Below, in pieces: positions 1 to 64,000 of a stretch of 64,000 bases of DNA. Where the stretch lies: the IMG/VR virus record IMGVR_UViG_3300037247_000990, positions 3,730-67,729 of that record; one strand, given 5' to 3'. Positions within the stretch are counted from its first letter, which is position 1. Each line of letters starts with the position of its first letter. This stretch comes from a virus. A model generated the notes under the pieces. That model did no database searches. It had not been told where the DNA came from and was given only the letters and a program-made list of their open reading frames with translations. Both the position numbers and the translations under genes were made by a program.

Positions 1-2
1 AC

Positions 3-584
3 CTCGCGACCAAGACCGTCGGCCGCGCCCTCAAGGACCTCGAGGATCGAAAGCTGATCCGCAGGGTCCAACGCAGTCATGACGACGGCGGTCGAACCTC
101 GGACGGAATATACGTTGTCGCACCACTCTCTGAACTTCGCTGGACGCGGAGAGAGAAGCGTCAGGACACCCGGTCACGGAGTCCGGGCCCCCCCCGGTCA
201 AAGAGTCCAGGGGCCCCGGTCAAGGAGTCCGAGGAACCTATCAATGAATCTCATCATATCCAAGAGGATATGTCGGCTAGTGCCGACTCGCCGGCTCAAG
301 GTTCTCTTATTCAGTTTGCGGTCCCGATTAAGACTGCCTCTGAAACCTTAACCTCGGAGAAACCGGGCGGCGGCGTCGGATTCCTAATCCAGCGTGGGAT
401 CAAGAGACCGACCGCCTGGGCCATGGTCAACAAGTGGCGGAAGATAATTACGGATGACCAGCTACTGAGGATCATGGCGACGGCGGCGCGGAAAAATGTC
501 GGGAATCCTATCGAATACATCACCAAGGCCGTCAGTGGAGAACGACGGCGGACGAGAGGACGGTCACATCACTCGGTAGTCTAG
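3..584 (+). CDS. Phage replication initiator, HTH (lambda O-like), 5' partial
   Basis: Frame 3 is open from the window start (LATKTVGRALKDLEDRKLIRRVQR, a winged-HTH recognition helix) and continues into the 270..584 ORF. It contains internal iterons and lies upstream of a primase-helicase. Confidence 0.7.
   Translation, partial: LATKTVGRALKDLEDRKLIRRVQRSHDDGGRTSDGIYVVAPLSELRWTRREKRQDTRSRSPGPPRSKSPGAPVKESEEPINESHHIQEDMSASADSPAQGSLIQFAVPIKTASETLTSEKPGGGVGFLIQRGIKRPTAWAMVNKWRKIITDDQLLRIMATAARKNVGNPIEYITKAVSGERRRTRGRSHHSVV
169..230 (+). repeat. Three iterons CCCGGTCA-NN-GAGTCC (putative replication origin)
   Basis: Direct repeats at 169-184, 193-208 and 215-230 inside the initiator gene, followed by an AT-richer stretch (235-265). 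Confidence 0.7.
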
Positions 585-600
585 GCGGGGGCACTGTACG

Positions 601-2412
601 ATGACACCCCTGCGTGATCTTCTGAACGAGCAGCTTATCCACCTCGACTCATACCGAGCGGGAAATTACAAGCGTCTCTGCCCGATCTGCTCTCACACCC
701 GAAAGAAGAAGTCCGATCCTTGCCTGAGCGTCACGATAGAGCCGGGGTCCGAGGCGGCGACCTGGTTCTGCCATAACTTCGGCTGTGATTTCAAGGGCGG
801 GGTCCGAGAGTCGGATGAACACGGGCACCACCAGTCACAGCGAACTCGACCGTCGGCGCGCCCAACTCTAAAGAGCGGCGGTCTTGGTAAGAAGGCAATC
901 AGGTTCTTTGCTCGTCGGAAGATCGGCGCGGCCGTCCTAGAGCGAAACGGCGTGACCGAGGCTCGGGTCTACATGCCGCAGGTCTCGAAGAAAGTAGACG
1001 TGATGGCGTTCCCATACCGGCGCGGCGGCGAGCTGATCAACGTCAAGTACCGGGGGCCCAACAAGATATTCCGCCAGGAGAAGGGGGCTGAGAAGATCGT
1101 CTACGGCTATGACGACGTAGTAGGCCAGGATGAGATCATCATCGTCGAGGGAGAGCTGGACAAGCTGGCGCTGGAGGAGGCCGGAGTCCTGAACGTCTGC
1201 TCCGTTCCCGACGGAGCCCCGGCGGCGGTCGCGGAGAACGTACCCCCCGAGGAAGAAGATCGGAAATACGACTTCATCTGGAACTGTCGGGAGCTGTGGG
1301 ACAAGGCGAGCCGGATCCTGATTGCCACGGACGCCGACGAGCCCGGCGACGCTCTCGCCGAGGAGCTGGCCCGGCGTCTCGACAAGGCGCGGTGCTGGCG
1401 TGTCCGGTGGCCGGCGATCAACGACGACCCGATGAAGGACGCGAACCAGGTCTTGATGGAGTGCGGCCCCCAGGTCCTTACGGAGTGCGTCGCGAACCCC
1501 GTCCCCTACCCTATCATCGGGCTCGGCTCGTTCGGGGAGGTGTGGTCGAGGATCAAGACCTACTATCAACACGGCCTGGAGCGCGGCCTCTCGACCGGTT
1601 GGTCTACCCTGGACGGCTACTACCACGTGTTACCGGGCGACGTTACAGTCATCACCGGGGCACCGGGGAGCGGCAAGTCCGAGTGGGTAGACGCGCTGGC
1701 GGTCAACCTGGCGGTGGAATACGGATGGGTGATCGCGACCTGCTCGATGGAGAACACCGCCGAGGAACACTTTGCCAAGATCGCCGAGAAGTTCCTGGGC
1801 GTGCCATTCTTCGAGGCCGAGTACGCGTCCGGCACTCCGAGGATGGGTGAGGGGGATCTGGATAAGGCTCTGGCCTGGGCTGATAAGCACTTTGTCCGGA
1901 TCGACTGTGAGGGAGACCAGTTACCCACCTACGAGTGGATTCTCGACGTAGCTCGCAGCGCCGTGATGAGGCATGGTATCCGGGGGCTGGTGATCGACCC
2001 GTACACGGAACTGGACCACCAGCGCCCAGAGGGGATGCCGGAGACCGAGTACGTCTCGACGATGCTGTCGAAGGTCAGACACTTCGCGCGGACGAACGGA
2101 GTCCACGTGTGGTTCATCGCGCACCCCCGCCAGCTCAGGGACTGGAACGGCGCGGCTCCCGGACTGTACGACATTTCCGGCTCTGCCCACTGGGCCAACA
2201 AGCCCGATGTCGGAATCGTCATCAGCCGGAACCGCGACCCTGCGGTAGGCGCTCTTGACGAGGTCGAGATCATCCTGAGAAAGGTCAGGCGCAAGATCGT
2301 CGGCCAGATCGGCAGCGTCACGCTTCGCTACGACCGCGTGACCGGGCGGTACTTCGACTTGACGCCCGTAAAACCCGAGCCGGTGCAGGAGGCCTTTGGA
2401 TATACACCATGA
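601..2412 (+). CDS. Twinkle/T7 gp4-type primase-helicase
   Basis: N-terminal Zn finger (CPIC...CHNFGC), TOPRIM (IIVEGELD, ATDAD), Walker A GAPGSGKS, LVIDPY, AHP and DISGS SF4 helicase motifs. Confidence 0.93.
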   Translation: MTPLRDLLNEQLIHLDSYRAGNYKRLCPICSHTRKKKSDPCLSVTIEPGSEAATWFCHNFGCDFKGGVRESDEHGHHQSQRTRPSARPTLKSGGLGKKAIRFFARRKIGAAVLERNGVTEARVYMPQVSKKVDVMAFPYRRGGELINVKYRGPNKIFRQEKGAEKIVYGYDDVVGQDEIIIVEGELDKLALEEAGVLNVCSVPDGAPAAVAENVPPEEEDRKYDFIWNCRELWDKASRILIATDADEPGDALAEELARRLDKARCWRVRWPAINDDPMKDANQVLMECGPQVLTECVANPVPYPIIGLGSFGEVWSRIKTYYQHGLERGLSTGWSTLDGYYHVLPGDVTVITGAPGSGKSEWVDALAVNLAVEYGWVIATCSMENTAEEHFAKIAEKFLGVPFFEAEYASGTPRMGEGDLDKALAWADKHFVRIDCEGDQLPTYEWILDVARSAVMRHGIRGLVIDPYTELDHQRPEGMPETEYVSTMLSKVRHFARTNGVHVWFIAHPRQLRDWNGAAPGLYDISGSAHWANKPDVGIVISRNRDPAVGALDEVEIILRKVRRKIVGQIGSVTLRYDRVTGRYFDLTPVKPEPVQEAFGYTP

Positions 2413-4115
2413 TTAGGATATTGACTGGCGACGTGCGCGAGAAACTGGCCGAGCTGGCGGACGAATCGGTGCATTGCGTGGTGACGAGCCCGCCATATTG
2501 GAGCCTTCGGGATTATGGTGTCGCGGGGCAGATAGGCTTGGAACCGACGCCCGACGAATATATCGCCACCATGGTCGGCGTGTTCCGCGAGGTTCGCCGG
2601 GTGCTGCGGGCAGACGGGACGCTTTGGCTGAACATGGGAGATTCTTACGCCACTAGGGGTGGGGCTGTCGGGCGGTCCCCCGGTGGCGGCGAACAAGGGG
2701 AGCGCTTTCTAAGACAAGGGCACATAAACACGCAGCCTAATCGAATGCCACTAAAGGGGTTCAAACCCAAAGATTTGATCTTGATGCCCGCCCGCATTGC
2801 TCTCGCCCTTCAATCCGACGGCTGGTGGCTGCGCTCCGAGATCGTCTGGGCCAAGCCCAACCCGATGCCTGAAAGCGTGACGGATCGACCGACCTCGGCG
2901 CATGAGAAGGTATTTCTACTCTCAAAATCCGCACGCTATTTCTATGATTCTGAGGCGGTACGAGAGAAGACGTCAGGCGATTGGCGTGGTTCGGAATTTG
3001 ATACTGGGAAAACGGGCGTTCACCAACTCGACCGCAGCCAGTCAGCCGCAAGTCGTAAGTCTAAAGGGGGCCGCTATCGTGGCAATGCCGAAGAAAACAC
3101 ACAAGCCGTGCAGCCGATGCGGGGTGATCCTGCCCAGGGAAGCCTTTTACCCGAGAAAGGACGGATCACGAGAACATGTTTGCAGGCCGTGCGCCAAAGC
3201 GCGGGTGATGGACTGGCGGGCGACGAAAGCGGGACGAGAAAAATATCTGGCGGCAAATCGTTCAGAAGCGGAGGTGGCGAGGACCAAGCGATATTTTGCA
3301 ACACCGAAGGGCAAGGCGGCAATCAGACGGAAACGGGCAGTTCGCCGAGCCCGGGAACGAAAGATCATCTCGACGCTGACAGTGGAGGAATGGCAGGAAA
3401 TACAGGAACGCCACCAAATGAGGTGTGCGTATTGTCAGGACGACGGCTTACCGTTGACGCAGGATCATGTAATCCCGATCAGCAAGGGGGGGCACCACAC
3501 GATGATGAACATTGTTCCAGCGTGCAAACCTTGCAACAGCCGGAAGAAGGACAAGTTGCTGGCCGCAATTTAAGGAACGTCTGGAACATCGCCACCCAGC
3601 CCTACCCGGATGCCCATTTCGCCACATTCCCAACGGCGCTGGTTGAGCCCTGCATCAAGGCGGGGACCAGCGAGAAGGGATGTTGCCCGGAGTGCGGCGC
3701 GCCGTGGGTGCGGGAAGTGGAGAAAGAGCGAACCTTTGAAAGCGGCTCTGGGCGGGCTGGCAATATGCCAAACGGCAAGAACGGGCCGAACTTGCAGGGC
3801 GGTGGTGAGACATTGGACATTAGACGCGGCCCTGTCGTGCATAGCATCACAACCGGCTGGTCACCGTCATGCGAATGCCTGATCTTTGAAGACGAAAACG
3901 AAGCAGCCGAATGGGGGGCAAACGAAAATGGACCACAGAATCCATTGCCCTGCACCGTCCTTGACCCCTTCGCCGGCTCCGGCACCACCGGATTGGTCGC
4001 CGACCGGCTGGGGCGGCATGCTATTCTGATCGAGCTGAATCCAAAATATTCTACGCTCGCAGAAAAGCGGATTGCGCAGGATGGTGGGATGCTGACAGAA
4101 ATTATCATGCAATGA
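2409..4115 (+). CDS. N4/N6 DNA methyltransferase (beta class) with large insertions
   Basis: VTSPPY catalytic motif, WAKPNPMPESVTDRPT, HFATFP, VLDPFAGSGTT SAM-binding motif, and a CPEC...CEC insert. Confidence 0.92.
   Translation: MIRILTGDVREKLAELADESVHCVVTSPPYWSLRDYGVAGQIGLEPTPDEYIATMVGVFREVRRVLRADGTLWLNMGDSYATRGGAVGRSPGGGEQGERFLRQGHINTQPNRMPLKGFKPKDLILMPARIALALQSDGWWLRSEIVWAKPNPMPESVTDRPTSAHEKVFLLSKSARYFYDSEAVREKTSGDWRGSEFDTGKTGVHQLDRSQSAASRKSKGGRYRGNAEENTQAVQPMRGDPAQGSLLPEKGRITRTCLQAVRQSAGDGLAGDESGTRKISGGKSFRSGGGEDQAIFCNTEGQGGNQTETGSSPSPGTKDHLDADSGGMAGNTGTPPNEVCVLSGRRLTVDAGSCNPDQQGGAPHDDEHCSSVQTLQQPEEGQVAGRNLRNVWNIATQPYPDAHFATFPTALVEPCIKAGTSEKGCCPECGAPWVREVEKERTFESGSGRAGNMPNGKNGPNLQGGGETLDIRRGPVVHSITTGWSPSCECLIFEDENEAAEWGANENGPQNPLPCTVLDPFAGSGTTGLVADRLGRHAILIELNPKYSTLAEKRIAQDGGMLTEIIMQ
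3079..3573 (+). CDS. HNH endonuclease nested in the +1 frame of the methyltransferase
   Basis: AAGGGGG SD, then GTG-GCA-ATG. CSRC...CRPC Zn finger, followed by CAYC, DHVIPISKGG and NIVPACKPCNSRK (HNH). Confidence 0.88.
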   Translation: MAMPKKTHKPCSRCGVILPREAFYPRKDGSREHVCRPCAKARVMDWRATKAGREKYLAANRSEAEVARTKRYFATPKGKAAIRRKRAVRRARERKIISTLTVEEWQEIQERHQMRCAYCQDDGLPLTQDHVIPISKGGHHTMMNIVPACKPCNSRKKDKLLAAI

Positions 4116-4269
4116 TGGAGACGTGGTCCAAATACAAGATGTTGTGTTCTACGATGAAAGTGTGTATATTTAGATCGCGTCTCCGACCTGATCTTCGCAG
4201 AGCAGGTTAGCGTGTCTGGTGGGGCCGTCGAGCTTGTCATGGGGGTCGGCGGCCCCTACCATGTGCGCC

Positions 4270-5595
4270 ATGGCACGGGCGCGGAAGACAACAGGTGCGA
4301 AGCTGAAGGTCGAATACTGGTCGGTGGACCGGGTCGAACCGTATCACCTCAACCCGCGCAAGCGCACCAAACGGGCCATCAAAATCGTGGCCGACTCCAT
4401 TCGTGAGTTCGGTTTCAAGCAGCCAATCGTCGTTGACAAGAAGGGGGTCATCATCGCGGGCCATGGACGCCACCTGGCAGCCCAGCAACTTGGTCTCGCC
4501 CAGGTGCCAGTGGTCGTTGCCAAGGACTTAACTGCGGCGAAGATCAAAGCCTACCGCATTGCGGACAACCGAACTGCCGAGGAATCGGGCTGGGACATGC
4601 AACTGCTTCCATTGCAGCTCGGCGATCTCGATAAGTTGGGGTTCGATCTGTCGCTGACCGGGTTCACGATGGCGGAGCTCGGGGGTATGAATTTACATGG
4701 AGGCGACGAAGGGGCCGACGAAGCCCCGCCGCTGCCGAAAAAGCCGGTCTCGAGGCCGGGTGATCTCTGGACGCTCGGCGACCACCGGCTGCTGTGTGGC
4801 GATGCTGGGGACGAGGGGGATGTGAGACGGGTGATGGGCGGGATCTATCCTCATTTGATCGTGACCTCGCCGCCATACAACCAACGGATCAATAAATTCA
4901 AGCCATCTGGGATGCACAAGGAAGGCGGGTGGGTAGCGAAGGTGGCATCGCTTGCCTATAGCGACGACATGCCGGAGAGCGAATATCAGGCGCGACAGAC
5001 GGCGCTGCTAAGGTCTTGGCATGACCTCCTCAGAAACGGCGGTTCGGTATTTTACAATCACAAGAACCGATATCGCGACAAGGCAGTGATCAGCCCACTC
5101 CAGTGGCTACCTGGACCATTTTCATTGAGGCAAGAGATCATTTGGCGGCGACCGGGATCGGTCACGCAAAACGCCCGGATGTTCTTACCGTCCGACGAAC
5201 GCATTTATTGGCTCTACAAGGGTACAAATTTCACGTTCAACGACGAGACCGAAATCAAGTCGTGGTCAACCGTTTGGGACATCGCCCCTGGTGGCGACAA
5301 ACGCCATGCTGTCGCATTTCCGGTCGAGTTGCCGATACGGTGCATCCGGGCGTCATCACATGAAAATGACCACGTCTACGACCCATTCCTTGGCTCCGGC
5401 ACCACCCTGATCGCCGCCGAGATGGAGGGGCGGGTGTGCCACGGTCTGGAGATCGAGCCAGCGTTCGTTGATGTGGCTGTTAAAAGATATGTCAATTTTG
5501 TCGGTGGTGCTGGTAAAGTCCGTCTAACGACGGACGGCGGGCGGCCTGTCTCTTATGAAAAAGTGTTTAAAATGCGGGAGGGAAAAGCAGCTTAA
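4270..5595 (+). CDS. ParB N-terminal domain fused to an N4/N6 DNA methyltransferase
   Basis: SIREFGFKQPIVVD...IIAGHGR...YRIADNR (ParB), then HRLLCGD, TSPPYN and DPFLGSGTT. The ORF is open from 4219. Confidence 0.9.
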   Translation: MARARKTTGAKLKVEYWSVDRVEPYHLNPRKRTKRAIKIVADSIREFGFKQPIVVDKKGVIIAGHGRHLAAQQLGLAQVPVVVAKDLTAAKIKAYRIADNRTAEESGWDMQLLPLQLGDLDKLGFDLSLTGFTMAELGGMNLHGGDEGADEAPPLPKKPVSRPGDLWTLGDHRLLCGDAGDEGDVRRVMGGIYPHLIVTSPPYNQRINKFKPSGMHKEGGWVAKVASLAYSDDMPESEYQARQTALLRSWHDLLRNGGSVFYNHKNRYRDKAVISPLQWLPGPFSLRQEIIWRRPGSVTQNARMFLPSDERIYWLYKGTNFTFNDETEIKSWSTVWDIAPGGDKRHAVAFPVELPIRCIRASSHENDHVYDPFLGSGTTLIAAEMEGRVCHGLEIEPAFVDVAVKRYVNFVGGAGKVRLTTDGGRPVSYEKVFKMREGKAA

Positions 5596-5678
5596 TAGTT
5601 ATTGGCGGGATAGGCGCGGCGTCTACTCGGCACGATGTAAGGACTGCAACGGGATGAAAGAAGGGATCGCCGACGCAG

Positions 5679-5720
5679 AAAAAAAAGGCCGCCCAATCCA
5701 TTATTGGTGATTGGGCGACC
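5679..5720 (-). terminator. Rho-independent terminator for the leftward early operon
   Basis: CGCCCAATC/GATTGGGCG stem with an A8 tract on the + side, between convergent genes. Confidence 0.65.
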
Positions 5721-5741
5721 AGTGGTCTAATGGCGGGGGAT

Positions 5742-6359
5742 CTACCCGATAGTGTAGGTCGTCACACCGGCCTTGCGCTTGGCGACGATCTTATGCCCCT
5801 TCTTGCGGTGGCCGCTGATCGTGGCTCGCAGGGTGTGTGGGAGCCATCCGGTCTCCTCGATCATCTCGGCAGATGTCGCCCCGCCCTTGGCCGAGATCAT
5901 TTTCAGTACCTTGTCTTTCTTGGAGACCCCGGTTTGTTTGAGGTAGGACTGCTTACGCGCCTTGGCGTGGATCTTCTTGTCCTTGCGATGCATCTTGGTC
6001 GCCGCCTCCCGGCGGTCTACCGTCTGCTGCTTCTTGATCTTGACCTCCTCTTCCGGTGTGGGGATCGACCGCTTTAGGACGGCGGGGATCGGGCCCGCGT
6101 CGCTCAGGCCGCTCTCCTTCCACGCCTTATCGACCTCGGCTTTGGTTTTGACTACGGGAGCTCCGCCCGGCCCGTTCACGATGTGAGCGCTGGAGAGGCC
6201 CTTGTCGTCGAGAGCCTGCTGGACCCGCGCTCGTGCGGACCCGATATCACGGAACTTCTTGACCTGTCCATTCGCTCCGACGAGCTGATTGTAGATGTGG
6301 GCCAGTTGGGGCCCGGTCAGCTTGCCGAAGTTGACGGGTTGGTTAACTTGTGCGGTCAT
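5742..6359 (-). CDS. DUF3489-like protein
   Basis: C-terminal KKDKVLKMI...GGAT...ETGWLPHTLRATISG; AAGGAG SD before ATG 6359. Confidence 0.75.
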   Translation of the reverse strand: MTAQVNQPVNFGKLTGPQLAHIYNQLVGANGQVKKFRDIGSARARVQQALDDKGLSSAHIVNGPGGAPVVKTKAEVDKAWKESGLSDAGPIPAVLKRSIPTPEEEVKIKKQQTVDRREAATKMHRKDKKIHAKARKQSYLKQTGVSKKDKVLKMISAKGGATSAEMIEETGWLPHTLRATISGHRKKGHKIVAKRKAGVTTYTIG

Positions 6360-6378
6360 GAAATGTCTCCTTCTGGGT

Positions 6379-6705
6379 TTAGCCCGCGTCCTTGGGGACG
6401 GCGGACACGAATGAATCGACCTCGCTGCTGAGTATTCTGAACGACTTGCAGGCCGGTAATAAGCTGATGCACTTTCGCTTGAACGCCATGTGATGCGAAC
6501 GGGCGAAGCCATCGTCTTGGGTGTAGTCGGCGAGAATAGCGAGGGCGAGCTGAGAGGACTCCGCGCCGGCGTCCCCCCACCCGAAATCGCCGGCCAAGCG
6601 GGGGCCGTAGTTGATGAGGTCTCGCCGGGGATTGAGGGGGTAGCTCTCCCCGTCGATTACGACGGAGACCCTACCCCCGGCCATCCCCTGGTAGAGCATC
6701 TTCAT
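6379..6705 (-). CDS. DUF6166-like phage protein
   Basis: LNPRRDL...FGWG..G...QLALAILAD motif. Confidence 0.65.
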   Translation of the reverse strand: MKMLYQGMAGGRVSVVIDGESYPLNPRRDLINYGPRLAGDFGWGDAGAESSQLALAILADYTQDDGFARSHHMAFKRKCISLLPACKSFRILSSEVDSFVSAVPKDAG

Positions 6706-7280
6706 CAGTACGACGCGTAGACGCGGACTGGCTCGCCGGTCTCCGCCTCCTTCTTCTCGGCCAGCTCGACGAAGTCCACGAACGCCTGAGCGAAGTCGGG
6801 CAGATCGAGCCCCTTCTTCCAGGCATCGAACTCTTGGGCTGCAGGCTCGGGGATCACGCCCTCGAACGCCCCCTGTGCCTTCATCGCCTTGATCTCGTTG
6901 AGTACCCCGACGAGAAAGTCCGTTATGGGTGATCCTTTCTTACCGAGGTTATCGACGACGAAGTCGCCGCTGAGTTCGATATGACTGGGATCGTCCTTTC
7001 CGTAATATACGGTGGCATCGCGGATCAGCGACAGCAGGACGGCGGTATCCAGTCGAGCGCGGAGAACTGTTGCCGGTATCTGTATGCCGCCGAGATCGTA
7101 CTGGTCGTTTGCCTCGTCGCTGAACGCCTCGGCGACTAGGTGGCGGGTGACGTAGGGCCCGCCGTGGTAGGCTTCATGGAGGTAGCCGACGCGGCCGTGG
7201 GCCGTGGAGAACCCGGACATCTGGGCCTCCTTCTCGGCCTTGCCGGCGCCCTTCCATTTCATGTAGATGTCAATTCCCAT
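6705..7280 (-). CDS. Hypothetical phage protein
   Basis: AAGGAGACG SD; MGIDIY and GYLHEAYHG motifs; coupled to the next gene. Confidence 0.7.
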   Translation of the reverse strand: MGIDIYMKWKGAGKAEKEAQMSGFSTAHGRVGYLHEAYHGGPYVTRHLVAEAFSDEANDQYDLGGIQIPATVLRARLDTAVLLSLIRDATVYYGKDDPSHIELSGDFVVDNLGKKGSPITDFLVGVLNEIKAMKAQGAFEGVIPEPAAQEFDAWKKGLDLPDFAQAFVDFVELAEKKEAETGEPVRVYASY

Positions 7281-7298
7281 GGTTCGTCTCCTTTCTGG

Positions 7299-7493
7299 TC
7301 AGTCAGTGACCTCGAGGTTCGCGGTCCCGTACTCCTGGCACCGCCGGCAGCTCTTGACGTGATCTCGTTCGAGGCCGGCAACGACCTCGTCCCCCACGCC
7401 AGACCACTCGGTCATCGGGTCGTCCAGGACGGCGTCGATGTCCGGGGCGTCGGGGCAGCGGGGGTCCATGGGAGCGTGGTAATGGTAGGTCAT
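7299..7493 (-). CDS. Small Cys/His-containing hypothetical protein
   Basis: AAGGAGACGACCC leader; HxxxCxxC. Confidence 0.6.
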   Translation of the reverse strand: MTYHYHAPMDPRCPDAPDIDAVLDDPMTEWSGVGDEVVAGLERDHVKSCRRCQEYGTANLEVTD

Positions 7494-7504
7494 GGGTCGT
7501 CTCC

Positions 7505-7735
7505 TTAGTGAGTTGCTTCGGCCAGCTCTTCGGCCAATTGCTCGAACAGCGGCATGGCACTTTCCAGGACCGAGATCGCGGTTTCCATAGTGTCGCCACG
7601 ATCACTTGCCTGGATGCCTTCGGGGAGGTTGTCGTAGGCGTCCTGTTCGTCGTCCAGAACCTCCGAGATGGTCTCGCCGACTTCTTCCAGCTTGGCGATG
7701 GCCTCGTTAATGATCTTGCGTCTCTGGTTGTTCAT
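7505..7735 (-). CDS. Acidic helical phage protein (MNxxRRK family)
   Basis: Strong SD; EQDAYDNLPEGIQASDRG motif. Confidence 0.7.
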   Translation of the reverse strand: MNNQRRKIINEAIAKLEEVGETISEVLDDEQDAYDNLPEGIQASDRGDTMETAISVLESAMPLFEQLAEELAEATH

Positions 7736-7776
7736 CGTGCGTCTCCTTCTCTCTTTTCAAGCCAATTGTCGCCCCG

Positions 7777-8031
7777 TCACTCGCAGACGGAGAGGGCAAG
7801 GGCCTCGTCCATCATCACCGGGACGACGTGTAGGTCACCGGCCTGGATGGCAACGGCGTCCGCTTCCCGGTGCGACCACAGCGTGCCAATGGAAGGGCCG
7901 TCCTTGGCCGGGGTGGAGTTCTGGGAGTAGTGAAGGTCATAGACTTCGACTTGTCGGCCAAACCCCCAGTCTCGGCGGTCGGCAGGACGGTCGCGGTTTC
8001 GGTTGAAACGGGGATAAGGAAGAACGGTCAT
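7777..8031 (-). CDS. Hypothetical protein
   Basis: ATGA overlap with the upstream gene; GGAGG SD. Confidence 0.55.
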   Translation of the reverse strand: MTVLPYPRFNRNRDRPADRRDWGFGRQVEVYDLHYSQNSTPAKDGPSIGTLWSHREADAVAIQAGDLHVVPVMMDEALALSVCE

Positions 8032-8318
8032 GCCGCCCTCCTATTGTCGTCGTTGTCCTGCCAGACCTTGAAGCCCCGGCTGGTGAAGTTTACGACGGTC
8101 TCACTCGGACCGTGATCAGCAACGATGATCAGGCCCTTCTTGGCGAGGCTCCCGAGGACGCCCTTGACGGCGTTGGTCGAGAGGGTTGCGGAAAACGCAT
8201 CGGCCCAGCACCAGGTGCCGGTATCGTCGATGCTCTCGGGCTTGCCGCCATTGGCCGGGGACATCTCGGCGTAGGCGATACCATTCAGTACGTCAATTTC
8301 GTTAGGGGTAGGGGTCAT
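8028..8318 (-). CDS. Small winged-helix-like protein
   Basis: AAGGAGACGACC leader; GVLGSLAKKGLI...FTSRG wHTH-like pattern. Confidence 0.6.
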   Translation of the reverse strand: MTPTPNEIDVLNGIAYAEMSPANGGKPESIDDTGTWCWADAFSATLSTNAVKGVLGSLAKKGLIIVADHGPSETVVNFTSRGFKVWQDNDDNRRAA

Positions 8319-8341
8319 GGTCGTCTCCTTTCGGGTCAGGG

Positions 8342-8620
8342 TTATCGGGAAACCGCCTGCCTTGAGTCCAACGCCAGTGTTGCGGCGCGGAGTTCATCTT
8401 GGTGGCGGTTGAGCCAGCTAACCAATTCACGCTTCGTGCGGGCCGAGAACTCAAATCCGGCATATTTGTCGCGGAGGTCTTTGCTGAGAATGCGGGCTTG
8501 CCAGTCAGATCTTTCGCCAGTGCGGAAAATCCCGATGTAGTAGAAACCGCCGCCTGGAATGATAGCGTCGTATTCAGCGGGCACGTGGGCGGGGGATCTA
8601 TGAAAAACTAATCTAGTCAT
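8342..8620 (-). CDS. Hypothetical early protein (first gene of the leftward operon)
   Basis: GGAGGAGACGACC leader just downstream of the promoter. Confidence 0.6.
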   Translation of the reverse strand: MTRLVFHRSPAHVPAEYDAIIPGGGFYYIGIFRTGERSDWQARILSKDLRDKYAGFEFSARTKRELVSWLNRHQDELRAATLALDSRQAVSR

Positions 8621-8648
8621 GGTCGTCTCCTCCGTTTACGTAATTAGT

Positions 8649-8677
8649 ATAATAGCCCCGACCTTCGGAGCTGTACA
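8649..8677 (-). promoter_or_regulatory. Sigma70-like leftward promoter
   Basis: Minus strand TGTACA-N17-TATTAT in an AT-rich divergent intergenic region. Confidence 0.55.
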
Positions 8678-8733
8678 GTGTTTTGTTCGGGTCCGACCAA
8701 AATAGTTATAGAACGGAAACAAGGGGTTAGCCC

Positions 8734-8754
8734 TATTGTACAATATGGTACAAT
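8734..8754 (+). promoter_or_regulatory. Extended -10 promoter with adjacent palindrome, upstream of terminase
   Basis: Perfect palindrome TATTGTACAATA (8734-8745) directly followed by TGgTACAAT. Confidence 0.5.
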
Positions 8755-8787
8755 GGGCGGCGACGGATATCGTCAGGAGGGTTTCTT

Positions 8788-17377: not shown

Positions 17378-18274
17378 ATGCCACAAGTGCGGCGAAAACT
17401 CAGGATCACCGAGGTGTCGCTGTGTGCTGACCCGGCCAACAGCGACGCAAGGGTGGCCTTGTTCAAAACGGCGGACCATGAAGACCTCGATAAAGTTCGC
17501 AAAGCGTCGCCAAAGGCTAACCCCGGCAAGTCCTTGTCGAATGTCTTGAAGGAGAGCGACGTGCCCAAAATCGACCTCACCAAAATCGACTTCTCCGGCA
17601 TCGAAGATGAAGCCGTTCGAGAGGCCCTTACGGCCAGCGTTACCGAGGTAGCCGAGGCGGCGAACGAAGCCATCGAGGCATCCGAGAAAGCGACGGCCGA
17701 GAAGGAAGAGGAACTCGCGACCGTCAAGACCGAGTTGGAGGAGGCTAAGAAGGCGGCCGAGGAGAAGGACGAGGACGGCGGCAAGAAGAAGCCCGTCGAC
17801 AAGTCGAGGCTCTCGGATGCGGAGAGGGCCCAGGTGGAGGCCCTCGAAAAGTCGAACGAGGACTTGCGCAAGGAAGCCGAGGCCAAGGAGAAGCGGATCG
17901 TCAGTCTCGAGGATGTCGAGAAGACCCGCGAGATGACGGACCTCGCAAAGTCGTTCGACTCGGTCACCTACGACACCGACGACCTGGTGTCGATTTTCAA
18001 GAGCTGCGACGAGGACGAACTCACCGCGCTCAAGAAGTTGCTCAGCGCGGTCAACGAGCAGATCAAGACGGCCGCCCTGTTCGCCGAGCTGGGCAAGGCC
18101 GGCAGCGTCGGCGGCGACGCCTACGCGCAGCTCCAGGACCTCGCCAAGGATCTCCGCAAGACGGAGACCGGGCTGACTCAGCATCAGGCGTTCTCCAAGG
18201 TCTACGACGCCAACCCCGATCTGGCTGCTCAGCACAAGCGCGAGCAAGCCGAGAAGCGCCAACTGGCCCACTGA
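17378..18274 (+). CDS. Capsid scaffolding protein with a short N-terminal protease-like motif
   Basis: EVSLCADPAN motif, then an acidic coiled coil; precedes the capsid genes; internal AAGGAG-GTG start at 17561. Confidence 0.7.
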   Translation: MPQVRRKLRITEVSLCADPANSDARVALFKTADHEDLDKVRKASPKANPGKSLSNVLKESDVPKIDLTKIDFSGIEDEAVREALTASVTEVAEAANEAIEASEKATAEKEEELATVKTELEEAKKAAEEKDEDGGKKKPVDKSRLSDAERAQVEALEKSNEDLRKEAEAKEKRIVSLEDVEKTREMTDLAKSFDSVTYDTDDLVSIFKSCDEDELTALKKLLSAVNEQIKTAALFAELGKAGSVGGDAYAQLQDLAKDLRKTETGLTQHQAFSKVYDANPDLAAQHKREQAEKRQLAH

Positions 18275-18306
18275 CAGCGGTCAACGGGCAAGATTAGGAG
18301 GCCATC

Positions 18307-18714
18307 ATGGCTACCCAGAACCAGCTCTTTCAGCTCCCCGGCATGACCGCCGACGCGAACCTCTCGGCGAAGCAGTTTTACTTCGTCGTGCAGGGGACCA
18401 CCAAGAAGCGCGTCGGGCTTGCCAGCGTCGACGGCGAGGTCGTGGATGGCGTCTTGCAGAACAAGCCGAACGCCTCCGGCCAGGTGGCCGAGGTCATGTC
18501 GAGTGGACTTACCAAGGTCGTTGCTGGTGAGACGCTATCTCCGGGAGACCTTATCAAGACGGGATCGGACGGGAAGGCATTGATAGCCGAAGGCACGATC
18601 ACCGGCGCGGACTTGGGCGACTACGTCGTCGGCCGGTGCTATATCGGCGCGGCCTCCGGTGAAATCGCGACGATCAGCATCGGGCTGATCTCGTTCCGCG
18701 TCGAAGCCCAGTAA
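18307..18714 (+). CDS. Head decoration/cement protein (DUF2190-like)
   Basis: GVLQNKP motif; lies between scaffold and major capsid protein. Confidence 0.7.
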   Translation: MATQNQLFQLPGMTADANLSAKQFYFVVQGTTKKRVGLASVDGEVVDGVLQNKPNASGQVAEVMSSGLTKVVAGETLSPGDLIKTGSDGKALIAEGTITGADLGDYVVGRCYIGAASGEIATISIGLISFRVEAQ

Positions 18715-18738
18715 CCGCCCATCGAATAGGAGGGTTCA

Positions 18739-19692
18739 ATGCCCCAACCGACCACTTCTGATGTACACGTCGATGCGGCGCTGTCCGACATCTCGATAGC
18801 GTTCCTGCAGGACGAGGCGAAGTACGTCGCCGGCAGGGTGTTCCCACCAGTCGCGGTGGACCATCGCACCGACAAGTTCCACGTGTGGGAACGCAACGAC
18901 TTCCTCCGCGACGAGGCCGAAGTCAGGCCCCCGGCCACCGAGTCGGCCGGCGGCGGGATCACGCTGACCCAGGACTCGTATTCCTGCGACGTCTGGGCCT
19001 TCCACAAGGACATCGACGCCCAGGTGAGGGCCAACGCCGACCCGGCGGTCGACCTGGAACGGACGGCGACGCTGTACGTTTCCCAGGTCATGCTGACCCG
19101 GCGCGAGCGGCAGTTCGCCGACGACTACTTCAAGCTCGGTGTCTGGACCACCGACGTGGTCGGCGCGACGGACTTCGCCAAGTGGACCGACGCCACCAGC
19201 GACCCGGAGAAGGACGTGGCGGACGGCGTCAAGTCGATCCTCAAGCTGACCGGGTTCAAGCCGAACGTCCTGCTCGTTGGGTTTGACGTGCACCAGGCCC
19301 TCAAGAGGCACCCGCTGATCAAGGATCGGTACAAGCACACGTCGGCCGAGAGCATCACCGCCGAGATGATCGCCCGGTTCCTGGAGATCGACCGCTACAT
19401 GGTCTCCGAGGCGATCTACGCGACGAACGTGGAGGGTGGGGTCAAGGCGTACGACTTCCACCTGGGCGGCGACGCCATGCTGGTGTTCGCCAACCCGACC
19501 CCCGGACTGATGGTGCCGAGCGCCGGCTACAACTTCGTGTGGCGCGGCCTGACCGGGATGAACGACCTCGGGGTCGCCATCGCCAACATCCCCGTGCCCC
19601 TCAAGAAGGCCGACCGGATCGAGGGCGAGTTCGCCTTCGACATGAAGGTGGTGTCCGCCGAACTCGGGTACTTCTTCTCGGCGGCGGTCTGA
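18739..19692 (+). CDS. Major capsid protein
   Basis: HVDAALSDISIA...VFPPV, W.D..SDP..D and PSAGYNF; strong codon bias; AGGAGG SD. Confidence 0.88.
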   Translation: MPQPTTSDVHVDAALSDISIAFLQDEAKYVAGRVFPPVAVDHRTDKFHVWERNDFLRDEAEVRPPATESAGGGITLTQDSYSCDVWAFHKDIDAQVRANADPAVDLERTATLYVSQVMLTRRERQFADDYFKLGVWTTDVVGATDFAKWTDATSDPEKDVADGVKSILKLTGFKPNVLLVGFDVHQALKRHPLIKDRYKHTSAESITAEMIARFLEIDRYMVSEAIYATNVEGGVKAYDFHLGGDAMLVFANPTPGLMVPSAGYNFVWRGLTGMNDLGVAIANIPVPLKKADRIEGEFAFDMKVVSAELGYFFSAAV

Positions 19693-20081
19693 TGCCGGGC
19701 CCCGGCAACGGGTCGACGCTGGCCCCGATGGGTGAGCCGCTTGGCGAGTATGGCGGCGTCATCCTCCGCGACCTGACGATCTTCGGCGAGGACTACCACC
19801 CCGGCGACGAGATCGCCGGTGAAATCCTGGGCCAAGTCCCGATCAACAACCTGATCGCTCTCCGGGATACGTCGATGATCCGGTTCCTCGACAAGTCGGG
19901 GACCGGCGATAACGACCGGATCGAGGAGCTCGAAATGGTCGTCGCCGACCTCGCCCTTCAGCTCGAAGTGTCACAGAAGATCGAGGCCGGGTTGGCGGCG
20001 ACGGTCAAGACCCTCAAGGCCGATGTCGGGAAACTGAAGTCGGCCGCGACGAGGCGGGCGACGGCAAAGTCGAAGAAGTAA
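19692..20081 (+). CDS. Hypothetical virion-associated protein
   Basis: TGATG coupling with the capsid gene; C-terminal coiled coil. Confidence 0.6.
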   Translation: MPGPGNGSTLAPMGEPLGEYGGVILRDLTIFGEDYHPGDEIAGEILGQVPINNLIALRDTSMIRFLDKSGTGDNDRIEELEMVVADLALQLEVSQKIEAGLAATVKTLKADVGKLKSAATRRATAKSKK

Positions 20082-20091
20082 GGAGCCAGCC

Positions 20092-20337
20092 ATGGTGGAA
20101 CTAGCACGGCCAATCGTTCAGCACGAGAAGGGCGCTATCGCCGCCGGCTCAGTCTGCTTTGGTCTCGACAAGGACCTGTGGGACATCAACGGCGCGGGCA
20201 CGCCGACCGACGGTACCGCCGGTGACGGCGCGGGGTTTACCGGTAAGGGTGCCCGGTACACGGACACCACCAACGGCAAGCTGTACGTCAACACCGGCAC
20301 CAAGGCGTCGCCGACCTGGCAGGACCAGAACCCATAA
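20092..20337 (+). CDS. Putative head decoration/fibre protein
   Basis: GTPTDG...G..YTDTTNGKLYVNTGT..SPTW motif; AGGAG SD. Confidence 0.6.
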   Translation: MVELARPIVQHEKGAIAAGSVCFGLDKDLWDINGAGTPTDGTAGDGAGFTGKGARYTDTTNGKLYVNTGTKASPTWQDQNP

Positions 20338-20346
20338 GGATGAGCC

Positions 20347-20664
20347 GTGGCGGAGCGGGAATGGTCAGAGACGGACAGCAAGGACGACGCCGTCGCCACC
20401 GCGACCCACGCGGCGGTGACCGGCAAGCAGTACCGTGCCACCCACGTTCAGGCATCGTTCTCGGCCGCTCCGTCCAGTCCGGTCCTGTTGCAGATCAAGG
20501 ACGGCACGACGGTGGTCTGGGAGGGCTACGTAGCGCTCGCTGAGGGCATCGACGTGTCCCTGGCTATACCGGGCACCCTCGGCAACCTGATGAGCGCCAC
20601 GCTCGCCGCCAGCGGCACCGGCGGTAGAGTAGGAAAAGTCAACATCCAAGGCACGGAATTCTGA
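20347..20664 (+). CDS. Hypothetical structural protein
   Basis: Beta-rich composition; within the structural operon. Confidence 0.55.
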   Translation: MAEREWSETDSKDDAVATATHAAVTGKQYRATHVQASFSAAPSSPVLLQIKDGTTVVWEGYVALAEGIDVSLAIPGTLGNLMSATLAASGTGGRVGKVNIQGTEF

Positions 20665-20665
20665 G

Positions 20666-21073
20666 ATGGCGAAGTTCGTAGGCGACAACGTCCTCGATGC
20701 GGCGCTGGAGTACATCGCGGATCGGGGCGACGAGCTGGTCATCCTTGACGGCCAACCGACGATCACGGAGCACATCAAGGAAAACGCCGGTGTCGGGGCC
20801 GGCAAGGGTCTGGGTCGCATCACCCTGACCCTGATCACCGGCGGCGGCGACTACGCCATCGCCGACGGCGACACCAACGGCCGCAAGCTGACCGTCTCAC
20901 AGCAGACCGACATCAACATCGACGTGACCGGCACCGCGACCGACGTTGGGATTTGGAATACCGCGACCGGCGAAATTCTGCTATCAACGACGCTTACCGC
21001 GTCGCAGGGCGTGACCTCCGGCAACACCGCCACGGTCAACGCCTTCGACGATGAAATTGCTGACGCGGCTTAG
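20666..21073 (+). CDS. Hypothetical structural protein
   Basis: DNVLDAAL...ADGDTNGRKLTV pattern; high codon bias. Confidence 0.65.
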   Translation: MAKFVGDNVLDAALEYIADRGDELVILDGQPTITEHIKENAGVGAGKGLGRITLTLITGGGDYAIADGDTNGRKLTVSQQTDINIDVTGTATDVGIWNTATGEILLSTTLTASQGVTSGNTATVNAFDDEIADAA

Positions 21074-21328
21074 GCCCGCGTCTGATCTCTAACCGTAACA
21101 AAAGGAATATTTTCATGGCTGAAGATATACGTGAAGGACAGAGCAAGCACATCGAGCAAGAGCGGCGTCGTGGCGGATGCCTTGGTTACGGCCATGGCGG
21201 TCCTTCAGGCCCAGGCGCTCAAGGACAAAGAATAGCGTCGTTACCGCACCGACCGTGAATAGGCGGGCGTCCGGCCTCACTGGTCGCGCGCCCGCTTTTC
21301 GTTTGGACTAATTGAAGGAACCGAAGCC

Positions 21329-21577
21329 ATGGGCCGATACCGGATGGACGTACAGATTAACGCGACGCTGGTTGTCGAGGCCGATTCGGTGCAACAGGCG
21401 TTGGATCGCGCTGGCCAGGCGTCGCCGACGATGTCGGGCAAGCCGATGTTGGGAACGCGGATCAAGCTGTCGGGCGCAGCGCCGGTGGCCAACCACGTTT
21501 TGACGCCTAACAAAATCCGCCAGCGGCATGGGCTGCAATCGGCGGGGCCATCGTCGCGGCTGCCACGGTCTCGCTGA
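21329..21577 (+). CDS. Hypothetical protein
   Basis: AAGGA SD; short ORF. Confidence 0.4.
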   Translation: MGRYRMDVQINATLVVEADSVQQALDRAGQASPTMSGKPMLGTRIKLSGAAPVANHVLTPNKIRQRHGLQSAGPSSRLPRSR

Positions 21578-21697
21578 CCTCGTGGACCGTAACCATGCCG
21601 GAGGGTTGATCAACACAAGGACCAACTTTTGGGTTGTGCGCCCGCCGGTCATTCCGCGGGTCGTACAACATCAATTATGACTGAGTGAGGGATTTTA

Positions 21698-23851
21698 ATG
21701 TATCGACTACTTTTAGCGTTTTGGTTGCTTGTTGGGACGGCGGTTCCAGTCGCTACTCATGAGCTAGTTACGCGCCCAGAGCACGATACGGATATCCAGA
21801 CTCTACAGGACGCGACAGACACTCGGTTACAGGCTCTAGAGCAAGCCGTAGACGGGCTAGACAGTCGGATGCAGGCTTTGGAAGCCGTACCACCGACAGA
21901 GCCGCCTACGGAGCCTCCGACAGAGCCTCCTACAGAACTCGGTATTTGGCAGCAACTTCCAAATACCGCGCCGAGTAGTATTCTCTTTACGCAGGATGAG
22001 GTTCCACCGGAGGCTTGGGGGCAGTCCGGCTCGGCGGGGATTCTTAGGTCGTGGGGTGGGGCCGCCTTCGACCCGGTTCGACGGGTCTTCTACGTGCACG
22101 GTGGCGGCCATCGCGCCTATGGCGGCAATGAGGTCTATGCCTTCTCTGTAGACACGGCGACTTGGGAGCGGTTGACCAGCCCCTCCAATTTGGTGTGGCG
22201 GGATGACCTGTGTCTTGACACCGTGGACGATACGCCTCGCTCGTCACATACCTACGACGCCTGGGAGTTTTCGCCGCTCACCGGAGAGATTTATCGCTGG
22301 AGCAACACCCCGTTTCCGAATTCTTCTTCAGGTAGGTGCGGCGCGGAGTTTTGGGCCTTCAATCCAGAAACCAAGTCTTGGCGCGAACTGTCGCCTAAAC
22401 CCGAGGTCATCGCGGGTGCTACTCCATCAATCGCTGTCGATCCTCAGAATGGTTGGCTTCTTCTCGCCGCGCCTCGCGCGACCTGGAGCTATGATCCGGA
22501 AACCGACAGTTACACGAAGCTGTTTAATAGCAGGGGGGGCTGGGGCAACGGCGCGCTTGATCCAACACGCCGGGTCATGCTGATGACCATGTATAGAACT
22601 GGGCTGTTCGCGATAGACCTCAATACGGGCACACAGACGGAGGTAGTAACAGTCGAGGAAATCGCCATACCTCAAAGTTTGTTGTATCTCAGCGGTATCG
22701 ACTATTCACCAACGCGAGATCGCTGGGTGCTGTGGGCGGGCGACGGGAATGTTTACACCGTCCATCCCGAGACCTGGGAGGTGCGGGTGTACCGGCCAAC
22801 CCAAGGCCCACTTCCCACTCCATATGGAAGAGGCATTTACGGGCGCTGGCGTTACGTCGCAAGTTTGGACGCCTTCGTTGGCATCGGTCATGTCGATGAG
22901 GATGTCTGGATATATCGGTTGCCGGAGGGTGACGGTGAGCCGATATTCGTGGGGTCGATCCAGACCTGTTCGGAATCGGGGGCTTGCACGGAACACACGA
23001 GCCTTCAAGCGGCCCTCGATGCCGCCATGCCGGGTTATACGATCACCTTGTCACCGGGCGATTACTATCAGTGTGCGACTCTCCGCATAAACGGTGTGAC
23101 CATAACTGGTTCTGGAGCACACTTGCGCGATACCGCGTGTGGCGGTAAGGCGGCGCTGGTTATCAAGGGCAATGATACGGTGGTCGAGGGTCTGGAATGT
23201 TCTGGAATTAGAGTTAACGATGGAAACGGTGCCTGTATTCGGTTCGAGGGAACCAACTTGACCGTTCGCAACGTCAACTTCCATGACAGCCAGGAAGGTA
23301 TCCTGGCCGGCGGGGTGGTTGGGGATGTGCTCATCGAGGATAGTCTGTTTGAGCGGTTAGGCGGTGCCGAGGGTATCGCTCTGGGGCGAGCGCACGCCAT
23401 CTACGTCAGCGGCAGCGCCAGTTCCTTAACAATCCGAAACAGCCGCATTCTTTCTTCAAAGGAAGAGGGACATGAGGTCAAATCCCGTGCCGCTCGGACG
23501 GTGATAGAGAACAGCGTCATTGCCTCGCTTGGTGGTGTTGATTCCCGGTTGATAGATGTCCCCAATGGTGGCGAGCTTGTCGTCCGCAACAGCGTCTTGG
23601 AAATGGGGCCGAACAGCAGCAATCTTGATCTAATTGGCTATGGCCTCGAAGGCATCACTCACACCGTGAGTTGGGTCGCTATCACCGGGAACACTATCAT
23701 TACTGATCGAACCCGAAGTCGGTTATTCCACGGGTCAATCCAACCGACGATAGAAGGCAACATCTTGGTCGGTGGCGAGCAGTGGCCTAACAACGAATGG
23801 TTTGCAGATCGTGCCGCCGCTGGGCTAAGCGCCTATCCGGCTTTGCCGTAA
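21698..23851 (+). CDS. Secreted-type protein: signal peptide, coiled coil, PPTE linker, Kelch-like beta-propeller, right-handed beta-helix
   Basis: Hydrophobic N-terminus; (PPTE)x4; GGGH..YGGNEVY propeller motifs; pectate-lyase-like repeats (GNGACIR, FHDSQEGIL, GHEVKSRA). Confidence 0.75.
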   Translation: MYRLLLAFWLLVGTAVPVATHELVTRPEHDTDIQTLQDATDTRLQALEQAVDGLDSRMQALEAVPPTEPPTEPPTEPPTELGIWQQLPNTAPSSILFTQDEVPPEAWGQSGSAGILRSWGGAAFDPVRRVFYVHGGGHRAYGGNEVYAFSVDTATWERLTSPSNLVWRDDLCLDTVDDTPRSSHTYDAWEFSPLTGEIYRWSNTPFPNSSSGRCGAEFWAFNPETKSWRELSPKPEVIAGATPSIAVDPQNGWLLLAAPRATWSYDPETDSYTKLFNSRGGWGNGALDPTRRVMLMTMYRTGLFAIDLNTGTQTEVVTVEEIAIPQSLLYLSGIDYSPTRDRWVLWAGDGNVYTVHPETWEVRVYRPTQGPLPTPYGRGIYGRWRYVASLDAFVGIGHVDEDVWIYRLPEGDGEPIFVGSIQTCSESGACTEHTSLQAALDAAMPGYTITLSPGDYYQCATLRINGVTITGSGAHLRDTACGGKAALVIKGNDTVVEGLECSGIRVNDGNGACIRFEGTNLTVRNVNFHDSQEGILAGGVVGDVLIEDSLFERLGGAEGIALGRAHAIYVSGSASSLTIRNSRILSSKEEGHEVKSRAARTVIENSVIASLGGVDSRLIDVPNGGELVVRNSVLEMGPNSSNLDLIGYGLEGITHTVSWVAITGNTIITDRTRSRLFHGSIQPTIEGNILVGGEQWPNNEWFADRAAAGLSAYPALP

Positions 23852-23931
23852 CTTGCCGGACTGTAGCAATGCTCGATGTGGCTGTCATCTGCGTCGATTA
23901 CCAAATCTTCTACCAGTAAAAGGTTATGTAG

Positions 23932-24372
23932 ATGGCCGAATTTCTTATCGCCAACCACTCGAATACCGATCCTGACGGCTTTCAGGCGGACGATGTTATT
24001 GACGTGCGTGAAGACGGCTGGAATTGGACCCGGAGTGAATTGCCTCGCGTGGTGAAATTGCCGGCGATCCCTCTCACACTGGCCCAGCAATACCGGGAGG
24101 AGGATCGGGAGATTTACGTCAAGGTTCGTGAGAGCGAGACCAAGAAAACAACAGGTCAGCTTTCACTCCAGCGTGACGATGTTGAAACGGCAAAGATTAC
24201 GGTTAATACCGAGACCTTGATTAAGCCGCGCACGCTAAGTGTGGAAGACGTTGGCGCTATCAAGATTTTGAATATCCAATCCGAGGAATTAGCCTTAGAG
24301 TTTCGGTCTGTGTTTTTTGCCCGTCGCCGGTGGAAGATGGTAGGTGACGTAATAACTGATAAGTTGGCATGA
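23932..24372 (+). CDS. Hypothetical protein
   Basis: ORF coupled to the downstream gene. Confidence 0.55.
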   Translation: MAEFLIANHSNTDPDGFQADDVIDVREDGWNWTRSELPRVVKLPAIPLTLAQQYREEDREIYVKVRESETKKTTGQLSLQRDDVETAKITVNTETLIKPRTLSVEDVGAIKILNIQSEELALEFRSVFFARRRWKMVGDVITDKLA

Positions 24373-25583
24373 CCGAATTCATCTTGACCGTCAACGAAAC
24401 TTCCGGTGGCGATTTCAGTAGTTTGACTTCGTGGGAAGCGGCGATACAAGCCGATCTCACAGCGGCGGCAAGCAAGGTTTTTGCGGTTTCATCCATCGCG
24501 AATGACGGTATCGCTGATGGCGAAGCGTGTACCGGCCAGACGAGCGGCGCCACGGGCACGTTCAAGCACCTGAAGGCCGATGATTCTCAATGTTTTATCC
24601 TCGTCCTGACGAGTACGTTTCAGGCAGAGGTTATCGAGCAGGATAGCAACACCGCTAAAACGGTAACAACCTCCGACACCGGGACACAGATCACCCGAGC
24701 CACGGCACAGGTGTCGAGTGACTCGGAACTGAGCGATGCGGTGATAGTCGATGGTTGGACACTAGACAATACGCACGACATTCTTATCACTGCGATGCCT
24801 GGTCAGAGTTTTCAGGATCATGCTGATGTTCGTACCAATAAGCTAGATTATGACGCAACAAAGGGCGCGGCCATATTAAGTACTGGTGGTTTTGCTGATA
24901 CCATAAGGAATTCGGAGGGCGGTACGTTTAATTTTAATATTACAAAGTTACAGTTAAAGGCAACCGCAACAACTTCGAGAGCGCAACTTAATTCTAATGC
25001 AGGCCCTACTACCCTTAAAGACTGCATTTTTGAGTCAAATAGCTCCGACCAAACCGGTAGCAATCCCAAATTTATAATAAATTGTCTTGTGAAAAATGTC
25101 GGCACTGGTGACGGCTTAAAACTCTCGTTTGATGGTCACGCTATAACGACGACTGTTGTAAAGCCATCTTCCGGCTCCGGTGGCATTGGGATTGAATCCA
25201 ATGACGGAAATAACTCTGATTGTGTGGATTGTTGTTCGTTTGGCTTTGACACGGATTATTCCGGGACGTTCGATACCGGGAATTCAAGCAATAACGCTTC
25301 GGATAGCACGGGGAATCCGGGCTCGGCATCGCAAGACAGCCTGACCTACGCCGATCAGTTTGAGAGTGCCGCCGACGACTGGCGTGCCAAGGATGGCAGC
25401 CTAGACGCTAATGGTGTCGCCGATGAGACCAATGCGCCGGAAGATATAAGCGGCCAGGACCGAGATGGAAGTGCGCCGACAATCGGGTGCTGGGAGTTCG
25501 TGGCGGCAGTGGGCTTCGTCCCCTATCCTAATCCCCGTTACGCCCTGACCGGCGGGATGCAACCCATGCAAGGAGGCATTTGA
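24369..25583 (+). CDS. Putative virion fibre/beta-helix protein
   Basis: GGDFSSLTSWEA N-terminus; S/T/D/N-rich; DISGQDR...TIGCWEF C-terminal motif. Confidence 0.65.
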   Translation: MTEFILTVNETSGGDFSSLTSWEAAIQADLTAAASKVFAVSSIANDGIADGEACTGQTSGATGTFKHLKADDSQCFILVLTSTFQAEVIEQDSNTAKTVTTSDTGTQITRATAQVSSDSELSDAVIVDGWTLDNTHDILITAMPGQSFQDHADVRTNKLDYDATKGAAILSTGGFADTIRNSEGGTFNFNITKLQLKATATTSRAQLNSNAGPTTLKDCIFESNSSDQTGSNPKFIINCLVKNVGTGDGLKLSFDGHAITTTVVKPSSGSGGIGIESNDGNNSDCVDCCSFGFDTDYSGTFDTGNSSNNASDSTGNPGSASQDSLTYADQFESAADDWRAKDGSLDANGVADETNAPEDISGQDRDGSAPTIGCWEFVAAVGFVPYPNPRYALTGGMQPMQGGI

Positions 25584-28525
25584 TCATGCTGGTGGCTGGC
25601 GACTCAACGGATGTTACAACCCACTTCGCCATGCGGAAGGTCGCCGATGGCACCGCCGCGACCGGGCTGACGATTACCGGCTTTGATCTTCAATACGTTC
25701 GTTCCGGGGTCGCCCCCGTCGCCAAAGTAGACGCAACCGCGCTGGCCGCGACCGATAGCGCCCACGCTGATAACAAGGCCATCGAGATCGATGTCACGGA
25801 CCAGCCGGGACTCTACCGGGTCGATTGGCCGGATGCCGCGTTTGCCGCCGGGGTGCGCGAGGTTATCTTGACCGTCAAAGCGGCAACTGCTTTCACTGAG
25901 CATTTGCGGGTAGAGATCGACGGTTCTGCGGCGGCCTATCTTGGTCCTCGGGGGCCTGGTGTTTGGCTTGATGACGGCGCAGCAAACACCGGAGTGGTGC
26001 TTGGGATAGACGGGACGGCCAGGAACCCTGTGAGCACGATTGCGGCGGCGACCACCATCGCGTCGAACCTTGGAGTCCAGGTATTCTATCTACTCAATGA
26101 TTCCGTGTTCACGCTGACCCAGGCTTATGAAAGTTACACATTTATTGGTCTTGGCCTCAGTAATAAAATTACGCTGGGCTCGCAAGATGTGGACAATTCA
26201 GAGTTCTGTAACCTTATCCTGACTGGAACGCAGGGTGGCACTGGTCAAATATATGCACACCACTGTTCATTGACGGCGCTTGTTTCTGCCGAACTTATCG
26301 CATTCCATTGTTGGCTCACGGGGAATAATACGCTTCGCGCTGCGACCACTCACATATTCAAAGATTGTTGCAGTGCTGTAGCAGGACAGGCGACATCTGA
26401 CCTAACCTTCCCTGGTTCGGGCACGACGAGTGTGAACTTTAGGCATTATTCTGGGGGGTTGACAGTTAAGAGTGCCACAACAAATGACACAATGTCCTTT
26501 GAGGCTGATGGCCAGATTGTCATTGATGTTTCTTGCACCAGTCTCACCATAAGTGTGCGTGGCAACTGCCAGATCACGGATAATGGCACGACGACCAATT
26601 TGACTCAGGAAGCCGCTATAAATCGGACGAATATCAACGCCGAAGCTGATGATGCGATTGTAACTTACGGCCTGGACCATTTGGTGCAAACATCGGCTTT
26701 CGATACAGATGTGGCCGATGACAGTATTATCGCGCAAATGGTGGATGCCGGTAGCACATCAGACTATACTAATTATTCCAAGACCGAGGATAGCTTACGC
26801 GCCATATCAGAAAAGGTAAGTTCTATTGGCTCGGCGTCGGGCGGTGGTTTTAACTTCGCCGCAGTTGGCTCCGACGCTCTGACGGACACGATCAATGATG
26901 CCGAGGATGCTGTTGATAAAAGCACCAGCCCGGCCACTGTTGGTATCCCTGTAACGGGGCACGCGTTCCTTGCGGGCCATGAAGTGACCATTGCGGGCAC
27001 GGCTAATTACAACGGAAGTTTTGTAATAGACAGTGTGTCCACAAACGAAGTCGTAATCGTGTCGGCCTTCGCGGCGGAAACTTTCTCCAGCACAGACACC
27101 ATCGTTTCCTCGATCAAGGGCGAAAGTATCGAGGGCGTTGAAACCACAAACACATTTGCCTCCACGGTTAGCGAGGATGGTGTCTATCATGTGATTGACG
27201 ATGACGGGGCAAACAACTTTACAATCTCATATCGGGTTGAGGTTGGTGGCGGTAGACGTGCAACCGAAGCAGTGTTCCAAGGTTTCCTTACCGGCTCCAA
27301 CGACAACGCCTTTATACAGGCATATGATTTTGTTGGTAGCGCATGGGAAACGCGCGCGCTTCTGACCGGGCAAAATGGTTCCGTCAACCAGACAATAACG
27401 ATTTCTTTACTAGCCCGAAATACCGGAACAAGCGCGCCTGATCTGGGTGTGGTCTTTCTCCGTATTACAGACGATACGGGTAGAGGCAGTTCAAACCCAA
27501 CGCTGAATGTTGACAGTTTTTTGGTTGAGGCCGTTGGTATAGGACAGACGGCAGGCTACCAGAATGGGCGGATAGCGCTGGACACGAACAATGGCACTGC
27601 TGGGGCCGAGGCATTTGTTAATGGGGTAGCGGATAACCCTTGTTTAACCCTTGCGGATGCCAAGGCGCTATCTACATCAGTCGGAATTAGTGATTTCCAT
27701 ATCATCAATGGATCGAGCATAACTTTGGCCGAGAGCACAGCCAATGAAAGCTACTTTGGCGACAACTGGACACTTGCGCTCGGCGGCCGAGATGTGGACG
27801 GGGCTTATTTCCAAGGCGCTCATGTAACAGGCGTTGGGATATCAGCAACAGAAGTGCATTATGAAGGTTGTGATGTTGGCACAATGTCGGCCCAGATTGG
27901 ACACTTTGATTTCTGTGCATTCAGCGGCACTGTCACTCAAACTCTTGCGGGCGATTATGAATACCATAATTGCTATAGCAATATTGCGGGAGCCGGTGCC
28001 CCGACTTTCACAAAAACCGCAGGACAGGCAATTACTGCTGCTTGGCGCAACTGGATGGACAGTATAACGATTTCTGGGCTGCAGTCCGGTGACACAATTA
28101 CCATTAACGGCCGTCTCGGGACAGTGACATTAAACGGTGCAGACGCCTCCGTTGAGATAAGAGGGTCTTATAAGAGCATTGTCAATAACTTAACCGGAAG
28201 TCCTACTGTTAATATAGATGGTGCATGGAAGGGCTCGGACATAGCGGACACTCTTACGGATACCGACGAACTCCAGGCCGATGACGTGCCGGGCCTGATC
28301 GGGGCGCTAAACGATTTCGACGTAACGGCACAACTGGCCGAGAGTTACGCGGCTAATGGAGTTGCCCCGACGGCGGCGCAGTTGTGGTTTGCGGTCCACC
28401 AGATGCTCATGCAGTTTGGCATCTCGGGCACGAGTATTACGGTACGCAAACTCGATGATGCGGCCACGGCATTTGTGGTAACGCTTGACGACGCCACCAA
28501 CCCGATCGACGCCAAGAGGGTGTGA
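25580..28525 (+). CDS. Large putative virion fibre protein (981 aa)
   Basis: T/G/A-rich; PGLYRVDWPDAAFA motif; two internally duplicated beta-helix-like halves. Confidence 0.7.
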   Translation: MIMLVAGDSTDVTTHFAMRKVADGTAATGLTITGFDLQYVRSGVAPVAKVDATALAATDSAHADNKAIEIDVTDQPGLYRVDWPDAAFAAGVREVILTVKAATAFTEHLRVEIDGSAAAYLGPRGPGVWLDDGAANTGVVLGIDGTARNPVSTIAAATTIASNLGVQVFYLLNDSVFTLTQAYESYTFIGLGLSNKITLGSQDVDNSEFCNLILTGTQGGTGQIYAHHCSLTALVSAELIAFHCWLTGNNTLRAATTHIFKDCCSAVAGQATSDLTFPGSGTTSVNFRHYSGGLTVKSATTNDTMSFEADGQIVIDVSCTSLTISVRGNCQITDNGTTTNLTQEAAINRTNINAEADDAIVTYGLDHLVQTSAFDTDVADDSIIAQMVDAGSTSDYTNYSKTEDSLRAISEKVSSIGSASGGGFNFAAVGSDALTDTINDAEDAVDKSTSPATVGIPVTGHAFLAGHEVTIAGTANYNGSFVIDSVSTNEVVIVSAFAAETFSSTDTIVSSIKGESIEGVETTNTFASTVSEDGVYHVIDDDGANNFTISYRVEVGGGRRATEAVFQGFLTGSNDNAFIQAYDFVGSAWETRALLTGQNGSVNQTITISLLARNTGTSAPDLGVVFLRITDDTGRGSSNPTLNVDSFLVEAVGIGQTAGYQNGRIALDTNNGTAGAEAFVNGVADNPCLTLADAKALSTSVGISDFHIINGSSITLAESTANESYFGDNWTLALGGRDVDGAYFQGAHVTGVGISATEVHYEGCDVGTMSAQIGHFDFCAFSGTVTQTLAGDYEYHNCYSNIAGAGAPTFTKTAGQAITAAWRNWMDSITISGLQSGDTITINGRLGTVTLNGADASVEIRGSYKSIVNNLTGSPTVNIDGAWKGSDIADTLTDTDELQADDVPGLIGALNDFDVTAQLAESYAANGVAPTAAQLWFAVHQMLMQFGISGTSITVRKLDDAATAFVVTLDDATNPIDAKRV

Positions 28526-29481
28526 TGGCTATCCGTACCGTAGTGACCAGGGGCTACGGCAACGGCACTTTCATCGGGACCATCGCGCTTGTCGTAGTCC
28601 GTGGTTATCTTGCCGTCATCAGCGTCCACACCCTCATTCCCAACGATATCGCCCATGCCCACGCCCTCGAACAAGTCGGCCTGACGCAGAATCACGTCCT
28701 TGCCACCGACGATATCACCAACGCGCATGCGCTCGATGCCGCCGGGATGACCCAGGTTCATATCCTCATCGCCGACGACCTGGCGCATGGCCACGATCTC
28801 GATCAAATCGCGTTTAGCCAGAACCATGTGCTGACGGCGAACGATATCAGCCATGGCCAGGCGCTCGATCAGACCATCGTCACCATAGGCGACATCACCT
28901 TGACGCCGAACGACATCGCCCATGACCACGCCTTGGATAGGGCAGTGATGACGCAGGATCATGTGTTGGCGCCCAACGATATAGGCCACGAGCAGGCATT
29001 GGATCAGGCGGCTTTGACCCAGATCCATATCCTCGGCCCGCAGGACATCGCCCACGACCAGGCGCTCGATCAGGCCGGGTTGACCCAGGACCATGTGCTG
29101 ACCGCCGATGACATAGGCCACGGCCAAACGCTAGACCAACCCGCGATAAGCCAAATCCATGTGCTGGCACCGTCCGACGTGATCCACGCCCAGGCTCTCG
29201 ACCAAGCCGGGCTGTCGCAAAACCACGTCTTGACCGCCGATGACATCCTGCTCGGCCATCTGCTCGACCAGACCGCCGTGATCACCGGCGACATCGTGCT
29301 GACGGCCAGCGACATCATCCATGCGCATGCGCTTGATGAAACCGGCATCATCGAAGGCTTGCGCATCAAGAAGACCGAAACCCGCCCCGATAACACGCTG
29401 ATCACAAACCGGCCCGACCGCACCCTCGACACCAAGAGGCCGAGGTCGGGATATACTACCGTCAGGAAGGACGTTTCATGA
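28522..29481 (+). CDS. His-rich tandem-repeat protein (11 x ~22 aa)
   Basis: Repeats of consensus HVL.xDDI.H.xALDQ..LTQ. Confidence 0.75.
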   Translation: MMAIRTVVTRGYGNGTFIGTIALVVVRGYLAVISVHTLIPNDIAHAHALEQVGLTQNHVLATDDITNAHALDAAGMTQVHILIADDLAHGHDLDQIAFSQNHVLTANDISHGQALDQTIVTIGDITLTPNDIAHDHALDRAVMTQDHVLAPNDIGHEQALDQAALTQIHILGPQDIAHDQALDQAGLTQDHVLTADDIGHGQTLDQPAISQIHVLAPSDVIHAQALDQAGLSQNHVLTADDILLGHLLDQTAVITGDIVLTASDIIHAHALDETGIIEGLRIKKTETRPDNTLITNRPDRTLDTKRPRSGYTTVRKDVS

Positions 29482-29834
29482 GCCAACAACTCACCGTTCA
29501 GCGCATTGGACCGTTTACGGTCGGCGAGGTGCCGCTCGACCTGCAAATCACCTTCAAGGATGACGACGGCAATGTCGTTAATCTGACCGGCTATACGGCG
29601 GTATTCGTCATCGAGAAGGTCGACGAGACGGACGCCACGGTCGGCACCGGCACGGCAACGATCTCGGACGAAGCGAATGGCATCACCAATTACGCCTGGG
29701 TGGCGGCCGATTTCGACGCGGCGGGGCAGTACCGAACGCAGATGTGGGTCAACAATTCGTCCACTGGCAAGACCTTGGCGTCGGACGTGTTCGAGTATTT
29801 CGTTCGCCCCGGAACCACGCGGCCAACATTCTGA
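29478..29834 (+). CDS. BppU N-terminal-like (Ig-fold) structural protein
   Basis: D.DG.VVNLTGYT...G...Y.W...DFD.AG.Y pattern. Confidence 0.65.
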   Translation: MSQQLTVQRIGPFTVGEVPLDLQITFKDDDGNVVNLTGYTAVFVIEKVDETDATVGTGTATISDEANGITNYAWVAADFDAAGQYRTQMWVNNSSTGKTLASDVFEYFVRPGTTRPTF

Positions 29835-29843
29835 GGAAGTAAC

Positions 29844-30293
29844 ATGACCTGGACTTATTCCGGCAATCCCGCAGACAGTGACCGAGACGCGGTGCGGTAT
29901 CTCGTGGGCGACACCGACTTCGGCAACCAACTCGTTCAGGACGCCGAGATCGCCTGGGTGCTGACCGAGGAGGGGAACGTCTACCTGGCGGCGGCATCGG
30001 TGGCGAGAGGCATCGGGGCGACGTTCGCGGAGGCCGTCACCAAGCAGGTCGGGGACCTCAAGATCCAGTCCCAGCAGAAGCGAGACAACTTCAAGAAACT
30101 GGCCGACGAGCTCAAGGAGCGCGGCGTCCTTCGCGCCGGCAGGCCCTACGCCGGCGGCATCAGCATCGACGACAAGCAGACGGTCCGCGACGACGACGAC
30201 CGGGTCGTCCCAGCCTTCAGGAAGCGGCAGCATGATCGCGACGACACCAGCCAGGATCGCCTCGTCAAGGACTACCAGGAGCGTGAGCCCTGA
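29844..30293 (+). CDS. Head-tail adaptor
   Basis: MTWTYSGNP...DAVRYLVGDTD...DAEI...VGDL motif. Confidence 0.75.
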   Translation: MTWTYSGNPADSDRDAVRYLVGDTDFGNQLVQDAEIAWVLTEEGNVYLAAASVARGIGATFAEAVTKQVGDLKIQSQQKRDNFKKLADELKERGVLRAGRPYAGGISIDDKQTVRDDDDRVVPAFRKRQHDRDDTSQDRLVKDYQEREP

Positions 30294-30610
30294 TGGCGAT
30301 CTCTGATTTTCACGATTTAATGCCCGACACCGTTACCCATAAGGTGATGACCGGGCGCGACGCCTACCAGAAGCCGACGTTCGGAGTCGGGACCGACTAC
30401 AAGGCTCGCGTACTGTTCCGGCAGCGATGGGTCCGGGCGGCCGACGGCACCGAGAAGCTGGCGCGCGGAACGGTATGGATAGGAGATACGCCGGAGATCG
30501 ACCCCCAGGACGAGATTACCCTGCCAGACGGGACGACCCCGCCCATCCTCGTCGTCGAGCGCATCCCAGACGAGAAGGGCATCCACCACGTTAAGGTTTT
30601 TTTCGGTTAA
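30293..30610 (+). CDS. Head closure/stopper protein
   Basis: Position and size; D.YxKP...ITLPDG...DEKG.HH motif. Confidence 0.7.
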   Translation: MAISDFHDLMPDTVTHKVMTGRDAYQKPTFGVGTDYKARVLFRQRWVRAADGTEKLARGTVWIGDTPEIDPQDEITLPDGTTPPILVVERIPDEKGIHHVKVFFG

Positions 30611-30625
30611 ACTAGGACAGTCAGC

Positions 30626-31585
30626 ATGAATTCGATCACGTCCCGCATCGACGCCATCACCGATATACCCGCCGACTACCGCGTAACAGCGCCGCCCTGT
30701 CCGAGATCGGTCAAGATCGAGTTGACCGGGCGGTGTAATTTCGCCTGTGCCTTCTGCGCCCGCTCTAAAAAGCTGCGCGATCAGGCCGACATGGACATGG
30801 GGCTATTTCAGCGCCTGCTGCGGGAAATGCGCGAGTGCGGTGTCGAGGAAATTGGCCTGTTTTATCTCGGCGAATCGTTTCTGCTGCCGTGGTTGGCCGA
30901 GGCGGTGTATTTCGCCAAGCGTGAGTGCGGCTTCCCCTATATCTTCCTGACTACCAACGGCTCGGTGGCCGATCCGGTGAAGCTCGCCGCCGTCATCGGC
31001 AATGGCCTAGATTCGCTGAAATTCTCGCTCAACTATGCCGACGAGGAGCAGTTCAAGGACATTGCCGGAGTCAAGCCGGCGCTGTTCCACGACATGATCG
31101 CCAACATTAAGAGCGCCAAGGGAGTACGCGACCGGATCTTGCGCGACCGAGGCCACCGCTGCGGCCTTTATGCTTCCTACATCCAGTATGACGGCAACCA
31201 GGGTGAGCGTATGAAGGTCGCGGTTGCCGAAGTCGAGCCCTATGTCGACGAGGTCTATGCCCTGCCGCTCTACAACCAGGCGGATTTAGTCTCTAAGGAC
31301 GAGGAAGAGCGAGGCTGGGCCCCTACTGCTGGCAACCGGGGCCGGGTCGGCGCGTTGAGGGATCCGATCCCCTGCTGGGCGGTTTTCACCGAGGGCCACA
31401 TCACCTTCGACGGTAAGCTGTCGGCATGCTGTTTCGACCATCGGGGCGACTTCAACATGGGCGACCTGACGAAGCTATCCTTCATGGAGGCTTGGCATTC
31501 CAGCGCATTCGTAGATTTGCGCACGGCCCATCTTACTGGTGACGTCAGCGGGACACCTTGCGCCGCTTGCGTGGCCTACGCCTGA
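30626..31585 (+). CDS. Radical SAM/SPASM-domain protein
   Basis: CNFACAFC (CxxxCxxC), GE and TTNG; C-terminal C...G...ACC.D...G...CAAC. Confidence 0.9.
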   Translation: MNSITSRIDAITDIPADYRVTAPPCPRSVKIELTGRCNFACAFCARSKKLRDQADMDMGLFQRLLREMRECGVEEIGLFYLGESFLLPWLAEAVYFAKRECGFPYIFLTTNGSVADPVKLAAVIGNGLDSLKFSLNYADEEQFKDIAGVKPALFHDMIANIKSAKGVRDRILRDRGHRCGLYASYIQYDGNQGERMKVAVAEVEPYVDEVYALPLYNQADLVSKDEEERGWAPTAGNRGRVGALRDPIPCWAVFTEGHITFDGKLSACCFDHRGDFNMGDLTKLSFMEAWHSSAFVDLRTAHLTGDVSGTPCAACVAYA

Positions 31586-32022
31586 TGGTACAAGAGATTA
31601 CCTTCAAGGTCCTCGGTACCGCCAAGGTCTCCAAGATGCTGGAGAATGCAGGACGACGTGGAAGAAGCGCGCTGCTCGGCACGCTGTTCGAGGAGGGCGA
31701 GGAGTTGATGCGAATATCCAAGGATCAATTCGTCCCCGTAGACACCCGGAACCTTAGCAAGTCTGGCTTCGTCCGGAAGATGAAGACGGGTCTCGGCGTG
31801 GAGGTAGGATTTGGCGGGACGGCCGCGCGATATGCGCTCAGAATCCATGAGAACCCCCGGTCCGGCAAGACCGGCGGTGTCAGCCCGTCAGGGAAGAAGT
31901 ACAAGACCTGGGCCAAGGTCGGCCAGTGGAAATATCTGATCACGCCGTTTAAGATGCGAAAGAGCGGGCTCACCAAGAGGGTGGCGCGGAGATTCGCCCA
32001 ACGGATGCGAAGGGGCAGGTAG
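31585..32022 (+). CDS. Neck protein (HK97 gp10-like)
   Basis: VPVDTRNL..SG, YA..IHE and GQWKYL..P. Confidence 0.8.
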   Translation: MVQEITFKVLGTAKVSKMLENAGRRGRSALLGTLFEEGEELMRISKDQFVPVDTRNLSKSGFVRKMKTGLGVEVGFGGTAARYALRIHENPRSGKTGGVSPSGKKYKTWAKVGQWKYLITPFKMRKSGLTKRVARRFAQRMRRGR

Positions 32023-32418
32023 ATGGTCGTCGTAGTCGCGCTCGATGAGATCGGCACCAAGCTCACCGACGACGGGATCGTGGAAGGTGCAACCGGTTGG
32101 CGGCTGGCGAAGGGCACGACCATGGAGGAGCAGGACCAAGTGGTCACCATCATCGAGGCTCCTGGTGAGATACCGGATCAGGATGCCAGCGGTGAGCCCG
32201 AGCATAATTTCCCGGCCTTCCAGGTCCGGATTCGAGGAGCGCGATTTGGGTATCAAGTAGCTCGCGTCAAGGCTCAGGAGGTCTTTAACTCGCTCAACAA
32301 CGCCGACCTTTCCGGCTTCGGCTATATCTTCGCCGACAACGCGCCGTTCTTTCTCCAGTACGACAAAAACAGCCGCCCGGAGCTGGTGGTCAACTTCTCG
32401 TCGATGCAAGAGCGGTGA
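32023..32418 (+). CDS. Tail terminator/minor capsid-3-like protein
   Basis: P.FQVRIRG...D.N.R...VVNF. Confidence 0.75.
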   Translation: MVVVVALDEIGTKLTDDGIVEGATGWRLAKGTTMEEQDQVVTIIEAPGEIPDQDASGEPEHNFPAFQVRIRGARFGYQVARVKAQEVFNSLNNADLSGFGYIFADNAPFFLQYDKNSRPELVVNFSSMQER

Positions 32419-32433
32419 CCGTCCACGAAGGAG

Positions 32434-33264
32434 GTGGTGCCACATCGACCCGAAGCGGTTTATAATGCGAGCGTCCGGCTGAGATTCACGAGTAAGTCGG
32501 GGCGGGATACTGTGAAATTGAAACCTCCGTGTGTTCTGTCCCGGCTCCTCGCTCAGCCGGGCACTATCAAAATGGACCCAGATGGACCCAGATGGTTCGG
32601 GCGTACCATCGAGGAACTTCGTCGCTGGGGGCTGCCGAAGGCATGGGCCGGGCAGACGTGCTACCTTGTAGGCGGCGGGCCTTCCCTACGGGGTTTCGAC
32701 TTCGGCCAGCTCCGCGGCCTCCACACCATCGCCATCAACCGGGCTTTCCTCGACTGTCCAGACGCCGAGGTGGTCTGCTTCTCGGACGGGCGCTTCTGGC
32801 GCTGGTGGGGTCCGGACGGAACCGAGGGTCAGTCTCTTCCGGCTCACCCCGGGCTCAAGATCACCGTCCAGTCTGATCGCAAGGTATCTCACCCCACGGT
32901 CCTGAACATGCCCGGTACGGGACGGCGCGGGCTCGAAACCCGGAGGAACCGGCTCAAGCACGGCAACTCGACCGGGTGCGCGGCGATGAACGTCGCGTGG
33001 CACCTGGGAGCGAGGAAGATCATCCTCCTGGGCTACGACGGGAAGCCCGCCGAGAACGGCGGTGACAACTACCACGGCGGACACCCGGTCGGCTACGCTA
33101 AGGCCAACCCCAGGTTCACGGCCTACGACAAGATGGCCCCGTATTACGAGCCGATCGGTCTTGAGCTCGCGGCCCGAGGCGTGGAGGTCATCAACGCCAG
33201 CCCCAACTCGGCGATAATGTGCTTCCCAAGAGTTACCCTGTCGTCTATATTCCCACCCGGATGA
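32434..33264 (+). CDS. DUF115/MptE-like (sialyltransferase-fold) protein
   Basis: LVGGGPSL, AIN.A, NSTG..A.N.A..LGA..IILLGYD and VINAS. True start may be ATG 32572. Confidence 0.7.
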   Translation: MVPHRPEAVYNASVRLRFTSKSGRDTVKLKPPCVLSRLLAQPGTIKMDPDGPRWFGRTIEELRRWGLPKAWAGQTCYLVGGGPSLRGFDFGQLRGLHTIAINRAFLDCPDAEVVCFSDGRFWRWWGPDGTEGQSLPAHPGLKITVQSDRKVSHPTVLNMPGTGRRGLETRRNRLKHGNSTGCAAMNVAWHLGARKIILLGYDGKPAENGGDNYHGGHPVGYAKANPRFTAYDKMAPYYEPIGLELAARGVEVINASPNSAIMCFPRVTLSSIFPPG

Positions 33265-33631
33265 AGGGATCACCTCCTTTCCGTCTGTGCTCAGGTGAAA
33301 ACCGATACCGTCGGCGAGGTAGCCACCCCGACCGGCACCGAGGCCCCGGAGGAGTCATACTCCGAGGTCTCTCTTGACCTCCTCATCAGATATAGTTACC
33401 GTCCGCTCGCCGGGACAATTTCCTCCCGTCTCCGGCACAGGAACTTGGCGGGCCGCCGCCTGCAGTCTCCCTGGGGTCGCGGTCCGCCCACTTTAGCCGG
33501 GGCGTATTCTGGTAGACCTGAAAATCTCGTCGTACCTTCCATATTACGGGGCCTGACGTGCCATTCTCCGGCCTCTGGGTGGGCTACCCCCCGCCGGGTG
33601 AGCGGGCGTCCCACGTCGCTCTGAGAGCGTT

Positions 33632-34474
33632 ATGACCGGCAAGACGGGATTCGTCGTCGTCAGGAAGCGGCCGGAATATCCCTTTCAGGAGATCATGGAC
33701 GGCATCGCAGCCTGCGGTGACCACGCGATCAAGGGCTACGCCAGCCAGACGGGCGACGCGAATACTGCCGTCGTGACCTGGCACCCCTACGGCAGACAGG
33801 GAGCGGCGGCCCACTGCCATCATCGGCTCGGGGGCCGGCACATCGTCGTCGAGAACGGATACGTGAGAAAAGATGCCCTCGGCGAGGCTCAGTACTGCGT
33901 CGAGTTCGACGGCTTCAACGGTCAGGGATGGATACCCAAGCACGGGCACGATTCGTGGAAATGGCATCGGCTCGGAGCCGAGCTGAGGCCGTGGCGTCAA
34001 CGCGGTGACCACATCCTCGTCTGCGGCCAGCGCGGCGGCGACTATTCAGATTATTCAATGCCGATGGACTGGCCCGACTCGATCCTCGACCGCCTCCCCC
34101 ACCTAACCGACCGCCCCATCAAGTACCGCCCCCACCCTGGTCGCCCGTGGAGACCGACCCTTCGCAAGGGCGTCGAGATCACCGATCCGCGCCGCCCCAT
34201 CCATGCTGACCTCGAAGGGGCTCACGCCTGCGTCGTGTGGTGCTCTAATGCAGCGACCGAGGCCATAATCTCCGGCATCCCGGTGTTCTATCAGGGGCCG
34301 AATCTCAAGCTCGCGAGTATCGCCTGCGACGACTTAACCTTGATCGAGGACCCGCCGATGGAGCATCGCGGCAGGGCCCTCACTGAGCTGTCCTGGTCTC
34401 AGTGGTCGCTGTCGGATCTGAAGCGCGGCGAGCCCTGGCGATTCCTGATGTATTCAGCCGAGGGCCGGGCATGA
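33632..34474 (+). CDS. Capsule-biosynthesis (KpsS/KpsC-like GT-B) protein, paralog 1
   Basis: ENGY, YRPHP, SNAATEAIISGIPV and SQWS..L..GEPW. Confidence 0.7.
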   Translation: MTGKTGFVVVRKRPEYPFQEIMDGIAACGDHAIKGYASQTGDANTAVVTWHPYGRQGAAAHCHHRLGGRHIVVENGYVRKDALGEAQYCVEFDGFNGQGWIPKHGHDSWKWHRLGAELRPWRQRGDHILVCGQRGGDYSDYSMPMDWPDSILDRLPHLTDRPIKYRPHPGRPWRPTLRKGVEITDPRRPIHADLEGAHACVVWCSNAATEAIISGIPVFYQGPNLKLASIACDDLTLIEDPPMEHRGRALTELSWSQWSLSDLKRGEPWRFLMYSAEGRA

Positions 34475-34665
34475 ATAATTCGGATCGCGAGCTGATAGAC
34501 AAGTACGTCGCCAAGCACGGCGTCACCAAGTGTCCCGACCTGGAGGCTGGGTCCGAACGTGAGCAGCTGGAACGACAGGACAAGCAGATTGCGAGGACCA
34601 TGTCGAGGGCCGGCCGCAAGGGTTGGATCAAGCGCGCATCTCAGGGAAGGATAGGCCGGATGTGA
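34471..34665 (+). CDS. Small hypothetical protein
   Basis: ATGA-coupled; GVTKCP motif. Confidence 0.5.
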   Translation: MNNSDRELIDKYVAKHGVTKCPDLEAGSEREQLERQDKQIARTMSRAGRKGWIKRASQGRIGRM

Positions 34666-35519
34666 GGGCGGTAATCTACCACGACATTAACAACACCAGG
34701 TCCAAGATCATCTGCTCCGCGATGATGCAGGGTATCCTCGAATGCGGTGACGACGCGGTATCGATCCGCTTCCAGAAGTGGCAGGGGGAGACGCCCGGAC
34801 ACGTCGCGCTGATGTACGGTGCCGGTGGTCGGCGCAAGGCGATCATGCAAGCCTATCAGGACGCCGGCAAACACTCGGTCCTGATCGACCTCGGCTATTG
34901 GAAGCGCAAGGAGGGCAGGGGTCACATGCGCTGGCGCGGGTACCACAAGGTCGTCGTCGATGGCTTCCATCCAAATAACCAGCTCGCCGTCGAGGACGGC
35001 GACTCCTCGCGGTTCCAGCAACTCGGTATTAACGTCCACCCGTGGAGAGACGGCAGCGCCGTCCTCGTGGCCGGGATGTCGGCCAAGAGTGCCGTCACCC
35101 ACGATCTGCCACCTGAAGCCTGGGAACGCGAGGCGATCCGAATCTTATCGAAGGCAACCAGCCGCGAGATCATCTACCGGCCCAAACCATCGTGGAGCGA
35201 GGCGCGGCCGCTCCCCGGCGCGACCTACTCAGCGGGGCACTATTCTGTCGAGACCGTCCTGGCACAATGTCATGCCGTCGTCACCCACCACTCCAACGTA
35301 GCCGTCGACGGGATCGTCTGGGGTCTCAACATCTACACCAACGCCGGGGCCGCCAAGGGGATGTCGGCGCAGACGATAGGGGACGTGCTCAAGAAGGTTC
35401 GGTGTCAGACTAAAACGCGAGAGAAGCTGCTGTCACACCTCGCTTGGTGCCAGTGGAACGTGGACGAGATGGCGCGCGGCGAGCCCTGGCGACACCTGAA
35501 GCGATTGGGGTTGATATGA
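34662..35519 (+). CDS. Capsule-biosynthesis (KpsS/KpsC-like GT-B) protein, paralog 2
   Basis: IDLGY, YRPKP, HSNVAVDG and CQWN..E...GEPW. Confidence 0.7.
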   Translation: MRAVIYHDINNTRSKIICSAMMQGILECGDDAVSIRFQKWQGETPGHVALMYGAGGRRKAIMQAYQDAGKHSVLIDLGYWKRKEGRGHMRWRGYHKVVVDGFHPNNQLAVEDGDSSRFQQLGINVHPWRDGSAVLVAGMSAKSAVTHDLPPEAWEREAIRILSKATSREIIYRPKPSWSEARPLPGATYSAGHYSVETVLAQCHAVVTHHSNVAVDGIVWGLNIYTNAGAAKGMSAQTIGDVLKKVRCQTKTREKLLSHLAWCQWNVDEMARGEPWRHLKRLGLI

Positions 35520-35749
35520 AGGTGGTCGGCAAGGGGACGAAGAAGGAAGCGAACGTGGCCCGCCGGCTGCTCTATGCTCTCATTTCAATGAGACCGGTTT
35601 TTAGAGGACCGAAGCCCGCGCGCTCGATCATCTCGTTACCCAACATGGCGGGCACCACCGACAGCAGCCAGCGCATGGTCGACTTCACCGAGGCCCGACG
35701 CCTCGGCGTCGCCGCTGGTGACGTTGACAGATATAGGAGAAAGAGATGA
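35516..35749 (+). CDS. Hypothetical protein
   Basis: Coupled ORF. Confidence 0.45.
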   Translation: MKVVGKGTKKEANVARRLLYALISMRPVFRGPKPARSIISLPNMAGTTDSSQRMVDFTEARRLGVAAGDVDRYRRKR

Positions 35750-36042
35750 GACGTAAAGGCACTGGAAAATCCACCGCACATATTCGCGCTCGCCAGAAGT
35801 ATACGCTCAGCGACTTAGAAAGCCTCCTGGCTCTTGCCGGTAACAACGTGGTTGAAATCCTCCCCGATGGCGAAGTGAAGGTCCTCGACACCGACCCTGC
35901 CGTCGCCGAGGCGTTCAATGCTGGTCTCGAACGCGCGGCACGGTGGCACATGGGGAAGACTCGGGGGGGGCACTTATCAGAGCGAGGCGTCAGGTTGCAC
36001 AAGGCATTTGCCGCCTCCATCCGCGAGCTCAAGCGAAAATGA
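35746..36042 (+). CDS. Hypothetical protein
   Basis: ATGA-coupled at both ends; AGGAG SD. Confidence 0.5.
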   Translation: MRRKGTGKSTAHIRARQKYTLSDLESLLALAGNNVVEILPDGEVKVLDTDPAVAEAFNAGLERAARWHMGKTRGGHLSERGVRLHKAFAASIRELKRK

Positions 36043-36800
36043 AGATCGCGTCCGTCGATCTGGAAAACTCGGTCTTCTCGCAGAACGGCGAGGACGGGAT
36101 CATCGACTACCTCGTCGGCTGTGTCGACAGCGCGGCCTACGTTAAGAACAGCGAGCGCCGGTTCGTCGAGATCGGCTGTGGCAACGGCCGCGAGAACTGC
36201 ACCACCGCGCTTGCCGTAGAGGGCTGGCATGGCGTCGTGTTAGATCGCAAGCCGGCGCGGATCGACACGTACAAATACATCGCCAAGGAGCGGGGGTTCC
36301 ACCACCGGGTCAAAGCCTATGCCGTGGCGGCGACGCCGAATGCAGCGGCCGATCTGATCGAACTATTTGAGACCGCTTGCCCGTGCTTCTTCTCGCTCGA
36401 TATCGACGGACCGGACTGGCACGTCATGAAGGCGCTGCTCGAGGCTGGATTCCGCCCCAGCGTCTGTTGCCTCGAATACAACGCCGCTTTCGAGAACCGG
36501 CCGATCGTCGTTCGCCTTGAGGAAGCGCCGAAGAGGACCGATAACCTTTATTACGGCGCTGGTATCAAGGCTTGGCGCTATCTAATGGCGGGATATGGTT
36601 ATGAATTCGTCACCGTTGAATCAGCCGGCGTCAATGCCTTCTTCGTCCGCCGCGAAGATATGGAGATGCAGGAGATCGACAAGATCGAAGGCATCGATTG
36701 GGTCGATTGCGCCGTGTTCGCCGAGAAATATGGCCCCGCGCAGCAACGCTACAACGCTGTCATCGGCAAGCACAACTTTGTCCATGTGGCCAAGCCATGA
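36039..36800 (+). CDS. FkbM-like SAM-dependent methyltransferase
   Basis: SQNGEDGII, FVEIGCG, SLDIDG.DW, EYN and GVNAFFV. Confidence 0.8.
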   Translation: MKIASVDLENSVFSQNGEDGIIDYLVGCVDSAAYVKNSERRFVEIGCGNGRENCTTALAVEGWHGVVLDRKPARIDTYKYIAKERGFHHRVKAYAVAATPNAAADLIELFETACPCFFSLDIDGPDWHVMKALLEAGFRPSVCCLEYNAAFENRPIVVRLEEAPKRTDNLYYGAGIKAWRYLMAGYGYEFVTVESAGVNAFFVRREDMEMQEIDKIEGIDWVDCAVFAEKYGPAQQRYNAVIGKHNFVHVAKP

Positions 36801-37717
36801 AGATCGTCTTCTATCATTCGCTAAGGTTGACCACGGGCGAGGACGGCCACGAGGCCGTCGATATGACTAACAGGGAACTTCGCATCGGCGAGGCACTTAC
36901 CGAAGGGCTCCCGGTTCACGGCGACGAGCTGATCATGGTACCCAAGTCCGAGTGGCAGGGCCCGATGCAAGGAACGGACGCGGCGATGATGTTCGGCGTC
37001 AAGTCGCTGAAGATGTTCGCCCCCCACCTCGCCGCCGGCATTCCGGCGATTTACATCGATAAGGGCTATCTCGGCTCCAAGGGAGCCGAATCGAGAGCAC
37101 ATTTCTTCAAGTTCTCGGTCAACGCCATACACCCACTGTCATATTTCCAGACCGACCCACGGCCGCTTGATCGCCTCAAGAGGCTCAAGATTAAGCCGAA
37201 TAAATGGCGAGGCGGCGGCGACCATCTCAAGATTCTGGTGGCACTATCGAGCCAAAAATATTGCACATGGCATGGACAGGGAGACGCCACCAAATACGCC
37301 GCCAAACTCATCAAGGCAATCCATAAGGAGACCGGCGGCAAACGAATCATCGTCTACCGGCCGAAACCATCATGGAAATCGGCAGTCTCCATCAAGGATT
37401 ATGAATTTTCGCGGCCACCGGGCCGCATCCGTGACGTGCTGAAACAGGCCCATGTCCTCGTGACTCACGGCTCGAACGCTGCTATCGACGCCATCCTGGA
37501 GGGTGTCCCGGTGGTCGTCCTGGGGGCCGGGATCGCCCGGCCTATCGCCGGCCACACGATCAAGCATATCGCGAACCCATATTTCCCCTCTCATGACGAG
37601 GTCATCCAATGGCTGCGCGATATCGCTTATTGCCAATGGAGCATGGCCGAGCTTCGATCCGGCCTGGCGTGGGAGTACATCCGAAAGGACATCTGGAGGG
37701 AACTACGATGCCGTTGA
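36797..37717 (+). CDS. Capsule-biosynthesis (KpsS/KpsC-like GT-B) protein, paralog 3
   Basis: IDKGY, YRPKP, SNAAIDAILEGVPV and YCQWS..E...G.AW. Confidence 0.7.
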   Translation: MKIVFYHSLRLTTGEDGHEAVDMTNRELRIGEALTEGLPVHGDELIMVPKSEWQGPMQGTDAAMMFGVKSLKMFAPHLAAGIPAIYIDKGYLGSKGAESRAHFFKFSVNAIHPLSYFQTDPRPLDRLKRLKIKPNKWRGGGDHLKILVALSSQKYCTWHGQGDATKYAAKLIKAIHKETGGKRIIVYRPKPSWKSAVSIKDYEFSRPPGRIRDVLKQAHVLVTHGSNAAIDAILEGVPVVVLGAGIARPIAGHTIKHIANPYFPSHDEVIQWLRDIAYCQWSMAELRSGLAWEYIRKDIWRELRCR

Positions 37718-37980
37718 AGAGAGACGTTAAGAGGTTCTGGAAGCTGTTCCGGGCGACCCCTCTGAGAACCCTGTTCCTCGTCCTGAGCTATCGGCAACCG
37801 GAGCCATGGGAGCGCCGGTGGCATACGACGCGCCTGCGCATCCCCTTGGTGATCGAAGGCCGGAAAGTCTGCAACCGCAACGTCCAGATGAGGTGTGTGT
37901 ACCTCGGGTCGTGGTGGCTGGGCGACGACGCCTGGGCGCTGCGCCTGGGACCGAACCGCCCCGTGACGTTGATCCGATGA
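37708..37980 (+). CDS. Hypothetical protein
   Basis: GGAGG SD; coupled. Confidence 0.4.
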   Translation: MPLKRDVKRFWKLFRATPLRTLFLVLSYRQPEPWERRWHTTRLRIPLVIEGRKVCNRNVQMRCVYLGSWWLGDDAWALRLGPNRPVTLIR

Positions 37981-38120
37981 GCGTCGCCACCATGATATGG
38001 CTGGTTGCGATCACGGTCGTCTTGACTCTCATCCTGACGACCATCTTGCTGACCTGTGCGTGTACGCTCTATGTAGGCTTCTGGGTCAAGGACTCGATAT
38101 GGAGGATATTCGGAGGATGA
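37977..38120 (+). CDS. Small membrane protein
   Basis: Long hydrophobic stretch; ATGA overlaps. Confidence 0.45.
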   Translation: MSVATMIWLVAITVVLTLILTTILLTCACTLYVGFWVKDSIWRIFGG

Positions 38121-39130
38121 GGATCAGGATTCTTGGCGGCGGGTGGTACGGCTGCCACCTCGCCTGTCACCTACTCGACGCCGGCCACCAGGTCGAGCTG
38201 CACGAGATCAGGGACAGGCTGTTCGGCGGGGCATCAGGCTCCAACCCCGCCCGGCTCCACCTCGGATTTCACTACCCGCGTAGCCACCAGACGCGCGCCC
38301 TCTCGCAGTCCAACTATCGCGAGTTCATGGACGTTTACGGGAACCTGACGCGGGGAGTCGGCGTCAACATCTACGCCATCGCCAGCCGCGACTCGCTGGT
38401 GGACTTCGACAACTACGTCCAGACCCTTCGTGGCGAGCTGGAGTTCATCATCATTGAGCGGCCGGAGGAGTTCGGGCTGCAGAACGTCGAGGGCGCGATC
38501 CTAACCGGCGAACGGGTCTGCAACATCGACAAGGTTAGGGCACACTTCAACCTCCGGCTCGTGAACGTACTGCGGCTGTCGATGGCCCCGCCGGTCAGGC
38601 TGAACGACCCGGCGTGGGACTGGACGGTGGACTGCACGTTCTGCGCCCTGACCGAGGTCAATGTGGACCGATACGAGCCGTGCCTCACCCACGTCCTCGA
38701 CGGCCCCAAGGGCTTACCAGACATGTGCGTGACGATCATGGACGGACCGTTCCCCTCGATCTATGCGACCGGGACGAGCGGCAGGGCGACACTCACGTCA
38801 GCCAAATATACTCCCCTAAAACAATGCCATTCTTTTGAGGAGGCGGAACAGGTCCTGCGGGACCTCACGCCTCAGATGGTCGTCGACCACGGCATGGCGA
38901 GCATGGAGTTGATGGCCTACTACTGGCCCGAGGCCCGCAGATTATATCGACCCGGTAAACCTCGCCCCGCGATGCTCGCGATCCGCGCCATGCCCCGGAG
39001 CGGGGCCGACTCGCGAATGTACGAGATCATCCGCTCCGGCAACTGCCTGATCATCCGCGCCGGCAAGATCGACGCGATCTTCGTGACCGCGCGAAAAGTC
39101 CAGGAGATGATAGAGGAAGCTTCACCGTGA
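38117..39130 (+). CDS. FAD-dependent oxidoreductase
   Basis: IRILGGGWYG, GASGSNPARLHLGFHYPRS, MDGPF.S and GKID. Confidence 0.85.
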   Translation: MRIRILGGGWYGCHLACHLLDAGHQVELHEIRDRLFGGASGSNPARLHLGFHYPRSHQTRALSQSNYREFMDVYGNLTRGVGVNIYAIASRDSLVDFDNYVQTLRGELEFIIIERPEEFGLQNVEGAILTGERVCNIDKVRAHFNLRLVNVLRLSMAPPVRLNDPAWDWTVDCTFCALTEVNVDRYEPCLTHVLDGPKGLPDMCVTIMDGPFPSIYATGTSGRATLTSAKYTPLKQCHSFEEAEQVLRDLTPQMVVDHGMASMELMAYYWPEARRLYRPGKPRPAMLAIRAMPRSGADSRMYEIIRSGNCLIIRAGKIDAIFVTARKVQEMIEEASP

Positions 39131-39837
39131 TAGATTTGGCTATCACAGGCTACAACACGACCATCGTTCAGGCGCTGCTTCAAATCCTCTCCGACGCCCG
39201 TGAAAACAATAACCTTTCCCCCGAGACCATATCCCAGCTCTCGATGCACGAGATGATGGAGGCGGCGAAGGACGACGACTGCTCCGAGAAGGTCCTCTAT
39301 GGCGCGCACCACGCCGCCGACAACGTCCCTCTCGACGCCCGTCGCTACGTCTTCGCCCACGGCTACATGAACGACCGACCGATAGGTAGCCAGATGTCAT
39401 CGGAGATCGCGATATCGCTGATGGCGAACCTAACCTCGACTGTCCTCATGTGCGAGAGAATACTGGCCGCGAACAGCGAGGCGCGGATCGTCGTTCTCGG
39501 CTCGATGAGCGGTATCGATGGATCTCACGACACCACCTACACCATAGCAAAAGCTGGCCTCCACAAGTACGTCGAGACCCGCCGAGTAACGGCCGATCAG
39601 CAGCTCGTCGCAGTCGCTCCCACGATCATCTGGGACAGCGGCATGACCCGACGCCGAAACGACCTGGACGAGATTATGAAACGGGCGCAGACTTGGCCGA
39701 AGAAGCGTTGTATGTCGGCCATGGAGGTAGCCCGGCTGATCTACTTCCTGCTGTGGGAAGACCTGGGCTACATCACCAACTGCGTGATCCCCGTCGATGG
39801 CGGTAAGCACGCGACTATGAAAGGAAGTGGACCATGA
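39127..39837 (+). CDS. Short-chain dehydrogenase/reductase-like protein
   Basis: GSMSG, YTIAK (YxxxK) and YITNCVIPVDGG. Confidence 0.75.
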   Translation: MIDLAITGYNTTIVQALLQILSDARENNNLSPETISQLSMHEMMEAAKDDDCSEKVLYGAHHAADNVPLDARRYVFAHGYMNDRPIGSQMSSEIAISLMANLTSTVLMCERILAANSEARIVVLGSMSGIDGSHDTTYTIAKAGLHKYVETRRVTADQQLVAVAPTIIWDSGMTRRRNDLDEIMKRAQTWPKKRCMSAMEVARLIYFLLWEDLGYITNCVIPVDGGKHATMKGSGP

Positions 39838-40013
39838 CCTTTCTTGAAACGATGTTGCTCGGGGGGCTTATCTTGAGCCTCGCGATCATAGTCTCTCTCG
39901 GGATTATATTATATATACAGGTGAACCACCTGCGAAATCTGCGCATGATTAAAGAAAATGTCCGGCGGGCCGAGGCGGCACGGGAACGTCGGCGGGAGCC
40001 CTGGGCAACATGA
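39834..40013 (+). CDS. Small membrane protein (59 aa)
   Basis: Hand-translated MTFLETMLLGGLILSLAIIVSLGIILYIQ...; ATGA-coupled. Confidence 0.45.
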   Translation: MTFLETMLLGGLILSLAIIVSLGIILYIQVNHLRNLRMIKENVRRAEAARERRREPWAT

Positions 40014-40149
40014 TGCGGCTCCTAGCCAAGATTTTCGGGACGTATGTCGTTTTCGGCGGGCTTGACGAGACCGACGAAATTCGCGGTTGGATTTGGCGCG
40101 AACGGCTTTATTTCGACCGAAGAGAACGCAAGAAATATTGGTGGGTAAC

Positions 40150-40938
40150 ATGAGTGTCACCGTCGTTACCGGCTTCTCGCCGGAAGGCCTAAACGAGTAC
40201 GGCTGGAACTTCATAAAGAGCTTCTGCGAGAACTGGCCGGTAGAGGTCATGCTGGTCATGTACGTGGAGGCGCCCATCTTTGACATCCGGCTCACCCCCA
40301 TCGACAAGTTCATCGGCGGCAAGCGGCGGCGTGTGGAGATACGGCTACTCTTGGAAGCCCGGGGCTGCGCTGAGTTCATCGCCCGCCACAAGGACAACCC
40401 GGCGGCATGTGGGACCGACGTTCAATCGAACTGGAAGGAACGAGAGCGGGACGAAGGCTATAACTTCCGCTTCGACGCCGTCAAGTTCTGCCGCATGGCG
40501 ATGTTCGCCGCCGACGCCGCGCGCAAGATCGAACCGGGCCGCATCCTCGTGTGGCTAGACGGCGACGTGATGACCAAGCGTCCGGTGCCGGAGAACTTCG
40601 TCGAGGGTCTGATCGGTGATCACGAAGTCTGCTATCTGGGGCGCGAGCCGAAGCACCCGGATACCGCCTTCGTCGCGTTTCAAGACGAAGGTCTGGCTGT
40701 CGCGCGGCACTGGGGCAATATATACGAGGACGATGCAGTGTTTCATTTACCGGAGACGCACAGCGCATTCGTCCTGAGATGTGTCATGAAGGGCATGGAA
40801 AATCTAGGTCTCGACGCCCTCAACCTCACCCCGAAGGGTCGCGGCCACGTCTGGTTCCAGTCGCCGCTGGCTCAGTACATGGACCATCTCAAGGGCCAGA
40901 AGCGCAAGCGCAGAGGCCGCAGCAAGGAGTGGAAATAA
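40150..40938 (+). CDS. GT-A-type glycosyltransferase
   Basis: VTGFS..G...YG, FRFDAVKFC, WLDGD (DxD) and HLKG. Confidence 0.75.
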   Translation: MSVTVVTGFSPEGLNEYGWNFIKSFCENWPVEVMLVMYVEAPIFDIRLTPIDKFIGGKRRRVEIRLLLEARGCAEFIARHKDNPAACGTDVQSNWKERERDEGYNFRFDAVKFCRMAMFAADAARKIEPGRILVWLDGDVMTKRPVPENFVEGLIGDHEVCYLGREPKHPDTAFVAFQDEGLAVARHWGNIYEDDAVFHLPETHSAFVLRCVMKGMENLGLDALNLTPKGRGHVWFQSPLAQYMDHLKGQKRKRRGRSKEWK

Positions 40939-40986
40939 GGACACGGCCTACGCCGAGGAGTATCGGTCCTATCTGGAGGAGAAGCC

Positions 40987-41211
40987 ATGAAGATGGAAGA
41001 CATCGAACATATCGACGTAAGCATTCACATGATAGGCAAGAGCGGGCGAGTAACTACGGTGTCCAAAACATTTCGGCATCCGATCAGTCTGGTGTTTGAT
41101 CAACAGCTCGAACAGGTGCCCGGAGATGACCCCTGGCTTCATCGACGGCCTACCGGGTACCAGACCATCAAGATTTCGGGCTACGTCGAGGATACCTCCT
41201 CCCTGAAATAA
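40987..41211 (+). CDS. Hypothetical protein
   Basis: GGAGGAG SD. Confidence 0.5.
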   Translation: MKMEDIEHIDVSIHMIGKSGRVTTVSKTFRHPISLVFDQQLEQVPGDDPWLHRRPTGYQTIKISGYVEDTSSLK

Positions 41212-41225
41212 CAGCCCTCCCGGCC

Positions 41226-41258
41226 CTACGTCACTGACGTAGTACGTCGCTGACGTAG
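41226..41258. promoter_or_regulatory. Tandem palindromes (putative operator)
   Basis: CTACGTCA-C-TGACGTAG directly followed by TACGTC-GCT-GACGTAG. Confidence 0.5.
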
Positions 41259-41382
41259 CACGAGGGGCGACGCCTAGAGACGCCCTCCCCTCGATACTAC
41301 CCGGCGACGGAATTAAGCCTCCGCAGGCCTCATCCGGGCACGTTCTCTATAACACCGAGGGCCGGCTCGGCCAAGAGTGTCA

Positions 41383-41413
41383 TTGACCTCCCTTATACTG
41401 GTGGGGCTATAGC
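41383..41413 (+). promoter_or_regulatory. Putative promoter for the tail operon
   Basis: TTGACC-N17-GCTATAGC upstream of the tail tube gene. Confidence 0.45.
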
Positions 41414-41440
41414 AACCACCATGTAAGGATGGAGGTCTCC

Positions 41441-41860
41441 ATGGCCGTACAAAAGGGCCGTAATCTTCTCATCAAAGTAAACGACGGCAGCTCGCCCGAG
41501 TCGTTCACCACGATAGCCGGGGTTCGGTCCCGGACTATCACCATCAACCAGGAGCTGGTGGACATCACCGACTCCGACAACGCGCCGTGGCGGTCGCTCC
41601 TGACCGACGCGGGTCTCAAGTCCTTCTCGATCACCGTCTCGGGCATCTTCAAGGACGACACCGGCCAGCGGCGCATGAAGGACCTCGCCTTCTCGGGTGA
41701 ACTCGAATCCTTCCAGATCGTCTTCGGCAACGGCGACACCATGGACGGCGAGTTCCTGGTGGCGTCCATCGAGGAGGGCGGCGAGCACGTGGGCGAGCAG
41801 ACGTTCAACTTCACGCTCGAATCCTCCGGCAAGCCGACGTTCGTCCGCGCCGTCCCGTAG
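41441..41860 (+). CDS. Major tail tube protein (TP901-1/GTA-like)
   Basis: MAVQKGRNLLIK, VDITDSD..WR.LL..AG, VSGIF.D and LESSG. Confidence 0.9.
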   Translation: MAVQKGRNLLIKVNDGSSPESFTTIAGVRSRTITINQELVDITDSDNAPWRSLLTDAGLKSFSITVSGIFKDDTGQRRMKDLAFSGELESFQIVFGNGDTMDGEFLVASIEEGGEHVGEQTFNFTLESSGKPTFVRAVP

Positions 41861-41872
41861 GGGTGAGATCAG

Positions 41873-42286
41873 ATGGTTGCTGATCCGTTTCGCGGTGAGG
41901 CCGATGTCGAGCTCAGTGGCAAGAAGTACGTCCTGAAACTAGACCTCCGCGCCATGCGGATGGCCGAGATCAAAGCCAACAGCAGTTGGCAGAACCTGAT
42001 CTCCCGGGCGTTCTCCGGGGAGCTGCGCATCGACGACATCGCCGCGATCATCTGGGGCGGCATGATAGGTAGCGGCGTTGATGATCCTCCCGAATTCGAG
42101 GAGGTTGCCGAGATGGTGTTTGCCGAGGGGCTGGTGAAGACCAACGTCATCGCGCGAGACCTCATGCTCCTTCAAGCTATCGGCCAAGAACGGGTCGATG
42201 AAGTGTCAAAATTACTGGAAGGGTTGGGTGGGAAGATGGAGGAGGAGATTCCGAAGACGATCGGGAACAGTTCTGGGTCCGAATAA
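41873..42286 (+). CDS. Tail assembly chaperone (GTA gp10-like)
   Basis: M.A.P.RGE..V.L.G..Y.L.L motif; follows the tail tube gene. Confidence 0.75.
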   Translation: MVADPFRGEADVELSGKKYVLKLDLRAMRMAEIKANSSWQNLISRAFSGELRIDDIAAIIWGGMIGSGVDDPPEFEEVAEMVFAEGLVKTNVIARDLMLLQAIGQERVDEVSKLLEGLGGKMEEEIPKTIGNSSGSE

Positions 42287-42543
42287 TGGAGCTGGGGCTC
42301 GGCCACCTCGGCATGACGCCCGGTCAGCTCTGGTGCCTAACCTTCCCCGAGTGGAACGCCAAGCTGCGGGGGTTTATGGAGTTCCACGGTATCAAGCCGC
42401 AAGCCGCGCCGATGACGCGCAAAGAGATGGACGCCATGATCGAGGAGTTCCCCGATGGGGTCATCTCCCTTGATGAGCGCCGCCGTCGGAAGAAACTGGG
42501 AAACGAGTTGGACAAGGTAGATGGCGGCCGCGACAGTCGATGA
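42286..42543 (+). CDS. Tail assembly chaperone 2
   Basis: GLG.LG..P..LW.LT..E...PMTR.EMDAM...FPD. Confidence 0.75.
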   Translation: MELGLGHLGMTPGQLWCLTFPEWNAKLRGFMEFHGIKPQAAPMTRKEMDAMIEEFPDGVISLDERRRRKKLGNELDKVDGGRDSR

Positions 42544-44800
42544 GATCCGAGTCCTGCTAAAGGCCCAGACGGCGAACTTCGAGCGCAAGATGAAACGCGC
42601 CGGCAAGACCGTTCAAAAGAGCGGTAAGCAGATGGAGAAATCTGCTAAGGGAGCGAGTAGCCAGTTCAAGAATCTTACCTCCAGCGTTACCCTGGTCAAT
42701 GGCCCGCTGTCGGGCGTCGGTGCCCGATTCCAGGCAGCCAACGCCATCTTTACCCGCACTAATTTCCTACTGGCCGGCACGCTCCTAGCCGTCGCCGGGC
42801 TCACCGCCGCGCTAAAGAAGTCAATCACCGCGTTCTCCCAGAACGAACGCGCTCTGGGGCGTATCGAGGCGCTGATTAAATCGACCGGTGGGGCTGCAAG
42901 GTTGACCACCGATGATATCGACAACCTAGCCATCTCAATGGACCGGGCGACCCTGGGCACGCGTATTGGATTCCTCGAAGCGTCAGCGGTCCTCCTGTCA
43001 TTCAAGGAAATCACTGGCGATACCTTCAAGGCCGCCCTGGAGGGCGCGGCCAATATCTCCGAGATCATGGGTACCGATCTCCGCTCGGCGGCCTTGCAGC
43101 TCGGCAAGGCGCTGCAGGACCCGGCCATCGGGCTGTCGATGCTACGGCGAGCTGGTGTCAGCTTCTCTCCTGCCGCCAGAGATGTGATCATCGACTTCGT
43201 CAACATGGGGGAGAAGGCCAAGGCGCTCGACCTTATTTTGCAGGGCGTCGAGGGTCAGATCGGCGGCGCGGCCAGGGGTGCGGCGCGTGGCGTCGCCGGG
43301 GCGGCAGATGATCTCGGCGCTTCGCTCAGTGATCTCTCGGTTAGTCTCGGCAAAATCACTGCCGATTTCCTAAGATTGAAAGAAGTAGCCAAAAGCTCTG
43401 CATCTTTTTTCGACCGCCTTAATACTATCTTGGGTGGACTTGGCAAGACCATCGAGGAAAAACCGCTGGGTTCCCTCGAACGAGAACTCTTTATCGTCAA
43501 TAAAAGGATTAATGAGCTCGAGCGAGACATCGCCATCGTCGGCAAGTCGCTGCGCGGCCGCTTCGATCCCGAAGGCGCTGGCCTTACCCGTATGAACAAA
43601 CAACTTTCCGAGCAGATCATTCTTTTCGACCGAATCGAGGCGCAGATCAATAAGCTGAGGCGGACGGGCGACGAACTAATAAAGGTCAGGACCGTTGATG
43701 AAGAACTCCCCGAGAAGGTCCGCAAGGTCATCAAGGAGCTGGAGCGGGAGGCGGCGGCGCTCGGGAAAACCGGCGTCAGGTTGGCGCTGTTCAATGCGCT
43801 TCACAAGGCCGGCCTGAAGGAAGGCAGCAAGTTCGAGGCAAGAATCCGGGCGCTGGTAGAGGCCATCGACGATGAGACCCGCGCGATCTCCGAGGCCGAC
43901 CGCCTGTACTCAGACCTGGTTGCCGCCCGCAAACAGGACCGGGACGAGGTGCTGCGCCAGGCGGAGGCCGAGACCGATCTGTTCAAGGGACTGCACCGCG
44001 AGGCCGATGAGCTCCAAAGGCTGATCATCGCCCAGAAGAAGGGCAACCGCGAACGCCGTATTACCGAGATCGTCATGGAGAAGCAGGCGGCGGCGCAGGC
44101 GGCAAATATCAACTTGACCAAGAAGGAAGAAACGGCGATCCGAGCCAAGGCGGCAGCCATCGTTTCACTGCAGGACGACCTCGAGAACGTCACCGAGGCG
44201 ACAGTCGACTGGGACGAGGAGATCAAGGGCCTGAACCGCGTGGCGATGGAGACCTTGCAGCAGAACATCATCGACGTTGCGGCCGGGACCAAGAGCCTGG
44301 GGGACGCCTGGCGCGAGACCGGGCGGATTATCCTTAACGAGCTGAACAGGATCATCGTCAAGATGATCTTCGCCTCCAATATTGGCGAGAGCGGCAGCGG
44401 CAGCGGCTTCTTCGGCGACCTCCTGAAAGGCATCTTCGGGTTCTTCTCCGGCAGCGGCGGTACTACGTCGTCAGCCGGCGCTCAAGGGGCTGAGGGCCTT
44501 CTCCAGGGGGGAGGCCGCGTAACGGCCGGCGCGACTATCATCGGCGGTGAGCGCCGCCCCGAGCTGTTCATCCCCGACCAGCCCGGTCGCGTCGTGTCGC
44601 GCATCTTCCCGTCCATGCTGGAGGGACAGGGGGGGCCGACTCTGATCTTCGAAAATAACTTCTCCATAGGGGTCGCCGAGGCGGCGCGCCGGGAGATCAC
44701 GGCGGCCATGCCGCAGATCATGGACGCCGCCAACGAGCACGTAATGCGGCAGATCAACCTCGGCGGCCGCGAGGCCCGCGTCGTGCAGAGGAAGCGATAA
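42521..44800 (+). CDS. Tape measure protein
   Basis: Long Ala-rich helical protein; QLGKALQDP..G; C-terminal GGRV...GERRPELFIP. Confidence 0.9.
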   Translation: MAAATVDEIRVLLKAQTANFERKMKRAGKTVQKSGKQMEKSAKGASSQFKNLTSSVTLVNGPLSGVGARFQAANAIFTRTNFLLAGTLLAVAGLTAALKKSITAFSQNERALGRIEALIKSTGGAARLTTDDIDNLAISMDRATLGTRIGFLEASAVLLSFKEITGDTFKAALEGAANISEIMGTDLRSAALQLGKALQDPAIGLSMLRRAGVSFSPAARDVIIDFVNMGEKAKALDLILQGVEGQIGGAARGAARGVAGAADDLGASLSDLSVSLGKITADFLRLKEVAKSSASFFDRLNTILGGLGKTIEEKPLGSLERELFIVNKRINELERDIAIVGKSLRGRFDPEGAGLTRMNKQLSEQIILFDRIEAQINKLRRTGDELIKVRTVDEELPEKVRKVIKELEREAAALGKTGVRLALFNALHKAGLKEGSKFEARIRALVEAIDDETRAISEADRLYSDLVAARKQDRDEVLRQAEAETDLFKGLHREADELQRLIIAQKKGNRERRITEIVMEKQAAAQAANINLTKKEETAIRAKAAAIVSLQDDLENVTEATVDWDEEIKGLNRVAMETLQQNIIDVAAGTKSLGDAWRETGRIILNELNRIIVKMIFASNIGESGSGSGFFGDLLKGIFGFFSGSGGTTSSAGAQGAEGLLQGGGRVTAGATIIGGERRPELFIPDQPGRVVSRIFPSMLEGQGGPTLIFENNFSIGVAEAARREITAAMPQIMDAANEHVMRQINLGGREARVVQRKR

Positions 44801-45417
44801 TGGCGGCTATAGCCTACCCTACCGCTCCGGCGTTCATTTCCGTACGTTGGGGAGGGGCGTGGAACACCCAGGTCTTTACCAGCCCGATTACCGAGAGTAT
44901 CCAGACCCTCGGGCTGACCGGCGACCGATGGATGGGCCAGTGGACGTTTCCGCCGCTCAAAAATGACGCGTTGATCGCCGAGTGGGAGTCGTTCTTCATG
45001 GAGATGGAGGGGAGGGCCGGGCGCTTCCTGGGGCGCATCCCCTTCCGCGCCAAGACCAGGGGGCCGGCCTCGGGATCGCCGGCTATTCTTGGCGCGGATC
45101 AGTCCGGCTCCACTGTCATCACCAATGGGTGGACCCCCAACGTCAACGGCATCCTTCTCAAGGGCGACTACGTCAAGCTACCGAACGGAGCGGAGGGCGA
45201 GGCGAAGCTGCTACTGGCCGACGCCAACACCGACGGCTCCGGTGCCTCGACGCTCTCCATCAAGCCGGCAATCCGAACCGCGCCGACAGACAGTGGGGCG
45301 ATCATCGTCACCGACGTCACCGTCGAGATGATGCAGGCGTCCGACGAGATCACCTGGGACATCGACAAGTTCGGCAAGTATCGTTTCACGCTGGCCGGGA
45401 TCGAGGCGTTCGCATGA
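44800..45417 (+). CDS. Distal tail protein
   Basis: Follows the tape measure gene; FTSP...Q...G.RW and LLKGDY. Confidence 0.65.
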   Translation: MAAIAYPTAPAFISVRWGGAWNTQVFTSPITESIQTLGLTGDRWMGQWTFPPLKNDALIAEWESFFMEMEGRAGRFLGRIPFRAKTRGPASGSPAILGADQSGSTVITNGWTPNVNGILLKGDYVKLPNGAEGEAKLLLADANTDGSGASTLSIKPAIRTAPTDSGAIIVTDVTVEMMQASDEITWDIDKFGKYRFTLAGIEAFA

Positions 45418-45974
45418 CCCGGGACATGACCGCCGAGGCGGTGACCGCCAGCCAGACCGACAAGGGCTTCACCGTCATCGCCGCCGCCGAGCTAGACTTC
45501 AGCAACGGCTTCGTCAGGGTCCACTCCGGGGCCGGGCCCAAGGTGCTACTTGGCAATACCTACAAGGGAATCGGTGGGTTCGGTCGGATCACCGCCATCG
45601 AGGAGAAGGCCGAGCTGGGGGCGACTCTCGTCGAGCTGTCGATCTCCGGTCTCGACCCCACGGAGAACAACGTCAACACCGTCCTGACCACCAACTACCG
45701 CAACCGCCCCGCGACCGTCTACCTCGCCTTCATCGACTCGAACGGCGACGTTGTCTCCGACCCGACGATCCTGTTCCGAGGGTTCATGGACAACGCCGTG
45801 ATCGCCCAGGGCAAGGAGCTGTCGGTCACGGTCAGGATCAACTCGATCATGGCCGACTGGGACCGGGCGAAGGTCGCGCGCTACACCAACGAGGAGCAGC
45901 AGGACCGCTTCCCCGGCGACCGTGGCCTGGAGTTCGTCCCGCAGATGGTCGAGAAGGAAATCAAGTGGGGCTGA
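45414..45974 (+). CDS. Tail hub/minor tail protein
   Basis: Y.G.G.FG.I..IEE, L.ISG, F.G.MD and RYT.EEQ..RFPGD.GLEFV. Confidence 0.75.
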   Translation: MTRDMTAEAVTASQTDKGFTVIAAAELDFSNGFVRVHSGAGPKVLLGNTYKGIGGFGRITAIEEKAELGATLVELSISGLDPTENNVNTVLTTNYRNRPATVYLAFIDSNGDVVSDPTILFRGFMDNAVIAQGKELSVTVRINSIMADWDRAKVARYTNEEQQDRFPGDRGLEFVPQMVEKEIKWG

Positions 45975-46429
45975 GGTTCCCCAACCACCCGGTCCTGCTC
46001 ACTCGGGCCATCACCGACTCGCGCGACATCCCGTTCGCCTGGGGTACGCACGACTGCTGCCTGGCGGCCTGCAATCTCATCCAGGTCTATACCGGCCGTG
46101 ACCCGGCAGTCTGGTTCCGGGGCAAGTACAAGAGCCAGGTCGGAGCCTTCCGTGCCCTCAGGCGCTATCTCGTCGAGTTCGTCGGGCCGGTAAAGCGGGA
46201 GGACCTCCTGCCGCCGGTCGTCGAGCACCTGTGCCTGATCATGGGATACCCAGAGACCACGCGATCCTGGCTCTCGACGGGAGACGTGGCGTTGGTCGCC
46301 ACGCCGGAGTGCCAACGGTTCCCGACCGCCCTCGGCATCATCGTCGCCCACAGGGTCTTCATCGCCGGCATTGACCGGGGGTTCGCAGCCAAGCCAATCG
46401 AGGAGATCATCCGCGGCTGGAAGGTGTAG
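45965..46429 (+). CDS. DUF6950/NlpC-P60-like tail protein
   Basis: PFAWGTHDCCL...TG.DP...RG.Y and GDV. Confidence 0.75.
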   Translation: MGLRFPNHPVLLTRAITDSRDIPFAWGTHDCCLAACNLIQVYTGRDPAVWFRGKYKSQVGAFRALRRYLVEFVGPVKREDLLPPVVEHLCLIMGYPETTRSWLSTGDVALVATPECQRFPTALGIIVAHRVFIAGIDRGFAAKPIEEIIRGWKV

Positions 46430-46431
46430 CC

Positions 46432-48834
46432 GTGCCCGGGATCACCTTCGCCTTCATCCTCAAGTCGATCATCTCGTTCGTCATCTCGTTCGCCCTCCAG
46501 AGTCTTACGAAGGCGCTGTTCGGCAAGCAGGCCGCGCCCGAAGACTTTGACTTCAAGAGAGCCGAACGCATCGTCCGGTCGCCGATTTCACCTCGACGGG
46601 TCATCTACGGCGAGAAGCTGGTTAGCGGCCCCCTGGTATTCGCCTCCTCGACTTCCAACGACACCCTGCTCCACATGGTCGTCGTCCACGCCGCGCACGA
46701 GTGTCACGGCATAACCGACGCCTACATCTCGGACGAACGGATCCCACCCAGAAACTTTGCCGGCGACGCCGTGACGAACGGCCAATACAAGAGCCACGCG
46801 ACATGGACCAGGCACCTCGGCTCCCGGAACCAGGCGGCCGACCCGAGTCTCGTCGCCGACATCCCAGAGTGGACCACGGCCCATCGTCTCCGGGGCCTCT
46901 GCTACACTCGATGGAAGTTGAAGTCGAACGAAGACCTGTTCCCGGCGGGTATCCCCAACCTCCGCGCCCTGGTTCGTGGACGGCTGATCTGGGACCCGCG
47001 CGAGACCGGGATCGCGATTCTCAGCTCGACGTTCCTCACCGCCGGCCAGGTGGAGATCGAGACGGCGGTAAACCACAACAAGTCGAACGGCGACATCGTC
47101 TTCATAAGCGGCCACGCCTCGGAGTCCGAGAACAGGATATTCGGTGAGTACGAGATCATCTCGATCACCGGCGACGCCCACTTCGTCATCGAGCAGGACA
47201 CCTCGACGGTCACCGGGGTCGGCACCGGCGGCGTCTTCAACGAGATGAAGTTCTCGCAAAACCCCGTGCTGTGCGTCCTCGACTACCTGGTCAACAGGAG
47301 CTTCGGACGAGCCGCGCCCGAGTCGGTTCTCGACCTCCCCCAGATCATCGCCGCCGCGAACACCTGCGACGAGCAAGTTGAGCTCACCGAAGTCACCGAG
47401 AACTTCACCGTTCAGGTTCTGGCGGGAGCGGCCGACGTGTTCACCAGGTCGACGACGTTCTCGCTGAATACGGGAGGGATCGTCCGGGTGTCGTCCGACG
47501 GGGCACTGCCCGCGCCGCTGCTGGCGAACACCGACTACTATTACATCAACCTCGGCGTCAAGCCCGAGTTCGCACTGGCATCCACGCTGGACGACGCCGT
47601 CCGCCACGTCGCCATCGACATCGCCGATACCGGGTCCGGCACCCACACCATCACGCGGAAGTCCCAGGTCAGATACACCTGCAACGGCGCGTTCACGATT
47701 GACGCGCAGCCCATCGACATCCTCGGAGACATGCTGACGAGCTGCGCCGGTACCATCGTCGCGGTCCAGGGCAAGTTCAACATCTTCGTCGCCGAGCCGA
47801 GCCCGGTCGTCCATACCCTCGGCGTCGAGGACCTCAGAGGGACGCTCAGTATCGAGGCGGACCCCGACCGTCAGGCGATCTTCAACGGCGTCGTCGGCAC
47901 CTTCATCTCCCCGGATAACTTCTGGCAGGCGGCGAATTTCCCGCCGGTAAGTCGTTCCCAGTTCGTCATCGATGACGGAGCCGAGATCAACCGCGACATC
48001 GAGTTGAGGTTCACCAACGACGTGACGGAGGCCCAGCGAATCTCGACCATCCACCTCCTGCAGTCCCGCGTCGGGATGGTGGTCCTGGCCCCGACGAACC
48101 TGACCGCGATGCTCGTCAAGCCATGGGACGTGATCGCCTTCAACAACACCGTGGCGGGCTGGGCCTCCAAGGAGTTCCGCGTCATGGGATGGCAGCTCAC
48201 TCCCGTCGGCAAAGGGATGGGTCTCGACCTCGACCTACAGGAGTACGACGGCGACGTGTTCTCCTGGCAACGGGGCGACGCCAAGATCATCGCCGAGCCG
48301 CCCGCAGTCACCCTCCCGCCGTTCGCAGGGCCGATAAACCGGGACCCCACGTTCAACGGTGATGCCACGGCGGCAGCGGCGAGCTGCGTCGTAGATGGCG
48401 TGCGCGACGACTTTTCCAATGAGAACGCTGTCGATAGCGTAACTAGCGTCAATAATAACTTCGACTCGGCTGGTCAGTTCTACTCGTCGGACGCGGTCGA
48501 CGACATGACCCTGGCCGGGCTCACGATCTGCCCGGCGGTTGATCAACCGGTTCAAGCCCGCCTATGGATTCTCGAGGCCGACATCGATCCGATCGCACTC
48601 GGCACGGATATCAAGGCGTTCATCTCGCGGGATGGTGGAGTGACCTTTACCGAGGTCACGCTCACCGACGAGGGCGACTTCGACAGCACGATCACGGCAA
48701 CACTTGGTCGCCGAATCCTATCCGGCCAGGCCAATCTGTCGAGCCAGTCGTCCGGCACAAGCATGAGCTGGAAGATCACCACCCATAACCTCACGCAGCT
48801 AGAGATTCACGCCATAAATCTGTTCTGGAGGTAG
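46432..48834 (+). CDS. Tail tip/host-specificity protein, paralog A
   Basis: PRRVIYG..LVSG, HRLRG..Y, NPVLC.LDYL, AAN.CDE.V and RYTCNG. Confidence 0.85.
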   Translation: MPGITFAFILKSIISFVISFALQSLTKALFGKQAAPEDFDFKRAERIVRSPISPRRVIYGEKLVSGPLVFASSTSNDTLLHMVVVHAAHECHGITDAYISDERIPPRNFAGDAVTNGQYKSHATWTRHLGSRNQAADPSLVADIPEWTTAHRLRGLCYTRWKLKSNEDLFPAGIPNLRALVRGRLIWDPRETGIAILSSTFLTAGQVEIETAVNHNKSNGDIVFISGHASESENRIFGEYEIISITGDAHFVIEQDTSTVTGVGTGGVFNEMKFSQNPVLCVLDYLVNRSFGRAAPESVLDLPQIIAAANTCDEQVELTEVTENFTVQVLAGAADVFTRSTTFSLNTGGIVRVSSDGALPAPLLANTDYYYINLGVKPEFALASTLDDAVRHVAIDIADTGSGTHTITRKSQVRYTCNGAFTIDAQPIDILGDMLTSCAGTIVAVQGKFNIFVAEPSPVVHTLGVEDLRGTLSIEADPDRQAIFNGVVGTFISPDNFWQAANFPPVSRSQFVIDDGAEINRDIELRFTNDVTEAQRISTIHLLQSRVGMVVLAPTNLTAMLVKPWDVIAFNNTVAGWASKEFRVMGWQLTPVGKGMGLDLDLQEYDGDVFSWQRGDAKIIAEPPAVTLPPFAGPINRDPTFNGDATAAAASCVVDGVRDDFSNENAVDSVTSVNNNFDSAGQFYSSDAVDDMTLAGLTICPAVDQPVQARLWILEADIDPIALGTDIKAFISRDGGVTFTEVTLTDEGDFDSTITATLGRRILSGQANLSSQSSGTSMSWKITTHNLTQLEIHAINLFWR

Positions 48835-48836
48835 CG

Positions 48837-51800
48837 GTGGCCGGAATCGACTTCGGTGGCCTCATCGGCTCGGCGATCCTCAAGTCCATCACGTCGATGT
48901 TCGTCTCCTTCCTGTTCCAGGGCGTCATCAACGCGATCTTCGGGAAGGGCCCGGGAAGCGGTGACTTCGACTTCAAGGCGTTCGAGCAGATAATCCGCTC
49001 GCCGGTCGCTCCCACGAGGGTGATCTACGGTCAGAAGCTCGTCGCCGGTCCACTGGTGTTCGCCGAGACGACGGACGGCGACAAGTTTCTCCACCTCGTC
49101 GTCGCGCACGCCGGCCACGAGTGCCACGACTTCACGGACCTGTACGTTGACGATCAGCGCATCCCGCCGAGAGACATGAGCGGTGACGAGGTCAGCGCCA
49201 CCGACTTTGCAGGCTTCGTCCGCCGCACGATCCACCTCGGATCGCCGAACCAGGCCGCGGACTCAAACCTGGTCGCCGACGTTGGTATCTGGACCGCCGA
49301 CCACCGTCTCAGGGGCATCTGCTACGGGCGCTATCGGCTGAAGGCCAATGAAGTCGTCTTCCGGAGTGTCCCGCAGCCGGCGCGCGACTCTCCCAGAGGC
49401 GGGCTCCAAGCACTCCCGAGGGGACCGGCTCCAGAGGGTGCATCTCTACTCAACCAACCTGGGCCGACCAGGGGCGCGCCGTTTATTCCGTTCCCCACCG
49501 GCATCCCCAACCTCCGCATCCTGATTCGCGGCCGGAAGGTCTGGGACCCGCGCGACAGCGGCCTGGCGATAGCCTCGTCGTCGTTCCTGACGGCGGGGCA
49601 GGTAGAGATCGAGACCGTGTCGAGCCACGGTAAGGCGGTCGGTGATACGATCTTCATCGCCGGCCACGCTCAGGAGCAGGAGAACGTCATCTTCGGCGAG
49701 TATGTCGTCGAGGCGGTCGGCGGCGCGCGGTACCTCACCATCGGCCAGGTGACGGACACGATCACGGGCGTCGGGACCGGAGGGACGATGTACGACATGA
49801 AGTTCCACCACAACCCGGTGCTCTGCATCCTCGACTATCTGGTGAATAAGGATTTCGGCCGGGCGTCGCCGGAGTCGTTCCTGAACCTCCCCCAGATCAA
49901 GGCCGCCGCGAACACCTGCGACGAGCAGGTGGTCCTGACATTAAGGGAGGACTTCTTCACCGCCGTCCCCGGTGAGCTCATCACTGGTCAGGAAGAAGAT
50001 AATTTTCTCCGGCGCACCAACGCTAACTTCCCCATCAACACGGGGTCTCTCATGCGCGTAAGGACCAGCGGGACGTTGCCAGCGGGCTTGAGCGCCGAGA
50101 CCGATTACTACTACATCCATCTTGGCACCATGGATGAGTTCGAGCTGGCGACCTCCTATGTCAACGCTATCCGCGGGGTCGGCATCCGGGTCGAAGATGA
50201 CGGTACCGGCACCCACGTCCTAACTCGTTTCAGCCAGCCGAGGTACACCTGCAACGGCGCATTCACCACTGACGCCGCGCCGATCAACATCATGCAGGAC
50301 TTGCTGACGAGCTGCGCCGGCAACCTGGTCAACGTAGCGGGCAAGTTCCACATCAACGTCGGCGCGCCGGACCCGGTCACGTTCACCATGGAGACCTCTC
50401 ATCAGAGGGGCGAGGTCGAGATCGAGACCGACAGTGATCGGCGCAACAGGCTAAACCGGGTGAGCGGGATATTCGTCTCGCCCGACAACTTCTGGCAGCC
50501 GTCCGACTTCCCCTCGGTCAAGCGCCAGCAGTTCATCGACGACGACGGGCTCGAGCTGAACCGGGACATCGAGCTTCGGTTCACCAACGATCAGGTCGAG
50601 GCCCAGCGAATCGCCACCATCCACCTGCTGTGCTCGCGGTTCGCGATCAGCACCAACGTCCTGGTAAACCTCCACCCCATGACGGTCGCTCCGTGGGACG
50701 TGATCGCCTTCAACAACAGCGCGCTCTCGTGGGCGGCCAAGGAGTTCCGCGTCCTCGGCTGGGCGATGGTGCCGGACGGCAAGTCACTGGGCCTGATGAT
50801 GGACATGATCGCGTACGACGCGGACTGCTACGTCTGGCCTGGGGGCGAGGCCATGCTCGCGATCCCACCGCCTCTACCGGACATCAGACCCCCCGCCGAA
50901 CCTCCCGAGCCTATCTTGGACCCCGACGGCGGGCGCGGTGAGTGCACTGTCAACGGGCTCATCGACACCTTCCCCGATGAGAACGGCATCGACCAGGCGC
51001 TCTCGTCAGGCATCGCCTACGACGCGGCGGGCGACCTCTACACCGGCGGGACGATCTGGGTCGTCATTGACTTCGACGGTGAGATCGTCACCTCACCCGA
51101 CGGCATCAACTGGACCCAACAGACGAACCCCAACCAAGGAGTCCCGTTCGCCGCCGTCACGGGGCTCGCGACCGACCGCAAGGGCAACTGGATAATTGCA
51201 GCCACCGTGGGGCGAATACTAACGTCACCTGACACGGTAAACTGGACGCTGCGGCTTCTCAACGAGACCGACTTCTTTTGTAAACACGCTATCTTCTATC
51301 CCGACGACGAGGTGTTCGTCGTCACCACCGACGACCCGGACCCAACACCCGATGAGTTCTCATCGCGAATCCACAGGTCCGCCGACGGGGCCTCGTGGAT
51401 CACGGCACACGAGTTCCCGGCCAGCCCCTTCGTCGACACATTTACCGCTAATGCGTTAGCTCACGACGGATTCGGGACGATCATGGCCGTCGGTAAGAGT
51501 GGGTTGACCCCAGGGCTCGCGGCTTCGTCCGCCCGGTCATTAGACGGCGGCTTCTCATGGAGCAGGAAGCCCCTCCACGATGGCGTCTTCGTCAGGATCG
51601 AGAGCGACCACGGCGCGACCACGGGAGGCCCTATCACGGTGGCGGCCGGGGCAGAGACGGGCGATGAAAAGCTCTGGTTGACCGGCGACGGTGAGGACTG
51701 GACGAACCAGACGGATCAGCCCTTCACCTTTAACATCATCGCCCTGGGATACGGCAACGACCTTTGGCTCGGCGGTGATCTGGGGACGAGGCTCGCCAAC

Positions 51801-52334
51801 TCGCCAGATGGTCAGCACTGGACACAGTTTACGAATCCTTTGTCTCCGCTCAAGATCATCCGTGATTTTCATTGGTCCGAGGAGCAGCAGCTATGGGTGA
51901 TGGTGGGCAATGACAGCTCGATATTGACGTCACCGGACGGCACTAACTGGACGCAGCGGACCGTCCCCATTTCAGGTGCGATCTTCATACAGGTTGAAAA
52001 CGGACCGGCGAACATGGTCCTCGTCTCCGCCGGGCAGTGCCCGGCTAGGTTCGTCCCCTCCGTCGCCACCATATTCGTTGTCGAGAAGGACATCGACGCG
52101 GTCGAGTTGGGCGTCGATCTCAAAATATCGGCGTCGCGCGACGATGGAGTGACATTCACCGAAGGAACGATCGAGGATGTTGGGAATCTCGACCTGACGT
52201 CAGGTAGGCGCATCCTTAAAGCAGTCGTACTCCTGACCAGCCAACCATCAGGCTCCGCGATGCGCTGGAAGATCGAGACCGACAACGTCAAGTCCGTTGA
52301 GATCCACAGCGTTGAGATGTCCTGGAGCCGGTAA
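48837..52334 (+). CDS. Tail tip/host-specificity protein, paralog B, with Asp-box beta-propeller
   Basis: Same motifs as paralog A, plus repeated (T/S)SPDG.NW Asp-box/BNR units. Confidence 0.85.
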   Translation: MAGIDFGGLIGSAILKSITSMFVSFLFQGVINAIFGKGPGSGDFDFKAFEQIIRSPVAPTRVIYGQKLVAGPLVFAETTDGDKFLHLVVAHAGHECHDFTDLYVDDQRIPPRDMSGDEVSATDFAGFVRRTIHLGSPNQAADSNLVADVGIWTADHRLRGICYGRYRLKANEVVFRSVPQPARDSPRGGLQALPRGPAPEGASLLNQPGPTRGAPFIPFPTGIPNLRILIRGRKVWDPRDSGLAIASSSFLTAGQVEIETVSSHGKAVGDTIFIAGHAQEQENVIFGEYVVEAVGGARYLTIGQVTDTITGVGTGGTMYDMKFHHNPVLCILDYLVNKDFGRASPESFLNLPQIKAAANTCDEQVVLTLREDFFTAVPGELITGQEEDNFLRRTNANFPINTGSLMRVRTSGTLPAGLSAETDYYYIHLGTMDEFELATSYVNAIRGVGIRVEDDGTGTHVLTRFSQPRYTCNGAFTTDAAPINIMQDLLTSCAGNLVNVAGKFHINVGAPDPVTFTMETSHQRGEVEIETDSDRRNRLNRVSGIFVSPDNFWQPSDFPSVKRQQFIDDDGLELNRDIELRFTNDQVEAQRIATIHLLCSRFAISTNVLVNLHPMTVAPWDVIAFNNSALSWAAKEFRVLGWAMVPDGKSLGLMMDMIAYDADCYVWPGGEAMLAIPPPLPDIRPPAEPPEPILDPDGGRGECTVNGLIDTFPDENGIDQALSSGIAYDAAGDLYTGGTIWVVIDFDGEIVTSPDGINWTQQTNPNQGVPFAAVTGLATDRKGNWIIAATVGRILTSPDTVNWTLRLLNETDFFCKHAIFYPDDEVFVVTTDDPDPTPDEFSSRIHRSADGASWITAHEFPASPFVDTFTANALAHDGFGTIMAVGKSGLTPGLAASSARSLDGGFSWSRKPLHDGVFVRIESDHGATTGGPITVAAGAETGDEKLWLTGDGEDWTNQTDQPFTFNIIALGYGNDLWLGGDLGTRLANSPDGQHWTQFTNPLSPLKIIRDFHWSEEQQLWVMVGNDSSILTSPDGTNWTQRTVPISGAIFIQVENGPANMVLVSAGQCPARFVPSVATIFVVEKDIDAVELGVDLKISASRDDGVTFTEGTIEDVGNLDLTSGRRILKAVVLLTSQPSGSAMRWKIETDNVKSVEIHSVEMSWSR

Positions 52335-52381
52335 CGGCCCCGTGATCGAAAAGTGTCATCGGATGGGGATACAATTTAGCA

Positions 52382-52681
52382 ATGAAGCCCGGGCTCCTTA
52401 TCGTGGCGGCACTGATCGTCTTCATAACGACAGCCTCCGCAGATATGCGGTGCGGGCCGCGCGACACCGTCCTGTCCGTGATAACGGGGGTGAGGTATGC
52501 CGAGCGACTCTCCAGCATCGGCCTGGGTTTGAACGGCGTGGTGATCGAAGTCTGGGGCAACCCCATCACGGGATCGTTCACGATCACGACCACCAATACC
52601 CTCGGTTGGACGTGCATCGTCTTTTCGGGGCACGGATGGGAACAGCGACAGATTGCGCCAATGAATGAGAGAGATTCGTGA
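52382..52681 (+). CDS. Small secreted protein
   Basis: Signal peptide; CGPR...Y.E....G...GS.TI...C...G..W. Confidence 0.6.
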   Translation: MKPGLLIVAALIVFITTASADMRCGPRDTVLSVITGVRYAERLSSIGLGLNGVVIEVWGNPITGSFTITTTNTLGWTCIVFSGHGWEQRQIAPMNERDS

Positions 52682-52959
52682 TGCAATATATCCAGACTGT
52701 TCTAACAGCCCTGCTAATCGCGGCTGTCCTGTGGATCGCCGACACCACCAATACGAACGACAAGACTCTAGCCGTCATCGCCGTCAAGATCGAGCACCTC
52801 ACGGACGAGTCCGCCGAGATCAAGCAAGCCGTTCAGGCGCGACCGAGTGGCGAGAGTTTCACCCACCTGACGAACAAGGTCGGCGATCTCGACGGCGAGA
52901 TCACTCGACTGCGCCAGACGATCAACGCCTTCATCGCCTCCGGTCTGGGAGGGGAATAA
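52678..52959 (+). CDS. Membrane-anchored coiled-coil protein (holin/spanin-like position)
   Basis: N-terminal TM plus coiled coil; precedes the putative endolysin. Confidence 0.55.
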   Translation: MMQYIQTVLTALLIAAVLWIADTTNTNDKTLAVIAVKIEHLTDESAEIKQAVQARPSGESFTHLTNKVGDLDGEITRLRQTINAFIASGLGGE

Positions 52960-52961
52960 CC

Positions 52962-53276
52962 ATGAGGATGAAGAAGGGGGTCGATGTCGCCAACATCCAA
53001 CCCCAGATCGTCCTGGCATTAATCACCGCCAACAACCTCTATCGCGACGAAGGGGTCGAGCTGGTCTACACTTCCGGGCGCGACGGGGAGCACTCTCTGA
53101 CCTCGCTCCACTACTCCGGGAACGCCGTGGACCTGCGGAGCCGCGACCTCAAGGCGAAGAACCGTCTCCTACCGGCGCTAATTCGCGACCGCCTTGCGGA
53201 TCGCCTCGGCGTGGACTATGACGTGGTCTTGGAAAAGAACCACATCCATCTGGAATACCAACCCCGGAGGCGATGA
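52962..53276 (+). CDS. Peptidase M15-like endolysin (Hedgehog/DD-peptidase fold)
   Basis: TSGRDGEH, SLHYSGNAVDLR and HIHLE. Confidence 0.8.
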   Translation: MRMKKGVDVANIQPQIVLALITANNLYRDEGVELVYTSGRDGEHSLTSLHYSGNAVDLRSRDLKAKNRLLPALIRDRLADRLGVDYDVVLEKNHIHLEYQPRRR

Positions 53277-54454
53277 TGACCCGCTGCTGCTTCGTACCCC
53301 CGATCGTCGAGGAGAACTTGATTGAAGCGGGGGTTACGACGAAGACGCCTGAATACGAACTTGCCGATGCCGCCCGAGTGCGCCGGATGTTAAAGCCCCG
53401 CATGATCGCGACGAAGTTTCGCTCGCAGTTTATAAACCAGGGCCGGCTACGGTCCGAGGTCATCGTCTACGACTGCGAGAACTCCTGGCAGCTCCGCAAG
53501 GTCAAGGTCTGGGAGGGAAGACTCCCGAAGACCGAGTATGATCACGGCGGGGAACCCAAGGACGACCCCGACATCTTTAACGGCCTCGAGCGTGGGAGCG
53601 ATGCGGACTGCGCGGCACGGTTCGGCATCGGCATCGTCCGCTGGCTCCGGGATTCCCTCCAACGGGGCGGGATCGACGGCAAGGGCGGTCGCGTTATCAT
53701 CAACATTCGGTACGGAGAGAACTACAACAACGCCTTCTGGGACGGCGACGAGCTGACTCTGGGCGGCGGCGACGGGCAAATCTTCGTCTCCTTCGCCAAG
53801 AGCCCCGACGTGGTCGCCCACGAGATCGGTCACGGGATCATCCAGGCGGAGTCCGCCCTTGAATATCAGGGCGAGAGCGGGGCGTTGAACGAGCACTTCG
53901 CCGACGTTCTCGGCATCGCCATCCAGAACACGCTGTCGCCGCCCGGCTGGCTCATCGGCGACGAGATCATGGGGTGGGCCCTGCAGGGCGAGGCCCTGCG
54001 CTCGATGATCGCGCCCGGCACCGCCTATGACAACCGGCTGATGGGGAAGGACCCGCAGCCCGGTCACTATGACGACCGCTACCAGGGCGCGGCCGACCAC
54101 GGGGGCGTCCACATCAACTCGGGTATCCCCAACCGGGCCTTCGCCATTGCCGCCGAGCGCATCGGCATCGAGACGGCGGCTCGGGTCTGGTACACGGCCC
54201 TCCCGCTCCTGGCCCCGCGCTCGACGCTTAGGGAACTTCCAGGGGTCATCGACCTGGCTGCTCGCGAGCTCATAATTCGCCGGGCAGACGCGATGGAGGA
54301 CGAGGTCGTCGACGACTACTGTCATCGCGACGAGAATACGAGCGGCTTCCTCAGGGCGGGCGGCCTGCAGGCAATTCGAGATGCCTTCCGCATGGTGGGC
54401 CTGTCCGGTCCGGCTAAGAAGGCGTTTGCCATCGGCGGGGTGATCAGACCGTGA
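53273..54454 (+). CDS. M4 (thermolysin/protealysin-like) metalloprotease
   Basis: CFVPP propeptide, YNNAFWDG, HEIGH, GALNEHFAD and GGVHINSGIPN. Confidence 0.92.
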   Translation: MMTRCCFVPPIVEENLIEAGVTTKTPEYELADAARVRRMLKPRMIATKFRSQFINQGRLRSEVIVYDCENSWQLRKVKVWEGRLPKTEYDHGGEPKDDPDIFNGLERGSDADCAARFGIGIVRWLRDSLQRGGIDGKGGRVIINIRYGENYNNAFWDGDELTLGGGDGQIFVSFAKSPDVVAHEIGHGIIQAESALEYQGESGALNEHFADVLGIAIQNTLSPPGWLIGDEIMGWALQGEALRSMIAPGTAYDNRLMGKDPQPGHYDDRYQGAADHGGVHINSGIPNRAFAIAAERIGIETAARVWYTALPLLAPRSTLRELPGVIDLAARELIIRRADAMEDEVVDDYCHRDENTSGFLRAGGLQAIRDAFRMVGLSGPAKKAFAIGGVIRP

Positions 54455-55332
54455 AGCGTGTCCTGTCCATCGACGGAGGGGGCATGTTGGGAGTCATCCC
54501 GGCCTACATTCTGAATAAGATCGAACAGGGAACCGGCAAGTCCTGCTCCGATATGTTCGACCTCATCGCCGGCACCTCGACCGGCGGCATCATCGCCATC
54601 GGCCTGAGCAAGCCCGACCCGTTCAGTGCGCGCGACGCCATGGAACTCTACCTCCAGCACGGCCCCGCGATCTTCAAGAAGCGATGGCTGTTCCCGCTGG
54701 TGAACAAGTACGACCCGAAGGCCCTCGCCAGCATCCTCCGGGACAAGTTGGGGACTGACCCGTTCTCAAAGTGCTCGACACCCTGCCTGGTCCCCGCCTA
54801 TGACCTGCGCAACCGCCGCCTTCAAATTTTCAAGTCGTGGCGCAATGCGGAGCCCAGGAACGACTGGCCGCTGTGGGAGGTAGGGCTGGCTACGTCGTCG
54901 GCCCCCACCTACTTCCGGGCCCACAGCGGCATGTGGGACGGCGGCGTCGGTGCCAACTGCCCGGCGATGTGCGCCTTCGTCGAGGCCCGCCGCCTCTGGC
55001 CCAACGAGCGGATCCGCGTCGTGTCCATGGGCACCGGCACGTCGGCGAGTGCCATCGACCCAGATGGGCGGTCTACCCGGCGGCCGATCAACTTCGCGGT
55101 CCACCAGCTCCTGCACGTCTTCATGGACGCCCAGATGGACGCGCCGCACTACCAGCTCAAGCACCTTCTGCGCGGCCGCTACGTTCGCGTCCAGGGTCCG
55201 TTCGAGGCCGCGTCCGACAAGATGGATGACGCCTCGGCCGCCCAGCGCCGCGCCCTGCTCGTGGATGCCCGGAGCATCATGTACCAGAACCGCCGGGCCA
55301 TCGCCCGGCTCATCGAGGAACTGAAACAATGA
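54451..55332 (+). CDS. Patatin-like phospholipase
   Basis: LSIDGGG, GTSTG, SSAPTYF and DGG. Confidence 0.92.
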   Translation: MKRVLSIDGGGMLGVIPAYILNKIEQGTGKSCSDMFDLIAGTSTGGIIAIGLSKPDPFSARDAMELYLQHGPAIFKKRWLFPLVNKYDPKALASILRDKLGTDPFSKCSTPCLVPAYDLRNRRLQIFKSWRNAEPRNDWPLWEVGLATSSAPTYFRAHSGMWDGGVGANCPAMCAFVEARRLWPNERIRVVSMGTGTSASAIDPDGRSTRRPINFAVHQLLHVFMDAQMDAPHYQLKHLLRGRYVRVQGPFEAASDKMDDASAAQRRALLVDARSIMYQNRRAIARLIEELKQ

Positions 55333-55742
55333 AATGGCATTTCAATTGCATTTCAATCCCAATACTTTTGATCCTCGGTGGCTGCGTCGGCATCGCCGGA
55401 ACGGTGGCGTCGACCGCCGCCAAACCGATTCTCGGGTTCGCGGTAAAGGACGCGAAAACGACGCTGATATGGATCGAGCGCGAGGAATCCGCAGATCGTC
55501 TATCTTCAATAGATGCGGCCAGTGCCCGACGATGCCCGGAGTCAGTTATCGCCCTCGACGCCTTGCGGGCCCAGGTGCAGAAAAAGACCGCTGAGATGAA
55601 GGGTACTCGTGGCTTGATCTATTACGGCACGCTAGCCCGCTTCGGCAAAGGAGTGCAGGCGGAGGCTAGTCAAGGGTTGGCCCAGTTGGCGGAATCCTGC
55701 GTCTCGCTGATCCCGGCCGAGAAATTAATCAAGTTGTTCTAG
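55329..55742 (+). CDS. Putative lipoprotein
   Basis: Hydrophobic leader with lipobox LGGC. Confidence 0.6.
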   Translation: MKWHFNCISIPILLILGGCVGIAGTVASTAAKPILGFAVKDAKTTLIWIEREESADRLSSIDAASARRCPESVIALDALRAQVQKKTAEMKGTRGLIYYGTLARFGKGVQAEASQGLAQLAESCVSLIPAEKLIKLF

Positions 55743-55771
55743 CCGACCACCTGCCCTCCGTGTCGACCGAT

Positions 55772-55936
55772 TCAGGCGTACCACTTGCCCACGTTATCAT
55801 AAGCGTCGACGACATCCTGGTGGCCCAGGCTCGACAGAAATTCAGTCAATATCTTATCCGCATTGTAGTGAGCCCTTTCAGTGTCGTCGTCCTCGGCGAA
55901 TCCGTCGAGGCGTTTGATCGCTTGCTCTTTGGTCAT
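55772..55936 (-). CDS. Small phage protein
   Basis: AGAGGA SD; D.E.AH..AD.IL...L..LG...KWYA motif. Confidence 0.65.
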   Translation of the reverse strand: MTKEQAIKRLDGFAEDDDTERAHYNADKILTEFLSSLGHQDVVDAYDNVGKWYA

Positions 55937-55949
55937 GTCATCCTCTAAT

Positions 55950-56018
55950 TGGCAGCCGGGGCGGGGATCGAACCCCTTGGCCCGTTGGTAGAGCGGCTCG
56001 CCCTTCCGCGTCCCGACC
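55950..56018 (-). tRNA. Degenerate tRNA-like element (pseudo-tRNA, 69 nt)
   Basis: Acceptor GGTCGGG/CCCGGCT plus GCCA, D-stem GCGG/CCGC and GGTTCGATCCC T-loop. The anticodon arm is truncated. Confidence 0.4.
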
Positions 56019-56125
56019 TGAACCAGAATGGCAAAGCCGCGCTTGAGCATGTCCGAGACGACGGCCGCTGCTCGATCCCCTCGATATGGTTGCTCTCGCG
56101 AAAGGTCATGCGGAGGCGCTGTTCG

Positions 56126-56344
56126 TCAGTCATGGCTGTCATGGGGCAGGCCTTTCTGCCAGCGCGAAAATGCTTCCAATTCATCGCCGCCATCTGGGGA
56201 TATCCTGTGGTTGCCCTCTGCAAATAGTTGCTCAATGCTGTCGGCATCGATGATGCGCTGTCCATTGTCTAGAACGTGACATTTCAGTTCCACGCCGTAA
56301 ATCTTGAATGTGCCGCTCCAAACGGCTTTAGGTATGTCGGTCAT
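56126..56344 (-). CDS. Hypothetical protein (P63C N-terminal-like)
   Basis: G...I.GVELKCHVLDNGQRII motif. Confidence 0.55.
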   Translation of the reverse strand: MTDIPKAVWSGTFKIYGVELKCHVLDNGQRIIDADSIEQLFAEGNHRISPDGGDELEAFSRWQKGLPHDSHD

Positions 56345-56519
56345 CCGGTCCTGCCATTTCCCATTGAGTGGTATGGTAGCCATGCGCCCATTCCATAACG
56401 CCTATCGGATCGTCGAGCGCCAGATAAGGGTTTGGGGTAGGCCCTTGCTTGTAAGCATCGTACCCCTCGTCGAATTCCTTGCTGTAAATCGGTTTCACCT
56501 TCATTCTCCTAAGCGCCAC
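56328..56519 (-). CDS. Hypothetical protein
   Basis: EGYDAY...NPY...EW..GY pattern. Confidence 0.5.
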   Translation of the reverse strand: MALRRMKVKPIYSKEFDEGYDAYKQGPTPNPYLALDDPIGVMEWAHGYHTTQWEMAGPDDRHT

Positions 56520-56727
56520 ACTCTATCCGGCCGTCGAGCGGGGGATGATCGGGTTGATCATTTCCGTTTCCTTCTCCTCATCCATTTGGCCTGAGCCTTA
56601 ATCAGCGCCGTGAGACCCACGACGACCCAAGACGCTACCCTCAAGATACTCCCTGCGACGCGATCTACTAGCCAGATCACACCATAGGATACTGGGTACA
56701 AAACATATTTTCTCATGGCTTAGCTCC

Positions 56728-56955
56728 TCACTCATATTCCCATAAGTGGGCCATGTGAGCGGGTAGCGCTGCGAACGGCCGCGGCCTGTTTTTCGCGTCT
56801 ATCTTGCGCTTATATAAATAGATCACGTCGTAATTCCCCATCGGCCCGTTGCCGTCAGTCAGCATGACGATGTCGGTGATCCCGTTTTCACCTACTTCGT
56901 AACCCTGTTCCCAACTTGTCCAGACTCTCTTGAGCCTCATACAGTCGGCATCCAT
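56728..56955 (-). CDS. Hypothetical protein
   Basis: TGATG-coupled to the upstream gene. Confidence 0.5.
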   Translation of the reverse strand: MDADCMRLKRVWTSWEQGYEVGENGITDIVMLTDGNGPMGNYDVIYLYKRKIDAKNRPRPFAALPAHMAHLWEYE

Positions 56956-57341
56956 CAGTTTAACACCGGGTGGCCGCGCCCTCTCAGGCACGTGCGGATC
57001 ACCTGGACCTGCTCGGTGATCCCGGCTCCGGCCCCGGCAATAACGCCGGCTGATCCCCCCGCTGCGGCTCCCAAGGCAGCGCCGTACCCCGCGTCGCCGA
57101 TGATCGCGCCGGTCGCGGCCCCGAAGGCAGCACCCATGAGCGCCCCGAGGATGCCGCCCCCGACCGCGCCCTCGACTGGGCTGATGTTCTCGGCGTAGCG
57201 CCGGCAGTCGGCAACATCACGGTTATAGACGGCCATCCCCTTGAAGTTCGGGTGCCTCCAATCAACGGTCGGCTGGTAGTTCGACCCGGCGGCGCAGCCG
57301 GCAACAGCCAGGGCAATGATGAGTATCAGAATTTTGGTCAT
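56955..57341 (-). CDS. Glycine-zipper lipoprotein
   Basis: Lipobox VAGC; GAxxGAxxGA repeats; C-terminal CLRGRG. Confidence 0.8.
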   Translation of the reverse strand: MTKILILIIALAVAGCAAGSNYQPTVDWRHPNFKGMAVYNRDVADCRRYAENISPVEGAVGGGILGALMGAAFGAATGAIIGDAGYGAALGAAAGGSAGVIAGAGAGITEQVQVIRTCLRGRGHPVLN

Positions 57342-57613
57342 GGTCGATCTCCTTCTGGGTAAATCGTCTCGGTCCCGAATGGCGGGATGTGGGTGATTAC
57401 TTCGATGTGAGAGAAGTCGCCTCGTCTCATCCGGTCCCGAAAAACTAAGATTTCGACGTCACGACTGCCTACTCCGGCGTGTACCGTCTCGATGGCTAGC
57501 GCGTTAGGTATCCTCGGGAATTGAGCGTTCGGCGGATAGTATGCCCTGATCGTGTACCTCCATTTGCCGTGGCGCTTACACATCATCCCCTCCGAAATCC
57601 AACTGTGGTTCAT
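57338..57613 (-). CDS. Hypothetical protein
   Basis: ATGA-coupled. Confidence 0.5.
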   Translation of the reverse strand: MNHSWISEGMMCKRHGKWRYTIRAYYPPNAQFPRIPNALAIETVHAGVGSRDVEILVFRDRMRRGDFSHIEVITHIPPFGTETIYPEGDRP

Positions 57614-57992
57614 GTCCGTTCTTCCGTGAGTCGCTTTGACTTACTCCGACTCGGCTGGCCCTCCGGTGGTCCTCCTTGAGAAACGAGTCGATGGCAAAGC
57701 ACAGGGTCGTCAGCGTTCCCTTCTTCCGCGTGCGTCTCCACGCTATCACCATGTGCAGGGCGAGCCGCGCCCGGGCGGCGTTGCGGGAGTGCTTCGCGAC
57801 CCGACAGCTAGCGCGGCAATACTTCTGATCCGCCCGTATCGTCTTAAAGGCGACGCTACACTCGGGGCAGGTCCGTCTGTAGTCGGTGGTACCTCTCAAC
57901 GCGACATGGCCCTCCCAGGCCCGTAATATGGATACCAAAGCGCGGCGGGTGGTGACTTTCGGGGCAGAAGGTGATCGGTGGTCCGTTACCAC
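57576..57992 (-). CDS. Zn-finger protein
   Basis: CPEC...QKYC..SC. Confidence 0.5.
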   Translation of the reverse strand: MVTDHRSPSAPKVTTRRALVSILRAWEGHVALRGTTDYRRTCPECSVAFKTIRADQKYCRASCRVAKHSRNAARARLALHMVIAWRRTRKKGTLTTLCFAIDSFLKEDHRRASRVGVSQSDSRKNGHEPQLDFGGDDV

Positions 57993-58128
57993 TCACCGAC
58001 CGGGAGACAGACCCCATCTCAAGCCACCTGCTTTTTTAAGCGTGCGCCGCCGCTCACTCGCTCCCCTATGGCCCCCCAACATTGAAAATCCTAACTGGCT
58101 TGTGCTTCCACCATCGTTTTCCTAAAGC

Positions 58129-58485
58129 TCATGCCGCCGCTCCCCTGGCCTTGACGAGGGCGGCGCGGATTTTGTTAAGGCAGTTGCCAAGCAACGCACC
58201 ATCCAACTGGTAAATGCGGTTGTCGCCGGGCGGGTCGATGGGGGGTGCCGCATCGTGTAGCAGCAGCCGCTCGGCATCTTCCAACGCATCCACAAGCTCC
58301 GGCGAACTGGCCATGAGGCGGGCGTTGGCCTCACAAATGCCCTGGTGCCCTACCGAGCGGGAATTGACTCGGGCAAGATCGCAGTGGGCCCCGGCCTCAC
58401 TAATGAATACGAAACACCCCTTGAGATCGCCTGGGCAGGCGTAATTAACGCCCCATTCCCAAGGCCCTGGTGTGTGCTCGGTCAT
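58129..58485 (-). CDS. Phage protein (HTPGPW...ANARL family)
   Basis: MTEHTPGPW...EANARLMASSPEL. Confidence 0.7.
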   Translation of the reverse strand: MTEHTPGPWEWGVNYACPGDLKGCFVFISEAGAHCDLARVNSRSVGHQGICEANARLMASSPELVDALEDAERLLLHDAAPPIDPPGDNRIYQLDGALLGNCLNKIRAALVKARGAAA

Positions 58486-58751
58486 GCCGCCGCTCCTCGG
58501 TGGATTTCGTTTCGGATGTCTTTTCGGCAAACGGCGCAGGTGTCGATGTGTAGATCGGCAAGTGTCCCGGTAACATGTCGATGAGGCTCACCGTCTAAGA
58601 CCCTTTGCAATTCATGCGCGAGTCTCAAGATTTGGCCCATCCCCTCGTCAAACTCATCGAGACGATGTTGAAAATCGGCAAGGCTCCCGGCCTCACGCGC
58701 GTCTGGCGAGTCGTCGCAAATGACGGCGATCTGTTTTAAGAGGTAGTTCAT
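58482..58751 (-). CDS. Hypothetical protein
   Basis: Flanked by GGAGCGGCGGCATGA junctions. Confidence 0.6.
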   Translation of the reverse strand: MNYLLKQIAVICDDSPDAREAGSLADFQHRLDEFDEGMGQILRLAHELQRVLDGEPHRHVTGTLADLHIDTCAVCRKDIRNEIHRGAAA

Positions 58752-59029
58752 GCCGCCGCTCCCTTGGCCCGTTCCTTGAGCATGGCGTCGGCGACCTGAT
58801 AGAGCTGCTTTGCCATGTACTCAAATTCGTCAAGGGCTGAAGGTCGCATGCAGGAGCCGCTCATGAGCCCCACCAACGCCTGCCCGGCAAACCAGTCCCG
58901 AAGTGACATGCCGGGATCGAAGGTTTGGTTCCATGTGTTGTCCTGGCATTCAGACTGTTCGGATGGGAACGCCGAACCGCCGTCGCTTTTCATCGCCCCG
59001 CCATCTAGGTCGCTGGAGGTCTCGGTCAT
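58748..59029 (-). CDS. Phage protein (GG.AFP...SLRDWFA family)
   Basis: GGSAFP...GMSLRDWFAGQAL...YQVADAML. Confidence 0.75.
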   Translation of the reverse strand: MTETSSDLDGGAMKSDGGSAFPSEQSECQDNTWNQTFDPGMSLRDWFAGQALVGLMSGSCMRPSALDEFEYMAKQLYQVADAMLKERAKGAAA

Positions 59030-59262
59030 GCCGCCGCTCCCTTGGCCTTGGCAGCTTTCCCGGACCCGTCACAGTCGGCGCACTTGACGAAGTGCCAACC
59101 GTCGTCCGTTGGCTCGGCCTTCTCGGCTGCAAGCCAGCGTTGCCGGTACACGGGATTTTCGTCGTCGGCCCGGACCGGGACTATCTTGGTGCCCTCGCAG
59201 TCGCCCGGACACACCGTTTCGGGGTCAGGGTAGGGAATGCCGAGGGCTTGGTATCTGTCCAT
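59026..59262 (-). CDS. Small Zn-finger-like protein
   Basis: C.G.CEG...CADCDGSG; AAGGAG SD. Confidence 0.6.
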   Translation of the reverse strand: MDRYQALGIPYPDPETVCPGDCEGTKIVPVRADDENPVYRQRWLAAEKAEPTDDGWHFVKCADCDGSGKAAKAKGAAA

Positions 59263-59383
59263 GCTGTTTCTCCTTCAGGAGCCGCCGGCGGGGCCGGAGC
59301 AACCCGCCGGGAACGGATAGAGCGCGTAGCGAGATTCGGTACTCAGCGGGTTGGTCTCGCCGATCAGGACTACCCTCGACATC

Positions 59384-59752
59384 TCACCCCTCCGTCTCCA
59401 TGGCTTTGAGGATGGCGATGCACATGCCGATGGGCGGGGAACGTCTGCCGCCGTCAATCTCTCCAAGGATAAGATGCCCGTGCTCACCGGGAATTTTCTT
59501 TTTCAGGTAAATCAGCCCGACGCCAGTATCCTCGATTGACCACCCCCATTTTGATGGCACTAGGTTCACGGTGTCTTGGAGGTTGCAGGTGGGGTCAAGC
59601 CTGATAGAAAATATCCGCCCATCTTTGTTCAATTGCAGACCATCATTTTCCCGTACTAATTTGTAACCGAGCGCCAGTAACACCTCATCGGAAAGCTCCC
59701 GCGAGCCTTCCTTCGCTTCGGACAGACGGGTGATGAGGGCGGCGTTAGTCAT
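59384..59752 (-). CDS. Hypothetical phage protein
   Basis: LSEA.EGSRELS....ALG...LVP..W.W...IAILKA. Confidence 0.6.
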   Translation of the reverse strand: MTNAALITRLSEAKEGSRELSDEVLLALGYKLVRENDGLQLNKDGRIFSIRLDPTCNLQDTVNLVPSKWGWSIEDTGVGLIYLKKKIPGEHGHLILGEIDGGRRSPPIGMCIAILKAMETEG

Positions 59753-59827
59753 TTCAGCTTCAACCCCACGAAGAGCCCGGCCAGCCCACAAGCCGCGCAG
59801 AGCCAAACCAGGTACCAGATTTGCACT

Positions 59828-60127
59828 TCAACCATCCCCGTCTCCCAGCGCCGCGAGTGCTTGACGGTAGCCTACGCATAAAGGACACTTGCCGGGCGTC
59901 CACCCTTCACACGCATGGCATTTTGGGGCCATTTCCACCACCGCTTCCAGCTTCACCTGACGGGCTTCCAGCGCCTCTATGTGGGCGATGAGTTCGGGGA
60001 TGTCGTTGCACACCCTGCAAGTGAGCGTCGAGCGTGCAAGTCCACCCATTTTTGCCCACCCACTTATTACGAAGCTTGCCCGCGCCGCTACCCCCTCCAC
60101 GTCGGGCCTCTTGGGGGTGTTAGGCAT
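59828..60127 (-). CDS. Ead/Ea22-like protein
   Basis: DIPELIAHIEALE; shares its N-terminus with 60294..60668. Confidence 0.55.
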   Translation of the reverse strand: MPNTPKRPDVEGVAARASFVISGWAKMGGLARSTLTCRVCNDIPELIAHIEALEARQVKLEAVVEMAPKCHACEGWTPGKCPLCVGYRQALAALGDGDG

Positions 60128-60297
60128 TAACCAAACCTGCGAGGGTCTTGGTCATCTAAAAGCTCCGCTTTGGCGAATTCCCAGATGCGCCTTGCTATCG
60201 CTATTCGGTCGCTCACTATTTCAAGGCCATTGCCTTCATCTAAGGCCAGTAGCCCCCAAATCATCTCGGCAATTTCGGCAACTTCAGTTTCAATCAT
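60127..60297 (-). CDS. Hypothetical protein
   Basis: Coupled at both ends. Confidence 0.45.
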   Translation of the reverse strand: MIETEVAEIAEMIWGLLALDEGNGLEIVSDRIAIARRIWEFAKAELLDDQDPRRFG

Positions 60298-60668
60298 CCC
60301 CCGTCCTCCGGGTCCGGGGCTTTCATATCCCGCGTCAGCAAGTCGCACAGCAACCGCCTGTCCAGTGCGCCATCCGCTTGCAGATGATGCAAGGTAATTT
60401 CGCGTTGAAGCTTCAGCGCCTCGATGTAGGCGATGAGTTCGGGGATGTCTTGGCGGGCGTGGGCGATGAAGTGCGTATTTGCCCGCTGGAAGTAACGCAA
60501 ATCATCAACTGATAGTGCCTCGGCAATAGGCCCTGATTGCCGCCCCTTGTTCGGAGGCCCATAGATGCGGAAATTGCCGGGCTGCCCCTCAATCCACGGC
60601 GCTTCCGTCGCAGCCCTCGCCCGCTTCGCCATCGCCTCCACGTCGGGCCTCTTGGGGGTGTTAGGCAT
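60294..60668 (-). CDS. Ead/Ea22-like protein
   Basis: RAATEAPW...FIAHARQDIPELIAYIEAL. Confidence 0.7.
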   Translation of the reverse strand: MPNTPKRPDVEAMAKRARAATEAPWIEGQPGNFRIYGPPNKGRQSGPIAEALSVDDLRYFQRANTHFIAHARQDIPELIAYIEALKLQREITLHHLQADGALDRRLLCDLLTRDMKAPDPEDGG

Positions 60669-60874
60669 CAAATTGACCTGTTCAGCTTATTCAGCGCCTC
60701 AACCATCTCTAGAGGCTGTTCTTTCACGGAGTAGCATGACTGGATAACGTCTATCATCTCATCAATTCTCTGAGTGATAGTCTGTCCCTTCTTGGTGCCG
60801 AGCTTTCTTGAAATGCGGCCCAATAGATACAGGGCGGCCCAGTCCTCTTTTACTAATTCATGCAACGGCTTCAT
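60668..60874 (-). CDS. Hypothetical protein
   Basis: Coupled at both ends. Confidence 0.5.
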   Translation of the reverse strand: MKPLHELVKEDWAALYLLGRISRKLGTKKGQTITQRIDEMIDVIQSCYSVKEQPLEMVEALNKLNRSI

Positions 60875-61092
60875 CTCCCGTCCTCCGGCTCCGGCTTGGC
60901 GGGGGTTAAAGCGGCTGCGACTTTTGCAAATTGCGCTCCAATGCGATTCATGCGCTCCACATTGCAGTCAAAACACCAGAGCGGAGACCACCTTGTTCCT
61001 GCTGGCCCATTACAGCCTCTTTCGATACAAGCCTTGCCTGTATGATGCTTAGGGCCATTTCTGGGGTCTGCTCGGTCTTGATATGCCTTCAT
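60871..61092 (-). CDS. Small Cys-containing protein
   Basis: CIERGC...WCFDCN. Confidence 0.55.
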   Translation of the reverse strand: MKAYQDRADPRNGPKHHTGKACIERGCNGPAGTRWSPLWCFDCNVERMNRIGAQFAKVAAALTPAKPEPEDGR

Positions 61093-61772
61093 CACCCCGT
61101 CCCTTCGCCCGCTTGCGGCTTCGCTGCGGGGGCGGCGGCGAGCATGGATCTCCATCGTATTTTGAGGCTTTCTCCCGTTAGGACGGTGGCATGACAATCC
61201 TGACCTGGGGCCAAACCGGCAAGTATCATTTCATCGTCCAGTTTCAGTGGAACAATCTGCCACCCCTCCGGCACCCGCCGGTAAAGCGCGGCGGCTTCGT
61301 CGGTGTCGGTGAGGGCGGCTGTTATTGCCTTACATTTTCTGCTGTGTCGCTGTGTCTCACCCGACTCCCATACCGATTGGCATAGTATGCCGCAAACGTC
61401 CTCTTGCGTATTGTGTAAAGCCTCCCGAAGCACCGCCAGTTGCTTGCCCAGTTCCTCGGCAATTTCATCGGCCTTCGCCAACGCCTCTATGTGACGGGCG
61501 GTGTCGGTGAGGCAATCTATCAATTCGTGTTCCGCGCCTAACTTTTGTTTCGTCAACTGCATACGGCCATCGCGACCGACAGCCTCATGCTTGTTCGCGG
61601 CTATCACCCGTCCAGCAGCCTCCCGCAGCGCCGCCAGTTGCCTGCCCTGCTCCACCAGACCGGCTTCGTCGATGGCTGCTTGAACAACCCTTACAAAATT
61701 ATCCTTTTTCCACGAGCCGCCAATCCAGAATTTGTCGTAGGCAGCCTCTAGCGCCTTCTTGTCTATTTTCAT
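61092..61772 (-). CDS. Modular hypothetical protein
   Basis: Two QLAxLREA...LTDT modules; VPEGWQIVP...MLAAAP tail. Confidence 0.65.
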   Translation of the reverse strand: MKIDKKALEAAYDKFWIGGSWKKDNFVRVVQAAIDEAGLVEQGRQLAALREAAGRVIAANKHEAVGRDGRMQLTKQKLGAEHELIDCLTDTARHIEALAKADEIAEELGKQLAVLREALHNTQEDVCGILCQSVWESGETQRHSRKCKAITAALTDTDEAAALYRRVPEGWQIVPLKLDDEMILAGLAPGQDCHATVLTGESLKIRWRSMLAAAPAAKPQAGEGTG

Positions 61773-61972
61773 CCCCCGTCCTCCGGCTCCGGCTTTCTAA
61801 AAAGGCAGCAGACCCACAATTTAAATGGTCCAATATGTAGCCGTATAGACGGCGCGAAAATACATGGCCAATAACGAACAGAGAACCCTACCGCAAATTG
61901 ATATGGGTAAAAAGCAAGGCCACCAAACAGAGGACCAACATCGAATATCTTTTCACGAACGCGGCTCATCAC
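61769..61972 (-). CDS. Hypothetical protein
   Basis: Coupled ORF ending EPEDGG. Confidence 0.45.
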   Translation of the reverse strand: MMSRVREKIFDVGPLFGGLAFYPYQFAVGFSVRYWPCIFAPSIRLHIGPFKLWVCCLFRKPEPEDGG

Positions 61973-62570
61973 CTATCCTGTTCGTTGGCTCGATTGGTAC
62001 CACTATGTGCTTGTCGTCCACGAGCTGCCACTGCGCGGCGGCTTCTTCGGTGTCGGTGAGGACTTCAAAAAGTCTACCTTCACACTCTTGGTCTTCGTGT
62101 GTTCCCCACTCTGGCAGATGCTTTTCGTGATAATGTTTGAGCCTAGCCATAAGATCGCTTGCAGCCTCCCGCAGCGCCGCAAGCTGCTTGGCTAGGCTTG
62201 CATTCAGGTCGCAAATTTCTTGATACACGTGCCTGGGCAATCGTTCCTCGGCGTCCTTTTTCCATTCCTCGGCTTCCTGGCGGGCTTCGTCGCGCTCGAT
62301 AATGATGTCGCACAATTCGCGCTCTTTCATCGCGTAGCACTCTGGAGCTGGTTTGCTAGAATGCGCTTTACCGAAGTGTATTTCGGCTTTGGCACGGTCT
62401 GTAAACACAGCGTCACACCAGTAACAACGCCAGCCTTTTAATGCTTCAAGCTCGCTCCGCTCCACCAGATCGGCGACTTCGATTGCGGCCTTGACAGCCA
62501 TCCCTAAGCCACGCCCCTGTTCCATTACTTCGCGGGCGGCCTTTAGCGCCTTTTGGTTTAGGTCACCCAT
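61953..62570 (-). CDS. Modular hypothetical protein with Zn finger
   Basis: WRCYWC...HFG and a QLAALREAA...LTDT module. Confidence 0.65.
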   Translation of the reverse strand: MGDLNQKALKAAREVMEQGRGLGMAVKAAIEVADLVERSELEALKGWRCYWCDAVFTDRAKAEIHFGKAHSSKPAPECYAMKERELCDIIIERDEARQEAEEWKKDAEERLPRHVYQEICDLNASLAKQLAALREAASDLMARLKHYHEKHLPEWGTHEDQECEGRLFEVLTDTEEAAAQWQLVDDKHIVVPIEPTNRIGDEPRS

Positions 62571-62847
62571 CGTCCGCGACCTCCCGGATGTACCAGGTCG
62601 CCACGTCGTTCTGGTTGACCTGGATCCTCACGGCGGGACCCGAGCCGTCATACTCGGCCTGAATGACCTTGCCGAACTGGCTCAAGGTTCGAAGGCTGGC
62701 TAGCGCGGCCGTCAGTCGAGCCATGTGCCGCTCTGCGGTGGGTTTCGCCAAGCGCCCGTTCTTGATCCACTTCGGGTAGACGTTCTTGCGGATCGCCAGC
62801 TCGCGCTCGATCTCGCTGATCTGCTCCATCATCGCGGGCTCAGTCAT
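62563..62847 (-). CDS. Hypothetical phage protein
   Basis: EQI.EIERELA.R..VYPKWI..GRL motif. Confidence 0.7.
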   Translation of the reverse strand: MTEPAMMEQISEIERELAIRKNVYPKWIKNGRLAKPTAERHMARLTAALASLRTLSQFGKVIQAEYDGSGPAVRIQVNQNDVATWYIREVADDG

Positions 62848-63055
62848 GGTGATGCGCGCCCTTCAACACGCGCCACTGTAGGGTCATATCGTCTACGGTC
62901 TTCGCCGTACCCATGTCGAGAAGTTCAGCGTTCAAGGGGACCTTGCGAAGCTCCTGCATCCTGGCTAGTCCGGTTGCGTCGACCTCTGGCTCTACCGGCT
63001 TTTTAAAGAGCGCCGATTTGTAAGCAAGAATTGCACTTAGTCCGTTTGGGGTCAT
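62840..63055 (-). CDS. Hypothetical protein
   Basis: AAGGAGACG leader. Confidence 0.5.
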   Translation of the reverse strand: MTPNGLSAILAYKSALFKKPVEPEVDATGLARMQELRKVPLNAELLDMGTAKTVDDMTLQWRVLKGAHHHD

Positions 63056-63071
63056 GGTGTTCGTCTCCTTC

Positions 63072-63293
63072 TCACTTCGGGAATAACTCGGCGACCTGGA
63101 CCTTGAGCGCCCTGGACAGGTTCCACACCAGCGTCGCCGAGATCGCCTTCTGCCCCGTCTCGTAGCCTGAGATTTGCGCGGGCGACCTGCTGATCAGTGC
63201 CCCCAGTTCGGTCTGCGTCCACTTCCTCACCTTTCGAAGGATTCGGACTTGCCGGCCGATATGCTTGTCAACGTCGGTAACCCACTGGCTCAC
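63072..63293 (-). CDS. XRE-family HTH transcriptional regulator
   Basis: VDKHIG..VR..R...TQTELG......QIS.YE.G. Confidence 0.85.
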   Translation of the reverse strand: MSQWVTDVDKHIGRQVRILRKVRKWTQTELGALISRSPAQISGYETGQKAISATLVWNLSRALKVQVAELFPK

Positions 63294-64000
63294 TTAATAT
63301 TCCTTCGCATCGGTTCCCTCTCCCTTTTCTTCCTCCTCCTCGCTCTCGGTCGGTAGCGTCACGCCGAGCGTCCCGGCCACGGTCCGGATCAGGGAGTAGG
63401 CGTCCCTCGTCTTAGCTGCCTTCTGCTTCTTCATCTTGGTGAGCTCGTCGGCATAGTTACCGATGAACTGGTCGCGATCGGATTCGGGAAGCCCCTTTAA
63501 CGTGTCGATGAACCACGGCACCCACTTGCCCCACTGGCCCCCGCCTAGCGGCGAAGCGGGCACCTTGGTCCCGGCCTCTGGCTCCTTGGTCTGTGCCGAC
63601 TCGCCGGTTCCGCCATCATCCTGAGCCCCCGTACTTTTCATCGCCGCCTTGCCATAGAGGCGCTCGATGGCGGCCTCGGCCTCCTCGGCGTCGGCGGCCA
63701 TGTTGGCAACCATGTAGTGCTCGAACGTGGGCGCGTTGGTTTCCCAGAAGCCCTTGATCGCCGCCGCGTCCGAGTTCCTGAACTCCACCGTGTCGATGTA
63801 GCCGAGGAACGCAATAAAGTGGGCGGGGAGATCGTCGAACTGCACGACCTCTCCGTCGAGCGTGATGAGTTCGAAGGGCTCCTTCTTCGCCTGCTCCTCG
63901 ATCTGCGGGCGAGGGGAGGCGTCGGTGATGTCGATCATCCCCCCCTCCATCTCGTCGGCGGTCAAGCCGACGGCCTCCTCGGGGAACGCCGCCCTCAGCG
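63294..64000 (-). CDS. Bet/RecT-like single-strand annealing protein, C-terminal part (5' partial)
   Basis: Frame is open to the window end and reads LRAAFPEEAVGLTADEMEG, the Bet-type ALRxAFP...TxxEM motif. Confidence 0.65.
   Translation of the reverse strand, partial: LRAAFPEEAVGLTADEMEGGMIDITDASPRPQIEEQAKKEPFELITLDGEVVQFDDLPAHFIAFLGYIDTVEFRNSDAAAIKGFWETNAPTFEHYMVANMAADAEEAEAAIERLYGKAAMKSTGAQDDGGTGESAQTKEPEAGTKVPASPLGGGQWGKWVPWFIDTLKGLPESDRDQFIGNYADELTKMKKQKAAKTRDAYSLIRTVAGTLGVTLPTESEEEEEKGEGTDAKEY

What the first reader, a model, noticed from the sequence alone, without database searches (positions are those of the whole stretch)
3079..3573. HNH endonuclease fully nested in the +1 frame of an uninterrupted DNA methyltransferase
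Seen: the MTase frame stays open across about 165 codons that read as featureless G/S/T/Q-rich sequence. The +1 frame has its own SD, start, Zn finger and complete HNH motif. The HNH stop (TAA 3571-3573) lies within the Leu-Arg codons of the conserved RNLRNVW motif, so the insert ends exactly where the MTase core resumes. No intein ends or obvious intron boundaries are visible. Inference: a homing endonuclease that avoids disrupting its host by occupying a variable loop and keeping the host frame open, with no splicing needed. With the antisense intein nuclease, this gives two overprinted mobile nucleases in one genome.
Basis: partly seen in the sequence, partly recalled or inferred. Interest (0 to 1): 0.82.

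Follow-up and report, generated by a model that had tools for sequence, protein, structure and literature searches.

The report
Hidden HNH nuclease inside methylase gene
A phage DNA-methylase gene carries a 492-base insert that is read straight through in the methylase frame while a second frame of the same DNA encodes a mobile HNH nuclease; the arrangement is real, but the same kind of element was first described in other phages in 2025.

Summary
The PF01555 DNA methyltransferase ORF (2409-4115, 568 aa) runs without a stop through a 492-bp (164-codon) insert at 3069-3560. The insert is absent from most homologues. In the +1 frame it holds a complete HNH endonuclease gene (GTG 3079 or ATG 3085 to TAA 3571-3573), with a Shine-Dalgarno-like site, a zinc ribbon and intact catalytic residues. 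No intron or intein signature was found, and the insert is modelled as an unstructured loop.

In the window alone the open frame is only mildly unusual (P about 0.02-0.04). Relatives settle the question. The same HNH family sits inside homologous methylases in 9 other metagenomic loci. In 8 of them it is in the +1 frame, with 0 (6 loci) or 1 (2 loci) host-frame stops. GC-matched free-standing relatives carry at least 4-9 stops. The ninth locus is a split methylase.

The kind is already published: the 'ShiLan domain' of actinobacteriophage methylases (Arsenault, Gosselin and Gogarten 2025). The window's element shows no sequence similarity to it and uses a different frame, site and HNH family. 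I therefore rate it a new variant of a known kind. Expression, homing and absence of splicing are still inferred.

The parts
2409..4115 (+). DNA methyltransferase gene (beta-class N4/N6 type, PF01555), one uninterrupted 568-codon frame
   Evidence: SPPY motif near the N-terminus and DPFAGSGTT near the C-terminus (translation).
2409..3068 (+). MTase N-terminal lobe plus native variable linker (aa 1-220)
   Evidence: Homology to 80 IMG/VR MTases ends at about aa 186-260. AF2 pLDDT is high to about aa 189.
3069..3560 (+). 492-bp (164-codon) insert, read through in the MTase frame as a Gly/Ser/Thr/Gln-rich loop
   Evidence: Absent from insert-free homologues. Composition. pLDDT <50 and no secondary structure across aa 190-383.
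3069..3074 (+). GGCCGC, left copy of a hexamer repeated at both insert borders (Gly-Arg codons)
3561..3566 (+). GGCCGC, right copy, exactly 492 bp downstream. It opens the conserved G-RNLRNVW block.
3064..3070 (+). Shine-Dalgarno-like AAGGGGG, 8 nt before GTG 3079 and 14 nt before ATG 3085
3075..3080 (+). -10-like hexamer TATCGT, 4 nt before ATG 3085 (a lead only)
   Evidence: The promoter scan found no full sigma-70 site on the + strand here.
3079..3573 (+). HNH endonuclease gene in the +1 frame of the MTase (164 aa from GTG 3079, 162 aa from ATG 3085, TAA 3571-3573)
3109..3192 (+). N-terminal zinc ribbon of the HNH protein (CSRC ... CRPC, residues 9-36)
   Evidence: Beta strands 6-33 with pLDDT >90.
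3424..3546 (+). HNH catalytic core (residues 114-154: CxxC, DH, N, CxxCN)
   Evidence: Pfam stretch. Invariant columns. Profile match to PDB 4H9D at E 1.5e-13.
3564..3584 (+). RNLRNVW codons, where the conserved MTase core resumes. The HNH stop overlaps the Leu-Arg codons.
   Evidence: N387, R389, V391, W392 invariant in 24 MTases
3561..4115 (+). MTase C-terminal lobe (target-recognition and AdoMet-binding part)

Best explanation
This is a mobile HNH homing-endonuclease cassette. It lives inside a phage DNA methyltransferase gene without any splicing.

How it most likely works:
- The 492-bp cassette sits in the variable linker between the two lobes of a beta-class (PF01555) methylase, immediately 5' of the conserved RNxRxVW codons.
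- Ribosomes translating the methylase read straight through it. This adds a 164-residue disordered loop, so the enzyme is made in one piece.
- The same DNA, one base out of phase (+1), encodes a zinc-ribbon HNH nuclease with its own start (GTG 3079 or ATG 3085) and Shine-Dalgarno site.
- Because nothing removes the insert, selection keeps its length a multiple of three and the host frame free of stops.
- In this +1 geometry a host-frame stop arises only where an HNH codon ending in T precedes a codon starting AA, AG or GA. Such a stop can always be removed by a synonymous T-to-C change, so stop avoidance costs the nuclease nothing.
- The nuclease presumably cuts or nicks insert-free methylase alleles at the conserved motif, and the cassette is copied in during repair.

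Shown here: both ORFs, the domains, the insert mapping, the lack of intron or intein signals, stop avoidance in relatives, and the patchy distribution.

Inferred: translation of both frames, methylase activity, nuclease specificity and homing.
For: Anatomy.

Insert mapping: it is absent from insert-free homologues and lies just before the invariant RN.R.VW block.

No splicing signature:
- Rfam found nothing at E up to 10 except two irrelevant hits.
- Pfam found only PF01555 in the MTase frame.
- AF2 gives confident lobes, but aa 190-383 are <50 pLDDT with no secondary structure.

Codon pattern in the window: 0 of 45 'risky' HNH codons (AA/AG/GA-initial) follow a T-ending codon, against 17 of 116 other positions.

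Relatives: of 162 loci with a relative of this HNH (window, L005 and 160), 10 have it inside a homologue of this MTase.
- 9 are read-through forms with the HNH in the +1 frame and both MTase halves in one frame.
- 7 of those 9 have no host-frame stop and 2 have one.
- Synonymous-permutation P(0 stops) is 0.002 (L083), 0.0026 (L094), 0.0005 (L095) and 0 of 20,000 (L169, L170, L005).
- GC-matched free-standing relatives carry at least 4 stops (0 of 45 fewer, GC 0.50-0.60) or at least 9 (0 of 33 fewer, GC 0.40-0.50).

Frame-specific conservation over 36 pairs: the summed alignment score is 9659 in the HNH frame, 3420 in the host frame and 2610 in the unused frame.

Patchy distribution: a single clade of the 10 HNH-bearing MTases is rejected (p-AU 0.0018; 30 rows, the 20 insert-free ones chosen by me). 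The window's nearest MTases are insert-free.

Nuclease identity: the closest solved relative is the Gme HNH nicking endonuclease 4H9D.

Precedent: the same reading was published for the ShiLan domain (PMC11855218; abstract, introduction, results, discussion and legends read).
Against: - In the window alone the open frame is only mildly improbable: 0.02, or 3.9% of comparable windows in this genome.
- Two of the 8 read-through relatives have one host-frame stop each: L090 TGA at 2101 and L173 TAA at 2425.
- L084 is a truly split MTase with a free-standing HNH between the halves. An unbroken methylase is therefore not obligatory.
- No RNA or protein data exist. No RNA run holds the stretch, and I found no closely related phage or insert-free allele.
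- The HNH-core tree (81 columns) is unresolved, so one origin or several cannot be told apart.
- Low pLDDT is not proof of disorder or of a working methylase.
- No full promoter was found in the window for the HNH.
Confidence: 0.77

Rival explanations
1. The nuclease and methylase are functional partners rather than parasite and host. On this reading the embedded HNH cuts DNA that lacks the methylation made by its carrier. The result is a compact, inseparable restriction-modification-like or competitor-exclusion module, and overprinting guarantees co-inheritance.
For: HNH genes of three unrelated kinds are overprinted on methylase genes: sense +1 (this family), sense third frame (ShiLan/Mantra, HNH_3) and antisense (L023, L054, L060; PF01844). 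Annotated HNH genes lie directly upstream of the PF01555 methylases in phages DLane and Mantra, and in several others listed. None of the other 152 loci with a relative of this HNH showed it nested in a recognisable non-methylase gene; six long overlapping frames tested had no Pfam domain.
Against: The distribution among closely related methylases is patchy, as expected of a selfish insert. Most homologues work without it. The ascertainment is biased, because I searched from a methylase. There is no evidence on the nuclease's target. The authors of PMC11855218 mention this only as something 'one could imagine'.
Confidence: 0.1
2. The insert is removed by a splicing or bypass mechanism that current models do not recognise (a degenerate group I intron overlapping the ORF, an atypical intein, or ribosomal bypass). 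On this reading the open frame is incidental.
For: Homing endonuclease genes usually ride in introns or inteins. The same genome has a bona fide intein, and L084 has one in its methylase. The borders carry a short repeat (GGCCGC), and a degenerate copy of the downstream motif is seen in L083 and L084. This resembles the feature that PMC11855218 discussed as a possible intron signature.
Against: There is no Rfam intron hit. The HNH ORF fills 495 of the 505 bases from 3069 to 3573, leaving no room for a ribozyme core outside it. The insert shows no Hint domain or fold. The residue after the insert is Gly, not Cys/Ser/Thr. RNA splicing would remove any selection on host-frame stops, yet these are avoided.
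Confidence: 0.06
3. The open frame is chance in a moderately GC-rich sequence. On this reading the methylase is an inactivated or effectively split gene disrupted by an ordinary free-standing HNH gene.
For: The window-only probability is 0.02-0.04. At GC around 0.7, relatives are stop-free in all frames by composition alone: 27 of 80 genome loci. Split and single-stop forms exist. The 2025 paper states that close relatives of phage ShiLan lack any homologue of its methylase, so such methylases are dispensable.
Against: Six independent read-through relatives at GC 0.40-0.62 are stop-free where 4.6-10.9 stops are expected. All 9 read-through forms keep both halves in frame. The flanking methylase motifs are intact, including residues invariant across 24 homologues.
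Confidence: 0.06

Closest known systems
ShiLan domain: out-of-frame 'hidden' HNH in a stop-free insertion of actinobacteriophage DNA methylases (Arsenault, Gosselin and Gogarten, Genes 2025, PMC11855218; Gosselin et al., Genes 2023, PMC9957025)
   Same: Both are an in-frame, stop-free insertion in a phage DNA methylase of the DPPY...FxGxG (beta-class) layout. In both, an alternative sense frame encodes an HNH nuclease with zinc fingers, a GTG start lies a few bases into the insert, and a TAA lies at its very end. Neither has intron or intein signatures. In both the insert is predicted as a looped-out, low-confidence segment, the start of the insert weakly echoes the sequence downstream of the site, and distribution among methylases is patchy. 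(Paper sections read; Mantra gp64 inspected.)
   Different: [quoted passage not shown] They belong to different Pfam families: HNH_5/HNH with a C-terminal core here, HNH_3 with a central core in Mantra. The frame is +1 here and the third frame there. The methylases share only motifs IV and I, and the insertion site differs. A Shine-Dalgarno site is present here, whereas the paper reports none and proposes leaderless initiation. The source here is an uncultivated phage from a marine-sediment metagenome, not a Mycobacterium phage.
Pacc40 gp60 methylase insertion with hidden HNH-like ORF (same 2025 paper, section 3.6)
   Same: It is a second, unrelated out-of-frame nuclease ORF in a read-through insertion of a phage methylase, with free-standing relatives next to methylase genes in other phages.
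   Different: The host protein is different (helicase plus methylase). Its sequence was not fetched or compared here.
Inteins with antisense or out-of-frame homing endonucleases (Gosselin, Arsenault and Gogarten, bioRxiv 10.1101/2025.01.02.630785; passages read)
   Same: A homing nuclease is overprinted on a host-frame segment that must stay open because it is translated.
   Different: In those cases the host-frame segment is an intein that splices itself out. Here no splicing domain exists.
Genes split by free-standing homing endonuclease genes
   Same: A nuclease gene sits inside a host gene with no intron or intein. The natural example found here is L084: the N-half ends in a stop, a free-standing HNH of this family follows, and the C-half has its own Met.
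   Different: In the window the host gene is not split. One frame runs through.
Gme HNH nicking endonuclease, PDB 4H9D (Geobacter metallireducens Gmet_0936)
   Same: It is the closest solved relative of the catalytic core (profile E 1.5e-13; Foldseek top hit, probability 0.99).
   Different: It is a small stand-alone enzyme of 112 residues. It lacks the N-terminal zinc ribbon and helical repeats, and it is not overprinted.

Membership tests
ShiLan-type element (out-of-frame HNH in a read-through methylase insertion) | Insertion in a DNA methylase gene relative to insert-free homologues | tested here: met
ShiLan-type element (out-of-frame HNH in a read-through methylase insertion) | No stop in the methylase frame, and insert length a multiple of three | tested here: met
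   492 bp, 164 codons, 0 stops
ShiLan-type element (out-of-frame HNH in a read-through methylase insertion) | Alternative frame of the insert encodes an HNH endonuclease | tested here: met
   HNH_5 E 2.1e-12 and HNH E 6.1e-11, both above cut-offs
ShiLan-type element (out-of-frame HNH in a read-through methylase insertion) | No detectable intron or intein features | tested here: met
   (computational only)
ShiLan-type element (out-of-frame HNH in a read-through methylase insertion) | Disjunct distribution among related methylases | tested here: met
   AU test p 0.0018 on 30 rows; scattered on the 89-row quick tree
ShiLan domain proper (homologous family) | Sequence homology of the hidden nuclease to the ShiLan/Mantra HNH, in the third frame | tested here: not met
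   BLASTP E = 2 against the Mantra hidden HNH. HNH_3 versus HNH_5. Frame +1, not +2. ShiLan itself was not fetched; Mantra, which the papers call a divergent member, was used.
HNH (His-Me finger) endonuclease | Catalytic His, Asn and metal/zinc ligands intact, with a beta-beta-alpha core | tested here: met
   C114, C117, D127, H128, N142, C147, C150, N151 invariant. Strands 129-131 and 143-145 plus helix 148-153. 4H9D match.
Homing endonuclease (functional class) | Cleaves the insert-free allele and is copied into it | not testable with these tools
   Only a patchy distribution supports mobility.
Intein | Hint fold; Cys/Ser at the start; His-Asn at the end followed by Cys/Ser/Thr | tested here: not met
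   The insert starts Gly-Arg, ends Gln-Val-Ala and is followed by Gly. No Hint hit. No fold.
Group I/II intron carrying a homing endonuclease ORF | Ribozyme core detectable, with the host frame normally interrupted | tested here: not met
   No Rfam intron match at E up to 10. The host frame is open. The ORF fills nearly the whole insert.
Beta-class N4/N6 DNA methyltransferase (PF01555) | Motif IV (S/D)PPY N-terminal and motif I FxGxG C-terminal, with a Pfam score above cut-off | tested here: met
   152.1 bits against a cut-off of 26.7. S27, P28, P29, Y30 and D519, P520, F521, G523 are invariant in 24 homologues. Activity and base specificity were not tested.

The most novel reading that the evidence does not exclude
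Read-through nuclease cassettes may be a general strategy that evolved convergently. At least three unrelated HNH lineages (sense +1 here, sense third frame in ShiLan, antisense in L023/L054/L060) colonise several sites of PF01555 methylase genes across environmental phages. The +1 lineage exploits the rule that NNT and NNC codons are synonymous, so it clears host-frame stops at no cost to itself. It may carry its own -10 element, giving a short-leader or leaderless mRNA. Its restriction to methylase genes may reflect functional coupling between nuclease and methylation, making it a hybrid of homing element and restriction-modification module.
Probability: 0.15. Interest if true: 0.75.

Novelty: new variant of a known kind. 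Interest (0 to 1): 0.5.

Why it matters
This is a third way, besides introns and inteins, for a selfish nuclease gene to live inside a host gene: the host protein simply tolerates a translated junk loop.

The window shows that the arrangement is not a peculiarity of Mycobacterium phages. An unrelated HNH family does the same in environmental phages, at several sites, and the statistics show that the host frame is actively kept open.

Practical consequences:
- Gene callers that allow one frame per locus will miss these nucleases.
- Long 'disordered inserts' in phage enzymes deserve a six-frame look.
- The insertion sites mark loops of beta-class methylases that tolerate 160-250 extra residues, which is useful for protein engineering.

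Tried and rejected
- Intron or other RNA family: an Rfam scan of 2300-4300 at E up to 10 gave two irrelevant weak hits.
- Frameshift fusion of the MTase N-half to the HNH: the +1 frame is open from 2881/2902 in the window. In the 8 read-through relatives, however, a stop lies 2-7 codons before the HNH ATG. I rejected this as a general mechanism.
- Expression and polymorphism: no RNA holder was listed, and the only run holding the stretch may be the source sample. Laying its contigs showed one 763-base contig covering both insert borders (2845-3607, no differences). There was no joint that skips the insert. The four joints listed do not match the insert borders. No verdict on expression or on an insert-free allele.
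- Close relatives of the phage: the primase-helicase finds nothing above 37% identity in IMG/VR, so there is no recent presence/absence comparison.
- HNH tree: 151 rows and 81 columns, unresolved. It does not tell one origin from several.
- Cellular genomes: 80 loci, mostly high-GC Actinomycetota. None is flanked by this MTase, and their open frames are explained by GC about 0.71.
- Isolated phages: tblastn with the HNH found 118 records, and none of the 40 listed lies under an annotated methylase.
- Long overlapping frames at six non-MTase HNH loci had no Pfam domain, so I read them as chance.
- A detour through DLane gp65 and DotProduct gp64 (C5 methylase, PF00145) did not lead to the ShiLan domain. 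It did show an out-of-frame LAGLIDADG-type ORF.
- Scope: I looked for nested ORFs in only the 8 of 80 MTase loci with the longest matches. Four had HNH ORFs. The other four (L014, L048, L063, L067) were judged by eye only.
- The supplementary files and GitHub repository of PMC11855218, which hold its survey of similar elements, were not seen. They may already list PF01555-type cases like this one.
Full report
WHAT IS THERE. The window is part of a 67.7-kb IMG/VR virus record with direct terminal repeats. Its neighbours are a primase-helicase (601-2412) and a ParB-methylase (4219-5595). Terminase, Mu-type portal, tape-measure and an intein-bearing gene lie further on.

The ORF 2409-4115 (+, 568 aa) is a PF01555 N4/N6 DNA methyltransferase (E 2.9e-44), matched in three stretches. 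One base out of phase, the frame 2902-3573 is open. Its last 162-164 codons encode an HNH endonuclease: HNH_5 at 47.2 bits and HNH at 42.7 bits, both above Pfam's cut-offs.

GTG 3079 and ATG 3085 are the plausible starts. AAGGGGG (3064-3070) lies 8 nt before the GTG. TAA 3571-3573 overlaps the Leu and Arg codons of RNLRNVW. The protein has an N-terminal CxxC...CxxC ribbon, helical repeats and a C-terminal core whose Cys, Asp-His and Asn residues are invariant in nine relatives. The AF2 model has mean pLDDT 81. Its closest solved relative is the Gme HNH nicking endonuclease 4H9D (profile E 1.5e-13; Foldseek top hit). The genome holds no second copy.

WHERE THE INSERT LIES. In 80 IMG/VR homologues of the methylase, similarity to the window protein stops at about aa 186-260 and resumes at about aa 361-402. 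An alignment with 12 insert-free proteins shows their conserved block G-RNxRxVWxI...AHFATFP. The window's copy of that block (GRNLRNVW) starts at 3561. N387, R389, V391 and W392 are invariant in 24 methylases.

The hexamer GGCCGC occurs at 3069-3074 and again at 3561-3566, 492 bp apart. This delimits a 164-codon in-frame insert. In the methylase frame the insert is 17% Gly and 41% Gly+Ser+Thr+Gln.

NOT AN INTRON OR INTEIN, AS FAR AS SEQUENCE SHOWS. Rfam gives no intron match even at E 10. Pfam sees only the methylase domain in the host frame. The insert begins Gly-Arg, ends Gln-Val-Ala and is followed by Gly, so it lacks intein end residues. An AF2 model built on 24 homologues has two confident lobes (many residues >90 pLDDT), but aa 190-383 are below 50 with no secondary structure. 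The HNH ORF fills almost the whole insert, leaving no room for a ribozyme core.

IS THE OPEN FRAME MORE THAN CHANCE? In the window alone, only mildly.
- Permuting synonymous codons of the HNH ORF leaves the host frame stop-free in 2.1% of trials (mean 3.1 stops). Drawing codons from neighbouring genes gives 0.9%.
- In 43 long ORFs of the window, 419 of 10,853 windows of 164 codons (3.9%) are open in the equivalent frame.
- The codon pattern is pointed. A host-frame stop can arise only where an HNH codon ending in T precedes one starting AA, AG or GA. None of the 45 such positions follows a T, against 17 of 116 other positions.

RELATIVES DECIDE IT. Scans of IMG/VR and of metagenome contigs with an HNH alignment gave 160 loci. 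With the window and L005 that makes 162 loci. In 10 of them the HNH lies inside a homologue of this methylase.

Nine are read-through forms: the window, L005, L083, L090, L094, L095, L169, L170 and L173. In all nine the HNH is in the +1 frame and the two methylase halves are in one frame.
- Seven have no host-frame stop across the HNH ORF.
- L090 has one (TGA at 2101) and L173 has one (TAA at 2425).
- Expected stops from synonymous permutation are 4.6-10.9. P(0) is 0.002 (L083), 0.0026 (L094), 0.0005 (L095) and 0 of 20,000 for L169, L170 and L005.

The tenth locus, L084, is a split gene. The N-half ends in a stop. A free-standing HNH follows, which by eye differs at one residue from protein P0004. 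The C-half then starts with its own Met in another frame.

Free-standing relatives look quite different. At GC 0.50-0.60, none of 45 has fewer than 4 stops in that frame. At GC 0.40-0.50, none of 33 has fewer than 9. One of 20 at GC 0.60-0.70 has none. At GC about 0.71 in cellular genomes, 27 of 80 are open, which is a composition effect and shows the limit of the test.

WHAT IS SELECTED. Over the 36 pairs of the nine read-through elements, summed local alignment scores are 9659 in the HNH frame, 3420 in the host frame and 2610 in the unused frame. The nuclease is the conserved protein. The host-frame peptide is hardly more conserved than a by-product of the overlap would be. What seems to matter there is the absence of stops and the length.

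The constant +1 geometry has a simple rationale from the standard code (my inference). NNT and NNC are always synonymous, so every potential host-frame stop can be removed without changing the nuclease.

SITES AND MOBILITY. The cassette occupies at least three positions:
- just 5' of RNxRxVW (window, L094, L005, L173, L169);
- 3' of a copy of that motif, with a degenerate second copy after the insert (L083, L084);
- between NPMPESV and DRPTxxHE (L095, L170, L090).

On a quick 89-row methylase tree the HNH-bearing genes are scattered among insert-free ones, and the window's nearest neighbours (L002, L021) lack the insert. On a 30-row subset (the 10 carriers plus 20 insert-free rows that I chose), the tree forcing the carriers together is rejected (delta lnL 116.7, p-AU 0.0018). 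An attempt on all 89 rows returned no answer. This fits transfer between methylase alleles, or repeated loss. The direction is not shown.

EXPRESSION. The window has a good Shine-Dalgarno site for GTG 3079. In the relatives, SD-like motifs before the start are mostly absent. However, a TA-N3-T hexamer starts 6-15 nt before the start codon in 7 of the 10 methylase-embedded genes. The comparison values are 22 of 128 free-standing relatives under the same start rule, and 76 of 816 ATG triplets in the same loci.

By my reading of the sequence, L005 has TTGACA, 17 nt, then TATAAT overlapping its first ATG. The pattern was defined after seeing the data, and it partly overlaps the upstream stop codon. 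It is a lead towards an internal promoter and a short-leader or leaderless mRNA, not a result. The promoter scan found no full + strand site in the window.

WHAT IS KNOWN. A full-text search found Arsenault, Gosselin and Gogarten, Genes 2025 (PMC11855218). I read its abstract, introduction, results, discussion and legends.

The paper describes the 'ShiLan domain' of actinobacteriophage methylases as a 202-aa insertion without stops in the methylase frame. It hides a 195-aa HNH in the third frame, with a GTG 18 bp into the insert and a TAA in its last four bases. It has no intron or intein features, a predicted looped-out structure and a disjunct distribution. The paper also reports a second case in Pacc40 gp60.

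Passages of Gosselin et al. 2023 (PMC9957025) document the patchy distribution. Two further searches found only these two papers, a genome announcement (PMC12613952, listing only) and a preprint on non-canonical inteins (passages). All concern actinobacteriophages.

I fetched Mantra gp64, which the papers name as a divergent ShiLan-domain carrier. Its hidden ORF (L246 2436-3125) is HNH_3 and shows no similarity to the window's nuclease (E = 2). The two methylases share only motifs IV and I. The window is therefore the same kind of element but an independent lineage, with another frame, site and nuclease family. The paper's repository and supplements were not visible to me.

OTHER OVERPRINTED NUCLEASES SEEN. 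Three IMG/VR homologues of the methylase (L023, L054, L060) carry antisense PF01844 HNH ORFs inside inserts whose methylase frame is open. P(0 stops) is 0.004 for L054 and 0.018 for L060. The permutation is uninformative for L023 because the frames are in register. DotProduct gp64, a C5 methylase, has an out-of-frame LAGLIDADG-type ORF within its annotated continuous CDS.

LIMITS. Nothing here shows that either frame is translated, that the methylase is active, or that the nuclease homes. Two single-stop relatives and one split relative show that methylase continuity can be lost.

VERDICT. The mechanism is a read-through homing-endonuclease cassette (confidence about 0.77). It is a new variant of a kind published in 2025, of moderate interest.

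Noticed in passing
window 12184-14136 (+), with antisense ORF 13249-14016 (-): The 650-aa ORF just after the portal gene (not itself identified) contains an intein. It starts CLSGDT and ends THN followed by C. The Pfam Intein_splicing hit is 30.5 bits, below the cut-off. A 255-aa ORF on the opposite strand occupies the intein's middle. That ORF has only sub-threshold HTH and REase_MTES_1575 (PD-(D/E)xK) hits. It resembles the 'anti-sense VSR-like' intein endonucleases in minor capsid genes reported in bioRxiv 10.1101/2025.01.02.630785.
   Followed up: partly
L023 4226-4846 (-), L054 2738-3445 (-), L060 3872-4378 (-): Antisense PF01844 HNH ORFs lie inside inserts of homologous methylases whose sense frame stays open. 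In L054 and L060 the insert lies between W.I..P and HFATFP and carries a host-frame SPDCPVHG motif. Their zinc-finger repeats weakly resemble those of the Mantra/ShiLan HNH (E 5e-5).
   Followed up: partly
L084 100-3000: One methylase gene carries a LAGLIDADG intein (CLSGGT...THN followed by S) before NPMPESV. It is also split further on by a free-standing HNH of the window's family, and the C-half has its own Met.
   Followed up: partly
L090 2101 and L173 2425: The only host-frame stops in read-through relatives lie 16-17 codons after the HNH start in both loci. I do not know whether this is coincidence, decay or a functional split.
   Followed up: no
L095 and L170 (also L090), host frame flanking the site-B insert: The host-frame peptides at the insert borders are conserved between loci (GS..RH.T.EEYE.LS and CPGC.(R/K)C..GY before GRPT..HE). 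They may be a zinc-binding module of the methylase or part of the cassette.
   Followed up: no
L023 3099-3746: A second interruption lies after the DPPY region, with a frame change and an antisense 109-aa ORF rich in repeated basic K-x-K-I-S-type motifs. It could be an intron or another nuclease remnant.
   Followed up: no
L244 686-1141 (Mycobacterium phage DotProduct gp64): An out-of-frame ORF with an LAGLIDGEG motif lies within an annotated, uninterrupted C5-methylase CDS. It was judged by eye and not Pfam-tested.
   Followed up: no
L243 2615-2977, L246 208-564 and rows: Annotated HNH endonuclease genes lie directly upstream of the PF01555 methylase in DLane, Mantra, StAnnes, Juniper1, Filuzino and other actinophages. 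This is a recurrent nuclease-methylase adjacency.
   Followed up: no
window 2845-3607 in run X1: The source run's contig graph breaks inside the conserved methylase motifs on both sides of the insert. The insert-bearing contig has depth 13.8, against 9.6-9.8 for the flanks. This may reflect shared motifs from other organisms.
   Followed up: no
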